From a virus (lineage: Duplodnaviria; Caudoviricetes): DNA of 64,000 nt. The first letter of the stretch is position 1. Every line of letters begins with the position of its first letter. Positions 1-64,000 of the stretch are shown in pieces. The notes beneath the pieces were generated by a model, which was not told where the DNA came from, searched no databases, and was given only the letters and a program-made list of their open reading frames with translations. The stretch is from IMG/VR virus record IMGVR_UViG_3300050156_000143, positions 32,001 to 96,000 of that record. One strand, given 5' to 3'. The position numbers were made by a program, and so were the translations under genes.

Positions 1-234
1 CGTGGCGGATTCACTCTAGAACAGGCTGAACAAATCGCCAGCGTTTTGACAACTGCTTTAAACGATGAGGTGGATGTTGTGGTACATTGTGTTGCAGGAC
101 TGTGTGGGTCAGGTGCAGTTGCTGAAGTTGGTGTCATGATGGGGTTCATTGATGCCCATGCTGTGCGCCAGCCTAATATCAGGGTGAAATCTATGTTGAT
201 TAATACATTGGGGTGGGGATACGATGATTGTTGA
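1..234 (+). CDS. Protein-tyrosine/dual-specificity phosphatase-like protein, 5' truncated by window
   Basis: Frame open from base 1; VHCVAGLCGSGAV resembles the HCxAGxxRS P-loop but has G for R. Confidence 0.6.
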   Translation, partial: RGGFTLEQAEQIASVLTTALNDEVDVVVHCVAGLCGSGAVAEVGVMMGFIDAHAVRQPNIRVKSMLINTLGWGYDDC

Positions 235-466
235 GAAAATGCCGGATCATGATTACACACTGAGTGTGGTGGGGCGATATTTCAGCTCAGTATGTTCCAC
301 ACTCCCCATTTGTTCTGGTGTGTCCGATCTCGAATTAGTTGAATATTTCAGGCAAGATTTGGAAAACTATGATGCCTACACTGTGTTAAACGGTAGGCGC
401 TATCTTGGTGACGTATATTTCAACTCCGATGAAGATCATATTGCATTTTTACTCAGGTGGTCGTGA
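224..466 (+). CDS. Small paralog family A protein
   Basis: DLENYDA motif and C-terminal FNSDEDHIAFLLRWS. Confidence 0.8.
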   Translation: MIVEKMPDHDYTLSVVGRYFSSVCSTLPICSGVSDLELVEYFRQDLENYDAYTVLNGRRYLGDVYFNSDEDHIAFLLRWS

Positions 467-798
467 TGGTGGATAAATTCTTTGTGTTCAGGCATAAGTG
501 GATTCGTTCAGAACTGAACGTTGTGCTGCCTGATGATGCCACTGTGATCTACATGGATTCGGAAAGGTTTCTCGGCGAATTGGCCGACTTGACCTGTGCA
601 TATCGCCGTGTATATGGATATGGTGATTACGAATTGGACGCCAATGGATACGAAAAGTATTCAAAATGGCAGAACAGTGTTAGTGAACATTTTAAAAATT
701 ATGATTTAACTGTGCATGCACATAATGACGATACTTATTACTGTTTCATTACATTTGCAATACACGAAGGATTCTTGGCATGGACAATGACATATTGA
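466..798 (+). CDS. Small paralog family A protein (divergent)
   Basis: C-terminal ITFAIHEGFLAWTMTY; AGGTGG SD from the previous gene's tail; start could be 463 or 466. Confidence 0.7.
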   Translation: MVDKFFVFRHKWIRSELNVVLPDDATVIYMDSERFLGELADLTCAYRRVYGYGDYELDANGYEKYSKWQNSVSEHFKNYDLTVHAHNDDTYYCFITFAIHEGFLAWTMTY

Positions 799-1003
799 CG
801 CCACCTGTTTACAAGGCGTTGAAACATGTTTCAACGCCTTGTCTGACACGATACATACGCATTTCATCCCATGGGATGAAATGCGCAAAGTGCTTCCCTT
901 GTATGATTGTGAAAGCATAGACATCGATGATATTCAAATTTTCGGTGATCTCCACTTTCACACCGAATCAGGTTATGTGGCCTTTTGTGTGAGGTTTTTC
1001 TAA
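794..1003 (+). CDS. Family A protein missed by ORF track (ATT start at 794 or TTG at 839)
   Basis: Manual translation: frame open 791-1003, ends LHFHTESGYVAFCVRFF*. Confidence 0.65.
   Translation: MDATCLQGVETCFNALSDTIHTHFIPWDEMRKVLPLYDCESIDIDDIQIFGDLHFHTESGYVAFCVRFF
811..842. repeat. Perfect 32-bp palindrome centred on CATG
   Basis: acaaggcgttgaaaca|tgtttcaacgccttgt. Confidence 0.95.
858..885. repeat. Perfect 28-bp palindrome centred on CATG
   Basis: cgcatttcatccca|tgggatgaaatgcg. Confidence 0.95.
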
Positions 1004-1004
1004 T

Positions 1005-1640
1005 ATGTATGTAAAATATCCAAGAACGTATCATCACCCGTTGTCTCCTGGTGTGCAAAGTGATGACAAAGTAATCTCCACTATGGAGCACATGTTGGGG
1101 AAACGATGTGTGATCACTGAGAAGATGGATGGAGAAAACTCTAGCCTATACCGGGATCATTACCATGCCAGGAGCATCGATTCCAAACATCATGAATCCA
1201 GAAATTGGCTAAAACGGTTTCACGCAAGTATTGCACATGATATTCCGGTCAATATTCGTATTTGTGGTGAAAATCTGTATGCCAAGCATTCCATACATTA
1301 CCATGAACTGCAAAGTTATTTTTATGGGTTTGGTGTGTGGGATGGAGATTTGTGTTTATCTTGGGATGACAGTTTAGAATGGTTCGATTTACTTGGCATC
1401 CAACCTGTCCCGGTGTTGTTTGAAGGAATACTGACCAGCACCCGTGTTGCCAAAATTGCTTCCAAGATGGATTTCACCGTGAGTGAAGGGTTTGTCATCA
1501 GAGTTGCTGACTCATTTTCTATGAGCGAATTTCCCACTCATGTCTGCAAATATGTGAGAAAAGGTCACGTACAAACTGGCGAACACTGGATGCACCAATC
1601 GATTGTCGCCAATGATATACGGCCGTTGGGGAACGGTTAA
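1005..1640 (+). CDS. ATP-dependent RNA ligase family protein
   Basis: KYPRTYH start, motif I TEKMDGEN, CGENLY, EGFVIR, KYVRKGHVQT. Confidence 0.88.
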   Translation: MYVKYPRTYHHPLSPGVQSDDKVISTMEHMLGKRCVITEKMDGENSSLYRDHYHARSIDSKHHESRNWLKRFHASIAHDIPVNIRICGENLYAKHSIHYHELQSYFYGFGVWDGDLCLSWDDSLEWFDLLGIQPVPVLFEGILTSTRVAKIASKMDFTVSEGFVIRVADSFSMSEFPTHVCKYVRKGHVQTGEHWMHQSIVANDIRPLGNG

Positions 1641-1927
1641 TGACAATTTTACTCAGCAGGTATGAACAGGGAATTGACCCTACAATCGTTTCTGTGTATG
1701 TTGACATACCAGTGTTTCCAATATTGTCCGACGATGAATTGGACGTGTTGCTTGATGCGTGTGAAGCTGATACTGATGAAGTTCTGACCAGAATGCTGGC
1801 ACATGCGAACGCCGTGTTACAACAGTATTGTGGACATATTCTTCCTACGCGGTATGGGGAGTTTTGGGAGTATATCCAGTTTGACAACCAAGATGGGTTT
1901 ACTGCGTTTATTTTAACTCACGGGTAA
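1640..1927 (+). CDS. Small paralog family A protein
   Basis: Ends IQFDNQDGFTAFILTHG. Confidence 0.75.
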   Translation: MTILLSRYEQGIDPTIVSVYVDIPVFPILSDDELDVLLDACEADTDEVLTRMLAHANAVLQQYCGHILPTRYGEFWEYIQFDNQDGFTAFILTHG

Positions 1928-1944
1928 ACTTACGGGTAAGTAAT

Positions 1945-2244
1945 ATGATATTTCCATACATTGTATACACTGAACAGGCACGAGCTGATGATGCCGATAT
2001 TAACAACTGGATGAAATTTGTTAGAAATTCCACGCCAGACTTACTGCCATTTGGTGCGTATCATCGATGGGATTCTGGTTTCCAGAAGGTGGTGAATGCT
2101 TTGTCTGAAGATTTGCTTCAATATGACGCTACTATGGTTTTAACGGTGCCTGGAACGGAGGCGGCCTCAAATTACCTCATTGAATCCATCACATTCAACA
2201 CCGAGCCAGGTTATACTGCATTTTTACTTAGACATTTGACATGA
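1945..2244 (+). CDS. Small paralog family A protein
   Basis: DLLQYDA and ITFNTEPGYTAFLLRHLT. Confidence 0.8.
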   Translation: MIFPYIVYTEQARADDADINNWMKFVRNSTPDLLPFGAYHRWDSGFQKVVNALSEDLLQYDATMVLTVPGTEAASNYLIESITFNTEPGYTAFLLRHLT

Positions 2245-2477
2245 CATATGAAAAAAAAGTTTTCCAACAAGATGTTCCAACAGATTGGACTGATTACGTG
2301 GGCGAATCTATTAGATTTGGGTGCTGGCATTGGGCTTGGCGGTTAGACGCGATACAAAATTTGAGACAATATGACGCTGAACTCAACTGGTCGTCAACGG
2401 GCGGTGGAAGATTCGATTACATAAAGTTTAACAGTGAAGCTGGTTATGTCGCGTTTTGTCTAAGGTGGTCACCATGA
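2241..2477 (+). CDS. Small paralog family A protein
   Basis: NLRQYDA and IKFNSEAGYVAFCLRWSP. Confidence 0.8.
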   Translation: MTYEKKVFQQDVPTDWTDYVGESIRFGCWHWAWRLDAIQNLRQYDAELNWSSTGGGRFDYIKFNSEAGYVAFCLRWSP

Positions 2478-2734
2478 TTTATACAGAAATGGGACAAGAT
2501 GCGGATGATGTTTGGCCTGGAACGTGGACATGCCTTTATACGTGGATGGATCATATAATTTTTTCCAACGATCTCAAGCCAGTCGGCGTTACTGAGTTTC
2601 AACACCATGCCTCCAATGATTTGCTGCAATATGACGCTTATTTGATTGAATCGCTCGAAAGACACGCTTTGTACGATCGAATAGTATTCAGATCTGAATC
2701 AGGTCACACAGCTTTTATGATGAGGTGGTCATGA
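2474..2734 (+). CDS. Small paralog family A protein
   Basis: DLLQYDA and IVFRSESGHTAFMMRWS; ATGA overlap with previous gene. Confidence 0.8.
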   Translation: MIYTEMGQDADDVWPGTWTCLYTWMDHIIFSNDLKPVGVTEFQHHASNDLLQYDAYLIESLERHALYDRIVFRSESGHTAFMMRWS

Positions 2735-2976
2735 GTGCCGATTATTGGAAAAGTGAGTTAATCTATTCATATCTGCTGAACAATGATGACACCGCTATGG
2801 GAAAATGGATGAACTTTCACCTGCGGAAACGGCTTCGCGGGAGGCAATTCGTTCTAATGCTTTTGTTGGACTTGGAGCAATACTCTGCGACCGCACAAGC
2901 ATTCGGAACGGACGGGCTTGAAATCATTTTTATGGCCGAATCTGGCTACTTAGCGTTTTGTTTAAGGTGGTCATAA
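2731..2976 (+). CDS. Small paralog family A protein
   Basis: DLEQYSA and IIFMAESGYLAFCLRWS. Confidence 0.8.
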   Translation: MSADYWKSELIYSYLLNNDDTAMGKWMNFHLRKRLRGRQFVLMLLLDLEQYSATAQAFGTDGLEIIFMAESGYLAFCLRWS

Positions 2977-2989
2977 CAATGTTTAAAAA

Positions 2990-3205
2990 GTGTTATATGG
3001 CACCGATGAATGGTTTGCTATCGAAGCACCGATTTTTGACAATTGGTATGAACTAATCATAGGTGATAGCCGAGATACGACATTCGACGAGTTCCTGCGT
3101 CAGTGCGACATCGTGAATGACATTTCCTGCCGTGTTGGCGTTGTCGGCGATGTGACTTTCTTGACCCAACAGGGTTATGTTGCATTCTGTTTACGGTTTC
3201 TGTAG
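2990..3205 (+). CDS. Small paralog family A protein
   Basis: Ends VTFLTQQGYVAFCLRFL. Confidence 0.75.
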   Translation: MLYGTDEWFAIEAPIFDNWYELIIGDSRDTTFDEFLRQCDIVNDISCRVGVVGDVTFLTQQGYVAFCLRFL

Positions 3206-3208
3206 AAC

Positions 3209-3445
3209 ATGGTTTGCCGAATATCAGATAACAACACCACACGCACCTGGATACTTCAGGCGTGTAACGACTACTCACGGGATGACCGTTCTTTATTGGC
3301 GTCTCAGCGATACATCACATTCGGAGAGTATATTCTATTAGATTTGTTGCAATATGATGCTAGATGGATCAACTGGGCGGGTGATGATCGTATAATTTTT
3401 GATAGCGAAGCTGGTTATGCGGCTTTTGTAATGCGTTATAGTTAA
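3209..3445 (+). CDS. Small paralog family A protein
   Basis: DLLQYDA and IIFDSEAGYAAFVMRYS. Confidence 0.8.
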   Translation: MVCRISDNNTTRTWILQACNDYSRDDRSLLASQRYITFGEYILLDLLQYDARWINWAGDDRIIFDSEAGYAAFVMRYS

Positions 3446-3457
3446 CAAGGGGAATCT

Positions 3458-3880
3458 ATGTCATTAATGACTGAAATCAAGGCAGCACAAGTTGCTGCGC
3501 GCATTGAACGTAACCAATTGGCCACCTCGGCCTTGACCACATTGTTGGGCGAAGCGATTGTTATCGGCAAAAATGCCGATAACCGAGAAACCAGTGACGA
3601 TGAGGTCATTCGGTTAACCAAAAAGTTCATTGACAACGTGGAGTTCACAATGTCTAAAACGAGTGACCCCACGTTGTTGACCACGTTGGCGCAAGAACGT
3701 GAAATCTACCGAAAATTCATGCCAGCACCGTTGACCACCCATGAGCTAACTGGCATCATCGAGACACGATCTGGAACCACTGGGCAAATTATGGGGTATT
3801 TGAAGGCAAACTATGCTGGTCGATATGATGGCAAAGTGGCAGCAGAATTGGTAAAAAATAAGCTCAATCGGCCTTCTTGA
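3458..3880 (+). CDS. YqeY/GatB-like protein
   Basis: All-helical; LTTLLGE, DDEVIRLTKKFI, GQIMGYLK..Y.GRYDGK pattern typical of YqeY. Confidence 0.8.
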   Translation: MSLMTEIKAAQVAARIERNQLATSALTTLLGEAIVIGKNADNRETSDDEVIRLTKKFIDNVEFTMSKTSDPTLLTTLAQEREIYRKFMPAPLTTHELTGIIETRSGTTGQIMGYLKANYAGRYDGKVAAELVKNKLNRPS

Positions 3881-4247
3881 TTTTTTCAAACGTGCGCAGC
3901 CCACCTAGTCCTAACATTCCGATCAATAACTCATTGAGCATTTGATTATTGCCTAGAATTGGTGGCACAATGTGTGGAGCAAACGCCGCGCAGGCCCATG
4001 TTAGCAACGGGTAGAGTAAAAATGTGTATGCCCATGCTGCCCCACACACCCACCCAATAAATGGCCGCCAGCCTGATACGAAACGATCTGGACTAGCGGC
4101 CTCAGTCTTGTTGACCTCGAATTGTGAAGTCACCATTTGAACCATCGCTGCCAACTGTTGTTTTTCAGCTTCGGTCTTATCTGGCCACACCCTGTCGATT
4201 GTTTTGCTGGCCAATTCGGCCACTTCACTTATTCCCAAAATTGACAT
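3864..4247 (-). CDS. Holin-like membrane protein (GTA holin 3TM type)
   Basis: FVSGWRPFIGWVCG and LIGMLGLGGLRTFEKIK; upstream TAAATA (4267-4272) and GGAG SD. Confidence 0.75.
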   Translation of the reverse strand: MSILGISEVAELASKTIDRVWPDKTEAEKQQLAAMVQMVTSQFEVNKTEAASPDRFVSGWRPFIGWVCGAAWAYTFLLYPLLTWACAAFAPHIVPPILGNNQMLNELLIGMLGLGGLRTFEKIKKAD

Positions 4248-4286
4248 ACACTTTTCTCCAAAACTTTATTTAAGGGACACTAAGCA

Positions 4287-4556
4287 ATGACCATCAGTAG
4301 ATGGCTGTGTGGTGGAGTAACAGTCACCTATTTGAAAACCAGGAATAAGTTCCACGTTGACAACAACGGGTTGCTACATAACCGGAATGGTTCGGCGATC
4401 GAGTTGAATGACTTGCAACAGACCGACCAGTTCAAGGTGATTGGTATTCCCAAACAGTATTTTATTCACGGGCTGCGAGTGTGCGAACAACATTTCGACC
4501 TCATCAGAGACAGTGAGGATGAATGTATTGCATTTGTACTAAAAGGGGCATCATGA
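4287..4556 (+). CDS. Hypothetical protein with family A-like tail
   Basis: Ends DSEDECIAFVLKGAS. Confidence 0.6.
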   Translation: MTISRWLCGGVTVTYLKTRNKFHVDNNGLLHNRNGSAIELNDLQQTDQFKVIGIPKQYFIHGLRVCEQHFDLIRDSEDECIAFVLKGAS

Positions 4557-5305
4557 AATTTCAACTACACAGTGATTTGCACCTTGAATTCGCTCCATAT
4601 GCGATCAAAAACGCAGGGGCCGATGTGCTATTACTTGCCGGGGATATATGTGTCGCTAGTGGATTCAACACCGATCTTGGAGCACGATTTCTAGACTTTT
4701 TTGACACAGTTTGCCACCAGTTTGAAGCAGTGTGTTATGTCCCTGGGAATCACGAGTTTTACGGCGATGATTTGTCCACGGGAGTCCAGACCTTGCGAGA
4801 CAAATTGCCCTATCAAAATCTTCACATCTTAGACAATTCATCGGTTGTATTTGGAGACACCAAAATCGTTGGAACCACGTTGTGGTCGGATATCGAGTCC
4901 CGTGGGCCGCTAGTGCAGGTGGATTGTGTTGCGACTATCGCTGATTATCAGCAAATTCACCACAATGGACAAAAACTGACACCAAGGGCGACTTCCGCGA
5001 TTTACCGTAAAAATGTTACATGGTTAAAAACACAGATGGATCATGACAAGTGTATCTTGTTAACTCATCATGCGCCTAGCAATGTGTCAGCAAGTGAGCG
5101 ATATCGGTGTTCAAACGTTGGCGCGGCATATTGGACAGATTTGTCAGAATTGATTTTAGACAACCCGCAAATCAAATTGCTGCATCACGGTCACATGCAC
5201 AATTGTGTGGATTATCACATCGGTGACACGAGAATCATCAACAACCCACGCGGTTATGCCACATTAGGCGCTAGGGATTTCTCCCCCCTGGTAGTGACAC
5301 TTTAG
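4553..5305 (+). CDS. Calcineurin-like metallophosphoesterase
   Basis: SDLHLE, LAGDI, PGNHE, THH, HGHMH motifs. Confidence 0.93.
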   Translation: MKFQLHSDLHLEFAPYAIKNAGADVLLLAGDICVASGFNTDLGARFLDFFDTVCHQFEAVCYVPGNHEFYGDDLSTGVQTLRDKLPYQNLHILDNSSVVFGDTKIVGTTLWSDIESRGPLVQVDCVATIADYQQIHHNGQKLTPRATSAIYRKNVTWLKTQMDHDKCILLTHHAPSNVSASERYRCSNVGAAYWTDLSELILDNPQIKLLHHGHMHNCVDYHIGDTRIINNPRGYATLGARDFSPLVVTL

Positions 5306-5457
5306 ACCACATGCGACAACAACCGTTCTATCAACCGGAATGCCAACAGCATAGCAATTGAAATCAGTTCCAACAACTTAAAAGCATAGTAGAGCACGTT
5401 GAATAACTCCAACGTGCTCTTTATTTTTGCCATCACTGTTTTGAAATCAATTGCCAT
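5302..5457 (-). CDS. 51-aa hydrophobic protein missed by ORF track
   Basis: Manual translation MAIDFKTVMAKIKSTLELFNVLYYAFKLLELISIAMLLAFRLIERLLSHVV; TAAATA 7 nt upstream. Confidence 0.55.
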   Translation of the reverse strand: MAIDFKTVMAKIKSTLELFNVLYYAFKLLELISIAMLLAFRLIERLLSHVV

Positions 5458-5464
5458 ACCAGGG

Positions 5465-5486
5465 TATTTATAGAGAGAGGTAAATA
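5465..5486. promoter_or_regulatory. Back-to-back late promoters (TAAATA on both strands)
   Basis: tattta at 5465-5470 and taaata at 5481-5486, each just before an ATG. Confidence 0.65.
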
Positions 5487-5490
5487 TGAC

Positions 5491-6150
5491 ATGCGTCTAC
5501 ATGAAATAACAGATTTGGAAGAGGGATGGAAGTCAACTTTGGCGGGCATAGGCACATCCGCTGCATTGGCTCTATCACCGTCCCAGACTAGCGTCACCAA
5601 GCCTCCAAAACAGGCTGTGAGCCACGCTAAACACACGGTTGATACCAAGGGTGCTACGCCTGAAGTCATCTTAAAGCAGACCGCAATACAGGCTGGCATC
5701 AACGGGGTTGAACTAGCGCAATTCATGGCACAATGCGCCCATGAAACCGGTGGATTCAAAGATTTGGTGGAACGTGGTGGTACAAAGTGGTTCAACCGTT
5801 ATGAGCCTCATCACAACCCAAAATTAGCCAAAATCTTAGGAAACACTAAACCAGGCGATGGAGTTAAATTTAATGGACGTGGGTTTTTACAAGTAACGGG
5901 CAAAGATAATTATGCTCGGGCCGAGAAAGCACTGGGGATTCCATTAACAACCACCCCAGAATTATTGACTGATCTAAAAGTTGCGGCGGAAGTATCGGTG
6001 TGGTATTGGAAAACCAGGGTTGCACCGAAAGTTACAAACTTCAAGAACACTGCTCAAGTCACATATCCAATAAACTCAAAACTTGTTGGATTGCCAGATA
6101 GAATTGCCAAATTCAACGATTACATGAAAGAAATACATGCTTCACTCTAA
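5491..6150 (+). CDS. GH19 family lysozyme (endolysin or virion muramidase)
   Basis: AQFMAQCAHETGGF, GDGVKFNGRGFLQVTGKDNY, INSKLVGLPDR. Confidence 0.92.
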   Translation: MRLHEITDLEEGWKSTLAGIGTSAALALSPSQTSVTKPPKQAVSHAKHTVDTKGATPEVILKQTAIQAGINGVELAQFMAQCAHETGGFKDLVERGGTKWFNRYEPHHNPKLAKILGNTKPGDGVKFNGRGFLQVTGKDNYARAEKALGIPLTTTPELLTDLKVAAEVSVWYWKTRVAPKVTNFKNTAQVTYPINSKLVGLPDRIAKFNDYMKEIHASL

Positions 6151-6316
6151 GAGCTATCACGTTATTGTTCAAACTGACGAAACAACAGGGGATTTATTGA
6201 TTCCCCTGCCAGAGGGACTACTCAGTGAAGTGGGTTGGAAATATGAAGACCAAATATCGTTTGGCATTGACGCAAGTGGCAGATTGGTGTTGACGAAAAT
6301 TGACTCCACAAATTGA
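6137..6316 (+). CDS. AbrB/SpoVT-like small protein missed by ORF track (59 aa)
   Basis: Manual translation includes GDLLIPLPEGLLSEVGWKYEDQISF. Confidence 0.6.
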   Translation: MLHSKSYHVIVQTDETTGDLLIPLPEGLLSEVGWKYEDQISFGIDASGRLVLTKIDSTN

Positions 6317-6343
6317 AAAAAGCGGCCTAGGCCGCTTTTTTCA
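6314..6343. terminator. Bidirectional intrinsic terminator, perfect palindrome
   Basis: tgaaaaaagcggcctaggccgcttttttca between convergent genes. Confidence 0.9.
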
Positions 6344-6550
6344 TGAACGTCTGATGATCCTACCCTTGGTTAAATCATAGACGGACAACTCCACATCCAC
6401 CAAATCCCCTAGCAAGATTTTGATATTGTGCTTCCTCAGTTTGCCACCAAGGTGCGCCAAAATGGTGGAATTATTGTGTAATTTTATCCTGAATTTTGCA
6501 TCACGCATCACCTCGATTACTTCACCAGACAATACGACGTTTTCTTTCAC
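6341..6550 (-). CDS. infA: Translation initiation factor IF-1
   Basis: GEVIEVMRDAKFRIKL..ILAHLGGKLRKHNIKILLGDLVDVELSVYDLTKGRI. Confidence 0.95.
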   Translation of the reverse strand: MKENVVLSGEVIEVMRDAKFRIKLHNNSTILAHLGGKLRKHNIKILLGDLVDVELSVYDLTKGRIIRRS

Positions 6551-7131
6551 TTCATCAATTCCAAAATTTCTGATGCACTTAGGCGTGCTAGTTTTTCTTT
6601 GAGCTTGATGGTTGCGATTTGTTCCTCACGTTGGGTTTTTCGGTGTATACAACGTTGCAACTCATTGTTTAGTTCAGTTTGAACCACCACGTTGTTTGGA
6701 AAACGGGCATCCAACAGACACAAAGCGTGTAACGGCGTGGTGATGCCCGTTAGCTCAACATCACCAACAACTTGTTCGCCACGCCGAATCAACGCCGCTT
6801 GGCACTCTTGTGGGGAAAACGTGTAATACACACTGTTGGCCACAATGGCGTGTGATGGGACAGCCTCTGGTTTATCCAGCTTTGTTTTTAAGAAGTTGTG
6901 AAATTCCGATAAGGCGCCCGCTTGGATGGCTATTTTGATTGCTGCTTGGCGTGTGCTGTATTCTGGAAGCTCATAGTATTTTGCAAATTCTGCCCCACCT
7001 TTGATCAACAGGCAATGTGAATTTTCTACGTCATTAGTGACACGTAGGCTCAAGTTGCCGTCTTTTGATGACACACCAATAAATTTGTACAACATGTCAA
7101 ATCTCGCAGGGTAGGATGTTGAATTGGGCAA
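6547..7131 (-). CDS. Hypothetical protein
   Basis: 194-aa ORF in the - strand operon. Confidence 0.7.
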   Translation of the reverse strand: MPNSTSYPARFDMLYKFIGVSSKDGNLSLRVTNDVENSHCLLIKGGAEFAKYYELPEYSTRQAAIKIAIQAGALSEFHNFLKTKLDKPEAVPSHAIVANSVYYTFSPQECQAALIRRGEQVVGDVELTGITTPLHALCLLDARFPNNVVVQTELNNELQRCIHRKTQREEQIATIKLKEKLARLSASEILELMK

Positions 7132-7546
7132 TCAAATCGCGGCAAGCGTTAACCGCCTTAGTCTTATTGTGGCGATACGGGACTTCAGCCGTGCCAATGT
7201 CAATTTGAACAAACCATCCGTTATCAGTTGATGGATCACCATTTCCATTATTCAAGCACCATTGAATGTCATCTAACATTTCGAGGCATTCACCAGTAAA
7301 ATGTTTGCGATACCATTTATTGTTCACGTTGACCTGAGCATATCGTTTGATGGCCGACGCGGTAAACGGGTGCATCAGATCGTCGTGGAAATTTTCGATA
7401 AACGGGCATTCAGATTCCACGATAGTCATCACCAGCGTACTGGCATCAACAATCCGCAGGGAATACGATACATCCCATTTTTGCAACAATGTGTCAGACA
7501 ACTGTTTTGCAATGTGTGTTTTACGTGCCATGTCCATGTATGCCAT
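7097..7546 (-). CDS. Hypothetical phage protein
   Basis: 149-aa ORF with GGAG SD, MAYM start. Confidence 0.75.
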   Translation of the reverse strand: MAYMDMARKTHIAKQLSDTLLQKWDVSYSLRIVDASTLVMTIVESECPFIENFHDDLMHPFTASAIKRYAQVNVNNKWYRKHFTGECLEMLDDIQWCLNNGNGDPSTDNGWFVQIDIGTAEVPYRHNKTKAVNACRDLIAQFNILPCEI

Positions 7547-7794
7547 GATTATTCTCCGATTGTTGGGGTAATGTGTTGGGCCAGTTGAATGGCGACTTGT
7601 TGGGCAACGTAGGCATTCACTCTGCTATTGCGTCTTTCTTCCGGTATCTTGCCAACTGGAGATTATCGCCTTCGTATGCTGCGCTGTGAAATTCACGAGT
7701 TTTTTCTACGGCATTGAACAAGGATTCAAACATCGCGGCAAATGAAGTGTTATCAGTAGGCATAAGTGGCTTTCGTTGAGTGGTGATAAAAATG

Positions 7795-8238
7795 TTACTG
7801 CCAGTTGTAAGTTTGCAAGAACTCTTTTCGGGCAATTCGATAATAACCTTGATCGCCGTCTTTGACCAGAAAGTCGCTGTCTTTTAGGGGCATTGGTTGG
7901 CCAAAAGATGCGATGAAACTGAATTCCTGCCCATGATATTGGGCCACCAAACGCGGGGATTGTTCTGGGATCATAGTGGTGTCGGATGTTGGAGTGTAAT
8001 TTTTAGCCACTTTCTGCGGCGTCAACACATACTGTTCACCACTGTGTCCGCTGAAGATATAGTCCCCGACATTGGCTGTATTGGTGGTCTCCAAGCCGTC
8101 CGATGTGAAGGTGTGGATGACTTCTTCTGTCGCCACAATTCGGTACGTGTATGCACCAGATTGCGCCAACGTGTACACCAATGGTCGTTTGGTGATTGGG
8201 ACAAAAGTAAGGGCTGCTGCGACTTGATCGATGTTCAC
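7795..8238 (-). CDS. PGDYG-like hypothetical protein
   Basis: VGDYIFSGHSGEQY and GYYRIARKEFLQTY. Confidence 0.6.
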   Translation of the reverse strand: MNIDQVAAALTFVPITKRPLVYTLAQSGAYTYRIVATEEVIHTFTSDGLETTNTANVGDYIFSGHSGEQYVLTPQKVAKNYTPTSDTTMIPEQSPRLVAQYHGQEFSFIASFGQPMPLKDSDFLVKDGDQGYYRIARKEFLQTYNWQ

Positions 8239-8241
8239 ATT

Positions 8242-8883
8242 TTACTCCTTGAAAAAAGTTGCGGGATTGAGTGTTTGATTGTGTTTCTTGGCACATATTG
8301 TTGCCACAGATGGGCTTGCATATTTCCCATTCGCCAGCACATAGCCATGTTCGTAAGCGACAAGCGCTGGGAGTCCCCATGCTTCCACTTTGGCCATGAT
8401 GTCAGCATGCGTGTGGGGGCAAGGCAGCGCAATAAACCGTTTGTTGCCATCGCTCATACGTTTTACCGCTGCTGAGACCACGGGCGAATAGTCTAGATGC
8501 AAATCATTGCCAGATGAAACATCTTCTGACCAGGAGGCCGTTTCGTCTTCCAGTTCCATGTGCTCTAGAACATACTTTCGCAGACGGTCTAACACTGCGC
8601 AGTCTAACACTGTTATATGCTCACATGAGTTTGGGGATGTGCGATTCCCCATCAACACGGGATTGCCTTCAAACACATACATACCGATCCCATAATGTGT
8701 TCCATTTCTGAATTTTGGTGTGGTCACCCAAAACTTCTTCAGTTTTTGTTCGAGTTCTACTCGCAGCAATTTGCAATGATTGGGTGTGATGCCAATTGCT
8801 TGTATCACATCACCGATATCATGCACGAATGCCCTATTTGTGTGACTCATGTCCAAATGAGTAACAATGTCTTCAAGGTTCAT
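8242..8883 (-). CDS. Hypothetical protein
   Basis: 213-aa ORF in operon. Confidence 0.7.
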   Translation of the reverse strand: MNLEDIVTHLDMSHTNRAFVHDIGDVIQAIGITPNHCKLLRVELEQKLKKFWVTTPKFRNGTHYGIGMYVFEGNPVLMGNRTSPNSCEHITVLDCAVLDRLRKYVLEHMELEDETASWSEDVSSGNDLHLDYSPVVSAAVKRMSDGNKRFIALPCPHTHADIMAKVEAWGLPALVAYEHGYVLANGKYASPSVATICAKKHNQTLNPATFFKE

Positions 8884-9595
8884 AGCATTCTCCGAAAAGT
8901 GTGTGGCAACGTGTCTGACACCATGTCAGAAATTCTATTACAAAAAGTTCAGAACTGTATTCTAGTCTGATATGAATCGACAAAGTGTTGTCATTTGTAT
9001 CGAACGTTGCAGTGCAAGTGTTGTGACCACAGTATTTCGACGGACACCAAGCCCCTGCACTCACAACATCGTGCAACATCGTGCTAACACCAGTTTTAGA
9101 ACAAGTTAGCGGATGAAAGCTGACGATGACATCAGTTTCGCTCGCGATGGCGCACATTGGCTCCAACTTGTGTTGTTCGCATAATGCAACAAAGTTCGGG
9201 ACAGTTGGCTCAAACGGTGGTGCAACCTTTTTCGGCACGGTTGGTCGCATTGGATTGGCAATTTTGCCTTCAAGTTTGACAAATGTTCCACCGACCAACG
9301 TAGCTTCTCTGGTGGCAAAATTCAATAGTTCAGGCAACACCTCAGCGTGAAACCACTCTGTTTTGCCATCGTGGGGAACATCGTTGCCATCGTGGCGTTT
9401 ACTTCTGAACATCCCATGAAAAATCGATTCCACCATCATGGCATCCTTGGCGGTGGGCAGTTTCATGCTCCAGGACTCAGGGAGGTCAAAATGATCCGAA
9501 CCAATGGACGCAATTCTGGTATGCACGTTGTTGGCTTTACCGATCTTCACATACTTCCCACTTGTGTGCAACAGTGCGTAAACGTTTGAGGGCAT
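8873..9595 (-). CDS. GIY-YIG (T5orf172-like) domain protein
   Basis: VYAL..YVKIGKANNVHTRI..ESIFH..KTEWF. Confidence 0.75.
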   Translation of the reverse strand: MPSNVYALLHTSGKYVKIGKANNVHTRIASIGSDHFDLPESWSMKLPTAKDAMMVESIFHGMFRSKRHDGNDVPHDGKTEWFHAEVLPELLNFATREATLVGGTFVKLEGKIANPMRPTVPKKVAPPFEPTVPNFVALCEQHKLEPMCAIASETDVIVSFHPLTCSKTGVSTMLHDVVSAGAWCPSKYCGHNTCTATFDTNDNTLSIHIRLEYSSELFVIEFLTWCQTRCHTLFGECYEP

Positions 9596-9606
9596 TTTTG
9601 TTACAA

Positions 9607-9861
9607 CTATTCGACGATGGTTTCAGTAATGACTTCAAAATCCAGCGCCTCATTTGCGTACAAAATTGGGCGCTTTTTCATGTTTTTGCAGTGACAATCC
9701 CCCAATAAAAACACCGTTGCTTGAATCCCATTCGCCCCTTTGTTCATTGATGTGAATTCCTCAATGTAGTCAGCGGTCGTCATAGTGCGCGAAAACTTGG
9801 GGTATTTTCTGGAGCACCGGGGAATTTTCCACTTGGGGTTGACGTGGGATTTGATAGCCAC
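9607..9861 (-). CDS. Hypothetical protein
   Basis: 84-aa ORF with GAGGAG SD. Confidence 0.7.
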   Translation of the reverse strand: MAIKSHVNPKWKIPRCSRKYPKFSRTMTTADYIEEFTSMNKGANGIQATVFLLGDCHCKNMKKRPILYANEALDFEVITETIVE

Positions 9862-9863
9862 GA

Positions 9864-10040
9864 TTACTCCTCAGATTTCAGTTCATCGTTGACAATTTTA
9901 TCCAACAATCGGGCAATACGTTTGCGACAAGCTCGAACATAAGCTGCCCGGTTGCTTTTGGCAGGAGAACAGCACGCACAGTGCCATCCACCGGGGCCAA
10001 GTTTCGCGTTACGCACTTTGAGATGAAAACTTTTGTTCAT
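9864..10040 (-). CDS. 58-aa basic protein with CACC motif, missed by ORF track
   Basis: Manual translation MNKSFHLKVRNAKLGPGGWHCACCSPAKS... Confidence 0.6.
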   Translation of the reverse strand: MNKSFHLKVRNAKLGPGGWHCACCSPAKSNRAAYVRACRKRIARLLDKIVNDELKSEE

Positions 10041-10068
10041 GATGGTTTCAGTCAGGTCGATGAAATGT

Positions 10069-10099
10069 AGTGTACATCATTATGTGAAAAATCTCACAA
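10069..10099 (-). promoter_or_regulatory. Sigma70-like promoter overlapped by a TGTGA-N6-TCACA (CRP-type) site
   Basis: -10 TACACT at 10069-10074; tgtgaaaaatctcaca at 10083-10098. Confidence 0.45.
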
Positions 10100-10114
10100 T
10101 CCTGACCAAAACAG

Positions 10115-10465
10115 TCAGCTAAGGTAGATTTCAGGATGGAGCTTACCGTAGAGCTTGACGTATTTCCCGGCCATCATGTCGGCCAGCGCTTCGATTGCAC
10201 TGCCCGGATACGATTTTGATGCCGTTACCATCCCAAGATGTGATTGTCGGTAGTGAACAAGTTCGTGGAAAATGGTGCGGTAAACGTCAGCGGTCAATCT
10301 GCCAGCAATTTGCACATGAATGATGCGGTCAGTGATTGAAAATGACCCCGTTTTTGCACCGATGTTATTTCGAGTGAGAATGATTTTTGGCGCAGGGTTC
10401 TTGATGTTGAGCAGTTTAATCGCCCAATTCACGAAATCCACCACGTCGAATTCGTGTGCCCTCAC
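10115..10465 (-). CDS. Zincin-motif protein, probable virion internal protein
   Basis: FHELVHYRQ (HExxH), EALAD; N-terminus MRAHEF. Confidence 0.7.
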   Translation of the reverse strand: MRAHEFDVVDFVNWAIKLLNIKNPAPKIILTRNNIGAKTGSFSITDRIIHVQIAGRLTADVYRTIFHELVHYRQSHLGMVTASKSYPGSAIEALADMMAGKYVKLYGKLHPEIYLS

Positions 10466-10905
10466 GCCCGCGCTTTCAAAATACTACGAAGTTGCCATAC
10501 ATGCTTGCCATGTGCAGCTAATCGTTCTGCCAAAAAGTTTGCAACACCTTGATGATTCTCGTTCGTTGCCAGTGTAAACGCATCGTTCAGCAATGTGATG
10601 ATCGCGGCGTGATCTTCCAGGAGTTCAGTCATCATAATGGACGCTTTTGGGATGTTTGGTTGCTCTGGCACCACAGAGAGTGATATAAATCGTGTCAACG
10701 ACCCTGGGGCGTAAGAATCTAGTACCCGAATAAACTCAGCAGTTCTGTCAACCGCATTGTCATATATTTCTTCGGCCATATTGCCGAAAAACTCGTGATA
10801 TTGTGGGAAATTATCACACTCCACATTCCAGTGAAAATTGAGGCATTTTGTATGTAACACGAAACTACTACCCAATACAGCTTTCAACTGATCGATTAAC
10901 ATCAT
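10462..10905 (-). CDS. dps: Dps/ferritin-like protein
   Basis: FHWNV..F..YHEFF, DRTAEFIR, H.KHVWQLRS. Confidence 0.9.
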   Translation of the reverse strand: MMLIDQLKAVLGSSFVLHTKCLNFHWNVECDNFPQYHEFFGNMAEEIYDNAVDRTAEFIRVLDSYAPGSLTRFISLSVVPEQPNIPKASIMMTELLEDHAAIITLLNDAFTLATNENHQGVANFLAERLAAHGKHVWQLRSILKARA

Positions 10906-12095
10906 TTGTTGTCCTTTTTGAATTGTTCAAATTCTTTCATAAGTTTTTCCACATCTTTGGCTAAACTTTGTATTTCAGCATCTTGCTTTTTATCATCTTC
11001 CTCAGCGTGATGCAAACTCCGAATAACGTACTTGTCAAACGCATCCTGTGGGGAATCACTTGCATAATGTTTTCGAGCATATTTTTTTGCATCAGCGACT
11101 TCAGGATCGTCGGATTCTTTGATCCTAGGAGCAAGCATGCCCTTTTTGAATAGTTGTGTCCCGTTGGTGGCTATGTTGCCAGCCACCGTCTCGTCCAAAT
11201 CGTCGTCCCAGAAATGATCTGCCAGTTTTCTAGGGTTGTATACCATAAACGTGTGCTCTCGGTGATCGCCCATTTCCCCAATTTTCGACAAGGTTGGGAC
11301 ACGTTTGCTCAACATATTCGCAATTTTGCGATACAGCGTTACTCGCCCTGGTTCGGATTTATCAGCAGAAAACTCCACTAACCCCAGTCCTTCCACTTTG
11401 TCGCAAACATCCTTCACAATGTTCGCAACTGTGGAAAACACTTTGATCGGCTGTTTTGAGTCATTGGTTTGCTTGATAGTGTTCTTACCTTTCACCCACC
11501 GTTCAAAATCCACAGTCATACACGCAACTTTTCCGGCAAAACTCGTCTGAGAATATAGTGAACAATATACTACGTACAGTATTCCAGCATCGTCGGTGAA
11601 TTTTCCAGTATACAGCTTCGGCGACGTATGCGAAATCTCATAATCAAACGGTGAATCAGTCCATTCTCGCAATGTTTGGGCAGGTTCTTCGTAAAATCCC
11701 CACTCTGCGAGAGAATTGCCTTCAGTGAACAAGTTTTTGGCTTTTGTTTTCAGACTCAATATCTTGAATTTACCTTTCAACACTGATTCGCCATGTTGCA
11801 CTGCATAGTCTTTGGAAATTGTGACCCAATCTCCGTTGTTTATTTTGGTTATATTCTGGTCAGGTGGGACAGCACGGTAAATGGTAACAATTGCATCAGG
11901 CTTGTTCCTAACCTTGACAGCAATATTCCATGCAGCGGTTTCTTCAGGGCTGCGGTTATACCATCGTGGCTTGGTGTATACATCCCGTGGATAAATGTCG
12001 TTCGCTGTTAAATTGTATAATGGACAGTTATCCTCTGGGCCAGGTGCAGTATGATGCCCCCTGTAGTCATCTTCGTGTATCTGTGATAATTTCAT
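10902..12095 (-). CDS. Late multidomain protein with N-terminal ADP-ribosyltransferase-like domain
   Basis: IYRAVP..GDWVTISKDYA..LAEWG suggests R-S-E ART fold; TAAATA 4 nt before ATG. Confidence 0.5.
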   Translation of the reverse strand: MKLSQIHEDDYRGHHTAPGPEDNCPLYNLTANDIYPRDVYTKPRWYNRSPEETAAWNIAVKVRNKPDAIVTIYRAVPPDQNITKINNGDWVTISKDYAVQHGESVLKGKFKILSLKTKAKNLFTEGNSLAEWGFYEEPAQTLREWTDSPFDYEISHTSPKLYTGKFTDDAGILYVVYCSLYSQTSFAGKVACMTVDFERWVKGKNTIKQTNDSKQPIKVFSTVANIVKDVCDKVEGLGLVEFSADKSEPGRVTLYRKIANMLSKRVPTLSKIGEMGDHREHTFMVYNPRKLADHFWDDDLDETVAGNIATNGTQLFKKGMLAPRIKESDDPEVADAKKYARKHYASDSPQDAFDKYVIRSLHHAEEDDKKQDAEIQSLAKDVEKLMKEFEQFKKDNK

Positions 12096-12111
12096 GTTAT
12101 ATTTAACAAAA

Positions 12112-12131
12112 AAGGGAGCATATGCTCCCTT
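12112..12131. terminator. Probable terminator hairpin
   Basis: aagggagcatatgctccctt with U-tract on - strand. Confidence 0.7.
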
Positions 12132-12134
12132 GAA

Positions 12135-12884
12135 TTATTCTGCATGCAAACTTGGTGTCAACATTGTCCCGAAACTTTCAATCAACTTTTGTTGTGCATC
12201 GTCGCTAAAAGTGAACGAACCCGTGTGCTTCAATCTGACCCTAGTATCGACATACACTTTGCCCCCAAGTTGCCTGAAATTGTCACAAAATTGCCAATCT
12301 TCTGACAATAATCTCCCACCACGAACATCTGTCCCAAAATATGTTTTCATGTGTTGATCCAAATCTGGATTCATGCCGATGTCATTTTGGTAAGAATGCA
12401 CTGATTGATGTGAATTCAACTTGAAAAAAACTTCACGTTTAATGGCCATGAATCCAGTGCCAATTTTTGAAACTTCTACCAATCCATCGCCAGAATCGTG
12501 GCCATTTTCGATTCCGTTGACACACCATTTTATTGGCAAAGTTTTCATCGGGTAAAGACCACCAATCACATCGACGTTTCTATCAATGATGGCCAGCAGA
12601 TGCCAAGGTTTCCAACCAATGTCAGCATCAATAAAGACCAAGTGTGTTCTTTCGGGATTGGCTAGGAAATTGGCAGTCATCGTGTTCCTAGCACGGTTGA
12701 TCAGCGATTCGTTGGTTAAAGTTTCGATTGTCCATTTAATACCAAGCTCGTTGGCGGTATTGGCCCATTCAATGAAACTCATGAATGCAGACTCAGTTAA
12801 CATTCCGCCATAACAGGGCATGGCTATGTGTAAATGAAGTGTGCGAAGATAGTCTAGATTAACTTGGATTTGCGTCATCAGCAA
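12135..12884 (-). CDS. GT-A type glycosyltransferase-like protein
   Basis: IAMPCYGG, LVFIDADIGW (DxD), IGTGFMAIKREVF, LSEDWQFC. Confidence 0.75.
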   Translation of the reverse strand: MLMTQIQVNLDYLRTLHLHIAMPCYGGMLTESAFMSFIEWANTANELGIKWTIETLTNESLINRARNTMTANFLANPERTHLVFIDADIGWKPWHLLAIIDRNVDVIGGLYPMKTLPIKWCVNGIENGHDSGDGLVEVSKIGTGFMAIKREVFFKLNSHQSVHSYQNDIGMNPDLDQHMKTYFGTDVRGGRLLSEDWQFCDNFRQLGGKVYVDTRVRLKHTGSFTFSDDAQQKLIESFGTMLTPSLHAE

Positions 12885-12885
12885 A

Positions 12886-13485
12886 TTATAACATGCGTTT
12901 TAATCTGATGATTGCTTCTGTTAGCTGCAACTGTGTGTCAAAAATTGGTTTCAAAGTGGGGGCATATTTTCCGTACAATGAACGCAATATGGTCATTTTG
13001 TTTGGCGACCTTGCATACAATTTGCGCACCATTCTGGCATCTTTGATTGTGTGCCCATCAACCGTGAATCTGCCCACTTCCAACGTTTTGACGTAAGCAT
13101 GTTCCAACACCGTTTCCCCAAACCCCTCCCAGGGTTGCATGTACGATTCGTCAGTAAAAGAAAATCGTGGGGAATCACCTCGCATATCTTTTTCTGAAAT
13201 ACCAAACACCAACACGGTGGATTCAGGATGTGCGAAAAGTGACGTATATTGTTTTGCCGAATAAGGTCTCTTCACGACCAAAATGTTTTTGCGTGGAATA
13301 CCAGCAGCCACCGCCATTTTGATTCTATCTTTTGAGGAAAATGGACTGTCAGGTAATTCTTGCTTTGAACTGATTGCAACAAACGAATGTTCGATACCAA
13401 ATTCGTTCACCAATTGCCAGAAAGCATGGGCATGCCCTTTGTGAAACGGGTGAAATCTACCTGGCATTATGGCGATGGTTGGCAT
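12886..13485 (-). CDS. Cytidylyltransferase-like (HxGH) nucleotidyltransferase
   Basis: PGRFHPFHKGH; SPFSSKDR. Confidence 0.8.
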   Translation of the reverse strand: MPTIAIMPGRFHPFHKGHAHAFWQLVNEFGIEHSFVAISSKQELPDSPFSSKDRIKMAVAAGIPRKNILVVKRPYSAKQYTSLFAHPESTVLVFGISEKDMRGDSPRFSFTDESYMQPWEGFGETVLEHAYVKTLEVGRFTVDGHTIKDARMVRKLYARSPNKMTILRSLYGKYAPTLKPIFDTQLQLTEAIIRLKRML

Positions 13486-13486
13486 A

Positions 13487-13822
13487 TTAGTAACTAAGAC
13501 TCACAAAATTGATAGTCCCGGCAGTAAATCCGGTCAATTTGGCCCGTATCAACACGAAATTGCCAATGACGTTCAAATAAGACGCCGCAGTGCCCGTCAA
13601 CGTGATGGAGTCAATTTGGCACCAATCGGCTTCAGACGGGGCATCCGCTAGGGTGCCTTCAATTGTGAGTGAACCAACTGCATTGGTGGCACTGTACGAC
13701 ACGGTTTGTCTATCTTTGCCAGCAAAGGTGTATCCAGCCGCTGGTTTGGCAATTCCGGTAACCGTTGGCCCAGCGGATGCCACAGTTTGTGCCAGCAATT
13801 GAACAGTTTGAATCTGTGACAT
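13487..13822 (-). CDS. Hypothetical beta-rich late protein
   Basis: 111-aa ORF in late operon. Confidence 0.7.
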   Translation of the reverse strand: MSQIQTVQLLAQTVASAGPTVTGIAKPAAGYTFAGKDRQTVSYSATNAVGSLTIEGTLADAPSEADWCQIDSITLTGTAASYLNVIGNFVLIRAKLTGFTAGTINFVSLSY

Positions 13823-13983
13823 TACAGCCGCCCAACTTCTACCACAAAATCTGGAACAAGTTCTTGGACAACGTTTTGCACATCTGCAATCAAATCACCA
13901 CTCACATCGAAATTGATGTCATCGTTGTCGTGAATCAGTTTCTGAAACTTTACTTGAATAGTGGTTGTAACGATTGTTGCCAT
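13822..13983 (-). CDS. 53-aa late protein missed by ORF track
   Basis: MATIVTTTIQVKFQKLIHDNDD..; TAAATA 4 nt before ATG; stop overlaps next start. Confidence 0.65.
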   Translation of the reverse strand: MATIVTTTIQVKFQKLIHDNDDINFDVSGDLIADVQNVVQELVPDFVVEVGRL

Positions 13984-13990
13984 GTTGTAT

Positions 13991-14431
13991 TTATGGTGCA
14001 GTCAAAATGTCTCTAACTTGCATCAACAGTTTCCCCAACATGTTCGCACCTGATCCGTTTCCACCGTCACCCCAGTATTTGTCATTGGTGGTGTGCTCGC
14101 ACAATATACTGTCTCCGGTCGAAATCAATAATAACCTGAGCTTCTCATGTTGCGTGAATTTTGCAAGAAGCACTTTTAATATAACGTCGTTTTTGACCTG
14201 TTCCCAATCTTCTCTAAGTTGAACATCGGGATCGCGCCCATAAGTCGCTGCGAGTTTTGGAGTACCAGCTTTCCTTATTTTTTCTTGATACGTGGGGTCG
14301 ATGAACTTTTGCGATTGATAATAATGCTCCGAAGTTGGCCACAACTTGTTATCCAATCTGATCGGATACCTGACAAAATTAGAAAATGCACCGTAAGTCG
14401 AAGTGGTGGAATAAAAGTTGATCGTTTTCAT
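13991..14431 (-). CDS. NADAR (YbiA-like) family protein
   Basis: FSNF, PTSEHYYQSQKF, KFTQH, DKYWGDGGNGSGANMLGKLLMQVR. Confidence 0.93.
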   Translation of the reverse strand: MKTINFYSTTSTYGAFSNFVRYPIRLDNKLWPTSEHYYQSQKFIDPTYQEKIRKAGTPKLAATYGRDPDVQLREDWEQVKNDVILKVLLAKFTQHEKLRLLLISTGDSILCEHTTNDKYWGDGGNGSGANMLGKLLMQVRDILTAP

Positions 14432-14718
14432 GTAAACAATAGTGTAAACGCCGTTCTTAGGTCAGGGTCTGGGATATACACGTAGAACACGTTAGTGGGT
14501 AACCAGCTAGTTACCGATGAAAATCGATATGGTATACCCACTGTTTGATGCCATATGGCTTGTTCTGGGTATTGCCCAGGGCGTTCATCATGTAAAACCA
14601 ATACACATTGAGGTTTGGGGACAATAAGCGGGTTCAACTTGGAGAAGTCAAAGTTTCCATCCGATGACATCCCTATCCGTTCTGAAACCTCAACCAAGTC
14701 TTGAACTTCAATCGGCAT
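14428..14718 (-). CDS. Family A-like small protein
   Basis: Ends VYIPDPDLRTAFTLLFT; start ATG lies inside the TAT-GCC of the upstream family B tail. Confidence 0.65.
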   Translation of the reverse strand: MPIEVQDLVEVSERIGMSSDGNFDFSKLNPLIVPKPQCVLVLHDERPGQYPEQAIWHQTVGIPYRFSSVTSWLPTNVFYVYIPDPDLRTAFTLLFT

Positions 14719-14998
14719 AATAGTGTGAAATCTCATCTTCAAACAGCCAAAAACCCAGAGAATTTGCAATCTGAACATCAACTCGATATTGCGGGGCGGG
14801 ATATGAGACCGCAACCAAACGAACATATGGTTGTTTGCATAGCCACTCAAATTCTTTTCTGCCAGTTTTGAAATACGGATTATGTTTTTGTTGCAGATGT
14901 CTCAGGTTTCCAGGCCCGTGTACAACAACCTTATCCCCAACCTGAAATCCCCGTAGTGGGCCGATTAACTCATCATGTTCAATTATTGTGTTCCTCAT
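14708..14998 (-). CDS. Family B SH3/KOW-like paralog (usual start position reads ATA at 14986)
   Basis: DELIGPLRGFQVGDKV...WLFEDEISHYYAD. Confidence 0.75.
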   Translation of the reverse strand: MRNTIIEHDELIGPLRGFQVGDKVVVHGPGNLRHLQQKHNPYFKTGRKEFEWLCKQPYVRLVAVSYPAPQYRVDVQIANSLGFWLFEDEISHYYAD

Positions 14999-15272
14999 AT
15001 TGGTGGACGATTTCATCATCGTGAACCCATACTGTTTCAAAATAGTTCGGGTAAGTTTCGATTTCGAGCAGATACGCTGGTGAATTAACTGGGTCATAAT
15101 CCACTAGAACTATTTTTCCCTTGGAACCAGACATGGCTATTTCTGACTCGGACAATGCCCACGAGTTCAATGATGCGCGACGCTGTGCAGTATCCGATTG
15201 ATTCACTTTGAATACAATTTTGTCGCCAATTTCAAACCCACGAAGTAACGATGCCAAGGAAAGTTCGTCCAT
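14979..15272 (-). CDS. Family B SH3/KOW-like paralog
   Basis: MDELSLASLLRGFEIGDKI...WVHDDEIVHQYEEHNN. Confidence 0.85.
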   Translation of the reverse strand: MDELSLASLLRGFEIGDKIVFKVNQSDTAQRRASLNSWALSESEIAMSGSKGKIVLVDYDPVNSPAYLLEIETYPNYFETVWVHDDEIVHQYEEHNN

Positions 15273-15273
15273 A

Positions 15274-15558
15274 CTAATTCTCAAAGTGGAAATTAAGGTC
15301 TGACCCACTGAACCACGATGAATGGTTAAACTTGCTATTGGGTTCATCACAGTGCAAGGACTCGACGAACCCAAAAAACTCGGGATCAACATCTACCAAA
15401 TAACTATCATCCGCATAGTCGCAAACGATGACCACACCCGTCATCCCCGATTTTGCATATGCACGTAATTCATCATCGGACGCGGTGACAATCACTCGGT
15501 CTCCAATTTCATACGGCACATCGGATAACAACAGGTTGGCCACATCGGTTTCAATCAT
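15274..15558 (-). CDS. Family B SH3/KOW-like paralog
   Basis: MIETDVANLLLSDVPYEIGDRV...WFSGSDLNFHFEN. Confidence 0.85.
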   Translation of the reverse strand: MIETDVANLLLSDVPYEIGDRVIVTASDDELRAYAKSGMTGVVIVCDYADDSYLVDVDPEFFGFVESLHCDEPNSKFNHSSWFSGSDLNFHFEN

Positions 15559-15589
15559 TTTGTTCCTCATAGTAGTGAGTGAGTTCATC
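15518..15589. repeat. Gene-junction repeat, 69/72 identical to 18983-19054
   Basis: Manual alignment, three mismatches. Confidence 0.9.
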
Positions 15590-15832
15590 GGAATATGCCC
15601 ATACAGTTGGCAAATTCGTGCCAAGACTGATTTTGTGACACGGCTCGTCCACATCGACGGCCAAAATTATCGCTGGGGTCATCCCAAGCCCGTTCTGATT
15701 TCTAATATGCACATATAAGAAGACGATATCCTCACCAGCGTCATTTTTCTTTCGCATTTTCCCCGAATGCAATGTGACTTTATCCCCAACCTGAAATCCC
15801 CGTAGAAGGCCGATTATTTCATCTTGTTCCAT
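15551..15832 (-). CDS. Family B SH3/KOW-like paralog
   Basis: MEQDEIIGLLRGFQVGDKV...WAYSDELTHYYEEQND. Confidence 0.85.
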   Translation of the reverse strand: MEQDEIIGLLRGFQVGDKVTLHSGKMRKKNDAGEDIVFLYVHIRNQNGLGMTPAIILAVDVDEPCHKISLGTNLPTVWAYSDELTHYYEEQND

Positions 15833-16040
15833 CTGATGTGTACTCGTAGTAAGAAGTTAGAAACTCATGGACTGTCAAGTCTCCAGAACTGTACGTCACG
15901 GTTTTGACAATGTATCGCCCAATTTTGCGCCGCATGCACCAACGTAGCCACAGAAAGTGGTCTCCGACCTTGATCGGCAACCATGCAAAGTGCGCTGTGT
16001 ATTCGGTGATGGGCTTATCAATGATGTTCACTGGTAGCAC
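15819..16040 (-). CDS. Hypothetical protein
   Basis: GGAG SD then GTG; FAWLPIKVGDHFLWLRW. Confidence 0.65.
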   Translation of the reverse strand: MLPVNIIDKPITEYTAHFAWLPIKVGDHFLWLRWCMRRKIGRYIVKTVTYSSGDLTVHEFLTSYYEYTSDGTR

Positions 16041-16744
16041 AGCAGTTCTCCTATCAGTTGTTTGACTTCCACAACGTCTTCTGCACGTCTGGAAAACATG
16101 ACCGCCCACTTGGAGGGATCAACGTAATCGTACACCATTTTCACATGTTCTTGCCCAAGTTGATCTAAAAATCGAATGCCATCGTTGTAATTATACAACA
16201 ACCAGGGACTCAATTTTCCAGACACGATGGCTGAACACAACACACTCGCGTGTAGGAAAAACACTCCAGTCATGTCAACGTCATGTTCTTCGCACAAATC
16301 ACACAATGTTTCCACACTTCGTTGCACTGCATCCACGTGATTCTCATTGCGTAAAAATGTAACTAAAAATTGCGTGTAGGTTGAATCCAAGTGCCACAAA
16401 TCTAGTTTCAGATTTTCCTTGAACAAATGATCTAGGTATTTTGTTCTATTGATGACATAAGTGTTTGTGCAAAATTCCCCAAATTTTAGAAATCCATTGA
16501 ACAACTTTGATTCAGCAAATTGCTCATATGTGGTGACTTTCCCAAAAGATTGCTTGAAGTATTTTGAATATGCGTCGAACGCGATCAAACAAGGCTTCGT
16601 TGCTTTATTTTCATGCCGTTGTTTTTTGGTGCAGGTGTGCCTACTCGCGGCTGATTCTCGTTGGAATTCTTTTTTGCAATATTGACAGACAAACTTACAT
16701 GCCAGAGGAGGCTTGATGGTCGGTGATATCGTCCTGCGTGACAT
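16028..16744 (-). CDS. N-terminal zinc-finger protein
   Basis: FVCQYCKKEF..RHTC; start uncertain. Confidence 0.7.
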   Translation of the reverse strand: MSRRTISPTIKPPLACKFVCQYCKKEFQRESAASRHTCTKKQRHENKATKPCLIAFDAYSKYFKQSFGKVTTYEQFAESKLFNGFLKFGEFCTNTYVINRTKYLDHLFKENLKLDLWHLDSTYTQFLVTFLRNENHVDAVQRSVETLCDLCEEHDVDMTGVFFLHASVLCSAIVSGKLSPWLLYNYNDGIRFLDQLGQEHVKMVYDYVDPSKWAVMFSRRAEDVVEVKQLIGELLCYQ

Positions 16745-17222
16745 AAGTGCTGAGTTCATATAAATCCGACAATTTCATATTGGGGCAAACTTTTGCCAAA
16801 TAGTGACATTTATTTTGGGTGGTCACGTAGTCAGCAATGTGTGTGGCAGACGTTTCTCCAATTTTGTTGAAATATTCTTTGGCATCTTTGTGTTTAATTT
16901 TTTCCCTAAACTTGGTGTATTTTGTTGACAACTGTGGAATCCACTGATGCTTCAACATTGTTCCCAAACTGGCTGAACACAGTAACTGCCATTGTAAGGT
17001 CGGGTGACGACCAATTGTCGAACTAAACATCAAGTCGTTGATGTGATTGTATCCTCGAACCTGATACTCCTGTGTGTCCTGATTGCCTGTGACTGAACTA
17101 AGCCAGATCATCATAGTGTATGGGGCAAATTTACGTTGTTCTTCTATGGGCAATGATGCCAGGTATCCATACGATTTTGAATCGATGGCGGTCAATACTG
17201 GGAATAAATTGAAGTCACTCAT
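16695..17222 (-). CDS. Possible clamp-loader small subunit (gp62-like)
   Basis: KFAPYTMMIWLSS, HPTLQWQLL, HQWI pattern recalled from jumbo-phage gp62-like proteins. Confidence 0.4.
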   Translation of the reverse strand: MSDFNLFPVLTAIDSKSYGYLASLPIEEQRKFAPYTMMIWLSSVTGNQDTQEYQVRGYNHINDLMFSSTIGRHPTLQWQLLCSASLGTMLKHQWIPQLSTKYTKFREKIKHKDAKEYFNKIGETSATHIADYVTTQNKCHYLAKVCPNMKLSDLYELSTYVTQDDITDHQASSGM

Positions 17223-17427
17223 TAGTCGTTTTGTCGGGAAAGTGGAATTTAAGTTCTTCATCAAAGTACATATAACAGATGGCACCAACCATGACGTAAT
17301 TTGCCAGCCATGTTTTATGCACTATTTTTCCGACAAAGCCCGCATTGGTTCTCACCGTGTCTCCCACCTCGAATTCCGCGTCTGAAAGGAGCATTTGAGC
17401 CACATCGTCTTCATCATGTTCAATCAT
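17215..17427 (-). CDS. Family B SH3/KOW-like paralog (minimal)
   Basis: MIEHDEDDVAQMLLSDAEFEVGDTV..GFVGKIV..YFDEELKFHF. Confidence 0.85.
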   Translation of the reverse strand: MIEHDEDDVAQMLLSDAEFEVGDTVRTNAGFVGKIVHKTWLANYVMVGAICYMYFDEELKFHFPDKTTNE

Positions 17428-17692
17428 TTTGATCCTCATAGTAATGGGAAATTTCGTCAGAATATACCCAAACATTGGGCGAACTCGGGCTGAAGTTGAT
17501 TTTGTAACACGGTTCTTCCAAATCGACTGCCAAAATTCGCGCATGAACTAAACGTTGTCTAATGCGTAACCGGTTGAAGAGGTCATCATCCACTACGTTA
17601 TCAGTTTTTCGCATTTTCCCCGAATGCAATGTGACATTATCACCAATTTCAAACCCACGTAGAAGGCCGATTATTTCATCGTGTTCAGTCAT
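17420..17692 (-). CDS. Family B SH3/KOW-like paralog
   Basis: MTEHDEIIGLLRGFEIGDNV...WVYSDEISHYYEDQND. Confidence 0.85.
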   Translation of the reverse strand: MTEHDEIIGLLRGFEIGDNVTLHSGKMRKTDNVVDDDLFNRLRIRQRLVHARILAVDLEEPCYKINFSPSSPNVWVYSDEISHYYEDQND

Positions 17693-17957
17693 TTCGATCC
17701 TCATAGTAATGGGCGATTTCGTCTTCCCAAAGCCAAAACTGTTCACCTGTGTAGTCCACTGAAACGACCCCAATACCATATTGTGGGCATGGATACATGA
17801 TGTCTGTCAATTCCACATATGGTTGCTGAACTAGCCAATCGAATATACGTTGGTAATCAGGTTCTCTCAGTTTCGGAACGCTTGGTTCACGTACAACAAT
17901 TTTGTCCCCCACGCAAAAGCCCCGTAGAAGGCCGATTATTTCATCGTGTTCAATCAC
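17685..17957 (-). CDS. Family B SH3/KOW-like paralog (GTG start)
   Basis: IEHDEIIGLLRGFCVGDKI...WLWEDEIAHYYEDRND. Confidence 0.85.
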   Translation of the reverse strand: MIEHDEIIGLLRGFCVGDKIVVREPSVPKLREPDYQRIFDWLVQQPYVELTDIMYPCPQYGIGVVSVDYTGEQFWLWEDEIAHYYEDRND

Positions 17958-18243
17958 GTTGATCTCCAAAATGGTGAGTAATTTCATGTGGATATACCCA
18001 CCACCAGCCAATGTCTTGTGTCCGACATGCAATCGATGGGTATGGGTGCTCTGGTGGCACATCAAGGACATCGGTTATGGTTCCCGTGCGCCCCTCGAAC
18101 CGTCTTAGGCGTTGTTGTCTAATAATTTGTCGAGATTCGACGGCGGGTTCAAATGCGAGTCTCCGTGAGTAATCCAGATGAAATACGACTTCATCCCCAG
18201 CGCAAAAGCCCCTCAATATGCCGATCAACTCATCTTGGTTCAT
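17950..18243 (-). CDS. Family B SH3/KOW-like paralog
   Basis: MNQDELIGILRGFCAGDEV...WVYPHEITHHFGDQRD. Confidence 0.85.
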   Translation of the reverse strand: MNQDELIGILRGFCAGDEVVFHLDYSRRLAFEPAVESRQIIRQQRLRRFEGRTGTITDVLDVPPEHPYPSIACRTQDIGWWWVYPHEITHHFGDQRD

Positions 18244-18536
18244 GATAGGGTAGAAGATTTAACGAACAAATTTAGATCGGCAGCGGTAGCGAATTCCAAT
18301 GAAAGTTCATGGACAAAAACACAACAGTTGCCATCCCTTAAATCTTGAAACACTTCAACCCGCATGCAACTAACCGTGAAAGGAACGCTAAAGACACATG
18401 CGTGCATGGTGTTATCAATGTACCCACGTATTTGCGCCAAATCGTATTGGAATGAATTTCCATCCACAAAAAATCGCGGAATTAATTCAAACCGATCTAG
18501 CAATTCATCCGCAGTGAAAGTAATCGTGCGTGTCAT
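18240..18536 (-). CDS. Family A-like small protein
   Basis: Ends LEFATAADLNLFVKSSTLS. Confidence 0.6.
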   Translation of the reverse strand: MTRTITFTADELLDRFELIPRFFVDGNSFQYDLAQIRGYIDNTMHACVFSVPFTVSCMRVEVFQDLRDGNCCVFVHELSLEFATAADLNLFVKSSTLS

Positions 18537-18745
18537 TCCGGGAAATAGTGTTTACAATAATTGATATGAGTGACAATCACGATGTCGGCCCACGCTGGCG
18601 AGTCCAAAATAATTGACACGTTTTCCCCATCAGATTCGACAACGGTTCCTGCATATTTTTCACCACAGTAGTCATACATGATGGGATCACCTTCGTCAAA
18701 TGGTGTGCCATCGATCAGTAAACTTGCTAACTTATTTTCATTCAT
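18533..18745 (-). CDS. Family B SH3/KOW-like paralog
   Basis: MNENKLASLLIDGTPFDEGDPI..GTVV..KHYFPE. Confidence 0.8.
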   Translation of the reverse strand: MNENKLASLLIDGTPFDEGDPIMYDYCGEKYAGTVVESDGENVSIILDSPAWADIVIVTHINYCKHYFPE

Positions 18746-19023
18746 GATGCACCTTGATCAAAAAAGTATTCCAAATCGTTGCGTGTATACCATAAACACA
18801 ACTTCTGATAAGTTAGTTTGGAATCAAATACGATCTGAATTTCCATGCCTCTTACGATAGCAGCTACCGTTCCGACTAATCCATTCCCATCAAACTGATC
18901 GTCTGCATTCTTGCCAATCGCCATCATTGCCACTGTATCTGGGTCAGCTTTGACCCTTATCCGGTCTCCGATCTCGAACTGTACATCGGATAACAACAGG
19001 TTGGCTAAATCGGTTTCAGTCAT
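18742..19023 (-). CDS. Family B SH3/KOW-like paralog
   Basis: MTETDLANLLLSDVQFEIGDRI...WYTRNDLEYFF. Confidence 0.85.
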   Translation of the reverse strand: MTETDLANLLLSDVQFEIGDRIRVKADPDTVAMMAIGKNADDQFDGNGLVGTVAAIVRGMEIQIVFDSKLTYQKLCLWYTRNDLEYFFDQGAS

Positions 19024-19054
19024 TTTGTTCCTCATAGTAGTGAGTGAGTTCATC
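18983..19054. repeat. Gene-junction repeat, copy of 15518-15589
   Basis: Manual alignment. Confidence 0.9.
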
Positions 19055-19288
19055 TTCAAATGCCCACATTGTTCTAGTCGTAAATCTGACCTGAATTGGC
19101 GCCGATCCGGGAGGTTCCGTGTATATTCTAATCACCACGCAACCCCGTCCATCTAGACTACTGGCTAATTCAGCGTCGTGAATCCCAAATACTCGTCGAT
19201 CTGTTCTCCTGGAAGCATCGAAGTGATAAATTACTTCATCACCAACTTCAAACCCACGTAGTAACGATGCCAAAGAAAGTTCGTCCAT
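19016..19288 (-). CDS. Family B SH3/KOW-like paralog
   Basis: MDELSLASLLRGFEVGDEV...WAFEDELTHYYEEQND. Confidence 0.85.
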   Translation of the reverse strand: MDELSLASLLRGFEVGDEVIYHFDASRRTDRRVFGIHDAELASSLDGRGCVVIRIYTEPPGSAPIQVRFTTRTMWAFEDELTHYYEEQND

Positions 19289-19296
19289 GATGCACC

Positions 19297-19644
19297 TCAC
19301 AGTGAAAACTGTTGTCTAAATGATGATAGCCCATTATCCGAATCAAACTGTAAGACCAATTCTATAATTCGCACAGTTATTTTTGGTTTAATGACATAGC
19401 GGTCACCCTCTGGGGTCACCACTATCCCTGGCACACTAGATTGCTCTATCTCAACTGTATGTTTAACCACGCTCCCGCCGTATTCCGACAATTTAATCGA
19501 CACTGCATCTAGGTAAAATTTGTCGATGTGTGTTCGCATGTTCTCAAGCCCAGACATGTATGTGGTAAACGATGTTGGCGGGCCAAATATTTTAAACAAT
19601 GCCAGACGACGCAATATCATCGTCGATTTTTGGTCAGTTTTCAT
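19297..19644 (-). CDS. Family A-like small protein
   Basis: Ends LQFDSDNGLSSFRQQFSL; start inside upstream TAT-GAA. Confidence 0.6.
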   Translation of the reverse strand: MKTDQKSTMILRRLALFKIFGPPTSFTTYMSGLENMRTHIDKFYLDAVSIKLSEYGGSVVKHTVEIEQSSVPGIVVTPEGDRYVIKPKITVRIIELVLQFDSDNGLSSFRQQFSL

Positions 19645-19873
19645 AATAGTGAGTAATTTCATCGGAAAATACCCACTCACGCAATGTATTGTGCTCAATC
19701 CGGTATCGTGGCTCACTGTCATCACAATCAACGATCCTCCAATAGACACCCGTTAGTGGTAGTGCGTATCGCCACGATATATCGTGGTATTCCCGCATTT
19801 CACCTGGCCACACCGTCACCGTGTCCCCTACGCAAAACCCCCGTAGTAGACCGATCATTTCATCTTGTTCCAC
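19634..19873 (-). CDS. Family B SH3/KOW-like paralog
   Basis: MEQDEMIGLLRGFCVGDTV...WVFSDEITHYYEN. Confidence 0.85.
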   Translation of the reverse strand: MEQDEMIGLLRGFCVGDTVTVWPGEMREYHDISWRYALPLTGVYWRIVDCDDSEPRYRIEHNTLREWVFSDEITHYYEN

Positions 19874-19887
19874 ATCGTTTCCTCGTG

Positions 19888-20178
19888 TTAACTGAATAGT
19901 AGTTCAAACGCAGTTCTCATGGTCGTATCCGCAATAAACACGTAACACCCCATGATGTTCTCATCGGAATGAATAAAAGTCTTTGACCATAACGAAATGC
20001 AGCCCAAATCTATCAAGTATTGTTGAGCCAATAACAGCTTTTCCCATTCGTGTAGTGAATAGCAAAGTTTTATTGTTTGATCCAAGGGCACATCAACGGG
20101 TGAATCCAAAATGAAGTCATCATAAAACCACGGTGGTGCCCACGATGGATGAGGATAAACTTCAACAGTTTTGGTCAC
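19888..20178 (-). CDS. Family A-like small protein
   Basis: Ends VFIADTTMRTAFELLFS, like the 14428 gene. Confidence 0.65.
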   Translation of the reverse strand: MTKTVEVYPHPSWAPPWFYDDFILDSPVDVPLDQTIKLCYSLHEWEKLLLAQQYLIDLGCISLWSKTFIHSDENIMGCYVFIADTTMRTAFELLFS

Positions 20179-20315
20179 ATGCCGTACCTTAAACTTTGGG
20201 ATTTGGTGGCAAATGAGTGAGAGGTTGATTTATTGCCACTTACCATGAGATGATGCGTCGTGCAAGATGCTGGTAATATCAATACTATCAAAATGGCCGC
20301 AAGAATCGGGTTCAA
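20175..20315 (-). CDS. Possible 46-aa lipoprotein-like peptide
   Basis: TTG start overlapping previous stop; MNPILAAILIVLILPASC, lipobox imperfect. Confidence 0.35.
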   Translation of the reverse strand: MNPILAAILIVLILPASCTTHHLMVSGNKSTSHSFATKSQSLRYGM

Positions 20316-21046
20316 GGTGCCTCCATCGTGTTTGCCATCATTCCCGCTCGCATGGCGTCGATCAACGTATTATACGGGGCGGCGTTCTCATATTGAGTTC
20401 CAACACCAATCTGAGGAAACCACGCATTGCGAACGTTTGCCATAAAAGAGTTCACCACCACAAACTTCACCCATTCCTTCAACACTTCATCGCCATCGGC
20501 TGTGGCAATCGCATCCGCAATACTGACCAGCACATTGGTCTCCCACTGGCGAAGTAAGCATTTCAAATAGTCTACCACAGGATCACGTGAATCACGTTGC
20601 CGAATCGACCCAGAGGCACTGCTTAGTTGCGCAATCCCGACAGTATATTCACCAACAGTGAACTCATGATGTTCAACAATGTGATCCCAAACTTGTTGAT
20701 GAATAAGCGCAAAATGTAACCTACCTCGACCCATCTCGGTATTCACAAATAGTTTTCTGTCATGATCCATTTGAAATAAGATGGAAAAATCCATTGACTC
20801 ATTTTGTTCAACCAAGTTTTCACGTGCGTAATTTAGCACCAATGCCGCACCCGACCCCCAGATATTTTCCACCCCGCCGTAACCATCATATTCACCATAA
20901 CACGGTGTTTTTATGGGGATATAATGAGACTCAGGGTAACACAAATCGGTGGTAAATGTGTTTTGCACCATCGCCACAATGACCACAGATTGGCCCTGAA
21001 TGATTGGCAAATGTGAAATAGCGCATGTTTGATTCCAGTACCCCAC
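20312..21046 (-). CDS. Hypothetical protein
   Basis: 244-aa ORF; CAISHLPI, GEYDGYG. Confidence 0.75.
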   Translation of the reverse strand: MGYWNQTCAISHLPIIQGQSVVIVAMVQNTFTTDLCYPESHYIPIKTPCYGEYDGYGGVENIWGSGAALVLNYARENLVEQNESMDFSILFQMDHDRKLFVNTEMGRGRLHFALIHQQVWDHIVEHHEFTVGEYTVGIAQLSSASGSIRQRDSRDPVVDYLKCLLRQWETNVLVSIADAIATADGDEVLKEWVKFVVVNSFMANVRNAWFPQIGVGTQYENAAPYNTLIDAMRAGMMANTMEAP

Positions 21047-21058
21047 AATACCCCCGTG

Positions 21059-21559
21059 TTAAAAACACTGACTAAAATCGACTATTTCACTGTTGCGTGA
21101 CACGTCTTGAACAAAATACACACATTTTGGTTTATGTGAATTCTCGATCGGCACACACAGGTATTGGCCACTTTTCAACTTTGGGCTGCACCAGTCTACA
21201 TCATGATACACGTCGAGTACCTCAATTTCTGGAAAAGATGGTCTAAACCCGGATAATGGATTCAACTCAAATGCCTTGAAACCACGATCATTGATGCTGG
21301 TAAGAGGCAATGCTTCGAGGTCTCCAACTTCAGGGTCTCCAATCAGTATTTGCCAGTTTAGGGGCATTTTGATCACATGAGTACCAATTCTTAGCACCAA
21401 AGCTGGCGCCTTGAACGTCTCCAATAGGATCAACTGTGAAAAAAAGTAATCCACATCTTTGGGGTTACTATTATCCAAAATTGCATATCTAAGGTCGCCC
21501 ACATCATTCGGAACAAAATCTAGACACATGGTCTGATTTTCAATCGTTAGTATATTCAC
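21059..21559 (-). CDS. Hypothetical protein following UvsW
   Basis: 166-aa ORF coupled to uvsW. Confidence 0.8.
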   Translation of the reverse strand: MNILTIENQTMCLDFVPNDVGDLRYAILDNSNPKDVDYFFSQLILLETFKAPALVLRIGTHVIKMPLNWQILIGDPEVGDLEALPLTSINDRGFKAFELNPLSGFRPSFPEIEVLDVYHDVDWCSPKLKSGQYLCVPIENSHKPKCVYFVQDVSRNSEIVDFSQCF

Positions 21560-23028
21560 TTATAATTCACTTTCTCGATATCAAACGGATACTGAGCATT
21601 TTTGTAAAATTCCTTACGTTTGGTAAGGTGGCGTTTAGCAAATTTGCAACTTGAGGTGATATCGTAAATTTGGACAAAGTTCTTGTCTTCTGTTCTACGT
21701 ATTCCTCGGCCTATACTCTGGATAACTCTTACGAACGATTTGCCAGGTTCAATCAAAACCACATTGAAAATTCTCGGGGCGTTGATACCAACCGCTGCTA
21801 CCCCATAAGTCGCTATCGTAATCTGGTTATTGCTGGTGGCGATGGATTCATATTCGTCTTTTCTATCTGCCTGTTTCATCTTGCCACTTACAAAAGTGAC
21901 TTCAGGCTTGTTGTACAAGCTGGTCTCCGATGAGAGCATGATTTGTAACATTTTGCCAGCTTCGATTCTATCCACCAGCACCAGTGTGTTTCCACTGTTT
22001 TTTATGTCCAAAATCTGTTTAGCAATGACCTCCATTCTGGACACATCTTCTACCAAAAATTTCAACTCGGCTTGGTAATTGCCGAATTCTCGCTGGTCTT
22101 GTAATTGCAGTATCTTTACATGGCAATCGGACAATACCTTTTTATCTTGTAGTTGCTTTGCAGTGAGTTTGTTTGTGACCGGGCCAATAGATGTTATCAA
22201 AGATGTGTAATCTATTTTCTCCGGCGGAATCGTCCCCGTTAGCCCCAATCTGATGGGTATCTTTGCCATACAACCACAGAGCATGCTTCTGAGTTTATTG
22301 GCCTTTGCGCTGTGGGTTTCATCCACTATGACACATATTACCCCGTCTAGGAACTCACTATTATCAACTAGCGCGGTTCCCTTGATAATAATGTCAATAC
22401 TCTGCCAGGTGCAAATGACGTGTGTGTGGTTTGCCTCTTTTCTATCCCCGTAGTAAACCCCGACATCGAGTCCAAGGTTTATATAATCGGCCTCGGTCTG
22501 TTCTACTAAACTCTTGTTTGGAACTATGACAATCGATCTGCCATATTGTTGAACCATGAGGCTCACCGCCGCAGTGATCAGGGTTTTGCCAGCAGATGTT
22601 GCCAGTTCTTGAATGCACTGGCGATTGGTTAGAAAGTCGTTTACGGCGGTAACTTGATAGTCTCTGAGCATCACGGGCTTGCCAGCCGCTGGGTGTTTCT
22701 CTGGCCAGACAATGTGTGCAAAAGAATCTTCTCGTATGGGATCAAAGTGCATGTCATGTGAGTAATCACGCAAATCGTCCAATTCAAGTTGGTAATTCCG
22801 TTTCTCCAAAATTGGGATAATTTCAGACAACAAATTGATATAGGTTGTCCCGTTAGCGTTGAAAAACGCTGTTTTGCCGTTCCAGCGTCCAAGTCTCACG
22901 CTGGGCATAAACCTGGCGCTAGGAATTTCATATTCAAATTGTCTTTGCAACAGTGATTTAGTTTGTGGGTCTAATCCTGTAATACGGCAATTTACTTCAT
23001 CTAGTATTTGTATGGTGCAGTTGGGCAT
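21556..23028 (-). CDS. uvsW: UvsW-like SF2 DNA helicase
   Basis: LRDYQ, ATSAGKT, VDETH, GLTGT, QSIGRGIR. Confidence 0.92.
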   Translation of the reverse strand: MPNCTIQILDEVNCRITGLDPQTKSLLQRQFEYEIPSARFMPSVRLGRWNGKTAFFNANGTTYINLLSEIIPILEKRNYQLELDDLRDYSHDMHFDPIREDSFAHIVWPEKHPAAGKPVMLRDYQVTAVNDFLTNRQCIQELATSAGKTLITAAVSLMVQQYGRSIVIVPNKSLVEQTEADYINLGLDVGVYYGDRKEANHTHVICTWQSIDIIIKGTALVDNSEFLDGVICVIVDETHSAKANKLRSMLCGCMAKIPIRLGLTGTIPPEKIDYTSLITSIGPVTNKLTAKQLQDKKVLSDCHVKILQLQDQREFGNYQAELKFLVEDVSRMEVIAKQILDIKNSGNTLVLVDRIEAGKMLQIMLSSETSLYNKPEVTFVSGKMKQADRKDEYESIATSNNQITIATYGVAAVGINAPRIFNVVLIEPGKSFVRVIQSIGRGIRRTEDKNFVQIYDITSSCKFAKRHLTKRKEFYKNAQYPFDIEKVNYK

Positions 23029-23132
23029 GTAGTGAGGAGTTAGCGCTATTATATCATCCGATGATGTATTTAAGCGGTAAGATGCGAGTATACCAGAATA
23101 CTGGTAGAATACTGGTATACAAACTGGGGGAA

Positions 23133-23453
23133 CTATGTCAAATATGTTAGTTGAAAGTGGGTGAGTTCTTCAGCGGAATTAAAATTGATTATCGTGTGAG
23201 TCAATGTGTGCCATGTGATACTTGGGATGTCTGGAAACCGGACTAGAAATCTTTCCACGTTTTGTGGCACAGTGAGTTCACAATGGTAACCCAAAACGGA
23301 AGAAAGGCTATTCGCCACCTTTTCCAACAGTGTTGGCAACATATCCACATAAACATCACTACTAACGCATCTGGTAATCCCAAGTAGGAATGCGTTGGGC
23401 AGCAAGGGATATATGGCAGAGAATGGCACTATGATCGCACAGCTTTCATCCAT
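23133..23453 (-). CDS. Family A-like small protein
   Basis: Ends INFNSAEELTHFQLTYLT; start inside upstream TAT-GGA. Confidence 0.65.
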   Translation of the reverse strand: MDESCAIIVPFSAIYPLLPNAFLLGITRCVSSDVYVDMLPTLLEKVANSLSSVLGYHCELTVPQNVERFLVRFPDIPSITWHTLTHTIINFNSAEELTHFQLTYLT

Positions 23454-23724
23454 AGTAGTGAGCGATTTCATCAGAAAATACCCAGTCATATACACGATCG
23501 TTCAAACTATCTCCACCATTCCAATACACTCTATATGCTGGCTCGGTGGTATCAATCATGTCAATGATCCAATAAACGTGTTCTGCATCATTGGAGTCGC
23601 ATAGGATGTTGCCTGACCATCCAGCATCTGCCCGTTGATTCCTAATAGGGTACAACGTAACTCTAACTTTGTCTCCAACGCAAAAGCCCCGTAGAAGGCT
23701 GATTATTTCATCTTGATCAGACAT
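23446..23724 (-). CDS. Family B SH3/KOW-like paralog
   Basis: MSDQDEIISLLRGFCVGDKV...WVFSDEIAHYYG. Confidence 0.85.
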   Translation of the reverse strand: MSDQDEIISLLRGFCVGDKVRVTLYPIRNQRADAGWSGNILCDSNDAEHVYWIIDMIDTTEPAYRVYWNGGDSLNDRVYDWVFSDEIAHYYG

Positions 23725-23986
23725 CTTGATCTCCATAGTGGTATGCAAGGCGGGCAGATGGAATCCACATTTTAAATGGGGCAGAGTTAAGATTAGTATG
23801 TTGGTTGGAAAATGATATTCTGGCCCATTTTGTGGACTCACGATCGCTAACAACGCCTATCACTGTGCCAATATCACCGACATTGTACAAAAATTCATCC
23901 TGATGAACCGGGGAGCTTACGATGATCACTTTATCACCAGGCTGAAAGTCGCCCCGTAACAAATTTGCCAAAACAATTTCATCCAT
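23717..23986 (-). CDS. Family B SH3/KOW-like paralog
   Basis: MDEIVLANLLRGDFQPGDKV..GDIGTVI..AYHYGDQDV. Confidence 0.85.
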   Translation of the reverse strand: MDEIVLANLLRGDFQPGDKVIIVSSPVHQDEFLYNVGDIGTVIGVVSDRESTKWARISFSNQHTNLNSAPFKMWIPSARLAYHYGDQDV

Positions 23987-23987
23987 A

Positions 23988-24290
23988 TTATTCCCCATAA
24001 TAATAGACCAATTCTTCAGAACATACTGGCATCATGCGGGGTATTGAGCATAGATCGTCTTGCCGTCTAACACACCAAGGTGGCTCTATCCCATCCTCAT
24101 ACTTTTCGATCACCACGCATATTGTCCCTGGTGGATAATCGTCCATCTCGGTTTGCGATCTTTTGTCAGTGAACCTCGGGAGTGATATTTTTCGTTTTGA
24201 TACATCATTTGACAATATTTTCACCAAGTCACCTGGCTGAAAATCACCCAGCAAAAGTGTGGCCACCCGTTCTTCACAAATTTCGTTCAT
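23988..24290 (-). CDS. Family B SH3/KOW-like paralog
   Basis: EERVATLLLGDFQPGDLV...SEELVYYYGE. Confidence 0.8.
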   Translation of the reverse strand: MNEICEERVATLLLGDFQPGDLVKILSNDVSKRKISLPRFTDKRSQTEMDDYPPGTICVVIEKYEDGIEPPWCVRRQDDLCSIPRMMPVCSEELVYYYGE

Positions 24291-24295
24291 GATGA

Positions 24296-24658
24296 TTAAA
24301 AACTGTTGTGAATGGTGTCAAAAGTTTCATTCAATTTGCTTCCCATTTGGGCCGTTCGAGCTGTTTGGGTGGCGACCGTTTTTGTAATTTCCTCTAACAA
24401 TATGACAATATCGGTTAGATCGTCCGCCACTTTTGATTCACAAATTCGTTTGATTGTCGCTTCTAACATATATGTTACGTTGCGTAATTTGGTGGATTGA
24501 TCTTCACCCTTGGCCACAGTCATCAATTCCACACAAAAATCTGTGTGTTCACCATAGTCAATCGATGTGACTACTTCCTCCATATACAACAATTCCTCAA
24601 TTTGCTCAGGCGTTAAAGTCCCATGCAATTTAAAATATTCGGCATTGGTTAATGGCAT
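24296..24658 (-). CDS. Hypothetical helical protein
   Basis: 120-aa ORF. Confidence 0.65.
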   Translation of the reverse strand: MPLTNAEYFKLHGTLTPEQIEELLYMEEVVTSIDYGEHTDFCVELMTVAKGEDQSTKLRNVTYMLEATIKRICESKVADDLTDIVILLEEITKTVATQTARTAQMGSKLNETFDTIHNSF

Positions 24659-25380
24659 TTTGTATTCCTTATTTGATTCAATGCTCGGCGAATGGCACTT
24701 TGATCTTTTACCTCAATCCACCCGTCTTGTTCATATTCCTGCACTTTTGCTTGTGTTGTTTTTCTGCACATATCTGCGTTCACCATATATGCGGGTTTTG
24801 TAGCAATACGTTGGTCAAAAGTCTGTGTCCATTCTGTTAAAGACGGTGCTTGCCGCTTTGGAAACTTTCTGACACAAGATTGGTCGTAATTTGTGAACCA
24901 CACCATTTCATCGGGATGGTTAGTTTTAGAGGCATATCTGTAATTGCCAGTAGACACCAAAACTTCTGCTTCACCTTGGGGCACACTTTGAATTACACCG
25001 TTCACATCGATTATTTTCACTTTGCCCTTGAACCGTGCAGAAGTCGATTCGGCCACTAACAGCCGTGCTCGCTCATACTGTCGAGAGAATTTTGCAGTGC
25101 CTGTGGCTCCACGTAGTAGAACAAATGCACACGCCATTTTGGAACTAGCTTGACCCGACGTGATTTTTGTCAGGATGTAATGACACACAAAATGCTCACG
25201 AGGGGTCAAATCTACCAAATTGTCTTTGGTGTTGTCTCCACCCATTGAGCGGGGGATTATGTGATGCCTCTCGCATTTTCCTGGAGAAGGTCTGTTTTTA
25301 GCATTAGCAATGATCTTCAAGTACCAGTCCAGCAATTTGCCAGGGGCAAACATGGTCAATGCAGTAGTGGATGGATTCAT
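24649..25380 (-). mobile_element. Free-standing HNH homing endonuclease
   Basis: ERHHIIPRSMGGDNTKDNLVDLTPREHFVCH. Confidence 0.85.
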
Positions 25381-25395
25381 GACGCAAAGTATAAC

Positions 25396-25425
25396 GCAAA
25401 ACTGCGACCTAGGTCGCAGTTTTGC
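25396..25425. terminator. Terminator, perfect 30-bp palindrome
   Basis: gcaaaactgcgacctaggtcgcagttttgc. Confidence 0.85.
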
Positions 25426-25451
25426 TCATGGTGGTAACAAGATTCGTTGCA

Positions 25452-26018
25452 TCAAGCCTTCAACGACTTGATGGTGTAAGTCGCCCAAGACCCCGGTGCC
25501 CACACTTTGGTGTACGCTTTGCCCGTCACGATCAATTCGCCGTGGGTTCCAACTTGGACGTCAGTTTTGGATTCAACTTCCAAGCGAATCGGGTAATATG
25601 CGTCGTCGGCAATCGCCGCCGTAGTGAGGGACACGAGAACTTGCATGGGCGTTGTAACCTTGGAATCCATGCTCATCACAGCGTCAAGCTCTGTTTTCAG
25701 CATGATTGTGTCATTGTGGAGGACGGCATGTGCTGTAAGATCAAGTTTGCCCCATTCGCTAGCTTGCTCGCCTTGTGTATACATATATATCCGATCATCG
25801 CCCGGTTCGACCAGCTCAACACCGTCGATCCCCACACAACCAATATATGGCAACGTGGTGTCTAAGATTTCAGTGCCGCGCTTCCACCAGGTCGCGCCAT
25901 TTGCAATCATGATTTGTTGAATTTGCGCAGATTGTGAGGCGCTATCAACACGGACGGTCAGTCCAGGAGTCACCATTGCCATTTTTGCTAGCTCGGACAT
26001 GTTGTTGACGATATTCAT
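25452..26018 (-). CDS. Hypothetical early protein
   Basis: AGGA SD; downstream of sigma70-like promoter. Confidence 0.7.
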   Translation of the reverse strand: MNIVNNMSELAKMAMVTPGLTVRVDSASQSAQIQQIMIANGATWWKRGTEILDTTLPYIGCVGIDGVELVEPGDDRIYMYTQGEQASEWGKLDLTAHAVLHNDTIMLKTELDAVMSMDSKVTTPMQVLVSLTTAAIADDAYYPIRLEVESKTDVQVGTHGELIVTGKAYTKVWAPGSWATYTIKSLKA

Positions 26019-26033
26019 GTTAATTCCTGAAAA

Positions 26034-26094
26034 GTTGTCTGCGTCAGTGCAGTGAATGCAGTGTACAACAATATTCCCAACATTGTCAAAACCC
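26034..26094 (-). promoter_or_regulatory. Sigma70-like early promoter plus conserved leader (37 bp identical to 43626-43662)
   Basis: TTGACA-N18-TACACT then GCATTCACTGCACTGACGCAGACAAC. Confidence 0.75.
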
Positions 26095-26113
26095 ATGTGA
26101 AACGGTCGGAAAT

Positions 26114-26137
26114 AAAAAAGCCACCCGAAGGTGGCTT
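26114..26137 (-). terminator. Intrinsic terminator with UUCG loop
   Basis: aagccacc-TTCG-ggtggctttttt on - strand. Confidence 0.85.
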
Positions 26138-26142
26138 CAACA

Positions 26143-26338
26143 TCATGCAAAACGCCCAATGCGTGTGTTCAGTGTGTCAACGTACTCTCGCATGATGGCC
26201 AATTGTTTCGACAATAATTGCTGATCAATTTCAGGCAGACTCTGGTAAATCCGCCCCCCCCACGAATGTCCCAAGTGCATCAACTTTGACTTGCAGTGCA
26301 TCTCGCTCATCGCGCACTCGTTGTTGATAATCGTTCAT
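26143..26338 (-). pseudogene. Small coiled-coil gene (crAss001_48-like from memory) frameshifted in a G8 tract
   Basis: 196 nt; removing one G at 26254-26261 gives a 64-aa ORF MNDYQQRVRDERDALQVKVDALGTFVGGRIYQSLPEIDQQLLSKQLAIMREYVDTLNTRIGRFA. Confidence 0.75.
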
Positions 26339-26354
26339 AAAAAGTCCTTTCAAG

Positions 26355-26807
26355 TTAAAGCCCAGCGTCTTCCAAACCTGCACATCGCAGCCTGGTGATA
26401 TTGTTCAAAGCATACGATTTACTTTCTAATGCTTTGATGATTCCTAGATACTTGTTGCGAATTAATGCAACTTCGTTGATTTTCAGCTCATAGTCGATCA
26501 CGTCTGGATCGCCGTCGGTGTATTTTTCGGCAACTTGAGGAGTCAATGCTCGCTGATTGTTTTCCAAAAAGTTCCGAAAGATGGTTCGACGCTTGCTCCT
26601 AAGTTGGATATTCATGTAATTCAGGATGGCTTCAATTTCTTGAAGTTGGTTGAATCGCAGTTCAGTCGTTCCAGGCATCATTGAAATATTCTGTTCAATT
26701 CGGCCTTTGACTGATGTCTCGCATGACGCGGTTTGCAACTCGTTTTCATAAAATTGCAAACACTGCGGTAAACATGCGAAATCATTGACCACACGGTTAT
26801 ACCACAT
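26355..26807 (-). CDS. uvsY: UvsY-like recombination mediator
   Basis: FLENNQRALT..AEKYTDGD..NKYLGIIKALESK; next to uvsX. Confidence 0.75.
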   Translation of the reverse strand: MWYNRVVNDFACLPQCLQFYENELQTASCETSVKGRIEQNISMMPGTTELRFNQLQEIEAILNYMNIQLRSKRRTIFRNFLENNQRALTPQVAEKYTDGDPDVIDYELKINEVALIRNKYLGIIKALESKSYALNNITRLRCAGLEDAGL

Positions 26808-27041
26808 TTAGTCTTCGCACCAATCATCGTCGTCATATTCATCGGGATCACACGTCTGGTCGTAACCACGAATTGCACCCATCATGGCAGAATCACCCCG
26901 AAATGATTCCTTGATTTCAGTTATTTCATGCCCATTATCAACCAATGCTTGCAGCAAGTCATCAGCGGCGTATTTCACATCGGTGCTCTGCACATGTGGC
27001 AGCATGAGTTCCCAAACCTGGGTAACAGTTTCAATATCCAT
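26808..27041 (-). CDS. Acidic hypothetical protein
   Basis: 77-aa ORF between uvsX and uvsY. Confidence 0.7.
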   Translation of the reverse strand: MDIETVTQVWELMLPHVQSTDVKYAADDLLQALVDNGHEITEIKESFRGDSAMMGAIRGYDQTCDPDEYDDDDWCED

Positions 27042-27080
27042 GTTGTTCCTCTACGTTAAGGGCAGATAGCCCAAAAAATT

Positions 27081-28133
27081 TTACTCGGAAAGCTCCAATA
27101 CTGGCATTTTGGCAATTTTGCTAGGAAAATCGTTAATCACAGTATCCAGCGCATTGTTTTCATTTTTATTCCACTCTTTTCGGAAATACTTGAGAATTTC
27201 ACCCGATGACGTGGTATATGCGTAGCGATTGCCTTCTTTACTCAACAATCCGTTCTTTTCCATCAAACTGAACATCCCCGAATACAAACTGAGGCCAGTA
27301 TCATATGGAATATGCACTTCAATGTCTTCAAACGGTTTGGCATACCGTGTTTTCATGATCTTACATCCTGCACGAATGCCAAGAACATCTGTGGTCTTAT
27401 TGCCATCAGTATCTTCTTTTAGTTTTAATTTCTTCATCGCAATCACAATGCTTGCAGCATAGACTGCACCCTGACCACCACTGATTTTATCATCCGGGCT
27501 ATACGGGTCTTGTGAAGCATAGGTGTGATTTGTGCAAACCATCCCCAGATTCAACTCACCAAACATGTTAACACAGTTGCGAACCAAGGCTGCCAACGCT
27601 TTTGGCTTACGCCCCATGTCACCTTTTAAATCACCGTCTTCAAACTGTTTAACATCAGTTGGGGTCATTAGCATCCCCAAACTGTCAATCACGATCAACA
27701 CCTTTTGGCGATCTTCAACCGGGGTTTCTCGGTATAAGGCAACAAATTCAGTGATAGTCTTAGCAACGGCATCAATCTGTGACATAGAAAGTTTCATCAA
27801 CTTTTCCTCACTCGTATCAACACCCAGGTCTTGTAACCAAGATTCATCCAGTGCGTTTTCAGTGTCAATCAACACCACAAAAATACCGGCCTTTTGCGCG
27901 TTTCGGACAATATTGCCTGAACAAATGTAGGACTTTCCCGCACCACTTTCGCCAGCGATCATGGACACTTTACCTAGTGGCACGCCTTTCTTGAAATCTC
28001 CCGAAATCAGGTAATTCAAAGCGTAGTTGCCAGTACAAATCCAATCTTTTGGGTCATTAAAACCAACGCCCAAACCTTCAACTGATTTTGTTAGAGTCTT
28101 GCGAAGTTTACTTACATCAAACGGTTTAACCAA
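27081..28133 (-). CDS. uvsX: UvsX/RecA recombinase
   Basis: Walker A GESGAGKS, IDTENA, IDSLG, NHTY, SGGQG; TTG start after GGAGA SD. Confidence 0.95.
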   Translation of the reverse strand: MVKPFDVSKLRKTLTKSVEGLGVGFNDPKDWICTGNYALNYLISGDFKKGVPLGKVSMIAGESGAGKSYICSGNIVRNAQKAGIFVVLIDTENALDESWLQDLGVDTSEEKLMKLSMSQIDAVAKTITEFVALYRETPVEDRQKVLIVIDSLGMLMTPTDVKQFEDGDLKGDMGRKPKALAALVRNCVNMFGELNLGMVCTNHTYASQDPYSPDDKISGGQGAVYAASIVIAMKKLKLKEDTDGNKTTDVLGIRAGCKIMKTRYAKPFEDIEVHIPYDTGLSLYSGMFSLMEKNGLLSKEGNRYAYTTSSGEILKYFRKEWNKNENNALDTVINDFPSKIAKMPVLELSE

Positions 28134-28229
28134 AATTTCTCCCAAGATAGCATAAAAATGCTAGTCAAATTAATTTCAACCATGTCATAAAAAATGGGAA
28201 CATTATGTTCCCATTTTGCTACTCAGTGT

Positions 28230-29240
28230 TTAGCGAGGGGTTGCGCCACGATTGCGGATAGCTGCAAGTCGATCCATGATGTCACTTTTCATAGCAGGCT
28301 TATTAACTTCTGGCACTACCGGGGTTTGGGCAGTGTTTTCCCAGGGAGCATCACCAGATTCTGGTGTTTTTGCCTCATCGTCGGCGTCAGCCTGAGCGGT
28401 GGGCTGTGGGGCAGAGGTTTGTTTAAACTCAACTCCATAGGGCTTGTAAAAATTGCCCCACCGTTCCACATCGTACAACCCACCATCCACGCTCACATCG
28501 AACATTTCACGAATGGCAATCAGACAAGCGGCATCCGGGCGCTTGGGCAAGAACTTCTCCAAATCGTTCAGCCCATATTTTTCAATAGCCTCACGCTCGG
28601 CAGCGGTCAATGCGGATTCACGCTTCTTGAATCCAGATTCATCATAGTTGGCAAATTCACCGGACTTGCCCTTCTTGATCACAAAATCAAGACCTTGCTC
28701 GTAATCGGACGGTGAAGCAATAGTTTCCTCGTCGTCAATATTGGCGATCAACTTGCCACCCAGCTTTTTGGACAGCATGAAACTACGGATTGGGTTCTCG
28801 GGCTGTTGGTCATCTTTGGCTGGATTGTCACCTCGCACAAAACCTTGCAAGATGAAATCTTTCTTTGGCCAATATTGACGACCAAGTTCCACCAGAGAAG
28901 GGTCTTTGGATTTGAACCATGCACGCAAATCGGGCATGATCGGGCAGTCCATTTTGTGACCAAAGATTCCGTACATTTCCACGCACGGTACTTTCACGGT
29001 GACTTCACCGACAGAAGGATCATTCTTGATGCCAGCAAACTTGATGGAAATCATTTGGCGCTCGGCCCAGTACCAGGGGTTATCCTTATTGGCATCAGGC
29101 AGAAACCGTAGTGTCACGCTGCTGTTAGTGGGAATGTCCCAATGTTTGTAGAGCTGGTTTGCATCACCCTTTTTACCAGCGTTTTCTTGGGATTCTTTGA
29201 TCTTAGCGCGCAGAGCACGCATTTCTTGAATAGTAGCCAT
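28230..29240 (-). CDS. gp32-like single-stranded DNA-binding protein
   Basis: LRFLPD..PCVEMYG..CPI..ANYDESGF; acidic tail; upstream of uvsX. Confidence 0.88.
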   Translation of the reverse strand: MATIQEMRALRAKIKESQENAGKKGDANQLYKHWDIPTNSSVTLRFLPDANKDNPWYWAERQMISIKFAGIKNDPSVGEVTVKVPCVEMYGIFGHKMDCPIMPDLRAWFKSKDPSLVELGRQYWPKKDFILQGFVRGDNPAKDDQQPENPIRSFMLSKKLGGKLIANIDDEETIASPSDYEQGLDFVIKKGKSGEFANYDESGFKKRESALTAAEREAIEKYGLNDLEKFLPKRPDAACLIAIREMFDVSVDGGLYDVERWGNFYKPYGVEFKQTSAPQPTAQADADDEAKTPESGDAPWENTAQTPVVPEVNKPAMKSDIMDRLAAIRNRGATPR

Positions 29241-29297
29241 TGTGTATTTTTCCTAATGTAAAGTTTGATATAGAAAATATGTTTTCTATCGGTGTAT

Positions 29298-29321
29298 CTT
29301 CATACTGAATTCAGTATGAAG
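29298..29321. repeat. Perfect 24-bp palindrome upstream of SSB gene
   Basis: cttcatactgaa|ttcagtatgaag. Confidence 0.9.
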
Positions 29322-29363
29322 TTTCGGTATAAACCAAGCGAATTCCCAGTTTATACCCAGAAG

Positions 29364-30593
29364 TTATTTAACCTCTGTTTTGGTTAGCGACGTCGCAACC
29401 CGTTTGAGTTGTGGGTCACTTTGTTGCTGAATCCATGAAGTGATTGTAGCACGAGCATCTGAAGTCGGGGAACGTTTTGCTAAGTTTTTGAGACTCTGTG
29501 TGAGTTCATCGTCTTCGATGATGTCGGTCAACATAGACAGTGCGTTCATCGCATCAGCGCCAACCACAAGTGGATTGTCCATCAGCGCCACCAGTTTGTC
29601 AACATCCATTGGTGATGATGGATACAACGATTCCTTTACTACCTTGTTGGCCCATTGTTCAAGTGCAGTTGTCTTTTTTCCAAAACGCCGCAAGATTGGG
29701 AACGCATTGGTTACACGGTCATCATCGGTTTCAAACAACTTTGCGACCATTTTGACTGACATTGTGGGGTCGGTAAATTCCACTTGGGATTTGAAATATT
29801 CACCATATCCACGCCTTGATGCCAATTTGGCAATAGAGTCTGACAACAATTGGCGATAATCGCGTGCGTGCGTGACAACATCTGTTGCATCATCGCTCAA
29901 CGACGATTCGTTCACAGTCTTACAAAATTTGTTCAAAGTGCGCAACTCTTCGGCTAAACGAGTGATGTGTTCACCACCTGAGTCGTAGATGTTACCACCT
30001 TCAGCCACGTGTCTGGCAAACGCTTTGGCCACTTTTGTGGATTTAGTTGGTAATAAAAATCGCTCACCCGACGTATTCTCAACAAACATCTTATCTATGG
30101 CCCGGTGTCGTTGCTCGGTTTCCGCCAAAGTTCTACTATGATGAATTACTATTTTCACGGATGGGACAGAATCTGAACAAGATTTCTTATCACCTGCCGA
30201 ATAGTATGATTCAACCATTTGCTCACGGTGTTTTCTCTTCGCCATGTCATGGGTCATTTTGTCCATGTTGCTCAATTCAAATCCAAGCTGGTGAGATATT
30301 GCAAAACCTTTGAGGCGTCTTAGCAGTTGATACCACGTTTCATCACCACTTTTACTCTTATCTGAATGTGCAACGTCATCCCCATAATACACTATCAAAT
30401 TGCGCAAACCATCGACCGATGCAGTCACTGTGCCGTAATCTTTGGCGTCTTTGTGGAAATGGAATTGAAATACTTCACCCTGTTCTGGCACCGGGACTTC
30501 TTTGCCATCCACCCCGTAAACTTTTGGTGAATATCCTCGACTCTGTAACAAGTCAAAGAGTTCTCTGTTTGTATTTGATGAATTTCTGGTCAT
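29364..30593 (-). CDS. Late hypothetical protein
   Basis: 409 aa; TAAATA 4 nt before ATG. Confidence 0.8.
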   Translation of the reverse strand: MTRNSSNTNRELFDLLQSRGYSPKVYGVDGKEVPVPEQGEVFQFHFHKDAKDYGTVTASVDGLRNLIVYYGDDVAHSDKSKSGDETWYQLLRRLKGFAISHQLGFELSNMDKMTHDMAKRKHREQMVESYYSAGDKKSCSDSVPSVKIVIHHSRTLAETEQRHRAIDKMFVENTSGERFLLPTKSTKVAKAFARHVAEGGNIYDSGGEHITRLAEELRTLNKFCKTVNESSLSDDATDVVTHARDYRQLLSDSIAKLASRRGYGEYFKSQVEFTDPTMSVKMVAKLFETDDDRVTNAFPILRRFGKKTTALEQWANKVVKESLYPSSPMDVDKLVALMDNPLVVGADAMNALSMLTDIIEDDELTQSLKNLAKRSPTSDARATITSWIQQQSDPQLKRVATSLTKTEVK

Positions 30594-30596
30594 GTA

Positions 30597-31700
30597 TTAT
30601 TTACGACGCTTGGTAGCATCGGCCTTTTGCAATTTGGTTTTCACGGTTTGATAATGATGCGAAACCTGTTTGTAAATGTCTCTCACCAGACGGTTGAACA
30701 CGGCGCCTGCTTTGGGATCAGGATAAACAAAGAATCGCGGCGTCACTTTAGTATCAATAATCGACCGGATTTCCGCAGCCACCTTGGCGGGCGATGGCAA
30801 TTGATCAATGTTTTTTATCCCGTTTAAGCCCAACTTGTCAACCACTATGGCTGCATATGACGTCGAAAACGCGCCAACCTCGGTGACGAGCGAAGCATAC
30901 AGCAAATCATGTCGTTCGCGCATTTCCTGAAACTCGTCACGAAACGTTGACTGTTCACCTGATGGTAGTTTTGCAAATTGTTCGGTCGTCATGTACTCCT
31001 GCATATCACGCAAGAGTTTTCTAATACGCTTGTATTCCGTGCCTGCTGATGCACCAAGATGCGAGGCATGAGTTTTAGTGTTGCCTTTGTGCGTAAAGTG
31101 GATGTAATGAGTTAACTCGTGCGCCAAAAGCACGGCCAGGTGATGAAGGTTTGGGACAAAATCACCTGATGAAAATTTGACTAACTGTGTCCATACCGTC
31201 GTTTCCATCATCAAATCGGTAGCCACCCGTTCCACGATGTCATCGACGTCTGATGTGGATGTCATAACTGCGCGAGTGGTATTTGCTACTGCGGCATACA
31301 GTGCCCGTGAAATGAACGTCATTGAATCGGTACTGATGGTCATTCTTTTTGCAGATGTACTATAGCTCGCTTCTGCGCTACCCATGTCAGATATAACAAC
31401 TTCAGATATATCACTGTATTTTTTAGAAGTTCTCAGTAATATAGTCAAATTGGTGCAGAAGTGAGTTTCAATCTGGGACAACCCGTTTTCAGAACGAGTT
31501 ACCATAGAAGTCGCAATCGCACTTGGCAGTCTTTTAGGATTCATGTTGGCAAAGTCATCAGCGTCCAATTCTGTCATGATGGACACCACCGACCGCGTGA
31601 TTGCCGATTTTAGTAGTTTGGTAATAGCGGGTATCTCAACTGTCATTTGCACCGTTTCAGCAACAAATCTCGAATCCGGTCTCGAAAAAACTTTTGTCAT
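30597..31700 (-). CDS. Late zincin-motif protein
   Basis: LAHELTHYIH (HExxH), EVGAF; TAAATA 4 nt before ATG. Confidence 0.7.
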   Translation of the reverse strand: MTKVFSRPDSRFVAETVQMTVEIPAITKLLKSAITRSVVSIMTELDADDFANMNPKRLPSAIATSMVTRSENGLSQIETHFCTNLTILLRTSKKYSDISEVVISDMGSAEASYSTSAKRMTISTDSMTFISRALYAAVANTTRAVMTSTSDVDDIVERVATDLMMETTVWTQLVKFSSGDFVPNLHHLAVLLAHELTHYIHFTHKGNTKTHASHLGASAGTEYKRIRKLLRDMQEYMTTEQFAKLPSGEQSTFRDEFQEMRERHDLLYASLVTEVGAFSTSYAAIVVDKLGLNGIKNIDQLPSPAKVAAEIRSIIDTKVTPRFFVYPDPKAGAVFNRLVRDIYKQVSHHYQTVKTKLQKADATKRRK

Positions 31701-31707
31701 ATATTAT

Positions 31708-33285
31708 TTAAGTTGTTTGCCAATATGTAGAAGTCATGATGCACGGCATGGGCATAACATAATCGGAAACGTTGCGATAGTTTGACTCGACTTCCAAATG
31801 GTACTCTCCAATCTGGATTATCATTCTGAGTGCAAGAATGGCCGCCATAATCAGATCATCGTTGGTTCCGGGTTTGGCCTTATAAGTCCCACCAACTGCC
31901 ACGAAGTTCTTGATTTCAGAGATGAGTGGCTTGGAATGGAATATCATAGTGCCACGCTCTACTAGTTGTTTCAATTTGGCGCATGCAGTCACTTTGGATT
32001 TGTTGGAGGTCAAAAACCCTTTGCGCTTTTTACCAACTTCTGATAAAAAAGTGCCTGCAATATTGTCTTCACCGTATTCGTCGATTGCCACCAACGCTGC
32101 TTCCCCCAAGGTGTTATTCTCGACAGAATAGTAAATTTTATCTTCTTGTAGAGTGTAGTCAAAAATGTATTCACAAATGTCCGCCACAAGGGCGATTTGA
32201 TCTTGAATCGGTGTTTTGTTGTGTTTCCATTCTGCGATTTGGGTGGTGGTATCGGCCTCAAACACTTGGATCGCAGCATTATCCCCCCCTGTCCCCAAGC
32301 TGGGATCGAGTGCCACAACATAGTGCTTGCCGCGCTGGGGTTTTTTGTACCACCTAACCTGTCCCTGTTTCTCTATTGGCTCAATTCCATGAATACTGGC
32401 AATTTTGAGAGAATTGATTAGTGTCTCATCTGCGGACACGAATTCACAATTCATTTCTCGCTCAAATCGGCCATCCCCGAGTTCTGCCCTGAATTGTTTT
32501 TCCCATGCTGCATCACGTTCTGGATGTTTGTCCCAAGTTACCTTGAACGGTTTATACCCGTTTGATCCAAGTTCAGTTTTATTGCCATATTCATCGGTGT
32601 TGTCCAGAGATTTGAACCAAATGTCCGCAAATTTGTCTTCATCGGTGTTTGGCGTTGAGGTGATAATGGCCTTGCCACCAGTTGACAACGTTGGGGTAAT
32701 CGATGTCATGAACGCTTCAGCGATTGACGTTCTTACATATGCCAATTCGTCGCAATACAACACTGATATAGACATCCCCCGCCCGGTTTCTTTGGTGGTT
32801 GTGGACGCTACAATTCTCGATCCGTTGTCAAACACAATACTGCCTTCATTGTATTTGACCACACCTGCTTTAAGATGCCAGGGGCATTGTTCATACGCAA
32901 ACTTCACACGCACCATGATTTCCAAGGCACCCGCGTATTTGTGTGCTGCAATCAAAATGGTGGAATCCGGTACAAACATTGCATACCACAATAGATACCC
33001 AGCAGCAGTGGTAGTTTTACCACCTTGGCGAGTTATCATGTTGATACTGCGCTTGTAATTGTGGTAGTTATAGGCTAACTCACGCTGGTATTCAAACGCT
33101 TCATACAATGCCACGCCACGTGATGGGTGCTGTATGTAAAAGAAATTGTCTAGAAAATACTGATAACCAGTGTCTGGATCACAGCATTTCAGGAATTCTT
33201 CAAATTCTTTGTCACTCTTAAATTCGGTTTTTTGGTGAGCTGGTTTAACATAAATCGGCTCACCCGTTGATTTTCTTTTTGCCAC
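31708..33285 (-). CDS. Terminase large subunit (gp17-like)
   Basis: RQGGKTT Walker A, YCDELAY Walker B, TSTPN, ALDPSLG and NDDLIMA nuclease motifs. Confidence 0.95.
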   Translation of the reverse strand: MAKRKSTGEPIYVKPAHQKTEFKSDKEFEEFLKCCDPDTGYQYFLDNFFYIQHPSRGVALYEAFEYQRELAYNYHNYKRSINMITRQGGKTTTAAGYLLWYAMFVPDSTILIAAHKYAGALEIMVRVKFAYEQCPWHLKAGVVKYNEGSIVFDNGSRIVASTTTKETGRGMSISVLYCDELAYVRTSIAEAFMTSITPTLSTGGKAIITSTPNTDEDKFADIWFKSLDNTDEYGNKTELGSNGYKPFKVTWDKHPERDAAWEKQFRAELGDGRFEREMNCEFVSADETLINSLKIASIHGIEPIEKQGQVRWYKKPQRGKHYVVALDPSLGTGGDNAAIQVFEADTTTQIAEWKHNKTPIQDQIALVADICEYIFDYTLQEDKIYYSVENNTLGEAALVAIDEYGEDNIAGTFLSEVGKKRKGFLTSNKSKVTACAKLKQLVERGTMIFHSKPLISEIKNFVAVGGTYKAKPGTNDDLIMAAILALRMIIQIGEYHLEVESNYRNVSDYVMPMPCIMTSTYWQTT

Positions 33286-33318
33286 ACAAAAACACCTCTT
33301 ATGGGTATTTAATTGGCG

Positions 33319-33582
33319 TCACTCATAGGGCGATTCACCCGTCAAATGCGGTTGAGCAAACCATAGCTTAAACCAAGCTGGCGTCCCTGGTTTAATATTG
33401 TGTTTACGCTGATACTCAGCTTTATCATTTTGTTGGACAGCATAAGTAGTCACTTTGTTAGTGCCAGCTAGCCGTTTCAAGTCATCGAGTGAAGTGTCTT
33501 TTTCAGGTAGTTCTACAGGTTTGAGTGTGTTTGCTGCAAATCGCTTCATGATTTCAGCCTGTTTCCAAGGATCAAAGCTCAT
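33319..33582 (-). CDS. Hypothetical protein
   Basis: HNIKPGTPAWFKLWF; coupled to upstream gene. Confidence 0.75.
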   Translation of the reverse strand: MSFDPWKQAEIMKRFAANTLKPVELPEKDTSLDDLKRLAGTNKVTTYAVQQNDKAEYQRKHNIKPGTPAWFKLWFAQPHLTGESPYE

Positions 33583-34502
33583 AGTTTTGGCACAATGCTT
33601 CTCACATTGGTTCCACGAGGTTCTTCACTTTTTGCGGTACTGATTAGTTTTTTACCGGATAGCCCAATTTGTTTTAACGCGGCATCAATATCTGGCCCCA
33701 CATCGTACCCATAACTCACCACGATCATATTTTCTCCCCACGGCGTCGATGGCTCAGTTTTGAAATCACTCTCTGAGTCACGATGGGCGTTTGATTTTGA
33801 TGCAGCCATTGCGATCATGAAACGATACTGACGATAAGGGTCTTGATTTTGTAACTCCGGTATTGTGTAAGTTGCTGGTAATGCGCTGGCAACCGCTTGT
33901 TGCAATGACTCCTTCAAAAAATCGTTGGAATCAGATACTTCAGATAGTCCAGCAAATTTCACCTGTTTGGGGGAGAAAACGATGTAACTGTCGCCAACAC
34001 CTTCATGTTCATTTTTGTATACCACGCCGTCATAACCCGCGTCAATGATAGCTTTGCGCAACAGGGAGTCATATTTGCGTGTCAATTTCCAATCGGTTTT
34101 GCCCTCTTTGGTGATTCGTTTCCCCTCACCCTCGGGGATAATTCCCTTGCGTTCCAATTGGAGTGCTATACCTTGCGCGTGAAATGTCCCCGTATCGTTG
34201 AGTCGTAACGGGTTGGTCAAATTGATAAAACACGGGATTATTTTGGCCCCAGCGTGCCTGGCCATAGCAATACGGTTGGCTTGGGTGAGGGTACTAGCAA
34301 AATGTGCTCCAAGGTCTGAACGATCGGTATCAAACTCGCTAAACTGTGCGGTAGTGGCATGGTAAACCACACGTTTTACTTTACCGTTTCCGAACCATGC
34401 TTTAAATGATGGGGTCAAAGGTAGGCGAAATTTCATACCCGATATTTCGGCAGCATCAAATGCAACTTGTTCGGATTCTGGCAAAAACTCGTGTGATCTC
34501 AT
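33579..34502 (-). CDS. Late protein with ART-PolyVal-like ADP-ribosyltransferase domain
   Basis: FKAWFG..VVYHAT..GAHFAS..GYDGVVYKNEHEG..SYIVF; N-terminus MRSHEF; TAAATA 5 nt before ATG. Confidence 0.6.
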   Translation of the reverse strand: MRSHEFLPESEQVAFDAAEISGMKFRLPLTPSFKAWFGNGKVKRVVYHATTAQFSEFDTDRSDLGAHFASTLTQANRIAMARHAGAKIIPCFINLTNPLRLNDTGTFHAQGIALQLERKGIIPEGEGKRITKEGKTDWKLTRKYDSLLRKAIIDAGYDGVVYKNEHEGVGDSYIVFSPKQVKFAGLSEVSDSNDFLKESLQQAVASALPATYTIPELQNQDPYRQYRFMIAMAASKSNAHRDSESDFKTEPSTPWGENMIVVSYGYDVGPDIDAALKQIGLSGKKLISTAKSEEPRGTNVRSIVPKL

Positions 34503-34510
34503 GGAGATAT

Positions 34511-35104
34511 TTAATCTACATTTCTCAAACATAGAAATTCACGAGCAAATGCCTTTTCCCCGAGAAAGTGCATCAACGCAAACAACTTGTCTGGCGTAAT
34601 AGGTTTATGTTGAATAGCATCGATCGTCAATGTTGGTGGCAATGTGTTTACAAAATCTGATTTACACGGAGCTGACCCGACTATCGCCACATTTCCTTGA
34701 CTGCGCAGTATATTATATTGATGCTCAGTTATTTTCACTGAATCGAGTATAGTCAATGTTAAGTTGCCGCCAGCGCCACTCAATCCGCTCATACCGTAGT
34801 TATAATAAATCTGCGACCCATTGCCCAAATGCGTCACGCCAGTGGTCATTCTGATAATGGAGAATGGTTCTAGAAATCCCTGGAACTCCCGAGTATATTG
34901 GCCGCCGCCATGTTTGCTATCGCGAATTGCCACCCGAGTGTGCGGATTCTCACTTGCAAACTTTGCCGCAACGTATGCCACAGCGGTAGTTGCACCCATC
35001 ATACGATAGCAATCAACAACTGGATTTTCAACATTGAGGAGATGGTCTATTAGAAGTTGTTGTTCATGGCGTGGCACAAAGTTGATTGGCCCGGTGCGGG
35101 TCAT
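34511..35104 (-). CDS. Terminase ATPase-like paralog with degenerate Walker A
   Basis: YRMMGATT versus TRQGGKTT; LGNGSQI versus FDNGSRI; FAREFLC versus FEREMNC. Confidence 0.6.
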   Translation of the reverse strand: MTRTGPINFVPRHEQQLLIDHLLNVENPVVDCYRMMGATTAVAYVAAKFASENPHTRVAIRDSKHGGGQYTREFQGFLEPFSIIRMTTGVTHLGNGSQIYYNYGMSGLSGAGGNLTLTILDSVKITEHQYNILRSQGNVAIVGSAPCKSDFVNTLPPTLTIDAIQHKPITPDKLFALMHFLGEKAFAREFLCLRNVD

Positions 35105-35157
35105 GATGGTTGGATTTTGGCAAAGCATGGTCGCATTTTACTGCTATAATTGCCCGT

Positions 35158-35577
35158 ATGAAAAAACATATCCTCACATTTGCTCTCACGATGCTAGCCA
35201 CGTTGAGTCACGCTAACCCGTATTCTTGGCCTGTTGTGAAAGTTATCGATGGCGACACCGTTCAACTCAAAGTAACCTTGTTACCTGAACTTGGGGATCA
35301 CTTGAGTTTACGAATATATGGAATTGACACGCCGGAAAAGGGGTTTCGCGCAAAATGTGACAAAGAAGCTGCGCTAGGAAAACGTGCTACGGAATACACC
35401 ACCAATGCGGTTGCACGTGCCAACAAACGTGAAATCATCGTGAGGGAATGGGACAAATACGGCGGGAGAATTTTGGGAGATTTGGTACTGGACGGGAAAC
35501 AGTTAAGAGACATGATTATTGCCGCTGGACTAGCCCGTGAATACTACGGTGAAAAGAAAAGTGACTGGTGCAAATGA
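35158..35577 (+). CDS. Thermonuclease (SNase-like) with signal peptide
   Basis: VIDGDTV, RIYGIDTPE, DKYGGRILG, GLAREY; extended -10 TGCTATAAT 7 nt upstream. Confidence 0.92.
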   Translation: MKKHILTFALTMLATLSHANPYSWPVVKVIDGDTVQLKVTLLPELGDHLSLRIYGIDTPEKGFRAKCDKEAALGKRATEYTTNAVARANKREIIVREWDKYGGRILGDLVLDGKQLRDMIIAAGLAREYYGEKKSDWCK

Positions 35578-35602
35578 AAAAAGCGGCCTAGGCCGCTTTT
35601 TT
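35575..35602. terminator. Bidirectional terminator identical to 6314-6341
   Basis: tgaaaaaagcggcctaggccgctttttt. Confidence 0.9.
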
Positions 35603-35604
35603 GT

Positions 35605-36414
35605 TCAAACTGCTATTGGAAACTGTATCTTCGGGTGATACACATAGTTTTCTAACTTGAAATCATCCCATGTAATTTCAAGGTTAGTCAGTTGCTCAAT
35701 GGAAGTCAAATTGTCTGGGACAATGAGTTTGGGCAACGGTAGGGGATCACGGATGAGCCATTCCTTCACGCCATCGAGTTGGTTATGGTAGATGTGAACA
35801 TCGCCACCACTGTAAATCAAATCACCGACATCATATCCACAAATCTTAGCCAAGATGTGAGTCAACGCTGCATAACACACCATGTTAAATGGATGCCCCA
35901 GAGGAACGTCATTACTGCGCATAACCAGTTTACAACTGAGTTTCCCATCGGCCACATAAAATTGAATAAATGAGTGACAAGGTGGCAACTCCATATCACC
36001 CAAATCGGCCACGTTCCAGTAATTGATGATGTGACGCCTTGAGCTTGGATTGTTCTTTAACCCGTCGATCAGATTCGCAATTTGGTCAGTAGTTGTTCCG
36101 TCATAGTTTTTCCAGTACCGCAATTGAACTGGGTAACCTCTACCAATGGTGCCATCTTGGCGAGTCCATTGTCTCCAAATCTTGACGCCATTGTCTTCAA
36201 GAAATTGGGTACTAGAATCTCCCCTAAGATACCAAAATAGTTCAATCAACGCGGTTTTGAACGGGGTGAATTTGGTGGTGCAAATTGGGAAACCATCTTG
36301 CAAGTTCACTCGGTACTCATACCCGAATACCGATTTTGTACCGTTGCCTGTTCTATCACCACGGTCAACTCCATGTGCAAGAACGTGTTTGACCATTTGT
36401 TTTACTTGCTGCAT
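35605..36414 (-). CDS. thyA: Thymidylate synthase
   Basis: DRTGNGT, ELFWYLRG, LPPCH, RSNDVPLGHPFN, GDVHIY. Confidence 0.97.
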   Translation of the reverse strand: MQQVKQMVKHVLAHGVDRGDRTGNGTKSVFGYEYRVNLQDGFPICTTKFTPFKTALIELFWYLRGDSSTQFLEDNGVKIWRQWTRQDGTIGRGYPVQLRYWKNYDGTTTDQIANLIDGLKNNPSSRRHIINYWNVADLGDMELPPCHSFIQFYVADGKLSCKLVMRSNDVPLGHPFNMVCYAALTHILAKICGYDVGDLIYSGGDVHIYHNQLDGVKEWLIRDPLPLPKLIVPDNLTSIEQLTNLEITWDDFKLENYVYHPKIQFPIAV

Positions 36415-36845
36415 CGTTCGAGAACCTCGTATATGTGATCTTGATTGAATTGCGACTCTTTTACGACAAAATTTTCACGAATGTAGTCGATGTCAATAAA
36501 AGTGTCACACGGAAATGAGATGTGGGTCGTGGATAAAAATATGGTAGAAACTTGTGGTAACAGTGTTTTCACCAAAGTAGCGCCACCGATGATAATGGCA
36601 GTATTGGGAATCTGGTCAACTGATATTGTTTTTACCCCACTAATCGGGGTTGAAGACACTACTAGATTCATCCGGTCTTTTAGTGGCTTGCTTGGCAATG
36701 ATTCCCACGTTTTTCTACCCATTACCACAGTGTTACCTAGCGTGAGTCGTCTAAATCGTGGCAAATCACCGACCAGATGTGTCCACGGCAATTGACCATG
36801 CAGTCCAATGCCCCCTTCGGGGGTAACTGCCAATATGAGTTTCAT
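36402..36845 (-). CDS. folA: Dihydrofolate reductase
   Basis: IG..GQLPW, VVMGRKTWESLP.KPLKDR.N, IIGGA. Confidence 0.95.
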   Translation of the reverse strand: MKLILAVTPEGGIGLHGQLPWTHLVGDLPRFRRLTLGNTVVMGRKTWESLPSKPLKDRMNLVVSSTPISGVKTISVDQIPNTAIIIGGATLVKTLLPQVSTIFLSTTHISFPCDTFIDIDYIRENFVVKESQFNQDHIYEVLERCSK

Positions 36846-37138
36846 CGTTTTCCAAGCAATTTGTCTGTGGCGGGGCCAGCCACCGAGGCAATATATTCCA
36901 GGTTAAAATGGGGCTGAATTGATTTCAATTCCCCGAGCGACACAATTAAATCCGCAATCACTTCTTGAAGTTCATCGGCATCCAAACCTCGGTTCAACAG
37001 TCTTTCCACGTTGATCGTCTTTTGGCCACCGTCCACCTTCTTGACCACTAGCTTTTTAATATACTGAATGGGAACGTGACTCGTGTCGATCCCATCTACC
37101 ACCTTGGCCCAATGCAGTAAATCACCCGGCGACAGCAT
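36842..37138 (-). CDS. Hypothetical protein
   Basis: 98-aa ORF in operon. Confidence 0.75.
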   Translation of the reverse strand: MLSPGDLLHWAKVVDGIDTSHVPIQYIKKLVVKKVDGGQKTINVERLLNRGLDADELQEVIADLIVSLGELKSIQPHFNLEYIASVAGPATDKLLGKR

Positions 37139-37787
37139 TTGATTTTCGACGGGTGGTCTTTTTGGGCACTTCTACTACGGAGTCTTGAGCTGGCTCAAAC
37201 TGTTCTCGCATACGTTTTGCTTCAGTGAGTAACATATTGGCCTCAGCTTCCATGCGATCAGCTTGTTCCAAAGTCATCCTGGCGAGATCAGCGTCACTCA
37301 ATGCTGGGGTCACGTCTAGGGGCAACTGTACGGGGTCTGCGATCTCCTGCATACGTTTACGAACATCGGCTGGATGCTGGAGACCAAGCTGCTCAGATGC
37401 TGCTTGCATTTTTTTCGCAGCTTCACCACCACGTTCAATATCGTCTAGCATGCGATTCAGCTCGTCTAGACGCATGTGAGCACCTTGGACTGGGGTAACT
37501 AATACCTCGGAAGCCTTAACCTTTTTGATGAAACATTCTTTGTGCAACAGGACTAAAATAGGTGTCCCAGAATTTGCTTCCAACGTGCGAAACAGTGCAT
37601 CATCAAGGGAGTCACTAAATTGCCCGACATCTGATTCCACCACCTTAGAAATTTGATCCTGCAAATGCCTCTGTAGGTATTGCGGATAAATCACCATGCA
37701 CAAGTGTTCTTCACCTGGGATTTTGCGACGAATAATCGCAACTTGCTTGTCATTATGTTTGCCAATATGCCGAATAAATTTTGCCAT
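37122..37787 (-). CDS. Hypothetical protein
   Basis: 221-aa ORF in operon. Confidence 0.75.
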   Translation of the reverse strand: MAKFIRHIGKHNDKQVAIIRRKIPGEEHLCMVIYPQYLQRHLQDQISKVVESDVGQFSDSLDDALFRTLEANSGTPILVLLHKECFIKKVKASEVLVTPVQGAHMRLDELNRMLDDIERGGEAAKKMQAASEQLGLQHPADVRKRMQEIADPVQLPLDVTPALSDADLARMTLEQADRMEAEANMLLTEAKRMREQFEPAQDSVVEVPKKTTRRKSNAVAG

Positions 37788-37887
37788 AGTTTTCAGAGTC
37801 CTTATTCGTGTAGTTATGCTGAAAATATGGTCACAAAATTTTTATGCAAAATGGGGCAATTATGCCCCATTTGTTCACCGCACCGTG

Positions 37888-39168
37888 TTACGCATGGTCG
37901 TCGTAGTATGCGTAGGTTCCAAACGGTGGCTTTATGGATGTAGTCCCGTACCCGATCCACGTTGTGGGGCAGTATTCTGGATCACCCCATTCACCGCCAG
38001 GACACATATCGGTCAACACAATCAGATGTTTTGGAATCTGATCGGTTTCCTTCAAGTAATCCCAAATCGCCATGAAATCTGTTCCACCACCCCCACCCAA
38101 AACATAGTCGTCAATGTTGTCTGCACCGTATGACGTGTATTCCTTGACATTATGAACAGACGTGTCAAAACAATACACATGCAACTTGAAGCCATCGAAC
38201 AACTCAGTGATGCCCTTGACTTCTCCGAGCACATCACGGGCAATAGATTCTGACCACATTGATCCAGACGTGTCAATCGCAATGTGAACGTCGATTTCTT
38301 CAGATGGGGCCAATCCCGGCAAAATCGCATCCAGATGCTGAGTAGATCGATTCAGTGCAAGATACGAATATTCTGCCCCCGCAAGTGACGACATCACGGA
38401 TGGGATCAGTTCTTTCCAGGGCATCACTGGATCAGACAGTGAATCCACGTATTCATTCACTGCGCCAGGAATTCGGGTGTTTTGTTCACCTTCGGCTTTA
38501 GCAGAAGCAGCAGCTTGAATGATTTTTTGTTGAATGCCACGTCGCATTTCACTGCGGTGCTCACTCGACAATGAACCCTGCGAAAAATCAGATGGGATCG
38601 ACATGATATAAGTCGGTGGCTGATAATTTGGATTCTCTGCCATCAACCGATCATACACTTCCTCAGTTGGTTGATTGTCGTAATGGTGATCAACCGGGGC
38701 CAACTTTGGTGCAGTGCCGATGTTCTGATTTTGCAACTCATTGCAGATCACAATGTTACTTGCATTGTTCCACATATACGTGTCACGCCCGTTGATGCGA
38801 TCTTCGGAAGTATGTTCGAGCACAGTGGAAATAACGAGCGCCCCCAAAGTGAACATCACTTCTTGAGTAGTTAAAGTGTTGAGCCACTTGCTGTTGTAAT
38901 ACACCCGTGGATAATCACAACCAATTGTCTCGATCCACGTATCACCGTTGACAAACACAAAATCGAGAGCCATCGTCCCATAAAACGACATCCCACGAAA
39001 TAGCAGCCCAATTCTGGCATCGGTCAACTTCTCAATTGCTTTGGCGTCTTCTTCCTGATTCATTGCACCGAGACGGGATGCTTCTGATAGTGTTTCTTGT
39101 TGTTTCAGAAATACTGGGTCATCAATCTCGATGAACACCCCGTTTCCCAGGTCAATTCGTTTTTTCAT
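37888..39168 (-). CDS. VWA-domain partner of MoxR ATPase with degenerate peptidase-like domain
   Basis: MIDAS IDTSGSM, GGGGTDF, VLTD; expected HExxH absent. Confidence 0.85.
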   Translation of the reverse strand: MKKRIDLGNGVFIEIDDPVFLKQQETLSEASRLGAMNQEEDAKAIEKLTDARIGLLFRGMSFYGTMALDFVFVNGDTWIETIGCDYPRVYYNSKWLNTLTTQEVMFTLGALVISTVLEHTSEDRINGRDTYMWNNASNIVICNELQNQNIGTAPKLAPVDHHYDNQPTEEVYDRLMAENPNYQPPTYIMSIPSDFSQGSLSSEHRSEMRRGIQQKIIQAAASAKAEGEQNTRIPGAVNEYVDSLSDPVMPWKELIPSVMSSLAGAEYSYLALNRSTQHLDAILPGLAPSEEIDVHIAIDTSGSMWSESIARDVLGEVKGITELFDGFKLHVYCFDTSVHNVKEYTSYGADNIDDYVLGGGGGTDFMAIWDYLKETDQIPKHLIVLTDMCPGGEWGDPEYCPTTWIGYGTTSIKPPFGTYAYYDDHA

Positions 39169-39186
39169 ACGTTCTCCAAAATGGCC

Positions 39187-39212
39187 AAAATAGGGGCACA
39201 ATCGTGCCCCTA
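39187..39212 (-). terminator. Intrinsic terminator
   Basis: taggggcac-aatc-gtgccccta with U-tract on - strand. Confidence 0.7.
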
Positions 39213-39221
39213 TGAGTTGTG

Positions 39222-40364
39222 TTACTTGGTCTCAGCGCCCATGCTGCGGGCGATCATCTTACCCCAGCGTGATGTGAACTTGGTGAAACCGGGGATCAAC
39301 TTGGGGTTCAAGTTACTCTTGAATCGCTTCAGCACCATTCGCCCAGCCACCACCGCGATCTCCGCCTTGGTGTCGTAATTATTCACGATGAACTCAAAGA
39401 ATTTGTCCGCAGCAGCGTAAAACGCCTTGTTCTCGCCCTTTTCGTGAATTGTGGACAACGCTTGCACCAAAGACACCACAAACCCATATCGCACCGATGT
39501 TTCGTCTGGAGTATCGGGCGCGAAAGTCGTGATGGTGCCGTCCAACACCTTTTCCGGTTCAGGCAAACCAAACGACTGCTTGTAATGTGCCATAAACTTC
39601 GCGCTCCAACCGTCGCCACACAATCCTGCCACCAGATTTCCCAATACTTTCTCGGATGGGGCGGATTTCACACCATAACCGTTAGTTGTTTCCAACATCA
39701 GCATCTTCGACACTCGTTCCACGGTGCGAGGAGTTGGGAATGCAAGGCCAACTTTGGACACGTCAGGTGTATTCAAATCGGCTTTGAATGCGGTAATGAA
39801 GCCGATGACGGACGGATGGAAGCCATTGTCCATCGCGTGATCGATCCACAGATTCGCATCAACCCGCATGTGCAAGTGCAGGAAACGGTTAGCCAAAGGT
39901 GACAACACCTTGAAACTACCACCGTTATCCGTTTGTCGGTTGCCTGCTGCGATAATCACCACATTGTCCGCCAGCTCAAATTCACCCAAGCGACGTTCAT
40001 TGATGAGCTGATAGCATGCTTGCTGTACCATCGTATTTGCGTTTGACAACTCGTCGAGGAACAAAATCACCAGCTTATATAAGGAGCAAAACTCCTTAGT
40101 CGGAATGATGTCGCTACGGCACCACTCCATCGTGTTGGTAAATTTGTTGAAAAACGGGATGCCACGTACTTCAGCGGGTTGGCGACTGCCCAGACGAATG
40201 TCGATCAACGCTGCATCATGACGCGCCGCAACTTGAGCCACAACTTGGCTCTTACCAATGCCAGGGCCACCCCAAATCCACACGGGTTGGCGAGCGGTCA
40301 TCGCCCATTCAAGGGTGTCGGTCAGTTCGATCGCGTTCAGTTCAAGAGTTGTTGCGGTTGCCAT
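39222..40364 (-). CDS. MoxR-type AAA+ ATPase
   Basis: WGGPGIGKS, LFLDEL, AAGNR, PLANRF, TPRT. Confidence 0.92.
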   Translation of the reverse strand: MATATTLELNAIELTDTLEWAMTARQPVWIWGGPGIGKSQVVAQVAARHDAALIDIRLGSRQPAEVRGIPFFNKFTNTMEWCRSDIIPTKEFCSLYKLVILFLDELSNANTMVQQACYQLINERRLGEFELADNVVIIAAGNRQTDNGGSFKVLSPLANRFLHLHMRVDANLWIDHAMDNGFHPSVIGFITAFKADLNTPDVSKVGLAFPTPRTVERVSKMLMLETTNGYGVKSAPSEKVLGNLVAGLCGDGWSAKFMAHYKQSFGLPEPEKVLDGTITTFAPDTPDETSVRYGFVVSLVQALSTIHEKGENKAFYAAADKFFEFIVNNYDTKAEIAVVAGRMVLKRFKSNLNPKLIPGFTKFTSRWGKMIARSMGAETK

Positions 40365-40488
40365 ATGTGTAAGTTCCTTTCGATTTGCCTCAAGCGGCGG
40401 GGTTAAAAATTTGTGTCGATGGGGTCAACTGTACTTCATCGTGTTGGAACACGGTGGGAGTCATTTGCATGAATTTTGCAGTTACTGG

Positions 40489-41049
40489 TTATTCATAATA
40501 TTTCCCATAAATGGCCAATAATGCCTCGGTGTTTCGGAAGTCATCGATTTTGGAAACAAAATGCACGAAATTATCAAGTGCAGATCGTGACTTAAACCGC
40601 GACCAAACAATGGTTCCAACGGGTTGAGTACATAGCCAGTCGATGCCCATTTTATCCAAAACCGTGACATGACTGGTTTTTTGACGATGCGCCACAATGG
40701 ACGCAATCATGTAACCGGAAGCCATCGGCAATGCGTTGTGTCCATTGGCCACCATGACGATCTGTTCACCATGCTTCCCCATTATATCAAGAGATGGTTC
40801 ATAAATCCATTCGATCGGGGTTGGGCCGGTATCCAAAATTTTATACGCATGCGTGCCCACATATTGATAAAAACGGTAGAACTCATTTTGGTGAGCAATG
40901 TGCTCGTTGAATTCGATGGTGATTTTGTCGTCACTGATACTGTACTCAGCGTTGGGGCAATTCTGCAAGAGCCAAATCAGTGAATTCTCCTTATCGTCCA
41001 CAAAGTCTGCCGACGCAGAAAAGCCGTTGAATGCGATGTTACGAAACAT
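40489..41049 (-). CDS. Hypothetical protein
   Basis: 186-aa ORF. Confidence 0.65.
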   Translation of the reverse strand: MFRNIAFNGFSASADFVDDKENSLIWLLQNCPNAEYSISDDKITIEFNEHIAHQNEFYRFYQYVGTHAYKILDTGPTPIEWIYEPSLDIMGKHGEQIVMVANGHNALPMASGYMIASIVAHRQKTSHVTVLDKMGIDWLCTQPVGTIVWSRFKSRSALDNFVHFVSKIDDFRNTEALLAIYGKYYE

Positions 41050-41411
41050 TATGTCCCCAAAAGTTGTTGAACGGTTTGATTTTCAAGGTTGGAAATGCGT
41101 TGTGAACGCACATATTCAGCAACGAATTCCAGAATATGACACGCTGGCACTTCACTTTGACTCACTAAATTTCCCTGACTGTCTCGGCGATCGATCAAGA
41201 CATCACGAGAAAAGTCGGAGTTGTAGTGAAATGCAGTAGTGTGCATGCCGTTACGGTGAATAGACGTGTGCATTATCAGACCTTTTGAAATTCGCGCAAT
41301 TGTGGGTAATGTTCCAACATACCGGAGAGAATTCGGTGGAGTCCTTCCGATGAATGGTATTGCTGGAGTAGAGTCGGGATATCCAGATAATCGTTCATGC
41401 TCGTTCTCCAA
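41049..41411 (-). CDS. Hypothetical protein
   Basis: 120-aa ORF with GGAG SD. Confidence 0.7.
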   Translation of the reverse strand: MENEHERLSGYPDSTPAIPFIGRTPPNSLRYVGTLPTIARISKGLIMHTSIHRNGMHTTAFHYNSDFSRDVLIDRRDSQGNLVSQSEVPACHILEFVAEYVRSQRISNLENQTVQQLLGT

Positions 41412-42135
41412 TCAATGTAACAGTGGGGTAAAACTTGGCCAGCAATGTGGCCACCTTGAAAGTCACGTTGGGATCAATCGGAGGTCGTCCCTTCGTATGG
41501 GGCCATGCGCCACCAGCATAGCAACCTTGGGCCGCACACCACTCCCACAAAATAGTTTCACCAATCTCATCTACCAGTGCCAGGCCAAATTTGTCAAGGC
41601 GTTCAACGTCCGCATTTGAGCGGAACATATAAACGGGAACATTCGAGTACGCGGGGGCGTGCTTGATAACTCCGTATAGTGATCTGACAACGGGTTCTGC
41701 CACGCCAGAATATGCCAGTCCGATGTGTTCAAAACGAAGGTCGCACATGTGCGCTGCGATACAACGTCCGGGGTGAGGCGGCATTGCCCACCATCGTTTT
41801 ATCATGGTCTCTGTTGACAAGGACGAACAGTGGTCACGGTCTTGGACAACCTTTGCCAAATCTGGATAATACGTCAGCAAAATTTCCAGCCAGGTGTTCA
41901 ACACCGTGCGACGCACGGTGGAAACATCATGACCACCAATTTCCGCCAACTTTTGCGCACAGTTAGCATAAGTCATGGGCGCATCATGCCTAGCATAATG
42001 TCCACCACCATAGGCCAACATCGTTTCCCATTCATCGTGTGATATTGCAACCATCCCATGATGGCGCAACTGATTCAGCACGGGAATAACGATGGTGTCA
42101 TCATCCATGAACGATCTCCTCAAGTTGAATGTCAA
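41395..42135 (-). CDS. Hypothetical protein
   Basis: Long ORF; start may be the later MDDDT after GGAG. Confidence 0.7.
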   Translation of the reverse strand: MTFNLRRSFMDDDTIVIPVLNQLRHHGMVAISHDEWETMLAYGGGHYARHDAPMTYANCAQKLAEIGGHDVSTVRRTVLNTWLEILLTYYPDLAKVVQDRDHCSSLSTETMIKRWWAMPPHPGRCIAAHMCDLRFEHIGLAYSGVAEPVVRSLYGVIKHAPAYSNVPVYMFRSNADVERLDKFGLALVDEIGETILWEWCAAQGCYAGGAWPHTKGRPPIDPNVTFKVATLLAKFYPTVTLIGERA

Positions 42136-42225
42136 GGTGCGGCCACCTTTCTTGAATCATGTGGCCCAATTGGGTAAACGTGGTGCTGCCATTCTCTGAC
42201 AGAATCCTGATGCGACTTGTCCGAA

Positions 42226-42654
42226 TCACTCCATGTCCGATTTTGCCATATTGGGCAAACTGATAACCAATTCTGGACGAAGAATCTTCAATGTTTCACA
42301 TACGACCGCGCACACTTGACGCACAAGATCGGGGCGATTGTTTTTCAAAAACACCCCCAACGATTGAACGCCAGTCAGCTCCTGTACCTTTTCACCGAGT
42401 TTCAAACACGCCAAGATGTCATCAATTGACTGAAACCTGGCGCCGTCCAATCCCTCACCAACAACATGGGTGACATTCCGGGTAGTGAATTTAGCGGGAA
42501 CGCCGTTTTCGATCACTACCGCACCAGCATCGATGAGCGCCATCAATGCCCCCGTGGCCGATAACATCACATCCATATGCCCATGTGCGCTAAAATAAGA
42601 TAGCACGTTATTGACAGTCAAATCGCCAATACCAGAAAGATCGTATTTGTTCAT
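42226..42654 (-). CDS. Hypothetical protein, paralog of 42674-43090
   Basis: Shared MNKYDLS start and 28-bp DNA identity. Confidence 0.75.
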   Translation of the reverse strand: MNKYDLSGIGDLTVNNVLSYFSAHGHMDVMLSATGALMALIDAGAVVIENGVPAKFTTRNVTHVVGEGLDGARFQSIDDILACLKLGEKVQELTGVQSLGVFLKNNRPDLVRQVCAVVCETLKILRPELVISLPNMAKSDME

Positions 42655-42673
42655 GATGGTTCCGTTGTGGTTT

Positions 42674-43090
42674 TCAATTAGCGGTAAAGTGCTCAGCACG
42701 GTGGACATGAAGATCGGGATACAGTTTGTCCACGATGTTCAACATTTTTTGCAGAGTCGATTCCTTCAGTTCACTGCATTCAAAGTACGCACGGTGCCCA
42801 AATTCAGCAATGATCGCTTCACCAAACGCCAGTAGATTGTGTACAGCCCCGATATCAACAAAAGAGGTTGCAAGGCCGTTGATAAACACATCGGCCTTGA
42901 ACATGTGTTTCCGCATATTGAGAGGCTCGTCCCCATGAACTCCAGAAACCCGTGCATACTGGCAATGACACAAATAAATCGCTGCGGTAGAACCCGATGA
43001 TGCCGAGTGCATCAGATTCAAGCGTTGGAGTTCCACTACCACGTTGGCAATGGACAGATCGGTCACGGTGGAAAGATCGTATTTGTTCAT
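42674..43090 (-). CDS. Hypothetical protein, paralog of 42226-42654
   Basis: Shared MNKYDLS start. Confidence 0.75.
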   Translation of the reverse strand: MNKYDLSTVTDLSIANVVVELQRLNLMHSASSGSTAAIYLCHCQYARVSGVHGDEPLNMRKHMFKADVFINGLATSFVDIGAVHNLLAFGEAIIAEFGHRAYFECSELKESTLQKMLNIVDKLYPDLHVHRAEHFTAN

Positions 43091-43098
43091 GATGGTTC

Positions 43099-43290
43099 TC
43101 AACGGTTGGACAAGAAAGGGATGCCACGAACTTCACGTTTTTGATCACGCTGGTTAGCAATCTCACGTGCGATCCGCTTTTTATCAAGGTCGCGGTCACG
43201 GTGTTCATCACCATATTCACCACGTTGGCGAGCACGAATGCGCTCGGTAGTGAATTCCGATTCCGACAAGTGACGAGCATTGTATTTCAT
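43099..43290 (-). CDS. Small highly charged protein
   Basis: 63-aa Arg/Glu-rich ORF. Confidence 0.6.
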   Translation of the reverse strand: MKYNARHLSESEFTTERIRARQRGEYGDEHRDRDLDKKRIAREIANQRDQKREVRGIPFLSNR

Positions 43291-43369
43291 GACAGTTCTC
43301 TATACGAGTGAGTAACGAGGATGTGTACTATAACAGCACGTTGGCGACAAATGGTGTTAGATAAGCGTT

Positions 43370-43609
43370 TTAGTCAACTTTTGGCGTAGATGGGTGTTCC
43401 ACCATAACACCAAGTTCAACAAAAATTTTACGGGCAGTGTAGGCCCAGTTACCATGACCCAAAACCCAACCAAAAACCAGTTCGGCACGTTCCATTGCAC
43501 TCATGTCGGCAATGATGAAGTCCTTGGAGGAATCGGTGGCACTAAGTCCTAAGCGATGACGCATTTCCGCGATGTACGGGGTACTAGACAGATCGACGGT
43601 GTTGCTCAT
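43370..43609 (-). CDS. Hypothetical early protein
   Basis: Follows the 37-bp promoter/leader repeat. Confidence 0.7.
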   Translation of the reverse strand: MSNTVDLSSTPYIAEMRHRLGLSATDSSKDFIIADMSAMERAELVFGWVLGHGNWAYTARKIFVELGVMVEHPSTPKVD

Positions 43610-43625
43610 GGTTTGTTTCCGTTTG

Positions 43626-43662
43626 GTTGTCTGCGTCAGTGCAGTGAATGCAGTGTACAACA
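43626..43662 (-). repeat. 37-bp promoter/leader repeat identical to 26034-26070
   Basis: gttgtctgcgtcagtgcagtgaatgcagtgtacaaca. Confidence 0.95.
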
Positions 43663-43717
43663 TAGTCGCCAACACGGTGAGATACCCATGCGATTCAGTC
43701 GGACAATAAATAATACA

Positions 43718-44806
43718 ATGAAAATGATCCCAGAAGCTCGACGCAACCCTGACGTCAACATCAAAGACAACTATGGCCACCAAAGTGCGCTAACGCTGCT
43801 AGAAACGATTCCAAAAGCCGACTTAAAAAACTATGGTGTCACAATGACTCAAGAGCCAAAAGTGGGCATCAACCCCAAGTCAGGACATCATTCCACCCCA
43901 ATTGGAATTTATTTTTACCCAGCGGCGTATTACTTGAAGATCATCAAATCCAGGCAAGATTTGCCATATGTCCACGATGCACCATATATCAATGTACTGA
44001 AATTATCAGGGACAATTATCCGGTTATCTAGAATGACACCAACTACGTATACCACGTTGAATAAACGGTTATCTGACTTTGCAGATAAACTTGGACTTCA
44101 ATATAACGAACAATCTGATATCAAACTGTTGGGAGAAAGGTTGTATGACAGTATTAACCAACTTGCTAGGTCACCAAAACATCGAGTAATGAACAGAAAA
44201 ACTAAAGCACCACGAGTGCCAGTCATGTTGAACTACATTTTGCGCAACATTGGGATTGATGTGTTGATTGATGAGCAAGGACATGGAATCATTCATGAAA
44301 ACGAGCCGTCCCAAGGGGTCGCAATTGATCCAACAGCTATTGAAGTTATTGCCAGATACGAAAACAAAAACCAAGAAAAACTTGACTCCCGCGTGATAGC
44401 CACCTTGCGGGCCATGTTTTCAACAACGTCGTTGCCATCGTTCATCGATATAGCAGTATCAGATTTCACCTCGGTTGATGTCAAATCTATTCAAAATAAC
44501 CCAGAAATACAAACCAAAATCGCAAAAAGATTGTTAAAACTTGTCCAACAAGATTCTCAGCAACTTTTACAGCCAGGGTGTGCGGAATTGGCATTTTTAC
44601 TGAGTGATAAGAATTGGTTACTTGCATATGCCCACCAGGGGGTTAACTACAAAGAACTCACAACATCAAAACACCAGATAGGCAAAATCGCATCATCGGT
44701 TTTATCGGCACACATCACCAACCCAGATGACGACAGTGACCCAGTCAATGAGTTAATCGACGCACTTAGTCGGGTCGGTTATTACTGCAAACCGTTCCGC
44801 ATTTAA
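43718..44806 (+). CDS. Late hypothetical protein, probable virion internal protein
   Basis: TAAATA 5 nt before ATG; MKMIPEAR start; TPIGIYFYP. Confidence 0.7.
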   Translation: MKMIPEARRNPDVNIKDNYGHQSALTLLETIPKADLKNYGVTMTQEPKVGINPKSGHHSTPIGIYFYPAAYYLKIIKSRQDLPYVHDAPYINVLKLSGTIIRLSRMTPTTYTTLNKRLSDFADKLGLQYNEQSDIKLLGERLYDSINQLARSPKHRVMNRKTKAPRVPVMLNYILRNIGIDVLIDEQGHGIIHENEPSQGVAIDPTAIEVIARYENKNQEKLDSRVIATLRAMFSTTSLPSFIDIAVSDFTSVDVKSIQNNPEIQTKIAKRLLKLVQQDSQQLLQPGCAELAFLLSDKNWLLAYAHQGVNYKELTTSKHQIGKIASSVLSAHITNPDDDSDPVNELIDALSRVGYYCKPFRI

Positions 44807-45437
44807 CCCGACACATGCACCAAAATGGTGCATCGCGGAACCCCGGTCACTGTCTCTTACACGACACGCATTTTCTTTGTAAAATTTCAACTTTTGTCAA
44901 CCGGTTTTACAAAACTTTACATGCGGGTGTCTGTATTTTTTCAAAAAATTTTTGTCATCATTGTGCAAATTCATGAGCCGATTTCCAGGTCGTTGGGTGA
45001 ATTTTGGAACTGATGAGGGACATTGTCTTCGCTATGATTTTTTCCCGGTTTCTTAAAAAACTTCCTTTTCCTGATTTGTTTTTGGTGAAGCGAACTCGTG
45101 AGCGTAGCGATCGAGGGCGATTTGCCAAAAACTGGGCGAGCGACTTGTTCGCTTGACCGATAACCTATAAATTTCATAGGTGTTTTTTTGCCTTTAATTT
45201 CACCGGGAAAAATTTTGGGAAATACATCTATCACTCGTATCACTCGTTTTTTGGCCGTTTCTGGAAAAATTTCATTCAAAATGAAGAAATCGACAGAAAA
45301 CACCAGAAAAAAAGTGGACGCACTTATGGCCTATTCGGAATTCAATCGGCACACCAAGGTTCCCAACAAAATGTTAAACACTATTGAATTCATTGATAGA
45401 AACAATGAAAACATCCAAATGCAAGCATTTGTCTGAG
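44807..45437. other. A/T-run-rich intergenic region, possible replication origin
   Basis: No convincing ORF; homopolymer runs, tandem tatcactcg x2 (45229-45246). Confidence 0.35.
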
Positions 45438-46020
45438 AAATTTGTGAACATTCACTGCACTACGTTTCGTTCATTTATCACAAATTTCAAATTTATAATA
45501 TTAAAATTTATAAGGAAGAAAGTACAGACGTAAGACGGCACTCACGCCTTTCTCGTAAGCGGGAGCCTTGATAGGCCCGGTTAGTGCTTCTATTGCGTCT
45601 CGGTTTTGTCGATCAGACAATCTGTGTGTGTTTCTACGCATCGTTGAACTTGGAATCCACCAAGGTAACATATGATTCAATATGTTCCGACTTGCCCTCA
45701 CAGCCCGCGCGGTGTCCCGCTTGACGTTTTCTCTCCTTCGCCACAACCTTAAACGATCCTACCAATTTCTAGTTATTTTGTATTCATCGCGCCAATAATC
45801 CCATCGAACTACTGCAAACAAAATAACTTTACTTTCGATCTCTACATAACCTCACGATTATGTACGCCCATTACCTAGGGGAGGACAGATATTGCCCCGG
45901 CTAAACATTGATAGTATTGTTTTTCATATTGAAACAACCTGATATCTCCGTTTACGAATCCTAATTGATTCACAGCGGCCAATGACTTAATCTACAGAGA
46001 GGGGTGAGTGATGCCCCGAA
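45438..46020 (-). ncRNA. Candidate large structured non-coding RNA
   Basis: TAAATA at 46025-46030 with no following ORF; many short hairpins; 8-bp long-range helix 45557-45564/45715-45722. Confidence 0.5.
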
Positions 46021-46062
46021 CTTGTATTTAACCATCTTTTTCAGATTGTGTCAAACGTTTTT

Positions 46063-47370
46063 TTACAAACTGTACAGCCCGTTCCGTAAAATCGATGCTA
46101 AGAGAATGTGTCCACTTTCGTTTGGGTGAAGCCCATCTGTGCTATATGCGGTGTTCCACTGATAATTGCTGTTTTGCGTCACATCGTTTCCCAAGAACAG
46201 TCCGATATTTCTCATGTTGATATATGTAGTAACGTCTGTTCCTGCTCGTGTGTCGAACATTTGGTTCAACAAATCGAGGGTGCCCCCGAGTCCACAGCCA
46301 GACTGTGGTGTTAGCCCGTCTGTTGATGTTCTGTTTAATACAGATGGTCGATGAATGACAATTGGGAGGCCACCTGGTGCTTGTCCCGCGACCCGCACAG
46401 TGTCCCATAATGTTTTGCTAGAAGAATACACTAAATCTGCTAAGGTCTGTCCACCGCTGAACCCGATATTGTTGATTCCGTACTCTTCGACATACGTGTT
46501 TGCATATTTGGCAATAGTAGACAATCTGGCTAATGCGGTGCCATCAATGTTCCAGGCGGTTGAAACTCCCCCACTGCATCCAGTGTTGCACCCAGCAATG
46601 GCAACATTCGTATTTAAATCCGTTTGGAACAACGCACGATCAAAATATGACCCGCCGCCGATATTTGGCCTAGAGGTTGAACCCACTCCCTCCACGATCG
46701 AATCACCGATTCCGAGCACCGATCGCTTATCTCCCCCCGCGAATGTCCCCACCACTCTGACACAATTCCACAGTACGGGCGAATTTGATACTGACCCAGA
46801 CCACGTAAACCCAGCGTCGCCAGTTGATAGATTAGTTACGAATCCCGCCGCTGGGTCGTATTCTAAACAGTATAATGTGCCGCTGCCCGATACCATACCC
46901 GGACAAGTTATCGTCTTCCCCCCTACACTCGCGGTTGTTTCCACGGTGACTACAATCCGAGTTCCCCTGGGGATCACTCCATCCGTTAACCCCAATTGAG
47001 ATGGGGTAATGACGTCAGACAATAATTCGATGTCGCCGGGGTTAACGGTTAGCGAGGCTGATCCCCCCCACGTTGCTAAAACTGATGGTTTTCCAACACA
47101 TTTAATCCACACACGGCGAGTTACTGGGTTCGATGCGTTAACTGTGCGATCAGTGCTGATGTACCATCCCTGGTCTACCAATCTGATTGTGGACAAATCA
47201 CCCGAACCCACTGTTCCGATAACTCTCGAAGCTCGCACATACCGAGACCCCCCAAGCGAGGCCTCGGATGATGGGATGATATTAGCCCCGGCCAGTGCAT
47301 AACGATAAGGCGACAGCGCAGTCCGCTTGTGGTGATAGTTCCACGACAAGTTAGTTGCACTCAATCTCAT
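46063..47370 (-). CDS. SGNH/GDSL hydrolase-domain late protein
   Basis: GIGDS, GCSGG, YGINN, DGLHPN blocks. Confidence 0.85.
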   Translation of the reverse strand: MRLSATNLSWNYHHKRTALSPYRYALAGANIIPSSEASLGGSRYVRASRVIGTVGSGDLSTIRLVDQGWYISTDRTVNASNPVTRRVWIKCVGKPSVLATWGGSASLTVNPGDIELLSDVITPSQLGLTDGVIPRGTRIVVTVETTASVGGKTITCPGMVSGSGTLYCLEYDPAAGFVTNLSTGDAGFTWSGSVSNSPVLWNCVRVVGTFAGGDKRSVLGIGDSIVEGVGSTSRPNIGGGSYFDRALFQTDLNTNVAIAGCNTGCSGGVSTAWNIDGTALARLSTIAKYANTYVEEYGINNIGFSGGQTLADLVYSSSKTLWDTVRVAGQAPGGLPIVIHRPSVLNRTSTDGLTPQSGCGLGGTLDLLNQMFDTRAGTDVTTYINMRNIGLFLGNDVTQNSNYQWNTAYSTDGLHPNESGHILLASILRNGLYSL

Positions 47371-47963
47371 GATAATTCCGTGATTTCCAACGTTGCATTC
47401 GAGGTTGCGTTACTGTCACGGATGATTGCAATGTTTGCTCCGGTGGGAACTAGATAGTCTATCCGTTCCCCAGCCCCAACGAAGTGCGACGCGGTTGCAG
47501 ATGCGGTTTGAGCGCCAACTCCGACGGAAAATCGCACGTCCGAGGTACGTGCGTACATTGTGATGCGTCTACATGCCGCGCTCAAGGCGGTGTTGCTGCT
47601 AACAGTTGTCGCAGAAAGTTGTCGTGCTACACCAGGCATACCCAGAACATCTATTAGCAATCTGCCACCATCGTATGTTAGCCCGGATGTGCCCGCTTGA
47701 AATGTATCGGACGGTTGAACTGATACAAGACCGCCCCCCCAAATCCAAATACCAGTGTCCCCCGCTTTAATGGTGATGCTTTCACCCAGCTTGAGTTGAT
47801 ACCCAGATCGGTCATACACCCCCGGTGCAGCAACGGAAGATTGTATGTATGCGACTCGCAGGGTCTTGTTTTGTATTGTAATTGATGCGCCTGGGGTGAG
47901 ACCACTAAGCGTGTAAACGTTTTGCCATGAGTCGTTTAATTGGCAGTCCGAATAAGTTGTCAA
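47367..47963 (-). CDS. Late beta-rich structural-type protein
   Basis: TAAATA (47983-47988), GGAG SD, TTG start. Confidence 0.7.
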   Translation of the reverse strand: MTTYSDCQLNDSWQNVYTLSGLTPGASITIQNKTLRVAYIQSSVAAPGVYDRSGYQLKLGESITIKAGDTGIWIWGGGLVSVQPSDTFQAGTSGLTYDGGRLLIDVLGMPGVARQLSATTVSSNTALSAACRRITMYARTSDVRFSVGVGAQTASATASHFVGAGERIDYLVPTGANIAIIRDSNATSNATLEITELS

Positions 47964-48012
47964 GATTGATGCTCCAAAACAGTATTTACCGTTTAATATG
48001 GCAAAAAGCAAC

Positions 48013-48042
48013 GCAAAAAGCCACCCTAGGGTGGCTTTTTGC
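48013..48042. terminator. Terminator, perfect 30-bp palindrome
   Basis: gcaaaaagccaccctagggtggctttttgc. Confidence 0.9.
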
Positions 48043-48050
48043 TATTGGGT

Positions 48051-48332
48051 TTATTCCCACCCGGATACTGTCAACCGAAATCTCACAGGATATTTGACCA
48101 ATTTGTGATCCACGTTTTCTTCAACTTGCACACAAAATCCTTCCGACAATAAATCACGTTGCAAGTGACTAATGTCATCGAGGGACAATCTCGGATGATC
48201 GTATAGTAATTGAGTGGACGATTCGCCTCTTCGTGCAGCGTCAGTGATGTTTTCTAATGCAGATGGAAATAGCTTAGATCGTTTTGCATTGCGGTATTCG
48301 TGTTTGACCTGTTCTAGTGGAGTAATATTCAT
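48051..48332 (-). CDS. Hypothetical protein, paralog of 49598-49876
   Basis: Shared L..EGF.VQ..EN...L.VSGW tail. Confidence 0.7.
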   Translation of the reverse strand: MNITPLEQVKHEYRNAKRSKLFPSALENITDAARRGESSTQLLYDHPRLSLDDISHLQRDLLSEGFCVQVEENVDHKLVKYPVRFRLTVSGWE

Positions 48333-48349
48333 AATGTTCTCCAAGGCGG

Positions 48350-48655
48350 TTAAAACGTACTCAATTTTGCCAAGCACATCATGGTGTTTAATATGGCTTC
48401 AGCGTGGGCTGTATTCTTGATGAGCAAAGTGGTATAAACTTCATCTGCGTTGTTGCAATCATCAAATATAACATCAACCAGCGTCACGTTGAAAACATTA
48501 TCAGCAGAAGTTTTCTCAAGCCGAATTTTCAAAAATGCGTTGTTGCGGATTTCGGGGGTTTTGATCACCTGATTGGTTTCGATGCAGCCAATCTGCAAAA
48601 GAATTGCCCTTTCCTGGGCATTTAGTTCCAACAATCCTCCAAACGATTTTGCCAT
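48350..48655 (-). CDS. Hypothetical protein
   Basis: 101-aa ORF. Confidence 0.6.
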   Translation of the reverse strand: MAKSFGGLLELNAQERAILLQIGCIETNQVIKTPEIRNNAFLKIRLEKTSADNVFNVTLVDVIFDDCNNADEVYTTLLIKNTAHAEAILNTMMCLAKLSTF

Positions 48656-49192
48656 TATTTGCTCCTAACGTATTGATTAATAGATTTCACTATTTTGGGA
48701 ATATCGTGGCCGTAGAATCCAGAACAGTTTATCCAGTTGAATTCCACGATTCTAGTTCCAAACGGGGTGATTGCAGTGTCCATCACGCATGTGTGGTGTG
48801 GAAGCCAAACGTCAGCTAACGATTGAGCTTGTGCTAATAAGCCATTATCGGCGTGTTCACATGACGCCATATTGTTTTTACGGTAGCGAGACCCGTCGAT
48901 TACTTTGGAATCCACAATGAACCAACGGTGTTCTTCAAGAATTTGTTTAACCGTACTGACTAAAACTGGGGTAACCGGGTCGATCTTTCACTATCTCCCT
49001 CAATTTGGTCGAGTCGTAAGGGACAGTGTGAGGAAAACTGTCGTCAAACTCACTAAGTGGATTCAGCCCATCGTCGAATGGACGAATGTTTACCCCGACT
49101 ACTTTACCACCATCGTTCAAAACGGCCCACGCCAGTTTTTCATCGTTTTTGTTTTTTGTGAACGACGTTTGGATTGCCCATTGGACTTTCAT
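48655..49192 (-). pseudogene. ATP-grasp (R2K-like) gene broken by frameshift/internal deletion
   Basis: N-part to STKL in one frame; IDPVTPVLVSTVKQILEEHRWFIVDSKVIDGSRYR..MDTA..IVEFNWINCSGFY in the +1 frame. Confidence 0.65.
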
Positions 49193-49193
49193 A

Positions 49194-49505
49194 TTAAATT
49201 TTCCCAGTGATAGAAAACCACTGGTTCTTCTTTGTGTGATGGTGTTTCAATTTTAACCCCATCGTGATGGCACGGTCTTTCGGAATTTCGTAAACTTTCA
49301 CTGGCCAATATCCAGGTTCATATACTCGTGCTTGAACACGTTGTCCGTGTTTGTTGGTTTGCTGTTGATACTTCCCAGTCCATTTTCGACGGTGTTTTTC
49401 GAGATTGAAAAACCGAACAGGGGCATTTCCTGACATGTCATCGGCGGAGAGATACACCCCGATACCCGAACTAGCAACCCGAACTAGCAGTCCACCAGTG
49501 ACCAT
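49194..49505 (-). CDS. Hypothetical protein
   Basis: 103-aa ORF. Confidence 0.6.
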   Translation of the reverse strand: MVTGGLLVRVASSGIGVYLSADDMSGNAPVRFFNLEKHRRKWTGKYQQQTNKHGQRVQARVYEPGYWPVKVYEIPKDRAITMGLKLKHHHTKKNQWFSITGKI

Positions 49506-49597
49506 ATTTTACGACTCGTATCACCTCTTCATAAGAGGAACAACGTTTGGTCAACATTGGGGGAAATGTGGTATACAATTTTTCATGATGTTTACTT

Positions 49598-49876
49598 TCA
49601 AATCCAACCAGAGACAATCAGTTGGTATGCCGCAGTGGTGCCGTCATACAACATCTCGTTTTCTGAGAGTTGAACATCGAACCCTTCCAACTTCAATGTG
49701 GTAACCAACGTCTTCATGGTGTCTTCATTGAACCACGGTTCACGTGCAAAATTGAGCACAACAGACGCTGCGCCAGCAGCGATTCCAGCAAAAATGTCAC
49801 TCGACACTTGCGAAACGTTGGATTTGGGTTGGCATGCGGCAAGATGAGCTTTCTTGGCGGTTTCAATGGCATACAT
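49598..49876 (-). CDS. Hypothetical protein, paralog of 48051-48332
   Basis: Ends LKLEGFDVQLSENEMLYDGTTAAYQLIVSGWI. Confidence 0.7.
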   Translation of the reverse strand: MYAIETAKKAHLAACQPKSNVSQVSSDIFAGIAAGAASVVLNFAREPWFNEDTMKTLVTTLKLEGFDVQLSENEMLYDGTTAAYQLIVSGWI

Positions 49877-49956
49877 TGTGGTGTTCCGGTTGAGTTGGTG
49901 AACGTGACCACACAACCGGGGGGTCGAACTGGGGAAAAGTTGACTATACGGTGTGG

Positions 49957-50370
49957 TCATTTTGAGATAAACCGTCTTATCACCTTCTTTTTCACTCGCG
50001 TCATGCTTGCAATTTTCACATAGCAGGTGACTAACCAGACAAAGCAATAAACAACGATGGTTGGTAGTAGACCAGCCCAACCTGTTGGTGCTTGTCGATG
50101 TAAGGTTGTTTTTAGACCGTCGGCCATACATTGCGCCACGGTTAGGTCATCGATGACTTGATATAACAGCATTATTGCGGTCTCGGTGGCGTCACCGTAG
50201 TCGTCTGGCGGAAGAAACTGCAAAATGACCAGATTAGATTCTCCCATATGTGTCACACCGTATATTGGTTCATACTGTTCAACGTCTACTCCCAGCATGT
50301 TCAAATATTGAACTGCCTCATATTCGGCAGATTCTGGCACGACGATGTATTTCACTATTTGACGCGCCAT
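49957..50370 (-). CDS. Hypothetical protein with C-terminal hydrophobic segment
   Basis: WAGLLPTIVVYCFVWLV then basic tail. Confidence 0.6.
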   Translation of the reverse strand: MARQIVKYIVVPESAEYEAVQYLNMLGVDVEQYEPIYGVTHMGESNLVILQFLPPDDYGDATETAIMLLYQVIDDLTVAQCMADGLKTTLHRQAPTGWAGLLPTIVVYCFVWLVTCYVKIASMTRVKKKVIRRFISK

Positions 50371-50609
50371 TTATGCGCTTCTTTGATCAGTGCTTGGATT
50401 ATGTCTTGATCGATTTCGGCGGCCAATTCCCCCATGAACACATCACTCGACGTGGATGTCTCATATCCCAAACGGACAAAAGTTAGTGTTTCGGGTGAGC
50501 AGTCGTTGGGCGAATTTATGGCTGAATATGTCAGATAATGCTTTATATTATCTCCCAAAAGTTCCGTTAAATGTGCTCTGTCATTATCGGATAAATTGAT
50601 TAGTATCAT
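50355..50609 (-). CDS. Hypothetical protein
   Basis: 84-aa ORF. Confidence 0.6.
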   Translation of the reverse strand: MILINLSDNDRAHLTELLGDNIKHYLTYSAINSPNDCSPETLTFVRLGYETSTSSDVFMGELAAEIDQDIIQALIKEAHKWRVK

Positions 50610-50859
50610 TTTGTTTATTTTGGTTATTCCGTACAGCGTTCATCATTCTAACCGATTCAAGCAGTGACTGTCCAAGAGTCAATTGACGTTGACAATCATA
50701 CATCAAAGTCAACCACGTATACACCTCAGTAGACACCCCGGTGATTTTGTAATAAGTGTGACAAATCTGTAAATCAAACCGGTATTCAGTTTGTAATTCA
50801 GTTAAATGCCGAGTAACGTCATCGTTGACTCCAATAATGTATATCACAGTTTTATCCAT
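50584..50859 (-). CDS. Hypothetical protein
   Basis: 91-aa ORF coupled to cysS. Confidence 0.6.
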   Translation of the reverse strand: MDKTVIYIIGVNDDVTRHLTELQTEYRFDLQICHTYYKITGVSTEVYTWLTLMYDCQRQLTLGQSLLESVRMMNAVRNNQNKQNDTNQFIR

Positions 50860-52049
50860 TTTGTTCCTTCGTTTGTGTCATTGATGTAAACACCTGACTC
50901 CAACAACTGTGCTTTCATGGTGTCTGCTAGATTCCAATTCTTTTCCATCCGAGCCATGTCTCGTTGTTTTAAGATGGCGTGCTCAGAAACAGACATCTGA
51001 CCATTCGGGTATATCCCCATTATACCCATAATGGCCTTCACTGTTGGATACTCTGTTGATGTGTGGAGTTCAGAGATTGCGTTCACTGTGTTGAAATCGG
51101 TGTCCATATGGTGCTTAACACGTTTTGCAACACCTTGCTCAAAATTTGGTTCGCACCCGTTTCCAGTCACTTTGAGGGCCAACGTCACCAATGAACGTTT
51201 TGCAGCTTCGATCGCATCCCAAGTGAAATCAATTGGACTAGCGTAATGGGTGTTCAGAAAGTAGTATCGTATCACTTCTGGGGAATATTTTTCCAACAAT
51301 TGTTTTATGGTGATAAAGTTTCCCACCGATTTACTCATTTTGGCGCCATTGATATTCACACTGCCATTGTGCATCCAGTAGTTTGCCAAAGGTTTTCCAG
51401 ATAATGTTTCTGATTGGTGCCTCTCATTTTGGTGATGCGGGAATTTCAAGTCCATGCCACCACCATGTATGTCAATGGTGTCTCCCAATATTGACTGGCA
51501 CATGGCGGAACATTCTATGTGCCACCCTGGCCGACCGTTTCCGAAAACGCTTGGGTAAATCGCATCTGATGGCTCATGTGGTTTTGCTGCCTTCCACAGA
51601 TAAAAGTCATCCCCATCGTTGTTAAATTTCACTCCATCGTCTACCACATAGGCGTCACCCTGTTTCACCAAGTTGTCGATCATTTTAAGCATACTGGGCA
51701 CAAAACGAGTTGCTTTTGGGGACATGGTGGGAGGCAAGATTTTCAATTTGGAGAAATCGTCGCGCATCGAATTTTCGTATTTGTCGGCCACGTTCTTGAT
51801 AGAAACACCATCCTGCACGGCACGATCGATGATTTTGTCGTCAATGTCAGTGACATTTTGAACAAACGTGACTTCGTAGCCTGACACGATTAACCATTTT
51901 CGTATCATGTCGAACACGGTTGCCGACCGTGCGTGACCAATATGGCAGTCAGCATATACGGTGACGCCACACACGTACATAGACACTTTACCTGTGATGA
52001 TTGGTGTGAATTCTTTTGTCGTTGCGGTTAACGAATCGTAGATGTGCAT
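50844..52049 (-). CDS. cysS: Cysteinyl-tRNA synthetase, shortened (401 aa)
   Basis: YVCGVTVY, HIGH, GRPGWHIECSAM, DIHGGGMDLKFPHHQNE, KMSKS. Confidence 0.95.
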   Translation of the reverse strand: MHIYDSLTATTKEFTPIITGKVSMYVCGVTVYADCHIGHARSATVFDMIRKWLIVSGYEVTFVQNVTDIDDKIIDRAVQDGVSIKNVADKYENSMRDDFSKLKILPPTMSPKATRFVPSMLKMIDNLVKQGDAYVVDDGVKFNNDGDDFYLWKAAKPHEPSDAIYPSVFGNGRPGWHIECSAMCQSILGDTIDIHGGGMDLKFPHHQNERHQSETLSGKPLANYWMHNGSVNINGAKMSKSVGNFITIKQLLEKYSPEVIRYYFLNTHYASPIDFTWDAIEAAKRSLVTLALKVTGNGCEPNFEQGVAKRVKHHMDTDFNTVNAISELHTSTEYPTVKAIMGIMGIYPNGQMSVSEHAILKQRDMARMEKNWNLADTMKAQLLESGVYINDTNEGTKWIKL

Positions 52050-52479
52050 GATGTGTTGGATTTTCATAAGTGTTGGAGTTGATGGCACGCGGTTTGGGCA
52101 TATTGGGCAATAAGTTTCCATAACAGTATTGAATAGCGTGGACGCGATATTCCGGCGATTCGTAAATCACTCTGAGCCAACATATGAGATCATGGTGGTA
52201 ACACGGGACTTTTAACAAATAGTGTGTGGTCAGCCATCGACTGCGCCTATAGTCACACCGTACAATGTCCAGGCCATATGGATTTGGTTGTTCTAGTTGT
52301 ACCCCCGGATAACTCAATGCTAATACCATGATGCCAGGATTGTTCGTTAACACGTTGGGAGCAAACACAAACGCGATCGCATCGATGTGAAAATATGAAT
52401 GCTCGGCCTCCTGAAACACTACCCAACTATGATGAACGCAATGTGTGGCGCATTTTGGCCCAAATTTTGTGAGGTACAT
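51988..52479 (-). CDS. Hypothetical protein
   Basis: 163-aa ORF overlapping the cysS start. Confidence 0.45.
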   Translation of the reverse strand: MYLTKFGPKCATHCVHHSWVVFQEAEHSYFHIDAIAFVFAPNVLTNNPGIMVLALSYPGVQLEQPNPYGLDIVRCDYRRSRWLTTHYLLKVPCYHHDLICWLRVIYESPEYRVHAIQYCYGNLLPNMPKPRAINSNTYENPTHHAHLRFVNRNDKRIHTNHHR

Positions 52480-52563
52480 GGGTAATACAGTGATGATTTA
52501 TTCAGACCGTTCCGCGTTGTTTATGACGAGAGTTACTTGGTCAGCATCGTGGATGTGCGTCAC

Positions 52564-52743
52564 TCATTGACTTGATTCGGACATATTTGGACTACACGAT
52601 GATTTTCCGGGGGGCGTTTCATGGGCTAACCAAAAGTCGCTTCGCGCCCCACATAGAGGGCACTCCACTATTCTTGCTGCCTCATTTGGTAACCTAACTT
52701 CTCCCCGATAGTTACATTCCAGACACTGGTAAAGGATTATCAT
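52564..52743 (-). CDS. 59-aa zinc-ribbon protein missed by ORF track
   Basis: YQCLECNY...VECPLCGA. Confidence 0.65.
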   Translation of the reverse strand: MIILYQCLECNYRGEVRLPNEAARIVECPLCGARSDFWLAHETPPGKSSCSPNMSESSQ

Positions 52744-52831
52744 AAAGTATAAAACTCCGATTTACGATGCACTCACCATCGGCGAATCGAATCAACTACA
52801 AGAACTGGGGTGGATACATTCTGAGCATATA

Positions 52832-53575
52832 TCATAGGAACGCTTCTGAAAGCATGGTTGATACCACGTGTTCCAACGGTGCATTGAAAGTGACTACATC
52901 GGATACCAAAACTTTCAATGGCCCACCACCCAAACTCACGGGCACCACTTTAATTCCATCTTCCCGTAGGAGCACCGCAGTGACCAAGGTTTCTTCCATT
53001 GACGCCATCGGTTTGCGAATATACACGACAACAGTCGGGACATTGGCACCCTGGATATCATCAACGGTGCTCCCTGGCATCAAATCGGCAATTTGGAACG
53101 GCAAATCCCCGATGCGGTTCAGCTTGCTAATTTCAACTGAATAATTCTTACAGGCAATGTTTAAGTAGTCTGTGAGCACATACATGGTGGACGTTAGTTC
53201 GACACCATTCGTGAGGACAATCCCACAATCCAATTTAGTGAACCCGTTATTCAAATCGGTTGGTATAACGATTTGATCAATTACTCCAATTTCCGCAATC
53301 GGTTGCGTGAGCGGGCAGTCAACGTCGCTATCATCTTGGCATTCATCGTCAAATAAGTGTTTTAACTGGGTATCTGTCAAACTTTGCCATTCATGGATAG
53401 TCCCACATTGAACACACACGTTGAAATTACTTTCGCCCGACCCGATTCCATTGTTTAATTCGGGGATGCAGTCACTCATGTTTAGCCCAAGATGGGGCAC
53501 ATCGGCATTACACAAATCGCGGTATTTCATGTACAGCGAAATGAACTTGATGGAATTGCAGTTTTTGCAGATCAT
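52832..53575 (-). CDS. Hypothetical Cys-rich protein
   Basis: CKNC and CVQC motifs. Confidence 0.7.
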   Translation of the reverse strand: MICKNCNSIKFISLYMKYRDLCNADVPHLGLNMSDCIPELNNGIGSGESNFNVCVQCGTIHEWQSLTDTQLKHLFDDECQDDSDVDCPLTQPIAEIGVIDQIVIPTDLNNGFTKLDCGIVLTNGVELTSTMYVLTDYLNIACKNYSVEISKLNRIGDLPFQIADLMPGSTVDDIQGANVPTVVVYIRKPMASMEETLVTAVLLREDGIKVVPVSLGGGPLKVLVSDVVTFNAPLEHVVSTMLSEAFL

Positions 53576-53596
53576 CGTGATTTTCCTGGTATAAAA

Positions 53597-53866
53597 TTAG
53601 ATGTTGAATTCAATGTCGCTGACACATAACCCCGAACTGTTTTGGAACCCTGATCCAACTTTGGAATAGCCCAGATCGCGTTTAATCCAGGCATACAGTT
53701 GATCGGTCATTGATTGTTCTTCGTTGTGATATTCGTCTATCTGGTAGAGTATGTCGGCAATGTCCCACAACCCACTCCCAAGCATGAATTCACTTAGAAA
53801 CTGTTTGAAATCATTGTCACACATCGACTCCACATCGACCCGTAGAATGAGAAATGTTTTGCACAT
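53597..53866 (-). CDS. Hypothetical protein
   Basis: Start after hairpin ggggc-TTCG-gcccc. Confidence 0.6.
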   Translation of the reverse strand: MCKTFLILRVDVESMCDNDFKQFLSEFMLGSGLWDIADILYQIDEYHNEEQSMTDQLYAWIKRDLGYSKVGSGFQNSSGLCVSDIEFNI

Positions 53867-53904
53867 GATAATAAGGGGCCGAAGCCCCATTTTGGTGAGA
53901 TTGG

Positions 53905-55359
53905 TTAAATTGCCGCGTTCTTGCGAACTTCTGCCAACGTGATGAAGTTCATCAGTTTGCCGTGATCATAAATCGTGACCAGAGCATCTTCGTACCCACT
54001 TGGAACCCCAAGATCGATGTCATATGACACATAATCTTGTGGGGAAGTTCCGCCGATTTTGTGCGCCAAGCTGACTCGACCTGCTTTGGATTTTTTGCCA
54101 GGGTCGGTCACTGGGTCTTTTGCAATCGGAACCCATTTCCGATCCACCAAGATGGCCGATGCTTTTTGGGCAAATTTGAAGGTATCTCGGTTCACTTTTT
54201 GCAGCAGTCCACCACCTGACCCCATGACAAACACATCGGCGCTATACCCAAGTGCCACAATCTTGCCCATCAAACTTTGGGACGAGAGTAAATCGATGCC
54301 ATCACCCTGGATCACCCCAACATTATTCAACTGCTTGAATCCCTTGCGGTTCAATGCGTAGCCATAAGCGGCTTCAAACTGTTGCAAAATCCAGGGCACA
54401 ATTTCCATCATATCGCCAGAATCAGGGCGCGCCACCAGTTTTCCACCACTGGTTTTCACCAGATTGACGAATTCTGGTTCACATAATGTACGAACTGCGC
54501 GATACACATCCTTGCCATCGATCACAATAGACCCAATACCTCGTGGCATAAACAGCTCAATCGTGTGTTTCAGATATTCTCGCTCACCTGCGTCCTCCAG
54601 ACCGAATGAACATTCAATACTGTGTTCGGTGGCAGACACTGCAAAATCGGACGACATGACATCGTTGTAATAAATGTTGGCAGCATCAATGCCTTCGGTG
54701 GTGTCGGAACCCTTGAAATTCACCATGTGAGCAGCACCACCAATTTCCGCCTGTTCAGCACTGGTAACACCACGGGCGCCAAAATCGTTCATGGCCCACA
54801 CAAGGTTGTCCAACATGGCGCCAGAGATTTCATAAAAATGAGCAAACTTTTGCTTCATCAGCCGACCTTGAGTAGCAATCGTGGTGGGATACCAGATACC
54901 ACGCAGTAAAAAGGTTTCGATATAAGACGCCAGCCAGAATACCTCGGGATCAGTGCATTCGACGGTGAGGATCACATTGCCAGACATCACAGGAGTGCCT
55001 TCTGCCACAGTTCGCACAGTCACTGGAAGATAGCCATCGTATTTTTCAATGATGTAGTCCCACTTTGCGCGGTCAAACGCTGCATTATTTTTTCGGCAAA
55101 ATTTCTCAGCGTGATCGACCATCTTTTTAGTCACATTGTTCGCCAAGGTTTTCATCACCAGCATTTGCGCACCAAACGGAACGATGATGTCGCCTTTTGT
55201 GCGAGCCTCTTGATACGCATACATCCCAGTGACATTTGGTGCATAAGCACTCGGGTGGCTGAACTTGTAGATGTCGGTTGCCAAAATCAAATTGAAATCT
55301 CGGCGCCCAAACTGATCCAAACGGTCGGCGTACATAGTGTGTTCACGTTGGTATTGCAT
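53905..55359 (-). CDS. nadV: Nicotinamide phosphoribosyltransferase (NAMPT)
   Basis: LATDIYKFSH, WYPTTIAT, DFGARG, ATEHS, RPDSGD, IQGDG, KVNRDTFKFAQK, KDPVTDPGKKSK. Confidence 0.95.
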   Translation of the reverse strand: MQYQREHTMYADRLDQFGRRDFNLILATDIYKFSHPSAYAPNVTGMYAYQEARTKGDIIVPFGAQMLVMKTLANNVTKKMVDHAEKFCRKNNAAFDRAKWDYIIEKYDGYLPVTVRTVAEGTPVMSGNVILTVECTDPEVFWLASYIETFLLRGIWYPTTIATQGRLMKQKFAHFYEISGAMLDNLVWAMNDFGARGVTSAEQAEIGGAAHMVNFKGSDTTEGIDAANIYYNDVMSSDFAVSATEHSIECSFGLEDAGEREYLKHTIELFMPRGIGSIVIDGKDVYRAVRTLCEPEFVNLVKTSGGKLVARPDSGDMMEIVPWILQQFEAAYGYALNRKGFKQLNNVGVIQGDGIDLLSSQSLMGKIVALGYSADVFVMGSGGGLLQKVNRDTFKFAQKASAILVDRKWVPIAKDPVTDPGKKSKAGRVSLAHKIGGTSPQDYVSYDIDLGVPSGYEDALVTIYDHGKLMNFITLAEVRKNAAI

Positions 55360-55361
55360 GT

Positions 55362-56408
55362 TTACTCCAGTGATAAGAAATGGGACAAAATGTGGTAGTG
55401 ATCTTCAAAGAACGTGTTTCGGTCAAGTCCAGAGAAGCCAACCCATTGTGCATCAGCCGCGTCGTCACCCGCTAATGGTTGACTAAACTGGTCAAGTTCT
55501 ATGTGAAACGCATGGGTTATGATGCGCCCTCGTGCTGATCTTGCCTTGGCATCAAAGACGTGACTCCCCACAATGTGGTGTGGAATTTTACTCAAATCAA
55601 TCCCACATTCTTCGAGTAATTCACGACGCATTGCTGCTTCTACTGACACATCGCTATTTGCGTCAACATATCCACCGGGGCACGCGAGTAACCCTTTTCC
55701 TGGAATATTCTTTCGTTTGATGAGGAGCACATTTTCACCCCACGTCACCACTGCATCAGATGTGACAAAAATTGGTGGGTATTTTTGTAAATTGTTTTCA
55801 TACTGGCGCTGCTTGTTGAACACATCTTCATCTACCAAATTTTTATAGTCTGGTGTTCGCTTGAAGTTGGCTAAAAACGTGTTGACATACGGCGGGACAT
55901 TATTGAAATTTTGGTCAAGCCCGTGATACCAAGCATCACGAATATCAGTTGCATTGACATTTTGCTCCAAGTTGACTTCGACCGACTCCCACTCAACGAA
56001 CATTTTGAGGTAAAACGATGATTCGTCTTTGGTGTGGCCAATGATGCCAACTTTGCTGGAGCGGTCTATGAACACTGAGACATTTTCTCGAACAGAATTT
56101 GCCCAGATTTCATCACCTGTCAATCCACCTTTGCCATAGAGCACATCAAACAACGGCAAAATAACAGGAGAAAACGATAAGCTGTTTGCGATCATGTGAG
56201 CACGTTCAGCAAAAGTGAACGGATTTTTTGGAGTACGGGCTTGGCCCGATGAGCCGACCAGAACAACCACACGGGCAGCCAAGGTTTTTGCGTACTCTAT
56301 AACACGAACATGCTCGTTGTGCAAGGGCTGAAAACGCCCTATGAACACCAATGTTGAAAATTTTTGTGGCACACTGTTCTCCAAAAAGTTGAAAGCACAG
56401 TGTAACAC
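55362..56408 (-). CDS. Bifunctional NMN adenylyltransferase / Nudix hydrolase (NadM-Nudix, NatV-like)
   Basis: FIGRFQPLHNEH, KNPFTFAER; Nudix box PGGYVD..AAMRRELLEECG; FEDH. Confidence 0.93.
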   Translation of the reverse strand: MLHCAFNFLENSVPQKFSTLVFIGRFQPLHNEHVRVIEYAKTLAARVVVLVGSSGQARTPKNPFTFAERAHMIANSLSFSPVILPLFDVLYGKGGLTGDEIWANSVRENVSVFIDRSSKVGIIGHTKDESSFYLKMFVEWESVEVNLEQNVNATDIRDAWYHGLDQNFNNVPPYVNTFLANFKRTPDYKNLVDEDVFNKQRQYENNLQKYPPIFVTSDAVVTWGENVLLIKRKNIPGKGLLACPGGYVDANSDVSVEAAMRRELLEECGIDLSKIPHHIVGSHVFDAKARSARGRIITHAFHIELDQFSQPLAGDDAADAQWVGFSGLDRNTFFEDHYHILSHFLSLE

Positions 56409-56417
56409 GGATGTTGG

Positions 56418-57209
56418 TTATGTGTTGTATGGGACTGGAAGGTTGAAGGCGAAGGGTGACGTGGGGGGAGTGTAATCACTAACCGCTAGACATAAATCAG
56501 TGATCCTCAATTCATCCATGTACCCGATGGAGCCAAGTATTGTTTCTGTCCAGGCCATTCTCCCAACTCTTAGAAAATGGCCATTTTTTGTCAAATCCGG
56601 GTTATGTTGGTATTCGATTGAACTCTTGATGCCATCTTTGAAACATCTTATCGTAAAATCCTGATCTCTTGTTATCATTATCTTATAACTGGTGTTTGCG
56701 GTAAAACTAAAATCCGTGAATGATATCCTAGTATCCGAGTATCCGTATACGCCAGTATAAAACTGAAAGCTCCCTTGATCGAATAATATACCAAACAAAT
56801 GCTCGCTAAAGGGGGCCGCGCCAGGTGTTTCTGGTTCGTTTTCAGCGGTGCTTGACGTTAGTAAAAAATATTTTTTCGACGGACTGAAGTCCTCTGGAGT
56901 TTTCCAAGTGAACTCAACCGAAAATTCCCCAGCGAAAGACAACCCGGTGGGCCAAGTAACTCTAGCCCAATCCAAATTGGGGTAGGTGGAGTCATTTAGC
57001 AATGCTGCGCCGCCATAGATTTTGGCATCACCGGAGATAGTCTTTATTCTAACATTACTCGAACAACTCCAAGAATTTCCACGGTTCGCTGAATCCAGAA
57101 TAGTTTGAGACCCATCAGCCTGACCTAGCGCTAGGTCAAAATGTGTCAACAAATATAAATGTGGCATCGGTACAACCACCGTTCCAAAAGCGTAGCTATT
57201 GATCATCAT
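56418..57209 (-). CDS. LamG/concanavalin-like domain tail protein
   Basis: LLTHFD..FSVEFTW..GYMDELRIT. Confidence 0.75.
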   Translation of the reverse strand: MMINSYAFGTVVVPMPHLYLLTHFDLALGQADGSQTILDSANRGNSWSCSSNVRIKTISGDAKIYGGAALLNDSTYPNLDWARVTWPTGLSFAGEFSVEFTWKTPEDFSPSKKYFLLTSSTAENEPETPGAAPFSEHLFGILFDQGSFQFYTGVYGYSDTRISFTDFSFTANTSYKIMITRDQDFTIRCFKDGIKSSIEYQHNPDLTKNGHFLRVGRMAWTETILGSIGYMDELRITDLCLAVSDYTPPTSPFAFNLPVPYNT

Positions 57210-58396
57210 GACGTAGCCCCCAGAAGAGCAACAATCAGCCCAGTTGCCCCTGTGCCCGCACTGAGTATGCTAGCAGTAAATTCGTCGTCGTCACTGAACG
57301 CAGTTGAGGACAACACTGGTGGAATAGCGGCGGTCACGCTAGTTTTCTCGTTGACGTCAATTGTGATTTTAGTTGACAAAATGGAAGACCCATTCCGCAA
57401 AATGTCAACTTCAACGCTCCCCGATGTACTAGCGGTCAATAGACTGGCCCTCACTCCAGAACAGATGAACGCCGTTGATGCTCGTTCATATCCAACATTG
57501 GTGCCAGTGCTTAACGCTGTGGTCAAATCTGAACACGCGAATTTAACAATAGCGGCATTCCCACTGGTAGGAGACAGTGCATCGACTTTAGCCTCAACGT
57601 TGACGATCGCTTGAACCAACGATTCTGAACCTGTCAAATCGGATGCAATGGCAATGGGTAAGGTGCCCAATGTGGTGGCTCTAACAAAAGCGTTCCCTTG
57701 TTGGTAGGTTAACGGTTGTAGTCCACTTACTGCGTTGGCGTTTAACGTCAAAGTTCCGGTTAAGGTGCCACCAGAAATCGGTAATGCCCCCACTTGTGTC
57801 GCTGTGACAGAATGGGGATTACTTACATTCGCTATGTGTGCAGTTAAAACTGGGTCAGTCCCCCCGCTTATGCCGTCCAAAATATTCACACCATTGGCAT
57901 AACAATATTGATTTGCCAATATTTTTCCGGTAACTGCCAACGCATTCGCGGTCGATGACCCAGAATTTAGTGTCCACCTTCCCGTCATCGCGCCTGATAC
58001 CCCGGTTCCGCCCGTGGTTAACACAGTGGTAGTCAGACTGGATATATTGGATGTTCCCAGTGTGGTGGTGCCACTAACAGACAAATTGCCGCTTAATGTC
58101 AAGTTGGTCAAATTGCTATTTCCAACTGCGACCCACGCTCCACTAGGAGCACCATCATATGGACAAACCTTCAACGTTGCAGCACTACGGTGATACCATG
58201 TTTGACCTTGCAACGGATTCGGAGGAGGAGTGTCGGAGGAAAAGTTCTCCAGGAGTTTTACAAAATTCGTGTCCTGAATTTGCCCGTAACCTGAAAAGTT
58301 TTTCCCGATTAACCCAATGGATGTGCTGCTGGTGTTTACCGTGCCATCTTGAATCGTGACTAGCGTGGTGCCATTGCTTTTTGTTATAGTGTACAT
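57206..58396 (-). CDS. Tail fibre/baseplate-associated protein
   Basis: LIGKNFSGYG..LLENFS..P..GQTWY; Gly/Thr/Ser-rich. Confidence 0.75.
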   Translation of the reverse strand: MYTITKSNGTTLVTIQDGTVNTSSTSIGLIGKNFSGYGQIQDTNFVKLLENFSSDTPPPNPLQGQTWYHRSAATLKVCPYDGAPSGAWVAVGNSNLTNLTLSGNLSVSGTTTLGTSNISSLTTTVLTTGGTGVSGAMTGRWTLNSGSSTANALAVTGKILANQYCYANGVNILDGISGGTDPVLTAHIANVSNPHSVTATQVGALPISGGTLTGTLTLNANAVSGLQPLTYQQGNAFVRATTLGTLPIAIASDLTGSESLVQAIVNVEAKVDALSPTSGNAAIVKFACSDLTTALSTGTNVGYERASTAFICSGVRASLLTASTSGSVEVDILRNGSSILSTKITIDVNEKTSVTAAIPPVLSSTAFSDDDEFTASILSAGTGATGLIVALLGATS

Positions 58397-58403
58397 AATT
58401 TCC

Positions 58404-59018
58404 TCAAATTGTTATCATATTGGATACACTATGGATTCTAATAGTGTATTTTATTAGCTGGCGACGATTGAGTGATTTTTGCACTGGGTTGAAAATAGCA
58501 TGAGACACTAATCTAGTGACTTGATCCCCGTTTGAATCGACGCCGTAATCTGCAAGTAGCCCGATCTCATCAAATGTATAAATTGAATTTAGATTAGTGC
58601 CATTATCAAACGCATCTTGGCCAGCGGGTTCGCCATAATCTAGCAAACATGAAATCAAAATGTCGGTATACGTTTTTCCACTAACGTGAACCACTTGCAT
58701 TTTATTGCGTATGGGGTCTGGGTTGGTGACGATAGTATCATCGATCAGTTTTGAAAACGTTTGGTTATACAGTGTGGCATTTTGTCCTACCGTATTTGGT
58801 GGCAAGTATGTAATTGCACCCGTTTCATCCACTGTGGCTCCACCGTTGCCCAACGCCAAACGATACAATGCACCAACTCCCCGACTCGCCAAACTGTTAG
58901 CAAGTGCTAACGACATGTTCTCCGGGTGAATTGCATTTTTGGTAGACAGTAAATGCTCACCAGTGTCACTATCTTCTATCTCAATGAATCCTTCTACGAG
59001 GACTGATTTTTCATTCAT
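58404..59018 (-). CDS. Probable baseplate/tail structural protein
   Basis: KNAIHPENMS, FDEIGL, FNPVQKSLNR. Confidence 0.7.
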   Translation of the reverse strand: MNEKSVLVEGFIEIEDSDTGEHLLSTKNAIHPENMSLALANSLASRGVGALYRLALGNGGATVDETGAITYLPPNTVGQNATLYNQTFSKLIDDTIVTNPDPIRNKMQVVHVSGKTYTDILISCLLDYGEPAGQDAFDNGTNLNSIYTFDEIGLLADYGVDSNGDQVTRLVSHAIFNPVQKSLNRRQLIKYTIRIHSVSNMITI

Positions 59019-59140
59019 TCGTCAGTCCTCGTAGTAATCAAGATATCACCAGAATCCGGGTCAACTATTCGCAAATAGGTTTCAACACAGATACCAGAAT
59101 CATCGCTTGAAGTTTGATTGTCCAAATTTATTTGTTCCAT
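59015..59140 (-). CDS. 41-aa late protein missed by ORF track
   Basis: MEQINLDNQTSSDDSGICVETYLRIVDPDSGDILITTRTDE resembles the N-terminus of the next gene; TAAATA 4 nt upstream. Confidence 0.6.
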   Translation of the reverse strand: MEQINLDNQTSSDDSGICVETYLRIVDPDSGDILITTRTDE

Positions 59141-59143
59141 TCG

Positions 59144-62100
59144 TTATTTAACCAACCGGTTGGCCAGCTCGGTGCCTGATGCGCTGAGTGGAGTATCCCA
59201 AGTACCATAACGCTTGGTGAAATAGTTTGGCAACCGAGACATACCGCGATCAATGACCCACTCATATTTGTCGTGATCTTGGGGTGAACTCATGTGCCGT
59301 CCACGAATAACCGTGATCTGATTAGTCAACATATTCACATCCGTGACGATCATGGTTTCAAATCCTATAACAATATCCCCACCCCGCGCTACCGTGATGG
59401 TCATGACGGCGCCATTCAAACTGTCATCAAAATGCAGCCAAGGTGAAAACTCAATGAAGTCCAAGGTGAATTCAACTTGCTGCGCATTTTCATCAACGAC
59501 GCTTACCCCCACGATGTTGTTACCTTTTCCTGGCAGTTTTATAGCACCGTTGTCTACCACGATATTATGAGTTTGAACGTCGAGTAGTCGCCCAATATCG
59601 CCGACTCGGAATTGCGTGGCATTTGTGTCGATATCATCGGCCAACCATGTCCGATTTTGCGCATACAGTGCTAACCCAGTGTTGTCCACGGTAGACGTCA
59701 ACGTCATCCGATTTGGGGAAGCATGTGCGATCATTGAAGTCACGTTGACCACATCGTTGGCTCCCAATTCTCCCAAATAGATCACTTGGTTTTGGTATAT
59801 TTCCACAGTGGAGGTTCGCACCCCGTTGATATACACAAATAGACGGCTAGTATCCGCCAATGCCATGCCAGCATGATCGATAGTGAAATCCCCATCCAAC
59901 GTTACTACACCCCCACCGCGATGCTGTATTTCAATCTGTTCCCCACTTGGGTCAACTATGGAAAACTGTGTTGAAGAAATTGACACCAAAGTGCCGCCTA
60001 TGGCGGAATACCCGTATCTTCCCGCGACGATCACATGATCCCCGTTCGATCTGCCGTGCGGTGTCTTGGTGGTCACAATGTTGTCGGCCACCGTATCGAT
60101 TTCCGCGATTTTTTTGCCAGTGAAATTCGTGGTTTTTAGTTGTTGCCCACGGTTATTCCCAAACGTAGTGACAGACACTTTTCCAGTCACAGGGGAACCC
60201 AAAGTGAGAGTATAGTCATTGACTGTAAAGTTACTCGTTTGCACCCCATCAATTTCGACCAATACCGCCCCTTGTCTAATGGCAAACGTGTCCCGGCCAA
60301 CAGCATCAAATACTGCGGTGGTCGGAATAGAGTAGGTATTGGGGATAATAGTCACTACATCACCCGTGTGCAGCGTCCCGTCCACAGTAACCACTCCGTT
60401 TAACAACGTGTATTCCAAAATGTTAATGCCGTTGATTTGCACGGTGATGCCACTCGCGTCCAGCATGATCGAGTTTTGCGAACTTAGAGCAAAATTGTTG
60501 TTGCCTGAGTAAACAAATTCATCTATTTTGATGAGGTCGAGTGTTTTCATCGTGACCGTCAAAGTGTCCCCACTAGACAAGTAACTGTTCGTTATGGTGA
60601 TATTGGCATCAGACACTGCGAACGTCGGATATACTGAGCCGATAACATTGCGCTTGTGGCCAAAAACAACCGCATTGTTTTGTGTGATGTAGTTGGCCAG
60701 TGGCTCGCTCACTGTGAGGGCAAATGGTGAAACACCTGTTAAAGTAAACGTCTCGATTTCCGGCTCAATGCTGCCCATAATGGCGTATGCGACGTATTTT
60801 GTGGACATATCACCAGGTAGTACCAAATACGCCACTTCGTTTTCTATATTGATGAGCGCAGTTGTTTTAACACCGTCCACATACGCGGGATGCGCCCCGT
60901 CTAAAATCATTGATGGAGTTATTTCTAGCATGAACTTAGTATGAATTCCATCAAACCTTGCGGGAGTAAACTCACTGGAAGATACTTCCACTCGGTTTCC
61001 TCCACCGGCACAATACAATTCAACGGTCACTACATCATATTCTGACTCAAAAGTAATGGATTTATCGGCCCAATTCACGATGTAATCAAAAATGCGGATG
61101 CCGGTGTGGAAAACCGCGAGAGACATTATGACTAGCCCAGTGCCCCCAAAATAAGCGACATTGTCGGTGTTTGGGATTAACTCCAACGGCGTCATTGAAA
61201 ACCCATTACTTCCATATTTCTGATATTCACCGCCATAGTATCCAGAAGGGGTGGCGTCAGTTTGGATGCTAATTTTGTCCCGCACCATCCCAGACACCAG
61301 TTCTTCGGGCGAATACCCGTATTCAAATTCGCTACCGACCACATCATACAATTCATCGGCGGAAGTAATTGAATCATTGGGCGTCCAATCGACTTTGTTT
61401 GCGCTGAGTAATATAGCGCCATCAACGCCACCCGCCACATATGTGCCAGCGTTGTATAACGTTGTGCGCAGATCATTGGCGGTTCCTGACGACCTGGCTG
61501 CCCAGTTGATTCCGTCGATGCTAGTCAAAATGGTGCCATTTTCGCCGACCACAATGGTGTTATCAATTGCTAACAGATTAGCACTCGTGCTCGATGATGC
61601 CTGCGTCCAGCTAGTCCCGCCTTCACTAGCCAAAATCAACCCATTATCGCCCACCGCGATAATCAAATCACCGATGGCTGAAACGTCGCGCAAAGTTTCG
61701 GAAAACGGTAATTCCAACGTGGTGAACACGGTGCCATTCACGCTAGTGGCGACTATCGACTTTTTGGTAGTATTCCCAATTACACCAACTGCCATAAACC
61801 CGTTGAACCCTGTGGTTTCGATGTGTTTTATTGCATGGAATGAGTTAACTACCCCACTCACATTCGATACACCCAAATCGTGCAACGATGACCAATTTAG
61901 TGAATCGGGCGAGGCTATGACGGACTGTCCACATGCGTAAAACTGTCCATGATATGTGCTGTCATATCTTGCCCCAGTCGGAACATTTGCACCACCACCA
62001 TCAAATGATTCCGCGTCATATGGGAAACTGTCATAACCAGTGCCAGCATTTGGGGCAGTCCAGTTTTCACCATCGGCGCTAATCATGACTCCGACCGTTG

Positions 62101-64000
62101 GGGTCATGGTGGTTACGATGAATGTCCCGTTACTGTGGGTTATGCTGGTGGTGCCAAGTGGAGCATTGGATAGTTTGGTGGCCGCCCAGTCAACACCATC
62201 TTCGCTGGTGATAATGAACGAATTGGATGATGTATCGGCTACTCCATATAACACCCCGTTTGCAACGCAAATGTCATTTACATCGGCAATCAATTTGAAT
62301 TTTTTGTCATTGAGCACAACGTCATTTGGCAAACTTGCTGAAAACGTGTTTCCAACAAATTGGCCATATGGATATTGTGTCCCGGTAAACCATTGGTTCA
62401 ATTTTCTACCCAGCGAGTTTGCTTCGGGAACATACATTGCGCTCAGACGATCCATTGCATTGATACTAGCGTCGTCTTGGTCTAGCTTTTCCCATTTTAG
62501 GGGATCAAATTCCTCGTCAGAATTGGAGACGACGCAAGTATAAAATTCGTGGTTAATGTGAACTACACTCGGGGCCAGTGCCCCAGGATTGGATAACCCG
62601 ATGATGTCACCAACCTCAATACTCAAATCGCCTACATGCTGATAGTTTTTGGTACTAGACACCCGCAGGGTGTCGGAATCAACTGCACGTGCATATAGTT
62701 TGTGAATGTTTGCAACAGAATTCCCGACAACGGTGATTGCCAATATTTCACCAGATGAACCAACGGATGTCACGGTGATCGTACATTTGTTTGCACTAGT
62801 GCCGCCCAGAGTTCCACCACCAATCGTGATAACTTGACCAAGACTATATCCAACCCCGGATGACGCCACTTTGGCCGAATACACGGGAACCGGGGTGTTG
62901 TCCACATAACTCACAAGGGAAATATCAAATTCAGCACCAGCACCATCGACCGTTGACGGTGATACTGAATATTCGCCAGAATCACTTCTAACATAAATCT
63001 CACGGTGGTTAAAATGGTTGACTGACAGGTTAGATGAGACAGCTAGATCGATGTGAGTTGCACCATTGGTAACAGCTGTGACGGTCAATTCTGGGAAAGC
63101 TGCCCCAGATTTCAATTCTGTGAACCCCACGCCCACGATACTCGCAGAAACTATGCTGCCACCATTAATTCCCGTGACGGTCAAGGTCGCATTATTGGTT
63201 GGAGCAATGCCACCCAAGTCACCGCCGTCTATCACGATGTGTTCACCGATAACGTAACCTGACCCGCCATTTTTAATAGTCACAGTGTAGTGATTCGATG
63301 AAACAAAATTTGCTTTGTGAACAATGAATTCCGCATCTTGTCCACTCCCAGAAGCTGCGCCAGTCACTTTATATACCTCATAATCACGAAGTGTGGCGGC
63401 GGATGATGCAAAGTATTTCGCCACATCCGTTGAGCCAACGTGATAGTCATGGGAATAAGCGGGAATTTGTGCTCGGAAACTCGTGCGATCCAGTTTGATG
63501 GTATTGTCAAATGCTCGTGTTGGGCCATTTTCAACTAGCACGATTGCATATGCACCAACCTCGATAGTCCCACCTTGCCCAGACAGAGGGAGCGATGACG
63601 TCAGATACCCTATATCAGCGCGACGACGATAAAACGAAACAAACTGCGCAATTCCGGCCGATGTTGTGGTTGATGAATGTACCTTGATGTAATATTGTTC
63701 GCCATCGTTTAGTCCAGTAAGTGATCCGCGATAGGTAACGATATCACCCGTGGAAAACGCCACAGTGGTCACAATTCTGGCAGCATGGTTGCTATACGTG
63801 TTGGTCACCGTGCCAGAAAACGCTGGGGAAATATTGATCACTGGGGGTTGTGTGTACCCGTCGCCACGATTTGTTACGACAATTTCAGTCACCGATCCGT
63901 TGGATACTTTTGCAGTTGCTAACGCATTAGTGCGGCATTCACCAGAAATAGCAATAGTCGGAGCGACAGAGTACCCACGTCCACCATGTATTACCACGAT
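59144..64000 (-). CDS. Very large baseplate/tail protein, 5' end beyond window
   Basis: >1600-aa open frame with GxGY repeats and BNR-like S.DG..W repeats. Confidence 0.85.
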   Translation of the reverse strand: MVVIHGGRGYSVAPTIAISGECRTNALATAKVSNGSVTEIVVTNRGDGYTQPPVINISPAFSGTVTNTYSNHAARIVTTVAFSTGDIVTYRGSLTGLNDGEQYYIKVHSSTTTSAGIAQFVSFYRRRADIGYLTSSLPLSGQGGTIEVGAYAIVLVENGPTRAFDNTIKLDRTSFRAQIPAYSHDYHVGSTDVAKYFASSAATLRDYEVYKVTGAASGSGQDAEFIVHKANFVSSNHYTVTIKNGGSGYVIGEHIVIDGGDLGGIAPTNNATLTVTGINGGSIVSASIVGVGFTELKSGAAFPELTVTAVTNGATHIDLAVSSNLSVNHFNHREIYVRSDSGEYSVSPSTVDGAGAEFDISLVSYVDNTPVPVYSAKVASSGVGYSLGQVITIGGGTLGGTSANKCTITVTSVGSSGEILAITVVGNSVANIHKLYARAVDSDTLRVSSTKNYQHVGDLSIEVGDIIGLSNPGALAPSVVHINHEFYTCVVSNSDEEFDPLKWEKLDQDDASINAMDRLSAMYVPEANSLGRKLNQWFTGTQYPYGQFVGNTFSASLPNDVVLNDKKFKLIADVNDICVANGVLYGVADTSSNSFIITSEDGVDWAATKLSNAPLGTTSITHSNGTFIVTTMTPTVGVMISADGENWTAPNAGTGYDSFPYDAESFDGGGANVPTGARYDSTYHGQFYACGQSVIASPDSLNWSSLHDLGVSNVSGVVNSFHAIKHIETTGFNGFMAVGVIGNTTKKSIVATSVNGTVFTTLELPFSETLRDVSAIGDLIIAVGDNGLILASEGGTSWTQASSSTSANLLAIDNTIVVGENGTILTSIDGINWAARSSGTANDLRTTLYNAGTYVAGGVDGAILLSANKVDWTPNDSITSADELYDVVGSEFEYGYSPEELVSGMVRDKISIQTDATPSGYYGGEYQKYGSNGFSMTPLELIPNTDNVAYFGGTGLVIMSLAVFHTGIRIFDYIVNWADKSITFESEYDVVTVELYCAGGGNRVEVSSSEFTPARFDGIHTKFMLEITPSMILDGAHPAYVDGVKTTALINIENEVAYLVLPGDMSTKYVAYAIMGSIEPEIETFTLTGVSPFALTVSEPLANYITQNNAVVFGHKRNVIGSVYPTFAVSDANITITNSYLSSGDTLTVTMKTLDLIKIDEFVYSGNNNFALSSQNSIMLDASGITVQINGINILEYTLLNGVVTVDGTLHTGDVVTIIPNTYSIPTTAVFDAVGRDTFAIRQGAVLVEIDGVQTSNFTVNDYTLTLGSPVTGKVSVTTFGNNRGQQLKTTNFTGKKIAEIDTVADNIVTTKTPHGRSNGDHVIVAGRYGYSAIGGTLVSISSTQFSIVDPSGEQIEIQHRGGGVVTLDGDFTIDHAGMALADTSRLFVYINGVRTSTVEIYQNQVIYLGELGANDVVNVTSMIAHASPNRMTLTSTVDNTGLALYAQNRTWLADDIDTNATQFRVGDIGRLLDVQTHNIVVDNGAIKLPGKGNNIVGVSVVDENAQQVEFTLDFIEFSPWLHFDDSLNGAVMTITVARGGDIVIGFETMIVTDVNMLTNQITVIRGRHMSSPQDHDKYEWVIDRGMSRLPNYFTKRYGTWDTPLSASGTELANRLVK

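Follow-up and report, generated by a model that had tools for sequence, protein, structure and literature searches.

The array of small genes at positions 14708–24290 of the window (the whole 64,000-nucleotide stretch of phage DNA analysed here) probably belongs to a lineage-specific multigene family encoding small, acidic, cytoplasmic SH3-like barrels, which turns over by recombination with the gene junction as its module. Its host genome is that of a 277,516-bp leaf-litter jumbo phage of the T4 superfamily. This phage is known from metagenomes only, and ca. 23% of the genome is missing according to the CheckV estimate.

Size and setting of the gene family

All 15 genes marked in this region by the first-pass annotation were recovered as co-oriented minus-strand ORFs of 70–100 aa ending at the same stop codons. 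A profile built from the 15 scored each of them at E = 1e-11 to 1e-30 among the six-frame ORFs of the genome, which excludes chance and indicates that they are homologous, true paralogs. The count of 15 stands for the window, but the family is larger: an iterated profile collected 39 ORFs, and a genome search gave 41 domain matches. The family (ca. 40 copies) totals ca. 10.2 kb, or 3.7% of the genome, and is clustered at genome positions 0.4–5 kb, 19 kb, 26.7 kb, 46.7–56.3 kb (the array in the window), 122 kb, 180.8–188.3 kb, and 253.7–255.7 kb. Positions 14708–24290 had been described as a single array; instead, the members form five blocks with six unique small ORFs interleaved. The blocks occupy slots between conserved backbone genes (UvsW helicase, orf166, orf186, and orf243), and the neighbors of the array genes are replication and recombination genes. 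The six interleaved ORFs (14428, 15819, 18240, 19297, 19888, and 23133) had been suggested to be loose members of a second family; this is not supported, as jackhmmer found no paralogs of them in the genome at E 1e-3.

The members, all on the minus strand, are m01 (14708..14998, 96 aa), m02 (14979..15272, 97 aa), m03 (15274..15558, 94 aa), m04 (15551..15832, 93 aa), m05 (17215..17427, 70 aa), m06 (17420..17692, 90 aa), m07 (17685..17957, 90 aa), m08 (17950..18243, 97 aa), m09 (18533..18745, 70 aa), m10 (18742..19023, 93 aa), m11 (19016..19288, 90 aa), m12 (19634..19873, 79 aa), m13 (23446..23724, 92 aa), m14 (23717..23986, 89 aa), and m15 (23988..24290, 100 aa). m09 is the minimal member, m05 has a shortened barrel, and m06 is the closest paralog of m04 (58% at the amino acid level). 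The starts of m03, m05, m06, m10, and m13 were moved 12 nt downstream to an ATG with a ribosome-binding site; in m03, this SD-preceded start lies in an 8-nt overlap with the stop of m04. m07 and m12 begin with GTG, the latter behind the SD GAGGA, and m01 begins at its only in-frame ATG, for which no SD was found. Neither promoter-like sites (22 vs. 29.8 expected) nor terminator-like sites (14 vs. 12.1) were enriched in the region, and TATAAATA occurs once in the window, matching chance expectation.

The pattern of constant ends and of cores that vary in length and sequence was borne out. In the N-terminal motif, none of the 15 members departs from the G-D pair or from the Leu of the LL pair, and Phe precedes G-D in at least 90%; the constant N-terminal tag spans 12–15 residues. 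The C-terminal motif holds in a relaxed form, since strict W..DE[IL].HYY was found in 9 of 15 members and the looser tail [DE]L.[HYF][HYF][YF] in 14 of 15. The residues that define the fold are kept across the 39 copies.

Fold and distant relationship to the Mind bomb SH3 repeat

As had been proposed, a small beta-barrel of the SH3/KOW-like type is common to the members. AF2 models of m04 (pLDDT 78.5) and m10 (pLDDT 81.6), which are 14% identical to each other, have the same topology: helix, strand 1, insert, strands 2–4, short helix, and strand 5. In both, the model includes the N-terminal helix in the domain at fair confidence. When 48,161 chains were searched without bias using VIA-align, the Mib1 REP domain (4tse_B) ranked top with Z 7.3 and an rmsd of 2.7 over 67 residues, followed within 1 Z unit by PWWP, Tudor, and KOW domains; fold-search scores were middling throughout (Foldseek E at least 0.02; VIA Z below 8).

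At the sequence level, hhalign of the 39-member alignment against 13 SH3_15 units gave 96.3% probability and E 1.8e-9 over 56 columns. In a profile search of 1.84 billion proteins, the matches beyond the phage and its kin were mostly multi-repeat proteins, and 7 of 8 of these scanned against Pfam matched SH3_15. Searches of the PDB returned HERC2 (sequence search) and SPT5 KOW domains (profile search), both at 1.5e-4. Pfam and PHROGs scans of single members gave nothing significant, with weak hints of SH3_15, SH3_12, SH3_13, KOW, and YajC. No member reached the gathering score of Pfam SH3_15 (PF18346; 24 bits), the best being m10 with 18.5 bits and E 0.0025; at E < 0.01, 1 of 39 members matched SH3_15, and 2 of 39 matched KOW (PF00467; E 7.5e-4 or weaker). 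A reading as Sm/Hfq-like proteins was ruled out by the Mib, Tudor, PWWP, and KOW fold matches and by the acidity of the proteins.

All members in the window are single-domain genes with their own stops, with no tandem repeats within one polypeptide; the sole two-domain frame of the family (genome position 122231) is a fused or decayed pair, which exists as two separate genes in kin. The profile and the fold searches both link the family, distantly, to the SH3_15 superfamily (Mind bomb SH3 repeat) as a single-domain branch. Common to family and superfamily are F.VGD.VRV in strand 1, a central G..G.V, and a terminal W....L. However, the phage proteins stand alone at 70–100 aa, whereas the Mib-type domains (PF18346; Mib1 REP and HERC2) are tandem repeats inside large proteins, and the phage family has, in addition, an acidic N-terminal helix, the HYY tail, and large insertions of variable sequence behind strand 1. 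The N-terminal helix and the aromatic HYY tail are specific to this phage family. Since the F.VGD.V and W...L motifs also belong to the SH3_15 core, part of the conservation of the ends is ordinary fold constraint.

Gene junctions, turnover among relatives, and distribution

A single unbroken stretch of repeated DNA, the gene junction, encodes the constant ends, and the direct repeats of the region (families D1–D4) are copies of this junction. The reference copy (17896..18004, minus strand) comprises the C-terminal strand and tail of m08, the SD, an 8-nt start/stop overlap, and the N-terminal helix and first strand of m07. Other copies lie at approximately 14716–15036, 15550–15853, 17419–17477, 17631–17742, 19015–19073, 19642–19894, and 23451–23742. 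The codons of the Y-E-E or Y-G-D tail include GAGGA or GGAG 5–6 nt ahead of the next start, and an SD at this distance together with the 8-nt overlap was found at 6 of 10 within-family junctions. Open frames, starts, and coupling signals are intact in all 15 copies in the window. With an SD encoded in the upstream tail and a start overlapping the upstream stop by 8 nt, the junction would couple translation regardless of the order of the cassettes. It would also provide a homologous stretch of ca. 90–130 nt at which unequal crossing-over and gene conversion could occur, and by these cassettes may be added, deleted, swapped, and homogenized.

The array was compared with that of close relatives (87–93% nucleotide identity), which come from short metagenome contigs in which assemblers can mis-join repeats. 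The array is not fixed among them, as seen from a unit indel, a cassette swap, and divergence localized to the cores. Contig L001 is colinear with the array at 91% identity, and in L001 as well as L002 precisely one unit, the 265 bp of m07, is missing, with both breakpoints inside an 87-nt stretch matching two junctions; the same skip recurs in an independent run (X6). The slot of m04 holds an m12-like cassette in L003 and four runs. Divergence from kin is concentrated in the cores of m10–m12 and of three second-cluster members and includes in-frame indels; the core of m10 is replaced or expanded in kin, and that of m11 differs by a 4-aa indel. A single-gene inversion (short contig flanks) and a 538-bp skip (25-nt flank) were also seen in kin and are provisional.

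Mosaicism was observed within single genes, since the N-end, core, and C-end of one member have different nearest paralogs. For example, the N-ends of m02 and m11 are 90% identical at the nucleotide level, whereas the score of their cores does not exceed that of shuffled sequence. Among paralogs, dS was lower in the N-ends than in the cores. We infer that recombination lies behind this turnover. The barrel segment between the junctions (loop 1 to strand 4) appears to be under weak purifying selection and to diverge fast, both by substitution and by in-frame indels.

The pooled dN/dS of orthologs was 0.15 for the N-end, 0.40 for the core, and 0.41 for the C-end with equal dS, and that of flanking genes was 0.02–0.22. 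Since dN/dS was below 1 everywhere, diversifying selection was not demonstrated, and neither positive selection nor targeted-mutation machinery was found. The constant-end/variable-core pattern alone would suit machinery devoted to diversification, for example a diversity-generating retroelement writing the core variation, but this explanation is effectively refuted. The genome gave no match to reverse transcriptase (RVT_1), whereas control genomes were positive; differences from kin were ordinary transitions that ran in every direction and were not biased for adenine; and the dS of orthologs did not differ between ends and cores. The core dN/dS of 0.40, with neither a reverse transcriptase nor an adenine bias, indicates relaxed or diversifying drift plus recombination and no targeted hypermutation, so that the term hypervariable, applied earlier to these cores, is too strong.

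The family is restricted to this phage lineage. A copy-number search across jumbo phages gave 0 copies in four genomes of the wider clade (Phosso, Atu_ph07, Serratia phage BF, and a complete 518-kb IMG/VR genome) and 41 copies in the genome of the phage itself. UvsW helicase scans of viral and metagenome sequences returned only relatives at 52–59% identity, and the family profile found no match in the UvsW loci L013–L019 or in five IMG/VR records searched whole. In relatives, the equivalent backbone slot is occupied by unrelated genes, including small ones. Neither megablast with the region nor tblastn with m04 and with the most typical member returned a significant match among 50,697 phage records; the best phage BLAST match, to Gordonia minor tail proteins (E 0.04), was judged to be chance.

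Possible functions and comparison with known systems

SH3_15 repeats are peptide binders in eukaryotic E3 ligases. On this basis, the products may be protein-binding modules whose variable loops would recognize changing host targets, namely defence or takeover factors. RNA binding, which had been offered as one possible role, is disfavoured by the acidity of the family (median pI 4.9; pI < 6 in 31 of 39 members; net charge of −4 to −13 for most members in the window). It is very unlikely that the members bind nucleic acids or the transcription machinery, whether as KOW, Tudor, or Sm-like regulators or as mimics of the NusG C-terminal domain that hijack the ribosome or Rho. The SPT5 KOW match, the two members matching Pfam KOW, and the NusG, RfaH, and PWWP–ssDNA structures among the fold matches are consistent with such binding; nevertheless, the proteins differ in their acidity from typical nucleic-acid binders, and the best sequence and fold links lead to the peptide-binding Mib repeat. 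Of these readings, protein mimicry of the NusG C-terminal domain may still apply. We also give little credence to internal proteins that are packaged in the capsid and injected, in which the N-terminal tag would be a capsid-targeting sequence and the bodies anti-restriction effectors, as in T4 IPI–IPIII. The internal proteins of T4 have a targeting sequence in common and vary from phage to phage, and the phage in question belongs to the T4 superfamily and has small, acidic, polymorphic, multi-copy members with 12–15 constant N-terminal residues. However, the tag is not followed by a conserved prohead-protease site ([LI]-x-E; such a triplet occurs within the first 25 residues of only 8 of 39 members, at scattered positions), the N-terminal helix was modelled within the domain, and the genes lie among replication and recombination genes and are predicted to be translationally coupled to one another.

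A neutral process of birth and death, in which the junction repeat favours duplication and mostly dispensable, drifting copies pile up in hyperplastic slots and make up no functional repertoire, is somewhat unlikely. The constraint on the cores is much weaker than that on the flanking genes, the copy at genome position 122231 is decayed or fused relative to kin, as fits dispensable genes, kin tolerate the loss of copies, and the same slots in relatives hold unrelated small genes. However, dN/dS is still well below 1, every copy in the window retains its frame, start, and coupling signals, the fold-defining residues have been retained in 39 copies, and the share of the packaged genome spent on the family (3.7%) argues for some benefit.

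Poxvirus host-range gene "accordions" gain and lose tandem copies by recombination under host pressure. The array resembles them as a tandem gene family expanding and contracting by recombination in a large DNA virus; those accordions are transient amplifications of one gene, whereas the present family is old and highly diverged. The earlier statement that no described system matches the array is too strong in view of the distant SH3_15 barrel, small-domain expansions in jumbo phages (PMC7824862), and shuffling in T4-type phages (PMC2839356, PMC4122927). Lineage-specific expansions of small domains are known in jumbo phages, such as ca. 35 zinc-ribbon copies in Bacillus phage G (PMC7824862). 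In the present family, too, one small domain has been multiplied into tens of copies within one lineage of jumbo phages, but with an SH3-like fold and with documented turnover and polymorphism among kin. In the hyperplastic regions of T4-type phages, repeat-mediated module shuffling is brought about by PeSL (promoter-early stem-loop) cassettes (PMC2839356, PMC4122927). In both cases, the small non-essential ORFs that occupy slots between the core genes of T4-superfamily phages have short repeats at their flanks, and insertions, deletions, and replacements among close relatives are bounded by repeats, here the 265-bp indel and the m04 slot. On the other hand, the repeat of the array is coding (gene ends, SD, and overlap), whereas PeSL is an intergenic sigma-70 promoter with a stem-loop terminator, and the array shuffles paralogs of one family, whereas PeSL shuffles unrelated ORFans.

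A further, unlikely elaboration is a plug-and-play repertoire, in which the constant ends would dock all members on a common hub, the exchangeable cores would choose the targets, and shuffling at junctions would renew the set. The N-terminal helix and C-terminal tail would then meet on one face of the barrel, and the hub would be a host or phage machine, for example, a protease, chaperone, or modification enzyme. If true, the array would encode a repertoire of substrate adaptors kept in flux by recombination, the viral equivalent of the Mib-repeat modules with which E3 ligases recognize substrates, and shuffling within a phage population would renew it.

For the SH3-like family as a whole, the junction combines protein ends, a ribosome-binding site, a start/stop overlap, and recombination homology within one 100-nt module, an arrangement that would ease reshuffling of the family. 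The scaffold could serve engineering if the proteins prove to be binders. Small genes in the accessory regions of phages are the source of many anti-defence and host-takeover factors, and with ca. 40 natural variants on one scaffold, a constant/variable split, and natural gain, loss, and swap, the family provides a tractable test set for expanded phage SH3-like families.

Members of the family and their predicted fold

The first-pass annotation had proposed fifteen small SH3/KOW-like paralogs in one array, and fifteen minus-strand ORFs (window 14708–24290; m01–m15 by rising coordinate) were found with every stop at the predicted place. Their products are 70–100 aa long when sensible starts are taken. 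One Leu and a Gly-Asp were invariant in their alignment, and each member scored E 1e-11 to 1e-30 against the profile built from the 15. The C-terminal motif ascribed to all of them was present in its strict form in nine of the 15, and a looser aromatic tail was found in 14. The source record is a single virus genome of 277,516 bp with direct terminal repeats, of which the window covers bases 32001–96000, and the family extends well beyond the array first noticed: an iterated profile detected 39 ORFs and a genome search 41 matches, with six clusters besides the window array (10.2 kb in total; 3.7% of the genome). At one locus outside the window (L010; genome 122231–122716), two member domains lie in one 162-codon frame. 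A kin contig (L025:2806–3297; 92% identity) has both genes intact and separate (79 and 83 aa) at the same place; therefore, the present copy has lost a stop, which now reads Tyr, and the start of the first member. This fusion shows either the decay of genes or a way in which tandem-repeat proteins may arise.

AlphaFold2 models of m04 (pLDDT 78.5) and m10 (pLDDT 81.6), which are only 14% identical, had their elements arranged alike: a helix at the N-terminus, strand 1 (F.VGD.V), a variable insert (helical in each model), three more strands, a short helix, and the last strand. This shared SH3-like barrel topology bears out the fold that had been proposed. Foldseek gave weak matches (E ≥ 0.02), every one of them an SH3-like barrel (e.g., Tudor, PWWP, NdhO, PetP, and the NusG C-terminal domain). 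VIA-align, which is independent of Foldseek, placed the Mib1 REP domain at the top (Z 7.3) with PWWP, Tudor, and KOW within 1 Z unit, and the ESM Atlas structure search listed MIB2 first. When 1.84 billion representative proteins were searched with the family profile, just 48 scored E 0.001 or better. The short proteins fetched among these were all from the present phage or near kin; the remainder were mostly long multi-repeat proteins, seven of eight of which matched SH3_15 (PF18346), the Mind bomb SH3 repeat, when scanned against Pfam. Additionally, hhalign of the family with 13 SH3_15-type units gave 96.3% probability and E 1.8e-9. Based on the models, structure searches, sequence profiles, and hhalign, we conclude that the family barrel and the Mind bomb SH3 repeat are distantly homologous, the N-terminal helix and the HYY tail having been added in the phage family. 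The best member scored 18.5 bits against the SH3_15 gathering score of 24, and the family is thus outside SH3_15 by Pfam's own threshold.

Junctions between adjacent genes and turnover in close relatives

The constant ends are neighbours in the DNA: the gene tail H-Y-Y-E-E-Q-N-D-stop overlaps the next head, M-I-E-H-D-E-I-I-G-L-L-R-G-F, in a different frame. In six of the ten within-family junctions, GAGGA or GGAG lies within the Y-E-E or Y-G-D codons, 5–6 nt before the start codon, which overlaps the stop by 8 nt. The direct-repeat families reported for the region by a repeat finder were these within-family junctions. The constant ends are held by fold constraint, since the core motifs of SH3_15 lie in the first and last strands, by translational coupling signals (the tail-encoded Shine-Dalgarno sequence and the start/stop overlap), and by sequence exchange between copies, which is shown by mosaicism. 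m01 has its N-end from m04 (88% nucleotide identity), its core from m07, and its C-end from m13. The N-ends of m02 and m11 are 90% identical, with the same codon at 12 of 16 identical residues, and their cores align no better than shuffled sequence. Synonymous divergence between paralogs was 0.43–1.29 in N-ends versus 0.67 to saturation in cores, and dual coding (8–20 nt) accounts for only part of this signal. We take this architecture as established, with a single module at the junction that would serve both translational coupling and recombination.

The array varied among relatives, as had been anticipated. Contig L001 (5.1 kb), which comes from a different leaf-litter metagenome, is colinear with window 17899–22902 at 91% identity; its differences cluster in three cores (m12, m11, and m10), where in-frame indels of 4, 4, and >16 residues occur, and its junctions and flanking genes are 90–100% identical to those of the present phage. 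In L001 and a second contig, L002, m08 runs straight into m06, and exactly one 265-bp unit (m07) is absent, with 87 nt at the breakpoint matching both junctions. Among contigs of four other runs compared over the region, the 265-bp skip recurred in one run. In all four, the m04 position behind ORF F carried another N-end and a core like that of m12, in agreement with L003 (a JGI contig of 1018 bp) and the protein match P0014; a replaced m10 core and in-frame indels in m02 and m11 were also seen. An m03-like gene appears inverted in place between the m04 slot and m02 in two runs (X4 and X6; joints 15167/19054) and in L003, from two assemblers and in short contigs only. Because the flanks are short, this variant, in which a single gene has either truly been inverted or been mis-joined because of the repeats, and a 538-bp skip in kin runs are provisional. 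In a second cluster (genome 180.8–182.3 kb), comparison with the kin contig L024 again revealed short divergent patches within cores.

Genomic setting and distribution

The region is transcribed from high toward low coordinates in the order HNH endonuclease, orf120, m15, m14, m13, small ORF D, UvsW, orf166, orf244, ORF B, m12, ORF E, m11, m10, m09, ORF C, m08, m07, m06, m05, orf186, orf243, ORF F, m04, m03, m02, m01, ORF A, and a NADAR-domain gene. The six interleaved small ORFs, all on the minus strand (A, 14428–14718; F, 15819–16109; C, 18240–18536; E, 19297–19660; B, 19888–20178; D, 23133–23450), had no paralog in the genome by jackhmmer and no Pfam or PHROG match. A and B have similar R-T-A-F-x-L-L-F tails, yet jackhmmer did not link them. 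Phages with a 53–59% identical helicase keep a backbone of a RecA-like gene, orf150, UvsW, orf166, orf186, and orf243. Their orf166–orf186 slot holds 0.6–1.7 kb of unrelated genes, whereas that of the present phage holds 3.8 kb, array for the most part; therefore, the arrays occupy hyperplastic slots among core genes.

The HNH endonuclease gene (window 24649–25380, minus) adjoins the array. Its 28–37% identical relatives in kin phages (L014, L015, L017, and L019) lie elsewhere and in the opposite orientation (in three contigs, between UvsW and orf166), which suggests a mobile homing-type gene. Just upstream of its start, a terminator-like hairpin (25396–25425, minus; 13-bp stem and T-rich run) is distinct from a 26-nt perfect palindrome, A6-GCGGCC-TA-GGCCGC-T6, with ten genomic copies (≤3 mismatches): window 6316–6341 and 35577–35602 (genome 38316 and 67577) and genome 1342, 28289, 164990, 183134, 186741, 219550, 245639, and 250943. 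The palindrome resembles a bidirectional intrinsic terminator; one copy immediately follows the family cluster at genome 0.5–1.3 kb, and two flank the 180–188 kb clusters. The 105-nt gap 5′ of the helicase gene (window 23028–23133, minus) contains successively a TTGACA box, a hairpin of ca. 33 nt with 9-bp arms (GTATACCAG/CTGGTATAC), and a TAAATA box, which may represent an early and a late promoter stacked together with a hairpin of operator type.

The UvsW-type helicase (window 21556–23028) shows 48–53% identity with those of Sinorhizobium phage Phosso, Agrobacterium phage Atu_ph07, and Serratia phage BF, and the phage is accordingly assigned to the T4 superfamily as a jumbo member. A collection of 50,697 phage records contained no close relative, and leaf-litter metagenome runs were the sole source of near-identical DNA apart from small shares in freshwater runs. 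The family profile, with 41 matches in the phage itself, had zero matches in Phosso (469 kb), Atu_ph07 (490 kb), Serratia phage BF (357 kb), a complete 518-kb IMG/VR genome, and four smaller related contigs; by this search, the family is a lineage-specific expansion.

Selection on the cores and function of the members

In seven pooled ortholog pairs, dS was equal in the three gene parts (0.32, 0.32, and 0.28), and dN/dS was 0.15 in the first 20 codons, 0.40 in the core, and 0.41 in the last 14 codons. The flanking helicase, orf166, and ORF B had dN/dS of 0.02–0.06, and no part of the pooled pairs or flanking genes exceeded 1. The dS of m10–m12 (0.46–0.68) was above that of their neighbours, suggesting that they exchanged sequence with diverged alleles. 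No reverse transcriptase was found in the genome as searched, and the substitution spectrum among kin was ordinary, which makes targeted mutagenesis of the cores very unlikely. Their description as hypervariable is therefore an overstatement, to be taken to mean fast, recombination-assisted divergence under weak constraint. The family would evolve by unequal crossing-over, conversion, and core divergence, with each junction coupling translation and supplying recombination homology in one module.

The members are most likely protein-binding modules aimed at variable host targets, because the variable part spans what are ligand-binding loops in SH3-like domains, the nearest homologs are peptide binders, the members are acidic cytoplasmic proteins, and the copies are not the same from one sister phage to another. 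The RNA binding also considered in the first-pass annotation, like DNA binding, does not suit proteins with a median pI of 4.9. If the members were packaged internal proteins, a protease site would be expected, and it is missing; drift in dispensable genes is less likely than protein binding.

Small-domain expansions in jumbo phages (PMC7824862) and module shuffling mediated by repeats in T4-type phages (PMC2839356, PMC4122927) have been described. Three things are new in the present phage: a protein family without a match in Pfam or PHROGs, the size of that family (41 copies), and the use of coding sequence at the ends of the genes, in place of an intergenic cassette, as the module for shuffling and coupling, as natural variants document.

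Follow-up and report, generated by a model that had tools for sequence, protein, structure and literature searches.

The gene-free gap and its promoter

The locus lies in an IMG/VR virus record of 277,516 bp with direct terminal repeats and an estimated completeness of 77% (CheckV), of which bases 32,001–96,000 were analysed here (the window, 64,000 nt; positions are those of the window unless given as genome positions). The source is a T4-like giant phage. Its gp23-like protein of 525 aa has more than 600 relatives at approximately 60% identity in IMG/VR, and Pfam Gp23 is present in the neighbourhood of a homologue. DNA sequencing runs that contain words of the stretch come from leaf-litter and freshwater metagenomes, including runs with 20–60% of these words. 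The genome is approximately 89% coding, and a gene-free gap of 1.25 kb holds the RNA proposed here, which we call c1. This gap is bordered on one side by a minus-strand GDSL/SGNH tail-fibre-like gene (46063–47370) and on the other by a plus-strand gene that ends at 44806 and, judging from a TAAATAA-N4-ATG arrangement, probably starts at 43721. c1 is encoded on the minus strand and converges on the plus-strand gene, with no downstream gene to lead into. The GDSL tail-fibre-like neighbour and a 361-aa neighbour were both tried as anchors for synteny and discarded; the homologues of each occur in other contexts, without a comparable gap.

A promoter can be read in the sequence upstream of c1 (46024–46054, minus strand). 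It consists of TTGACA (46054–46049), a 17-nt spacer and TTAAATAC (46031–46024), which contains TAAATA at 46030–46025. The most enriched words upstream of ORFs in this phage are CTAAATAC-type 8-mers. An ATG lies 2–6 nt downstream at 26 of the 52 TAAATA[AC] sites, compared with 4–16% for control heptamers, and one such site is found 20 nt upstream of the gp23-like capsid gene. TAAATA[AC] is the late-type promoter or initiator motif of this phage, and it resembles TATAAATA, the late promoter of T4, as well as CTAAATA, a variant found in cyanomyoviruses. The first-pass annotation had pointed to this TAAATA and to the lack of a start codon behind it, and this was borne out: the letters that follow are aag-TTCGGGG, not ATG. 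The same layout, TTGAAA-N17-TTAAATAC, precedes a second copy of the RNA in this genome (c2, described below), and c1 and c2 are unlike the other TAAATA[AC] sites in having TTGACA or TTGAAA exactly 17 nt upstream of the motif. Because of these hexamers and their spacing from TTAAATAC, host sigma70 may be an additional reader of the promoter. The earlier description of the RNA as late is upheld by the motif, which is of late type, whereas the sigma70-like −35 element in both copies does not support exclusively late expression; late expression is plausible, not exclusive. From the TAAATAC-N3-to-ATG spacing at leaderless genes, we infer that c1 starts at approximately 46020.

The stretch had also been described as ORF-poor, and it is: the largest sense ORF has 81 aa. 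This ORF is not conserved as a protein, with no homologue among 5.8 billion proteins and a frame that is interrupted by a stop in c2, which itself lacks any sense ORF of at least 50 aa. Pfam and PHROGs gave no family match for any ORF of the region, and the seven other small ORFs tested matched no family. c1 is without coding capacity.

Contigs from RNA libraries cover part of the locus. A metatranscriptomic RNA-Seq run (X20) yielded a 196-nt contig on 45814–46009, and a run whose RNA type is guessed (X12) yielded a 265-nt contig on 45693–45954, both at a depth of 2–3 and unstranded, from runs that were chosen for words of the stretch and in which DNA carry-over is possible. The two runs cover nothing else within 44300–46600 (2.3 kb compared), which does not speak against transcription of the uncovered parts. 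Three more runs from other studies contain 6–10% of the stretch's words. The contigs are consistent with a transcript that begins near 46020 and is abundant in its 5′ part, and we regard them as a hint.

A diverged paralogue and its conserved core

The same genome contains a second, strongly diverged copy, c2, at 183.2–184.3 kb on the plus strand, with its RNA gene at genome positions 183,235 to approximately 183,735. Upstream of a 354-nt repeat, c1 and c2 can be aligned in five blocks alone, which are the promoter, a 5′ box of 17 nt with 16 of them identical, an island of 69 nt at 77% identity, TTCCTTATAAAT and a terminator-like block (26 of 32 nt identical); approximately 75% of the molecule is unalignable. 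The 5′ box can be drawn as a hairpin, GGGG-CAUCACUCA-CCCC (46001–46017, minus strand), whose basal pair in c2 is a G·U on the sense strand. The 5′ box is separated from the core described below by 356 nt in c1 but by 219 nt in c2. Because the distance from the predicted start to the 3′ box is nearly constant (482 and 472 nt, respectively) while internal distances differ by more than 100 nt, the two copies suggest that the overall size of the molecule is fixed and that its arms are exchangeable.

An alignment of c1 and c2 (A1) together with RNAalifold revealed a conserved core at 45622–45703 on the minus strand. It is composed of four helices on that strand, P1 (45703–45699/45626–45622), P1b (45691–45688/45643–45640), P2 (45686–45680/45673–45667) and P3 (45664–45660/45653–45649), and P1b, P2 and P3 form a three-way junction whose strands are 1, 2 and 5 nt long. 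The core alignment is 91 nt long, gap-free and made of c1 and c2 only, and RNAalifold recovers all four helices unaided. All 21 core pairs are standard in both copies; six are changed on both sides and none is broken. In controls in which the 3′ partners were slid by 1–3 columns, 24–45% of cells were paired, with 0–1 double changes. The observed covariation value was reached in 11 of 500 shuffles, a weak statistic with two independent sequences, and part of the core structure was chosen after sight of the sequences. Paired columns differ at a rate similar to that of unpaired columns (12 of 42 and 17 of 49), and all 12 paired differences fall into the six complete pairs. We estimate the probability that 12 changes would fall into six intact pairs at approximately 5e-6, without requiring that the new letters pair. 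These comparisons indicate that the core fold is kept through compensatory changes. A covariance model of the core (CM R1) scored 110.5 bits on c1 and 114.3 bits on c2, with the next match at 13.6 bits, a circular result in that the model was built from both.

One G·U pair of P1b is kept in c1 and c2. Because this pair would read C·A on the opposite strand, it favours the promoter-sense strand, as does the sense-strand G·U that closes the 5′ hairpin of c2. The nearly invariant unpaired parts of the core are loop L3 (UGGAUU), loop L2 (..AAUC) and the junction UUCAAC.AUGCG. L2 (..AAUC) and L3 (..GAUU) are complementary over 4 nt, invariant in both copies, and might form a kissing contact, either inside a single molecule or across two. 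Just 5′ of the core, a tetraloop hairpin, GCGG-GACA-CCGC (45709–45720, minus strand), is predicted in folds; its equivalent at the same place in c2 is GUCAC-GAAA-GUGAU, with the shape kept and the sequence not. A further hairpin, P4 (UUGUC-UGAUC-GACAA; 45606–45620, minus strand), was recognized by eye. In c2 it reads UGCAA-CUGAUAA-UUGCA, in a register that differs from that of c1, and CUGAU is found in both P4 loops.

The ends of the molecule may be joined by a long-range pairing. A 3′ box, GUGAGUG (45539–45545, minus strand), is complementary to CACUCAC in the loop of the 5′ box (46010–46004). The c2 boxes are GACUCAC and GUGAGUC, and the single difference in each box is compensated (n = 2 sequences). 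This 7-bp duplex, kept in both copies, would close the molecule. The 3′ box is overlapped by a terminator-like hairpin of nine pairs, two of them G·U on the minus strand, followed by the U-rich tract GUACUUUCUU (45526–45549, minus strand), and the two pairings are mutually exclusive. One of them may be spurious, and the overlap may be a switch or a coincidence. A 5-bp pairing between GCAUC of the 5′ box and GAUGC of the core tail was rejected, as it has a variable position and no covariation in c2. The proposed ncRNA spans 45516–46020 on the minus strand, with a predicted 3′ end at approximately 45516 or at least past 45539. The length of approximately 600 nt given in the first-pass annotation would be too long for these predicted ends; 480–505 nt (46020 to 45539–45516) is more likely.

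All eight stems listed in that annotation were found. Three of them recur in the paralogue with other letters, namely aacatat/atatgtt (45686–45667) and cttgg/ccaag (45664–45649), which are counted formally, and ttgtc/gacaa (45620–45606), which is read by eye. The remaining five are specific to c1: gaatc/gattc (45971–45956), tacataa/ttatgta (45864–45843), gttattttg/caaaataac (45827–45772), the helix aagcggga/tcccgctt (45722–45557) and the terminal stem aaatttgtga/tcacaaattt (45487–45438), all on the minus strand. The 8-bp helix was rejected; it has no c2 counterpart and competes with the conserved tetraloop hairpin. The terminal stem had been counted as part of the RNA and is here reassigned to a separate module downstream of it, which is common with a third locus and lies outside the RNA core. 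The MFE z-score was −0.61 for 717 nt (46021–45305) and −0.74 for the 5′ 397 nt, compared with −0.59 for the antisense strand. Perfect 7-mer stems numbered 14, against 6.8 ± 3.4 in shuffles, and 19 of 500 shuffles had at least 14. Stem density is weakly above chance and by itself proves nothing, because the MFE z-scores are near zero and the 7-mer stem count is barely above that of the shuffles. An ornate structure across the whole RNA is not supported: only approximately 120 nt of the fold has support, and the molecule is thermodynamically ordinary.

Three elements beyond the RNA were treated as separate from it. The downstream module (45438–45517, minus strand) consists of TTCCTTATAAAT, an A/T-only tract and a 10-bp A/T-rich stem with a 30-nt loop (45487–45438), and its pieces are common to c2 and to the third locus, c3 (genome 251.49–251.59 kb), which stands behind a different RNA at 251.0–251.45 kb. 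The module stems differ in sequence (10, 12 and 11 bp in c1, c2 and c3, with loops of 26–32 nt), a 20-mer of the loop is identical between c2 and c3, and the order of terminator, motif and hairpin is not the same among the three loci. The second element is the terminator-like block, which ends in a T run (45307–45338, minus strand) and forms a weak hairpin in c1. The third is the 354-nt repeat (44885–45238, minus strand), which is 97.5% identical to genome positions 183,995–184,345 and inverted relative to them. Because three 1-nt indels separate the two copies, the repeat is non-coding; further indels are found in variants. In a contig of 2,878 nt, the flank of c1 runs through this repeat into the RNA of c2. 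The closest contig, L225, whose junction may represent an inversion isomer, belongs to the same phage lineage at approximately 99–100% identity and adds no divergence.

Relation to described RNAs and to other RNAs of the phage

The first-pass annotation had named an Rfam search as a check and had assigned the RNA to no known class. In agreement with this, Rfam 15, which includes GOLLD, ROOL, OLE, HEARO, raiA, 6S, RNase P, group I/II introns, ribozymes and riboswitches, gave no match at the gathering score in the 64-kb window. At E ≤ 10 over 44700–46200 the best match was a miRNA model at 22.9 bits against a threshold of 63, and permissive thresholds on c2 returned noise alone. ARAGORN found no tRNA or tmRNA genes in the window. 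A TnpB omega RNA and a MITE derived from an IS200/IS605 end were considered and rejected; c1 and c2 align with tnpB flanks no better than shuffles do, and the phage's own tnpB lies at genome positions 201,477–202,721. A retron or DGR RNA and a Ro60–Y RNA were rejected as well, with RVT_1 and TROVE matches absent from the 277-kb record (77% complete).

Searches for homologues beyond this genome recovered close variants at 98% identity or more in several metagenomes. Searches of GenBank phages with blastn and megablast gave no match, and a 30-mer of the 5′ part had no true match in GTDB genomes. Pattern scans of IMG/VR and JGI metagenomes with the core motif gave chance matches in coding regions or none, and the P3 hairpin pattern gave chance matches inside ORFs of IMG/VR. 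CM R1 found weak matches inside long ORFs alone, both in 10 large related phage records and in 96 loci of relatives plus three loci near homologues of the neighbouring gene. The c1/c2 family is so far confined to one phage lineage.

Large ornate RNAs such as GOLLD (RF01998) and ROOL (RF03087) are often found in phages and prophages (PMC5737381; bioRxiv 10.1101/2024.12.08.627333). Like these, c1 is phage-borne, several hundred nucleotides long and multi-helical, with its own promoter and conserved loops that may serve RNA–RNA contacts. Unlike them, it has no Rfam match at E ≤ 10, is smaller (approximately 500 nt, of which approximately 120 nt has a supported structure), has an ordinary fold energy and is found in one phage lineage.

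Other large RNAs proposed for this phage, in two families, resemble c1 and c2 in size, orphan promoters and gene-free gaps. One of them, at 132 kb in the genome, belongs to a family with a conserved 20-mer in at least 119 IMG/VR loci, as opposed to none for c1 and c2. An nhmmer profile of 85 members of this family matched the genome solely at 132,306–132,783 (E ≤ 10), and on this evidence we rejected c1 and c2 as members. By eye, the family blocks UUGUACAGRUUGUGCUGUGC, CGAGAAGGC and ACUUUACAG are absent from c1 and c2. The 132-kb RNA of this phage starts with CGGGGCA and, at genome 132.5 kb, carries an 18/19-nt copy of the P3-type hairpin of c2 (CCUGG-UGGAUK-CCAGG), within a segment that has no conservation across the 132-kb family. 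The hairpin looks like a module shared within this phage and not a family trait, and it could reflect a common protein-binding site or module exchange. Two further RNAs, at genome 30.2–30.7 and 251.0–251.45 kb, are clear homologues of one another. The module found downstream of c1 and c2 also stands behind the 251-kb RNA, which has nothing else in common with them, and none of the blocks common to the 30-kb and 251-kb copies was seen in c1 or c2 by eye.

Two further systems offer partial parallels. As with ColE1 RNA II and the T4 oriF and oriG transcripts, c1 presents a promoter-driven structured RNA of approximately 500 nt, an A/T-rich region and then a hairpin, a likeness that is a functional analogy and is seen for c1 in layout alone. 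PeSL (promoter-early stem-loop) repeats, reportedly described in T4-type phages by Arbiol et al. in 2010, are said to be approximately 50–60 bp long and to lie before genes. In c1 and c2, too, a promoter stands directly before a conserved stem-loop, is repeated in the genome and apparently takes part in recombination between loci; unlike in PeSL, the promoter and hairpin head approximately 480 nt that do not code for protein and that contain a conserved domain. c1 and c2 are a new, lineage-restricted family among large structured phage RNAs, outside every described family.

Interpretation of c1

An ncRNA gene behind TAAATA, as the first-pass annotation proposed, proved to be the best reading of the locus: there is no coding signal, the paralogue has a compensated core, a promoter is present and RNA-library contigs cover the 5′ part. 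With one lineage and two sequences behind it, the finding is promising rather than established. We think it probable that c1 is the gene for an ncRNA of approximately 480–505 nt (46020 to approximately 45516, minus strand), one of two old diverged paralogues, whose product may be a trans-acting folded scaffold or decoy; our best guess at its job is that of a protein-binding scaffold. The RNA would act in trans through its fold, with its 5′ and 3′ ends paired. The nearly invariant unpaired parts (L3, L2 and the junction) would make up a surface to which a protein of the phage or host, or a second copy of the RNA, binds, and the long arms between the conserved blocks, wholly different in c1 and c2, would be structural filler. 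Should the contigs' hint of an abundant transcript in infected cells hold true, the RNA could act on proteins of the host or the phage as a decoy or scaffold.

Several features of the locus would also be expected if recombination had duplicated cis-acting intergenic modules and shuffled them into a mosaic, in which the transcript is a by-product, a leader or a trailer and the modules are a promoter with a 5′ stem-loop, terminators, and RNase or regulator hairpins, as with PeSL in T4-type phages. Such a mosaic would account for blocks that are common to c1, c2 and c3 piecewise and in changed order, for the hairpin shared by c2 and the family-variable part of the unrelated 132.5-kb RNA, and for the 2,878-nt contig, in which the 354-nt repeat connects the flank of c1 with the RNA of c2; it is also in keeping with the co-directional genes after c2 and with the ordinary fold energy of c1. 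However, the core is a nested four-helix domain with six compensated pairs and conserved unpaired nucleotides, a more elaborate structure than the hairpin of a terminator or promoter; the 5′ box can pair with the 3′ box, at a spacing held at approximately 480 nt; and c1, which converges on a plus-strand gene, has no gene downstream to regulate as a leader. We consider this explanation possible although unlikely. A replication-origin transcript seems to us more doubtful still. By analogy, a pre-primer RNA would run into the A/T-only tract and hairpin (45505–45438), where an R-loop would prime DNA synthesis. T4 uses several transcript-primed origins, and this phage is T4-like, with a gp23-like capsid protein that has hundreds of relatives; moreover, a promoter, a structured RNA of approximately 500 nt, an A/T-only tract and a large hairpin recur at c1, c2 and c3 whatever the upstream RNA. 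Were the RNA to prime replication, RNA II-type origins would be extended to T4-like giant phages. Yet the locus has no iterons, initiator-binding repeats or skew change, a terminator-like hairpin stands between the RNA and the A/T tract in c1, and, by eye, the module has no obvious counterpart at the 30-kb paralogue of the RNA at c3. Related phages usually keep their origins in common, and nothing like c1 or c2 was found in the relatives searched.

That the gap holds a decayed or very small protein gene (the 81-aa, a 43-aa or a 35-aa ORF), with the island encoding a peptide ..SY.TLVDS[KR]FN[DN]A, is in our view very improbable. In one frame, the peptides read from the island do resemble each other between c1 and c2, being identical at 13 of 23 residues, and two of the differences are synonymous. 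However, the likeness of the peptides stops where nucleotide identity stops, residues upstream differ radically although the nucleotides are similar, and the change from gtt to acc needs three base changes, which are exactly those that restore pairing with the opposite arm of P2. In c2 the frame stays open for only approximately 27–35 codons without an ATG, no Shine–Dalgarno or TAAATA–ATG context was seen by eye, and no homologues or families were found. We give hardly any credence to an ordinary spacer with accidental stems, for which the MFE z-scores near zero might speak; with 89% of the genome coding, 1.25 kb without a gene is unusual, the 5′ part is covered by RNA-library contigs and, above all, the conserved blocks and compensated pairs of the paralogue already disfavour chance.

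Under the preferred reading, of a trans-acting folded RNA, and counting the two other RNA families proposed for it, the phage would carry five large ncRNA genes in three families, and large phage RNAs of the GOLLD and ROOL type are among the least understood RNA classes. A more ambitious extension, which we hold to be improbable as a whole, is that c1 and c2 RNAs build a multi-RNA particle, between themselves or together with the 132-kb RNA, by means of the complementary loops L2 and L3 and the shared P3 hairpin. By analogy with the ROOL and GOLLD cages, this might be a new RNA-only or RNP machine; the lineage would keep at least five large structured RNAs from three unrelated families, and the inverted 354-bp repeats beside c1 and c2 would flip a 106-kb segment of the genome. 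In the meantime, c1 and c2 amount to a natural experiment, in which the similarity left in a small core, the 5′ hairpin and the 3′ box marks the parts of the RNA to mutate or to use as bait.

A second copy of the RNA locus and its downstream hairpin module

The proposed non-coding RNA locus in the window, c1, has a diverged paralogue, c2, which lies outside the window at positions 183,201-184,345 of the whole phage record (genome coordinates hereafter; locus L002, 1255-2399). The c2 promoter reads TTGAAA-N17-TTAAATAC; the copy then begins with an additional 9-bp hairpin, which precedes the 17-nt 5′ box hairpin and the 91-nt three-way-junction core. Downstream of the core, an extended hairpin of 15 bp leads to the 3′ box, which is complementary to the 5′ box loop; a hairpin module, a terminator and a 354-nt repeat follow, and the small genes beyond them run in the same direction as c2. 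Folded as a whole, c2 scored better than shuffled sequences (z −4.05).

The hairpin module recurs at three loci: window 45438-45526, genome 183,760-183,820 and genome 251,490-251,590, the last of these (c3) following a different RNA. Each copy combines a U-rich motif (GUACUUUnUUCUUAUAAAU) with an A/T tract and a large hairpin. The stem sequence varies from copy to copy, and GAGCGCAGCGAAGCAAGCGA is common to the c2 and c3 loops (20/20).

Signs of recombination near the RNA loci

The non-coding repeat is 354 bp long and occurs in inverted orientation at window 44885-45238 and genome 183,995-184,345, two loci that are 106 kb apart. In the closest contig of the same phage lineage (L225; 2,878 nt, from another JGI sample), the left flank of c1 and the repeat (99.95%) are joined to the c2 RNA (99.1%). 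Either recombination at the repeat gave rise to this junction, making it an inversion isomer, or the contig is a chimera of the assembly.

A close relative in sequencing run X2 diverges on the other side of c1: its sequence upstream of the c1 promoter departs from the end of the neighbouring GDSL gene at window 46061, leaving a divergent loose end of 255 nt. The divergence indicates that the c1 RNA locus lies at a recombination breakpoint.

Late-type promoters and a match to an early leader

Across the whole genome, an ATG lies just 2-6 nt downstream of TAAATA[AC] at 26/52 sites, for example at window 43707-43723, genome 123,703 and genome 234,090. This spacing implies that late mRNAs of the phage are leaderless or nearly so.

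The loop of the c1 terminal hairpin (window 45449-45461, minus strand) reads AGUGCAGUGAAUG, which is perfectly complementary to the 13 nt with which an early leader begins (window 26046-26058); a TTGACA-N18-TACACT promoter precedes this leader. Because we estimate that chance alone would give an RNA of this size about two such 13-mer matches, the match between the loop and the leader is only suggestive.

Other non-coding stretches in the genome

A different large RNA family is represented at genome 132,306-132,783 and at loci L105-L223. Its architecture alternates variable arms with conserved blocks, and its 20-mer TTGTACAGRTTGTGCTGTGC is found in at least 119 IMG/VR contigs. By eye, GAACGAAG-type hairpins together with GTGATAAATGAAC also occur 3′ of RNAs of this family in two distant relatives (L103 and L104).

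An intact gene for a 414-aa TnpB/Cas12f-like protein (genome 201,477-202,721; locus L093, 589-1833; PF07282, 59 bits) has 584 and 414 nt of non-coding sequence on its two sides; this locus is unrelated to c1 and c2. Several candidate tRNA-like genes, with putative T-arms GGTTCGAGTCC and GGTTCGATTCC, fall at genome 173,390-173,670 within a 924-nt gap, and a further 710-nt stretch at genome 84,122-84,831 is free of long ORFs.
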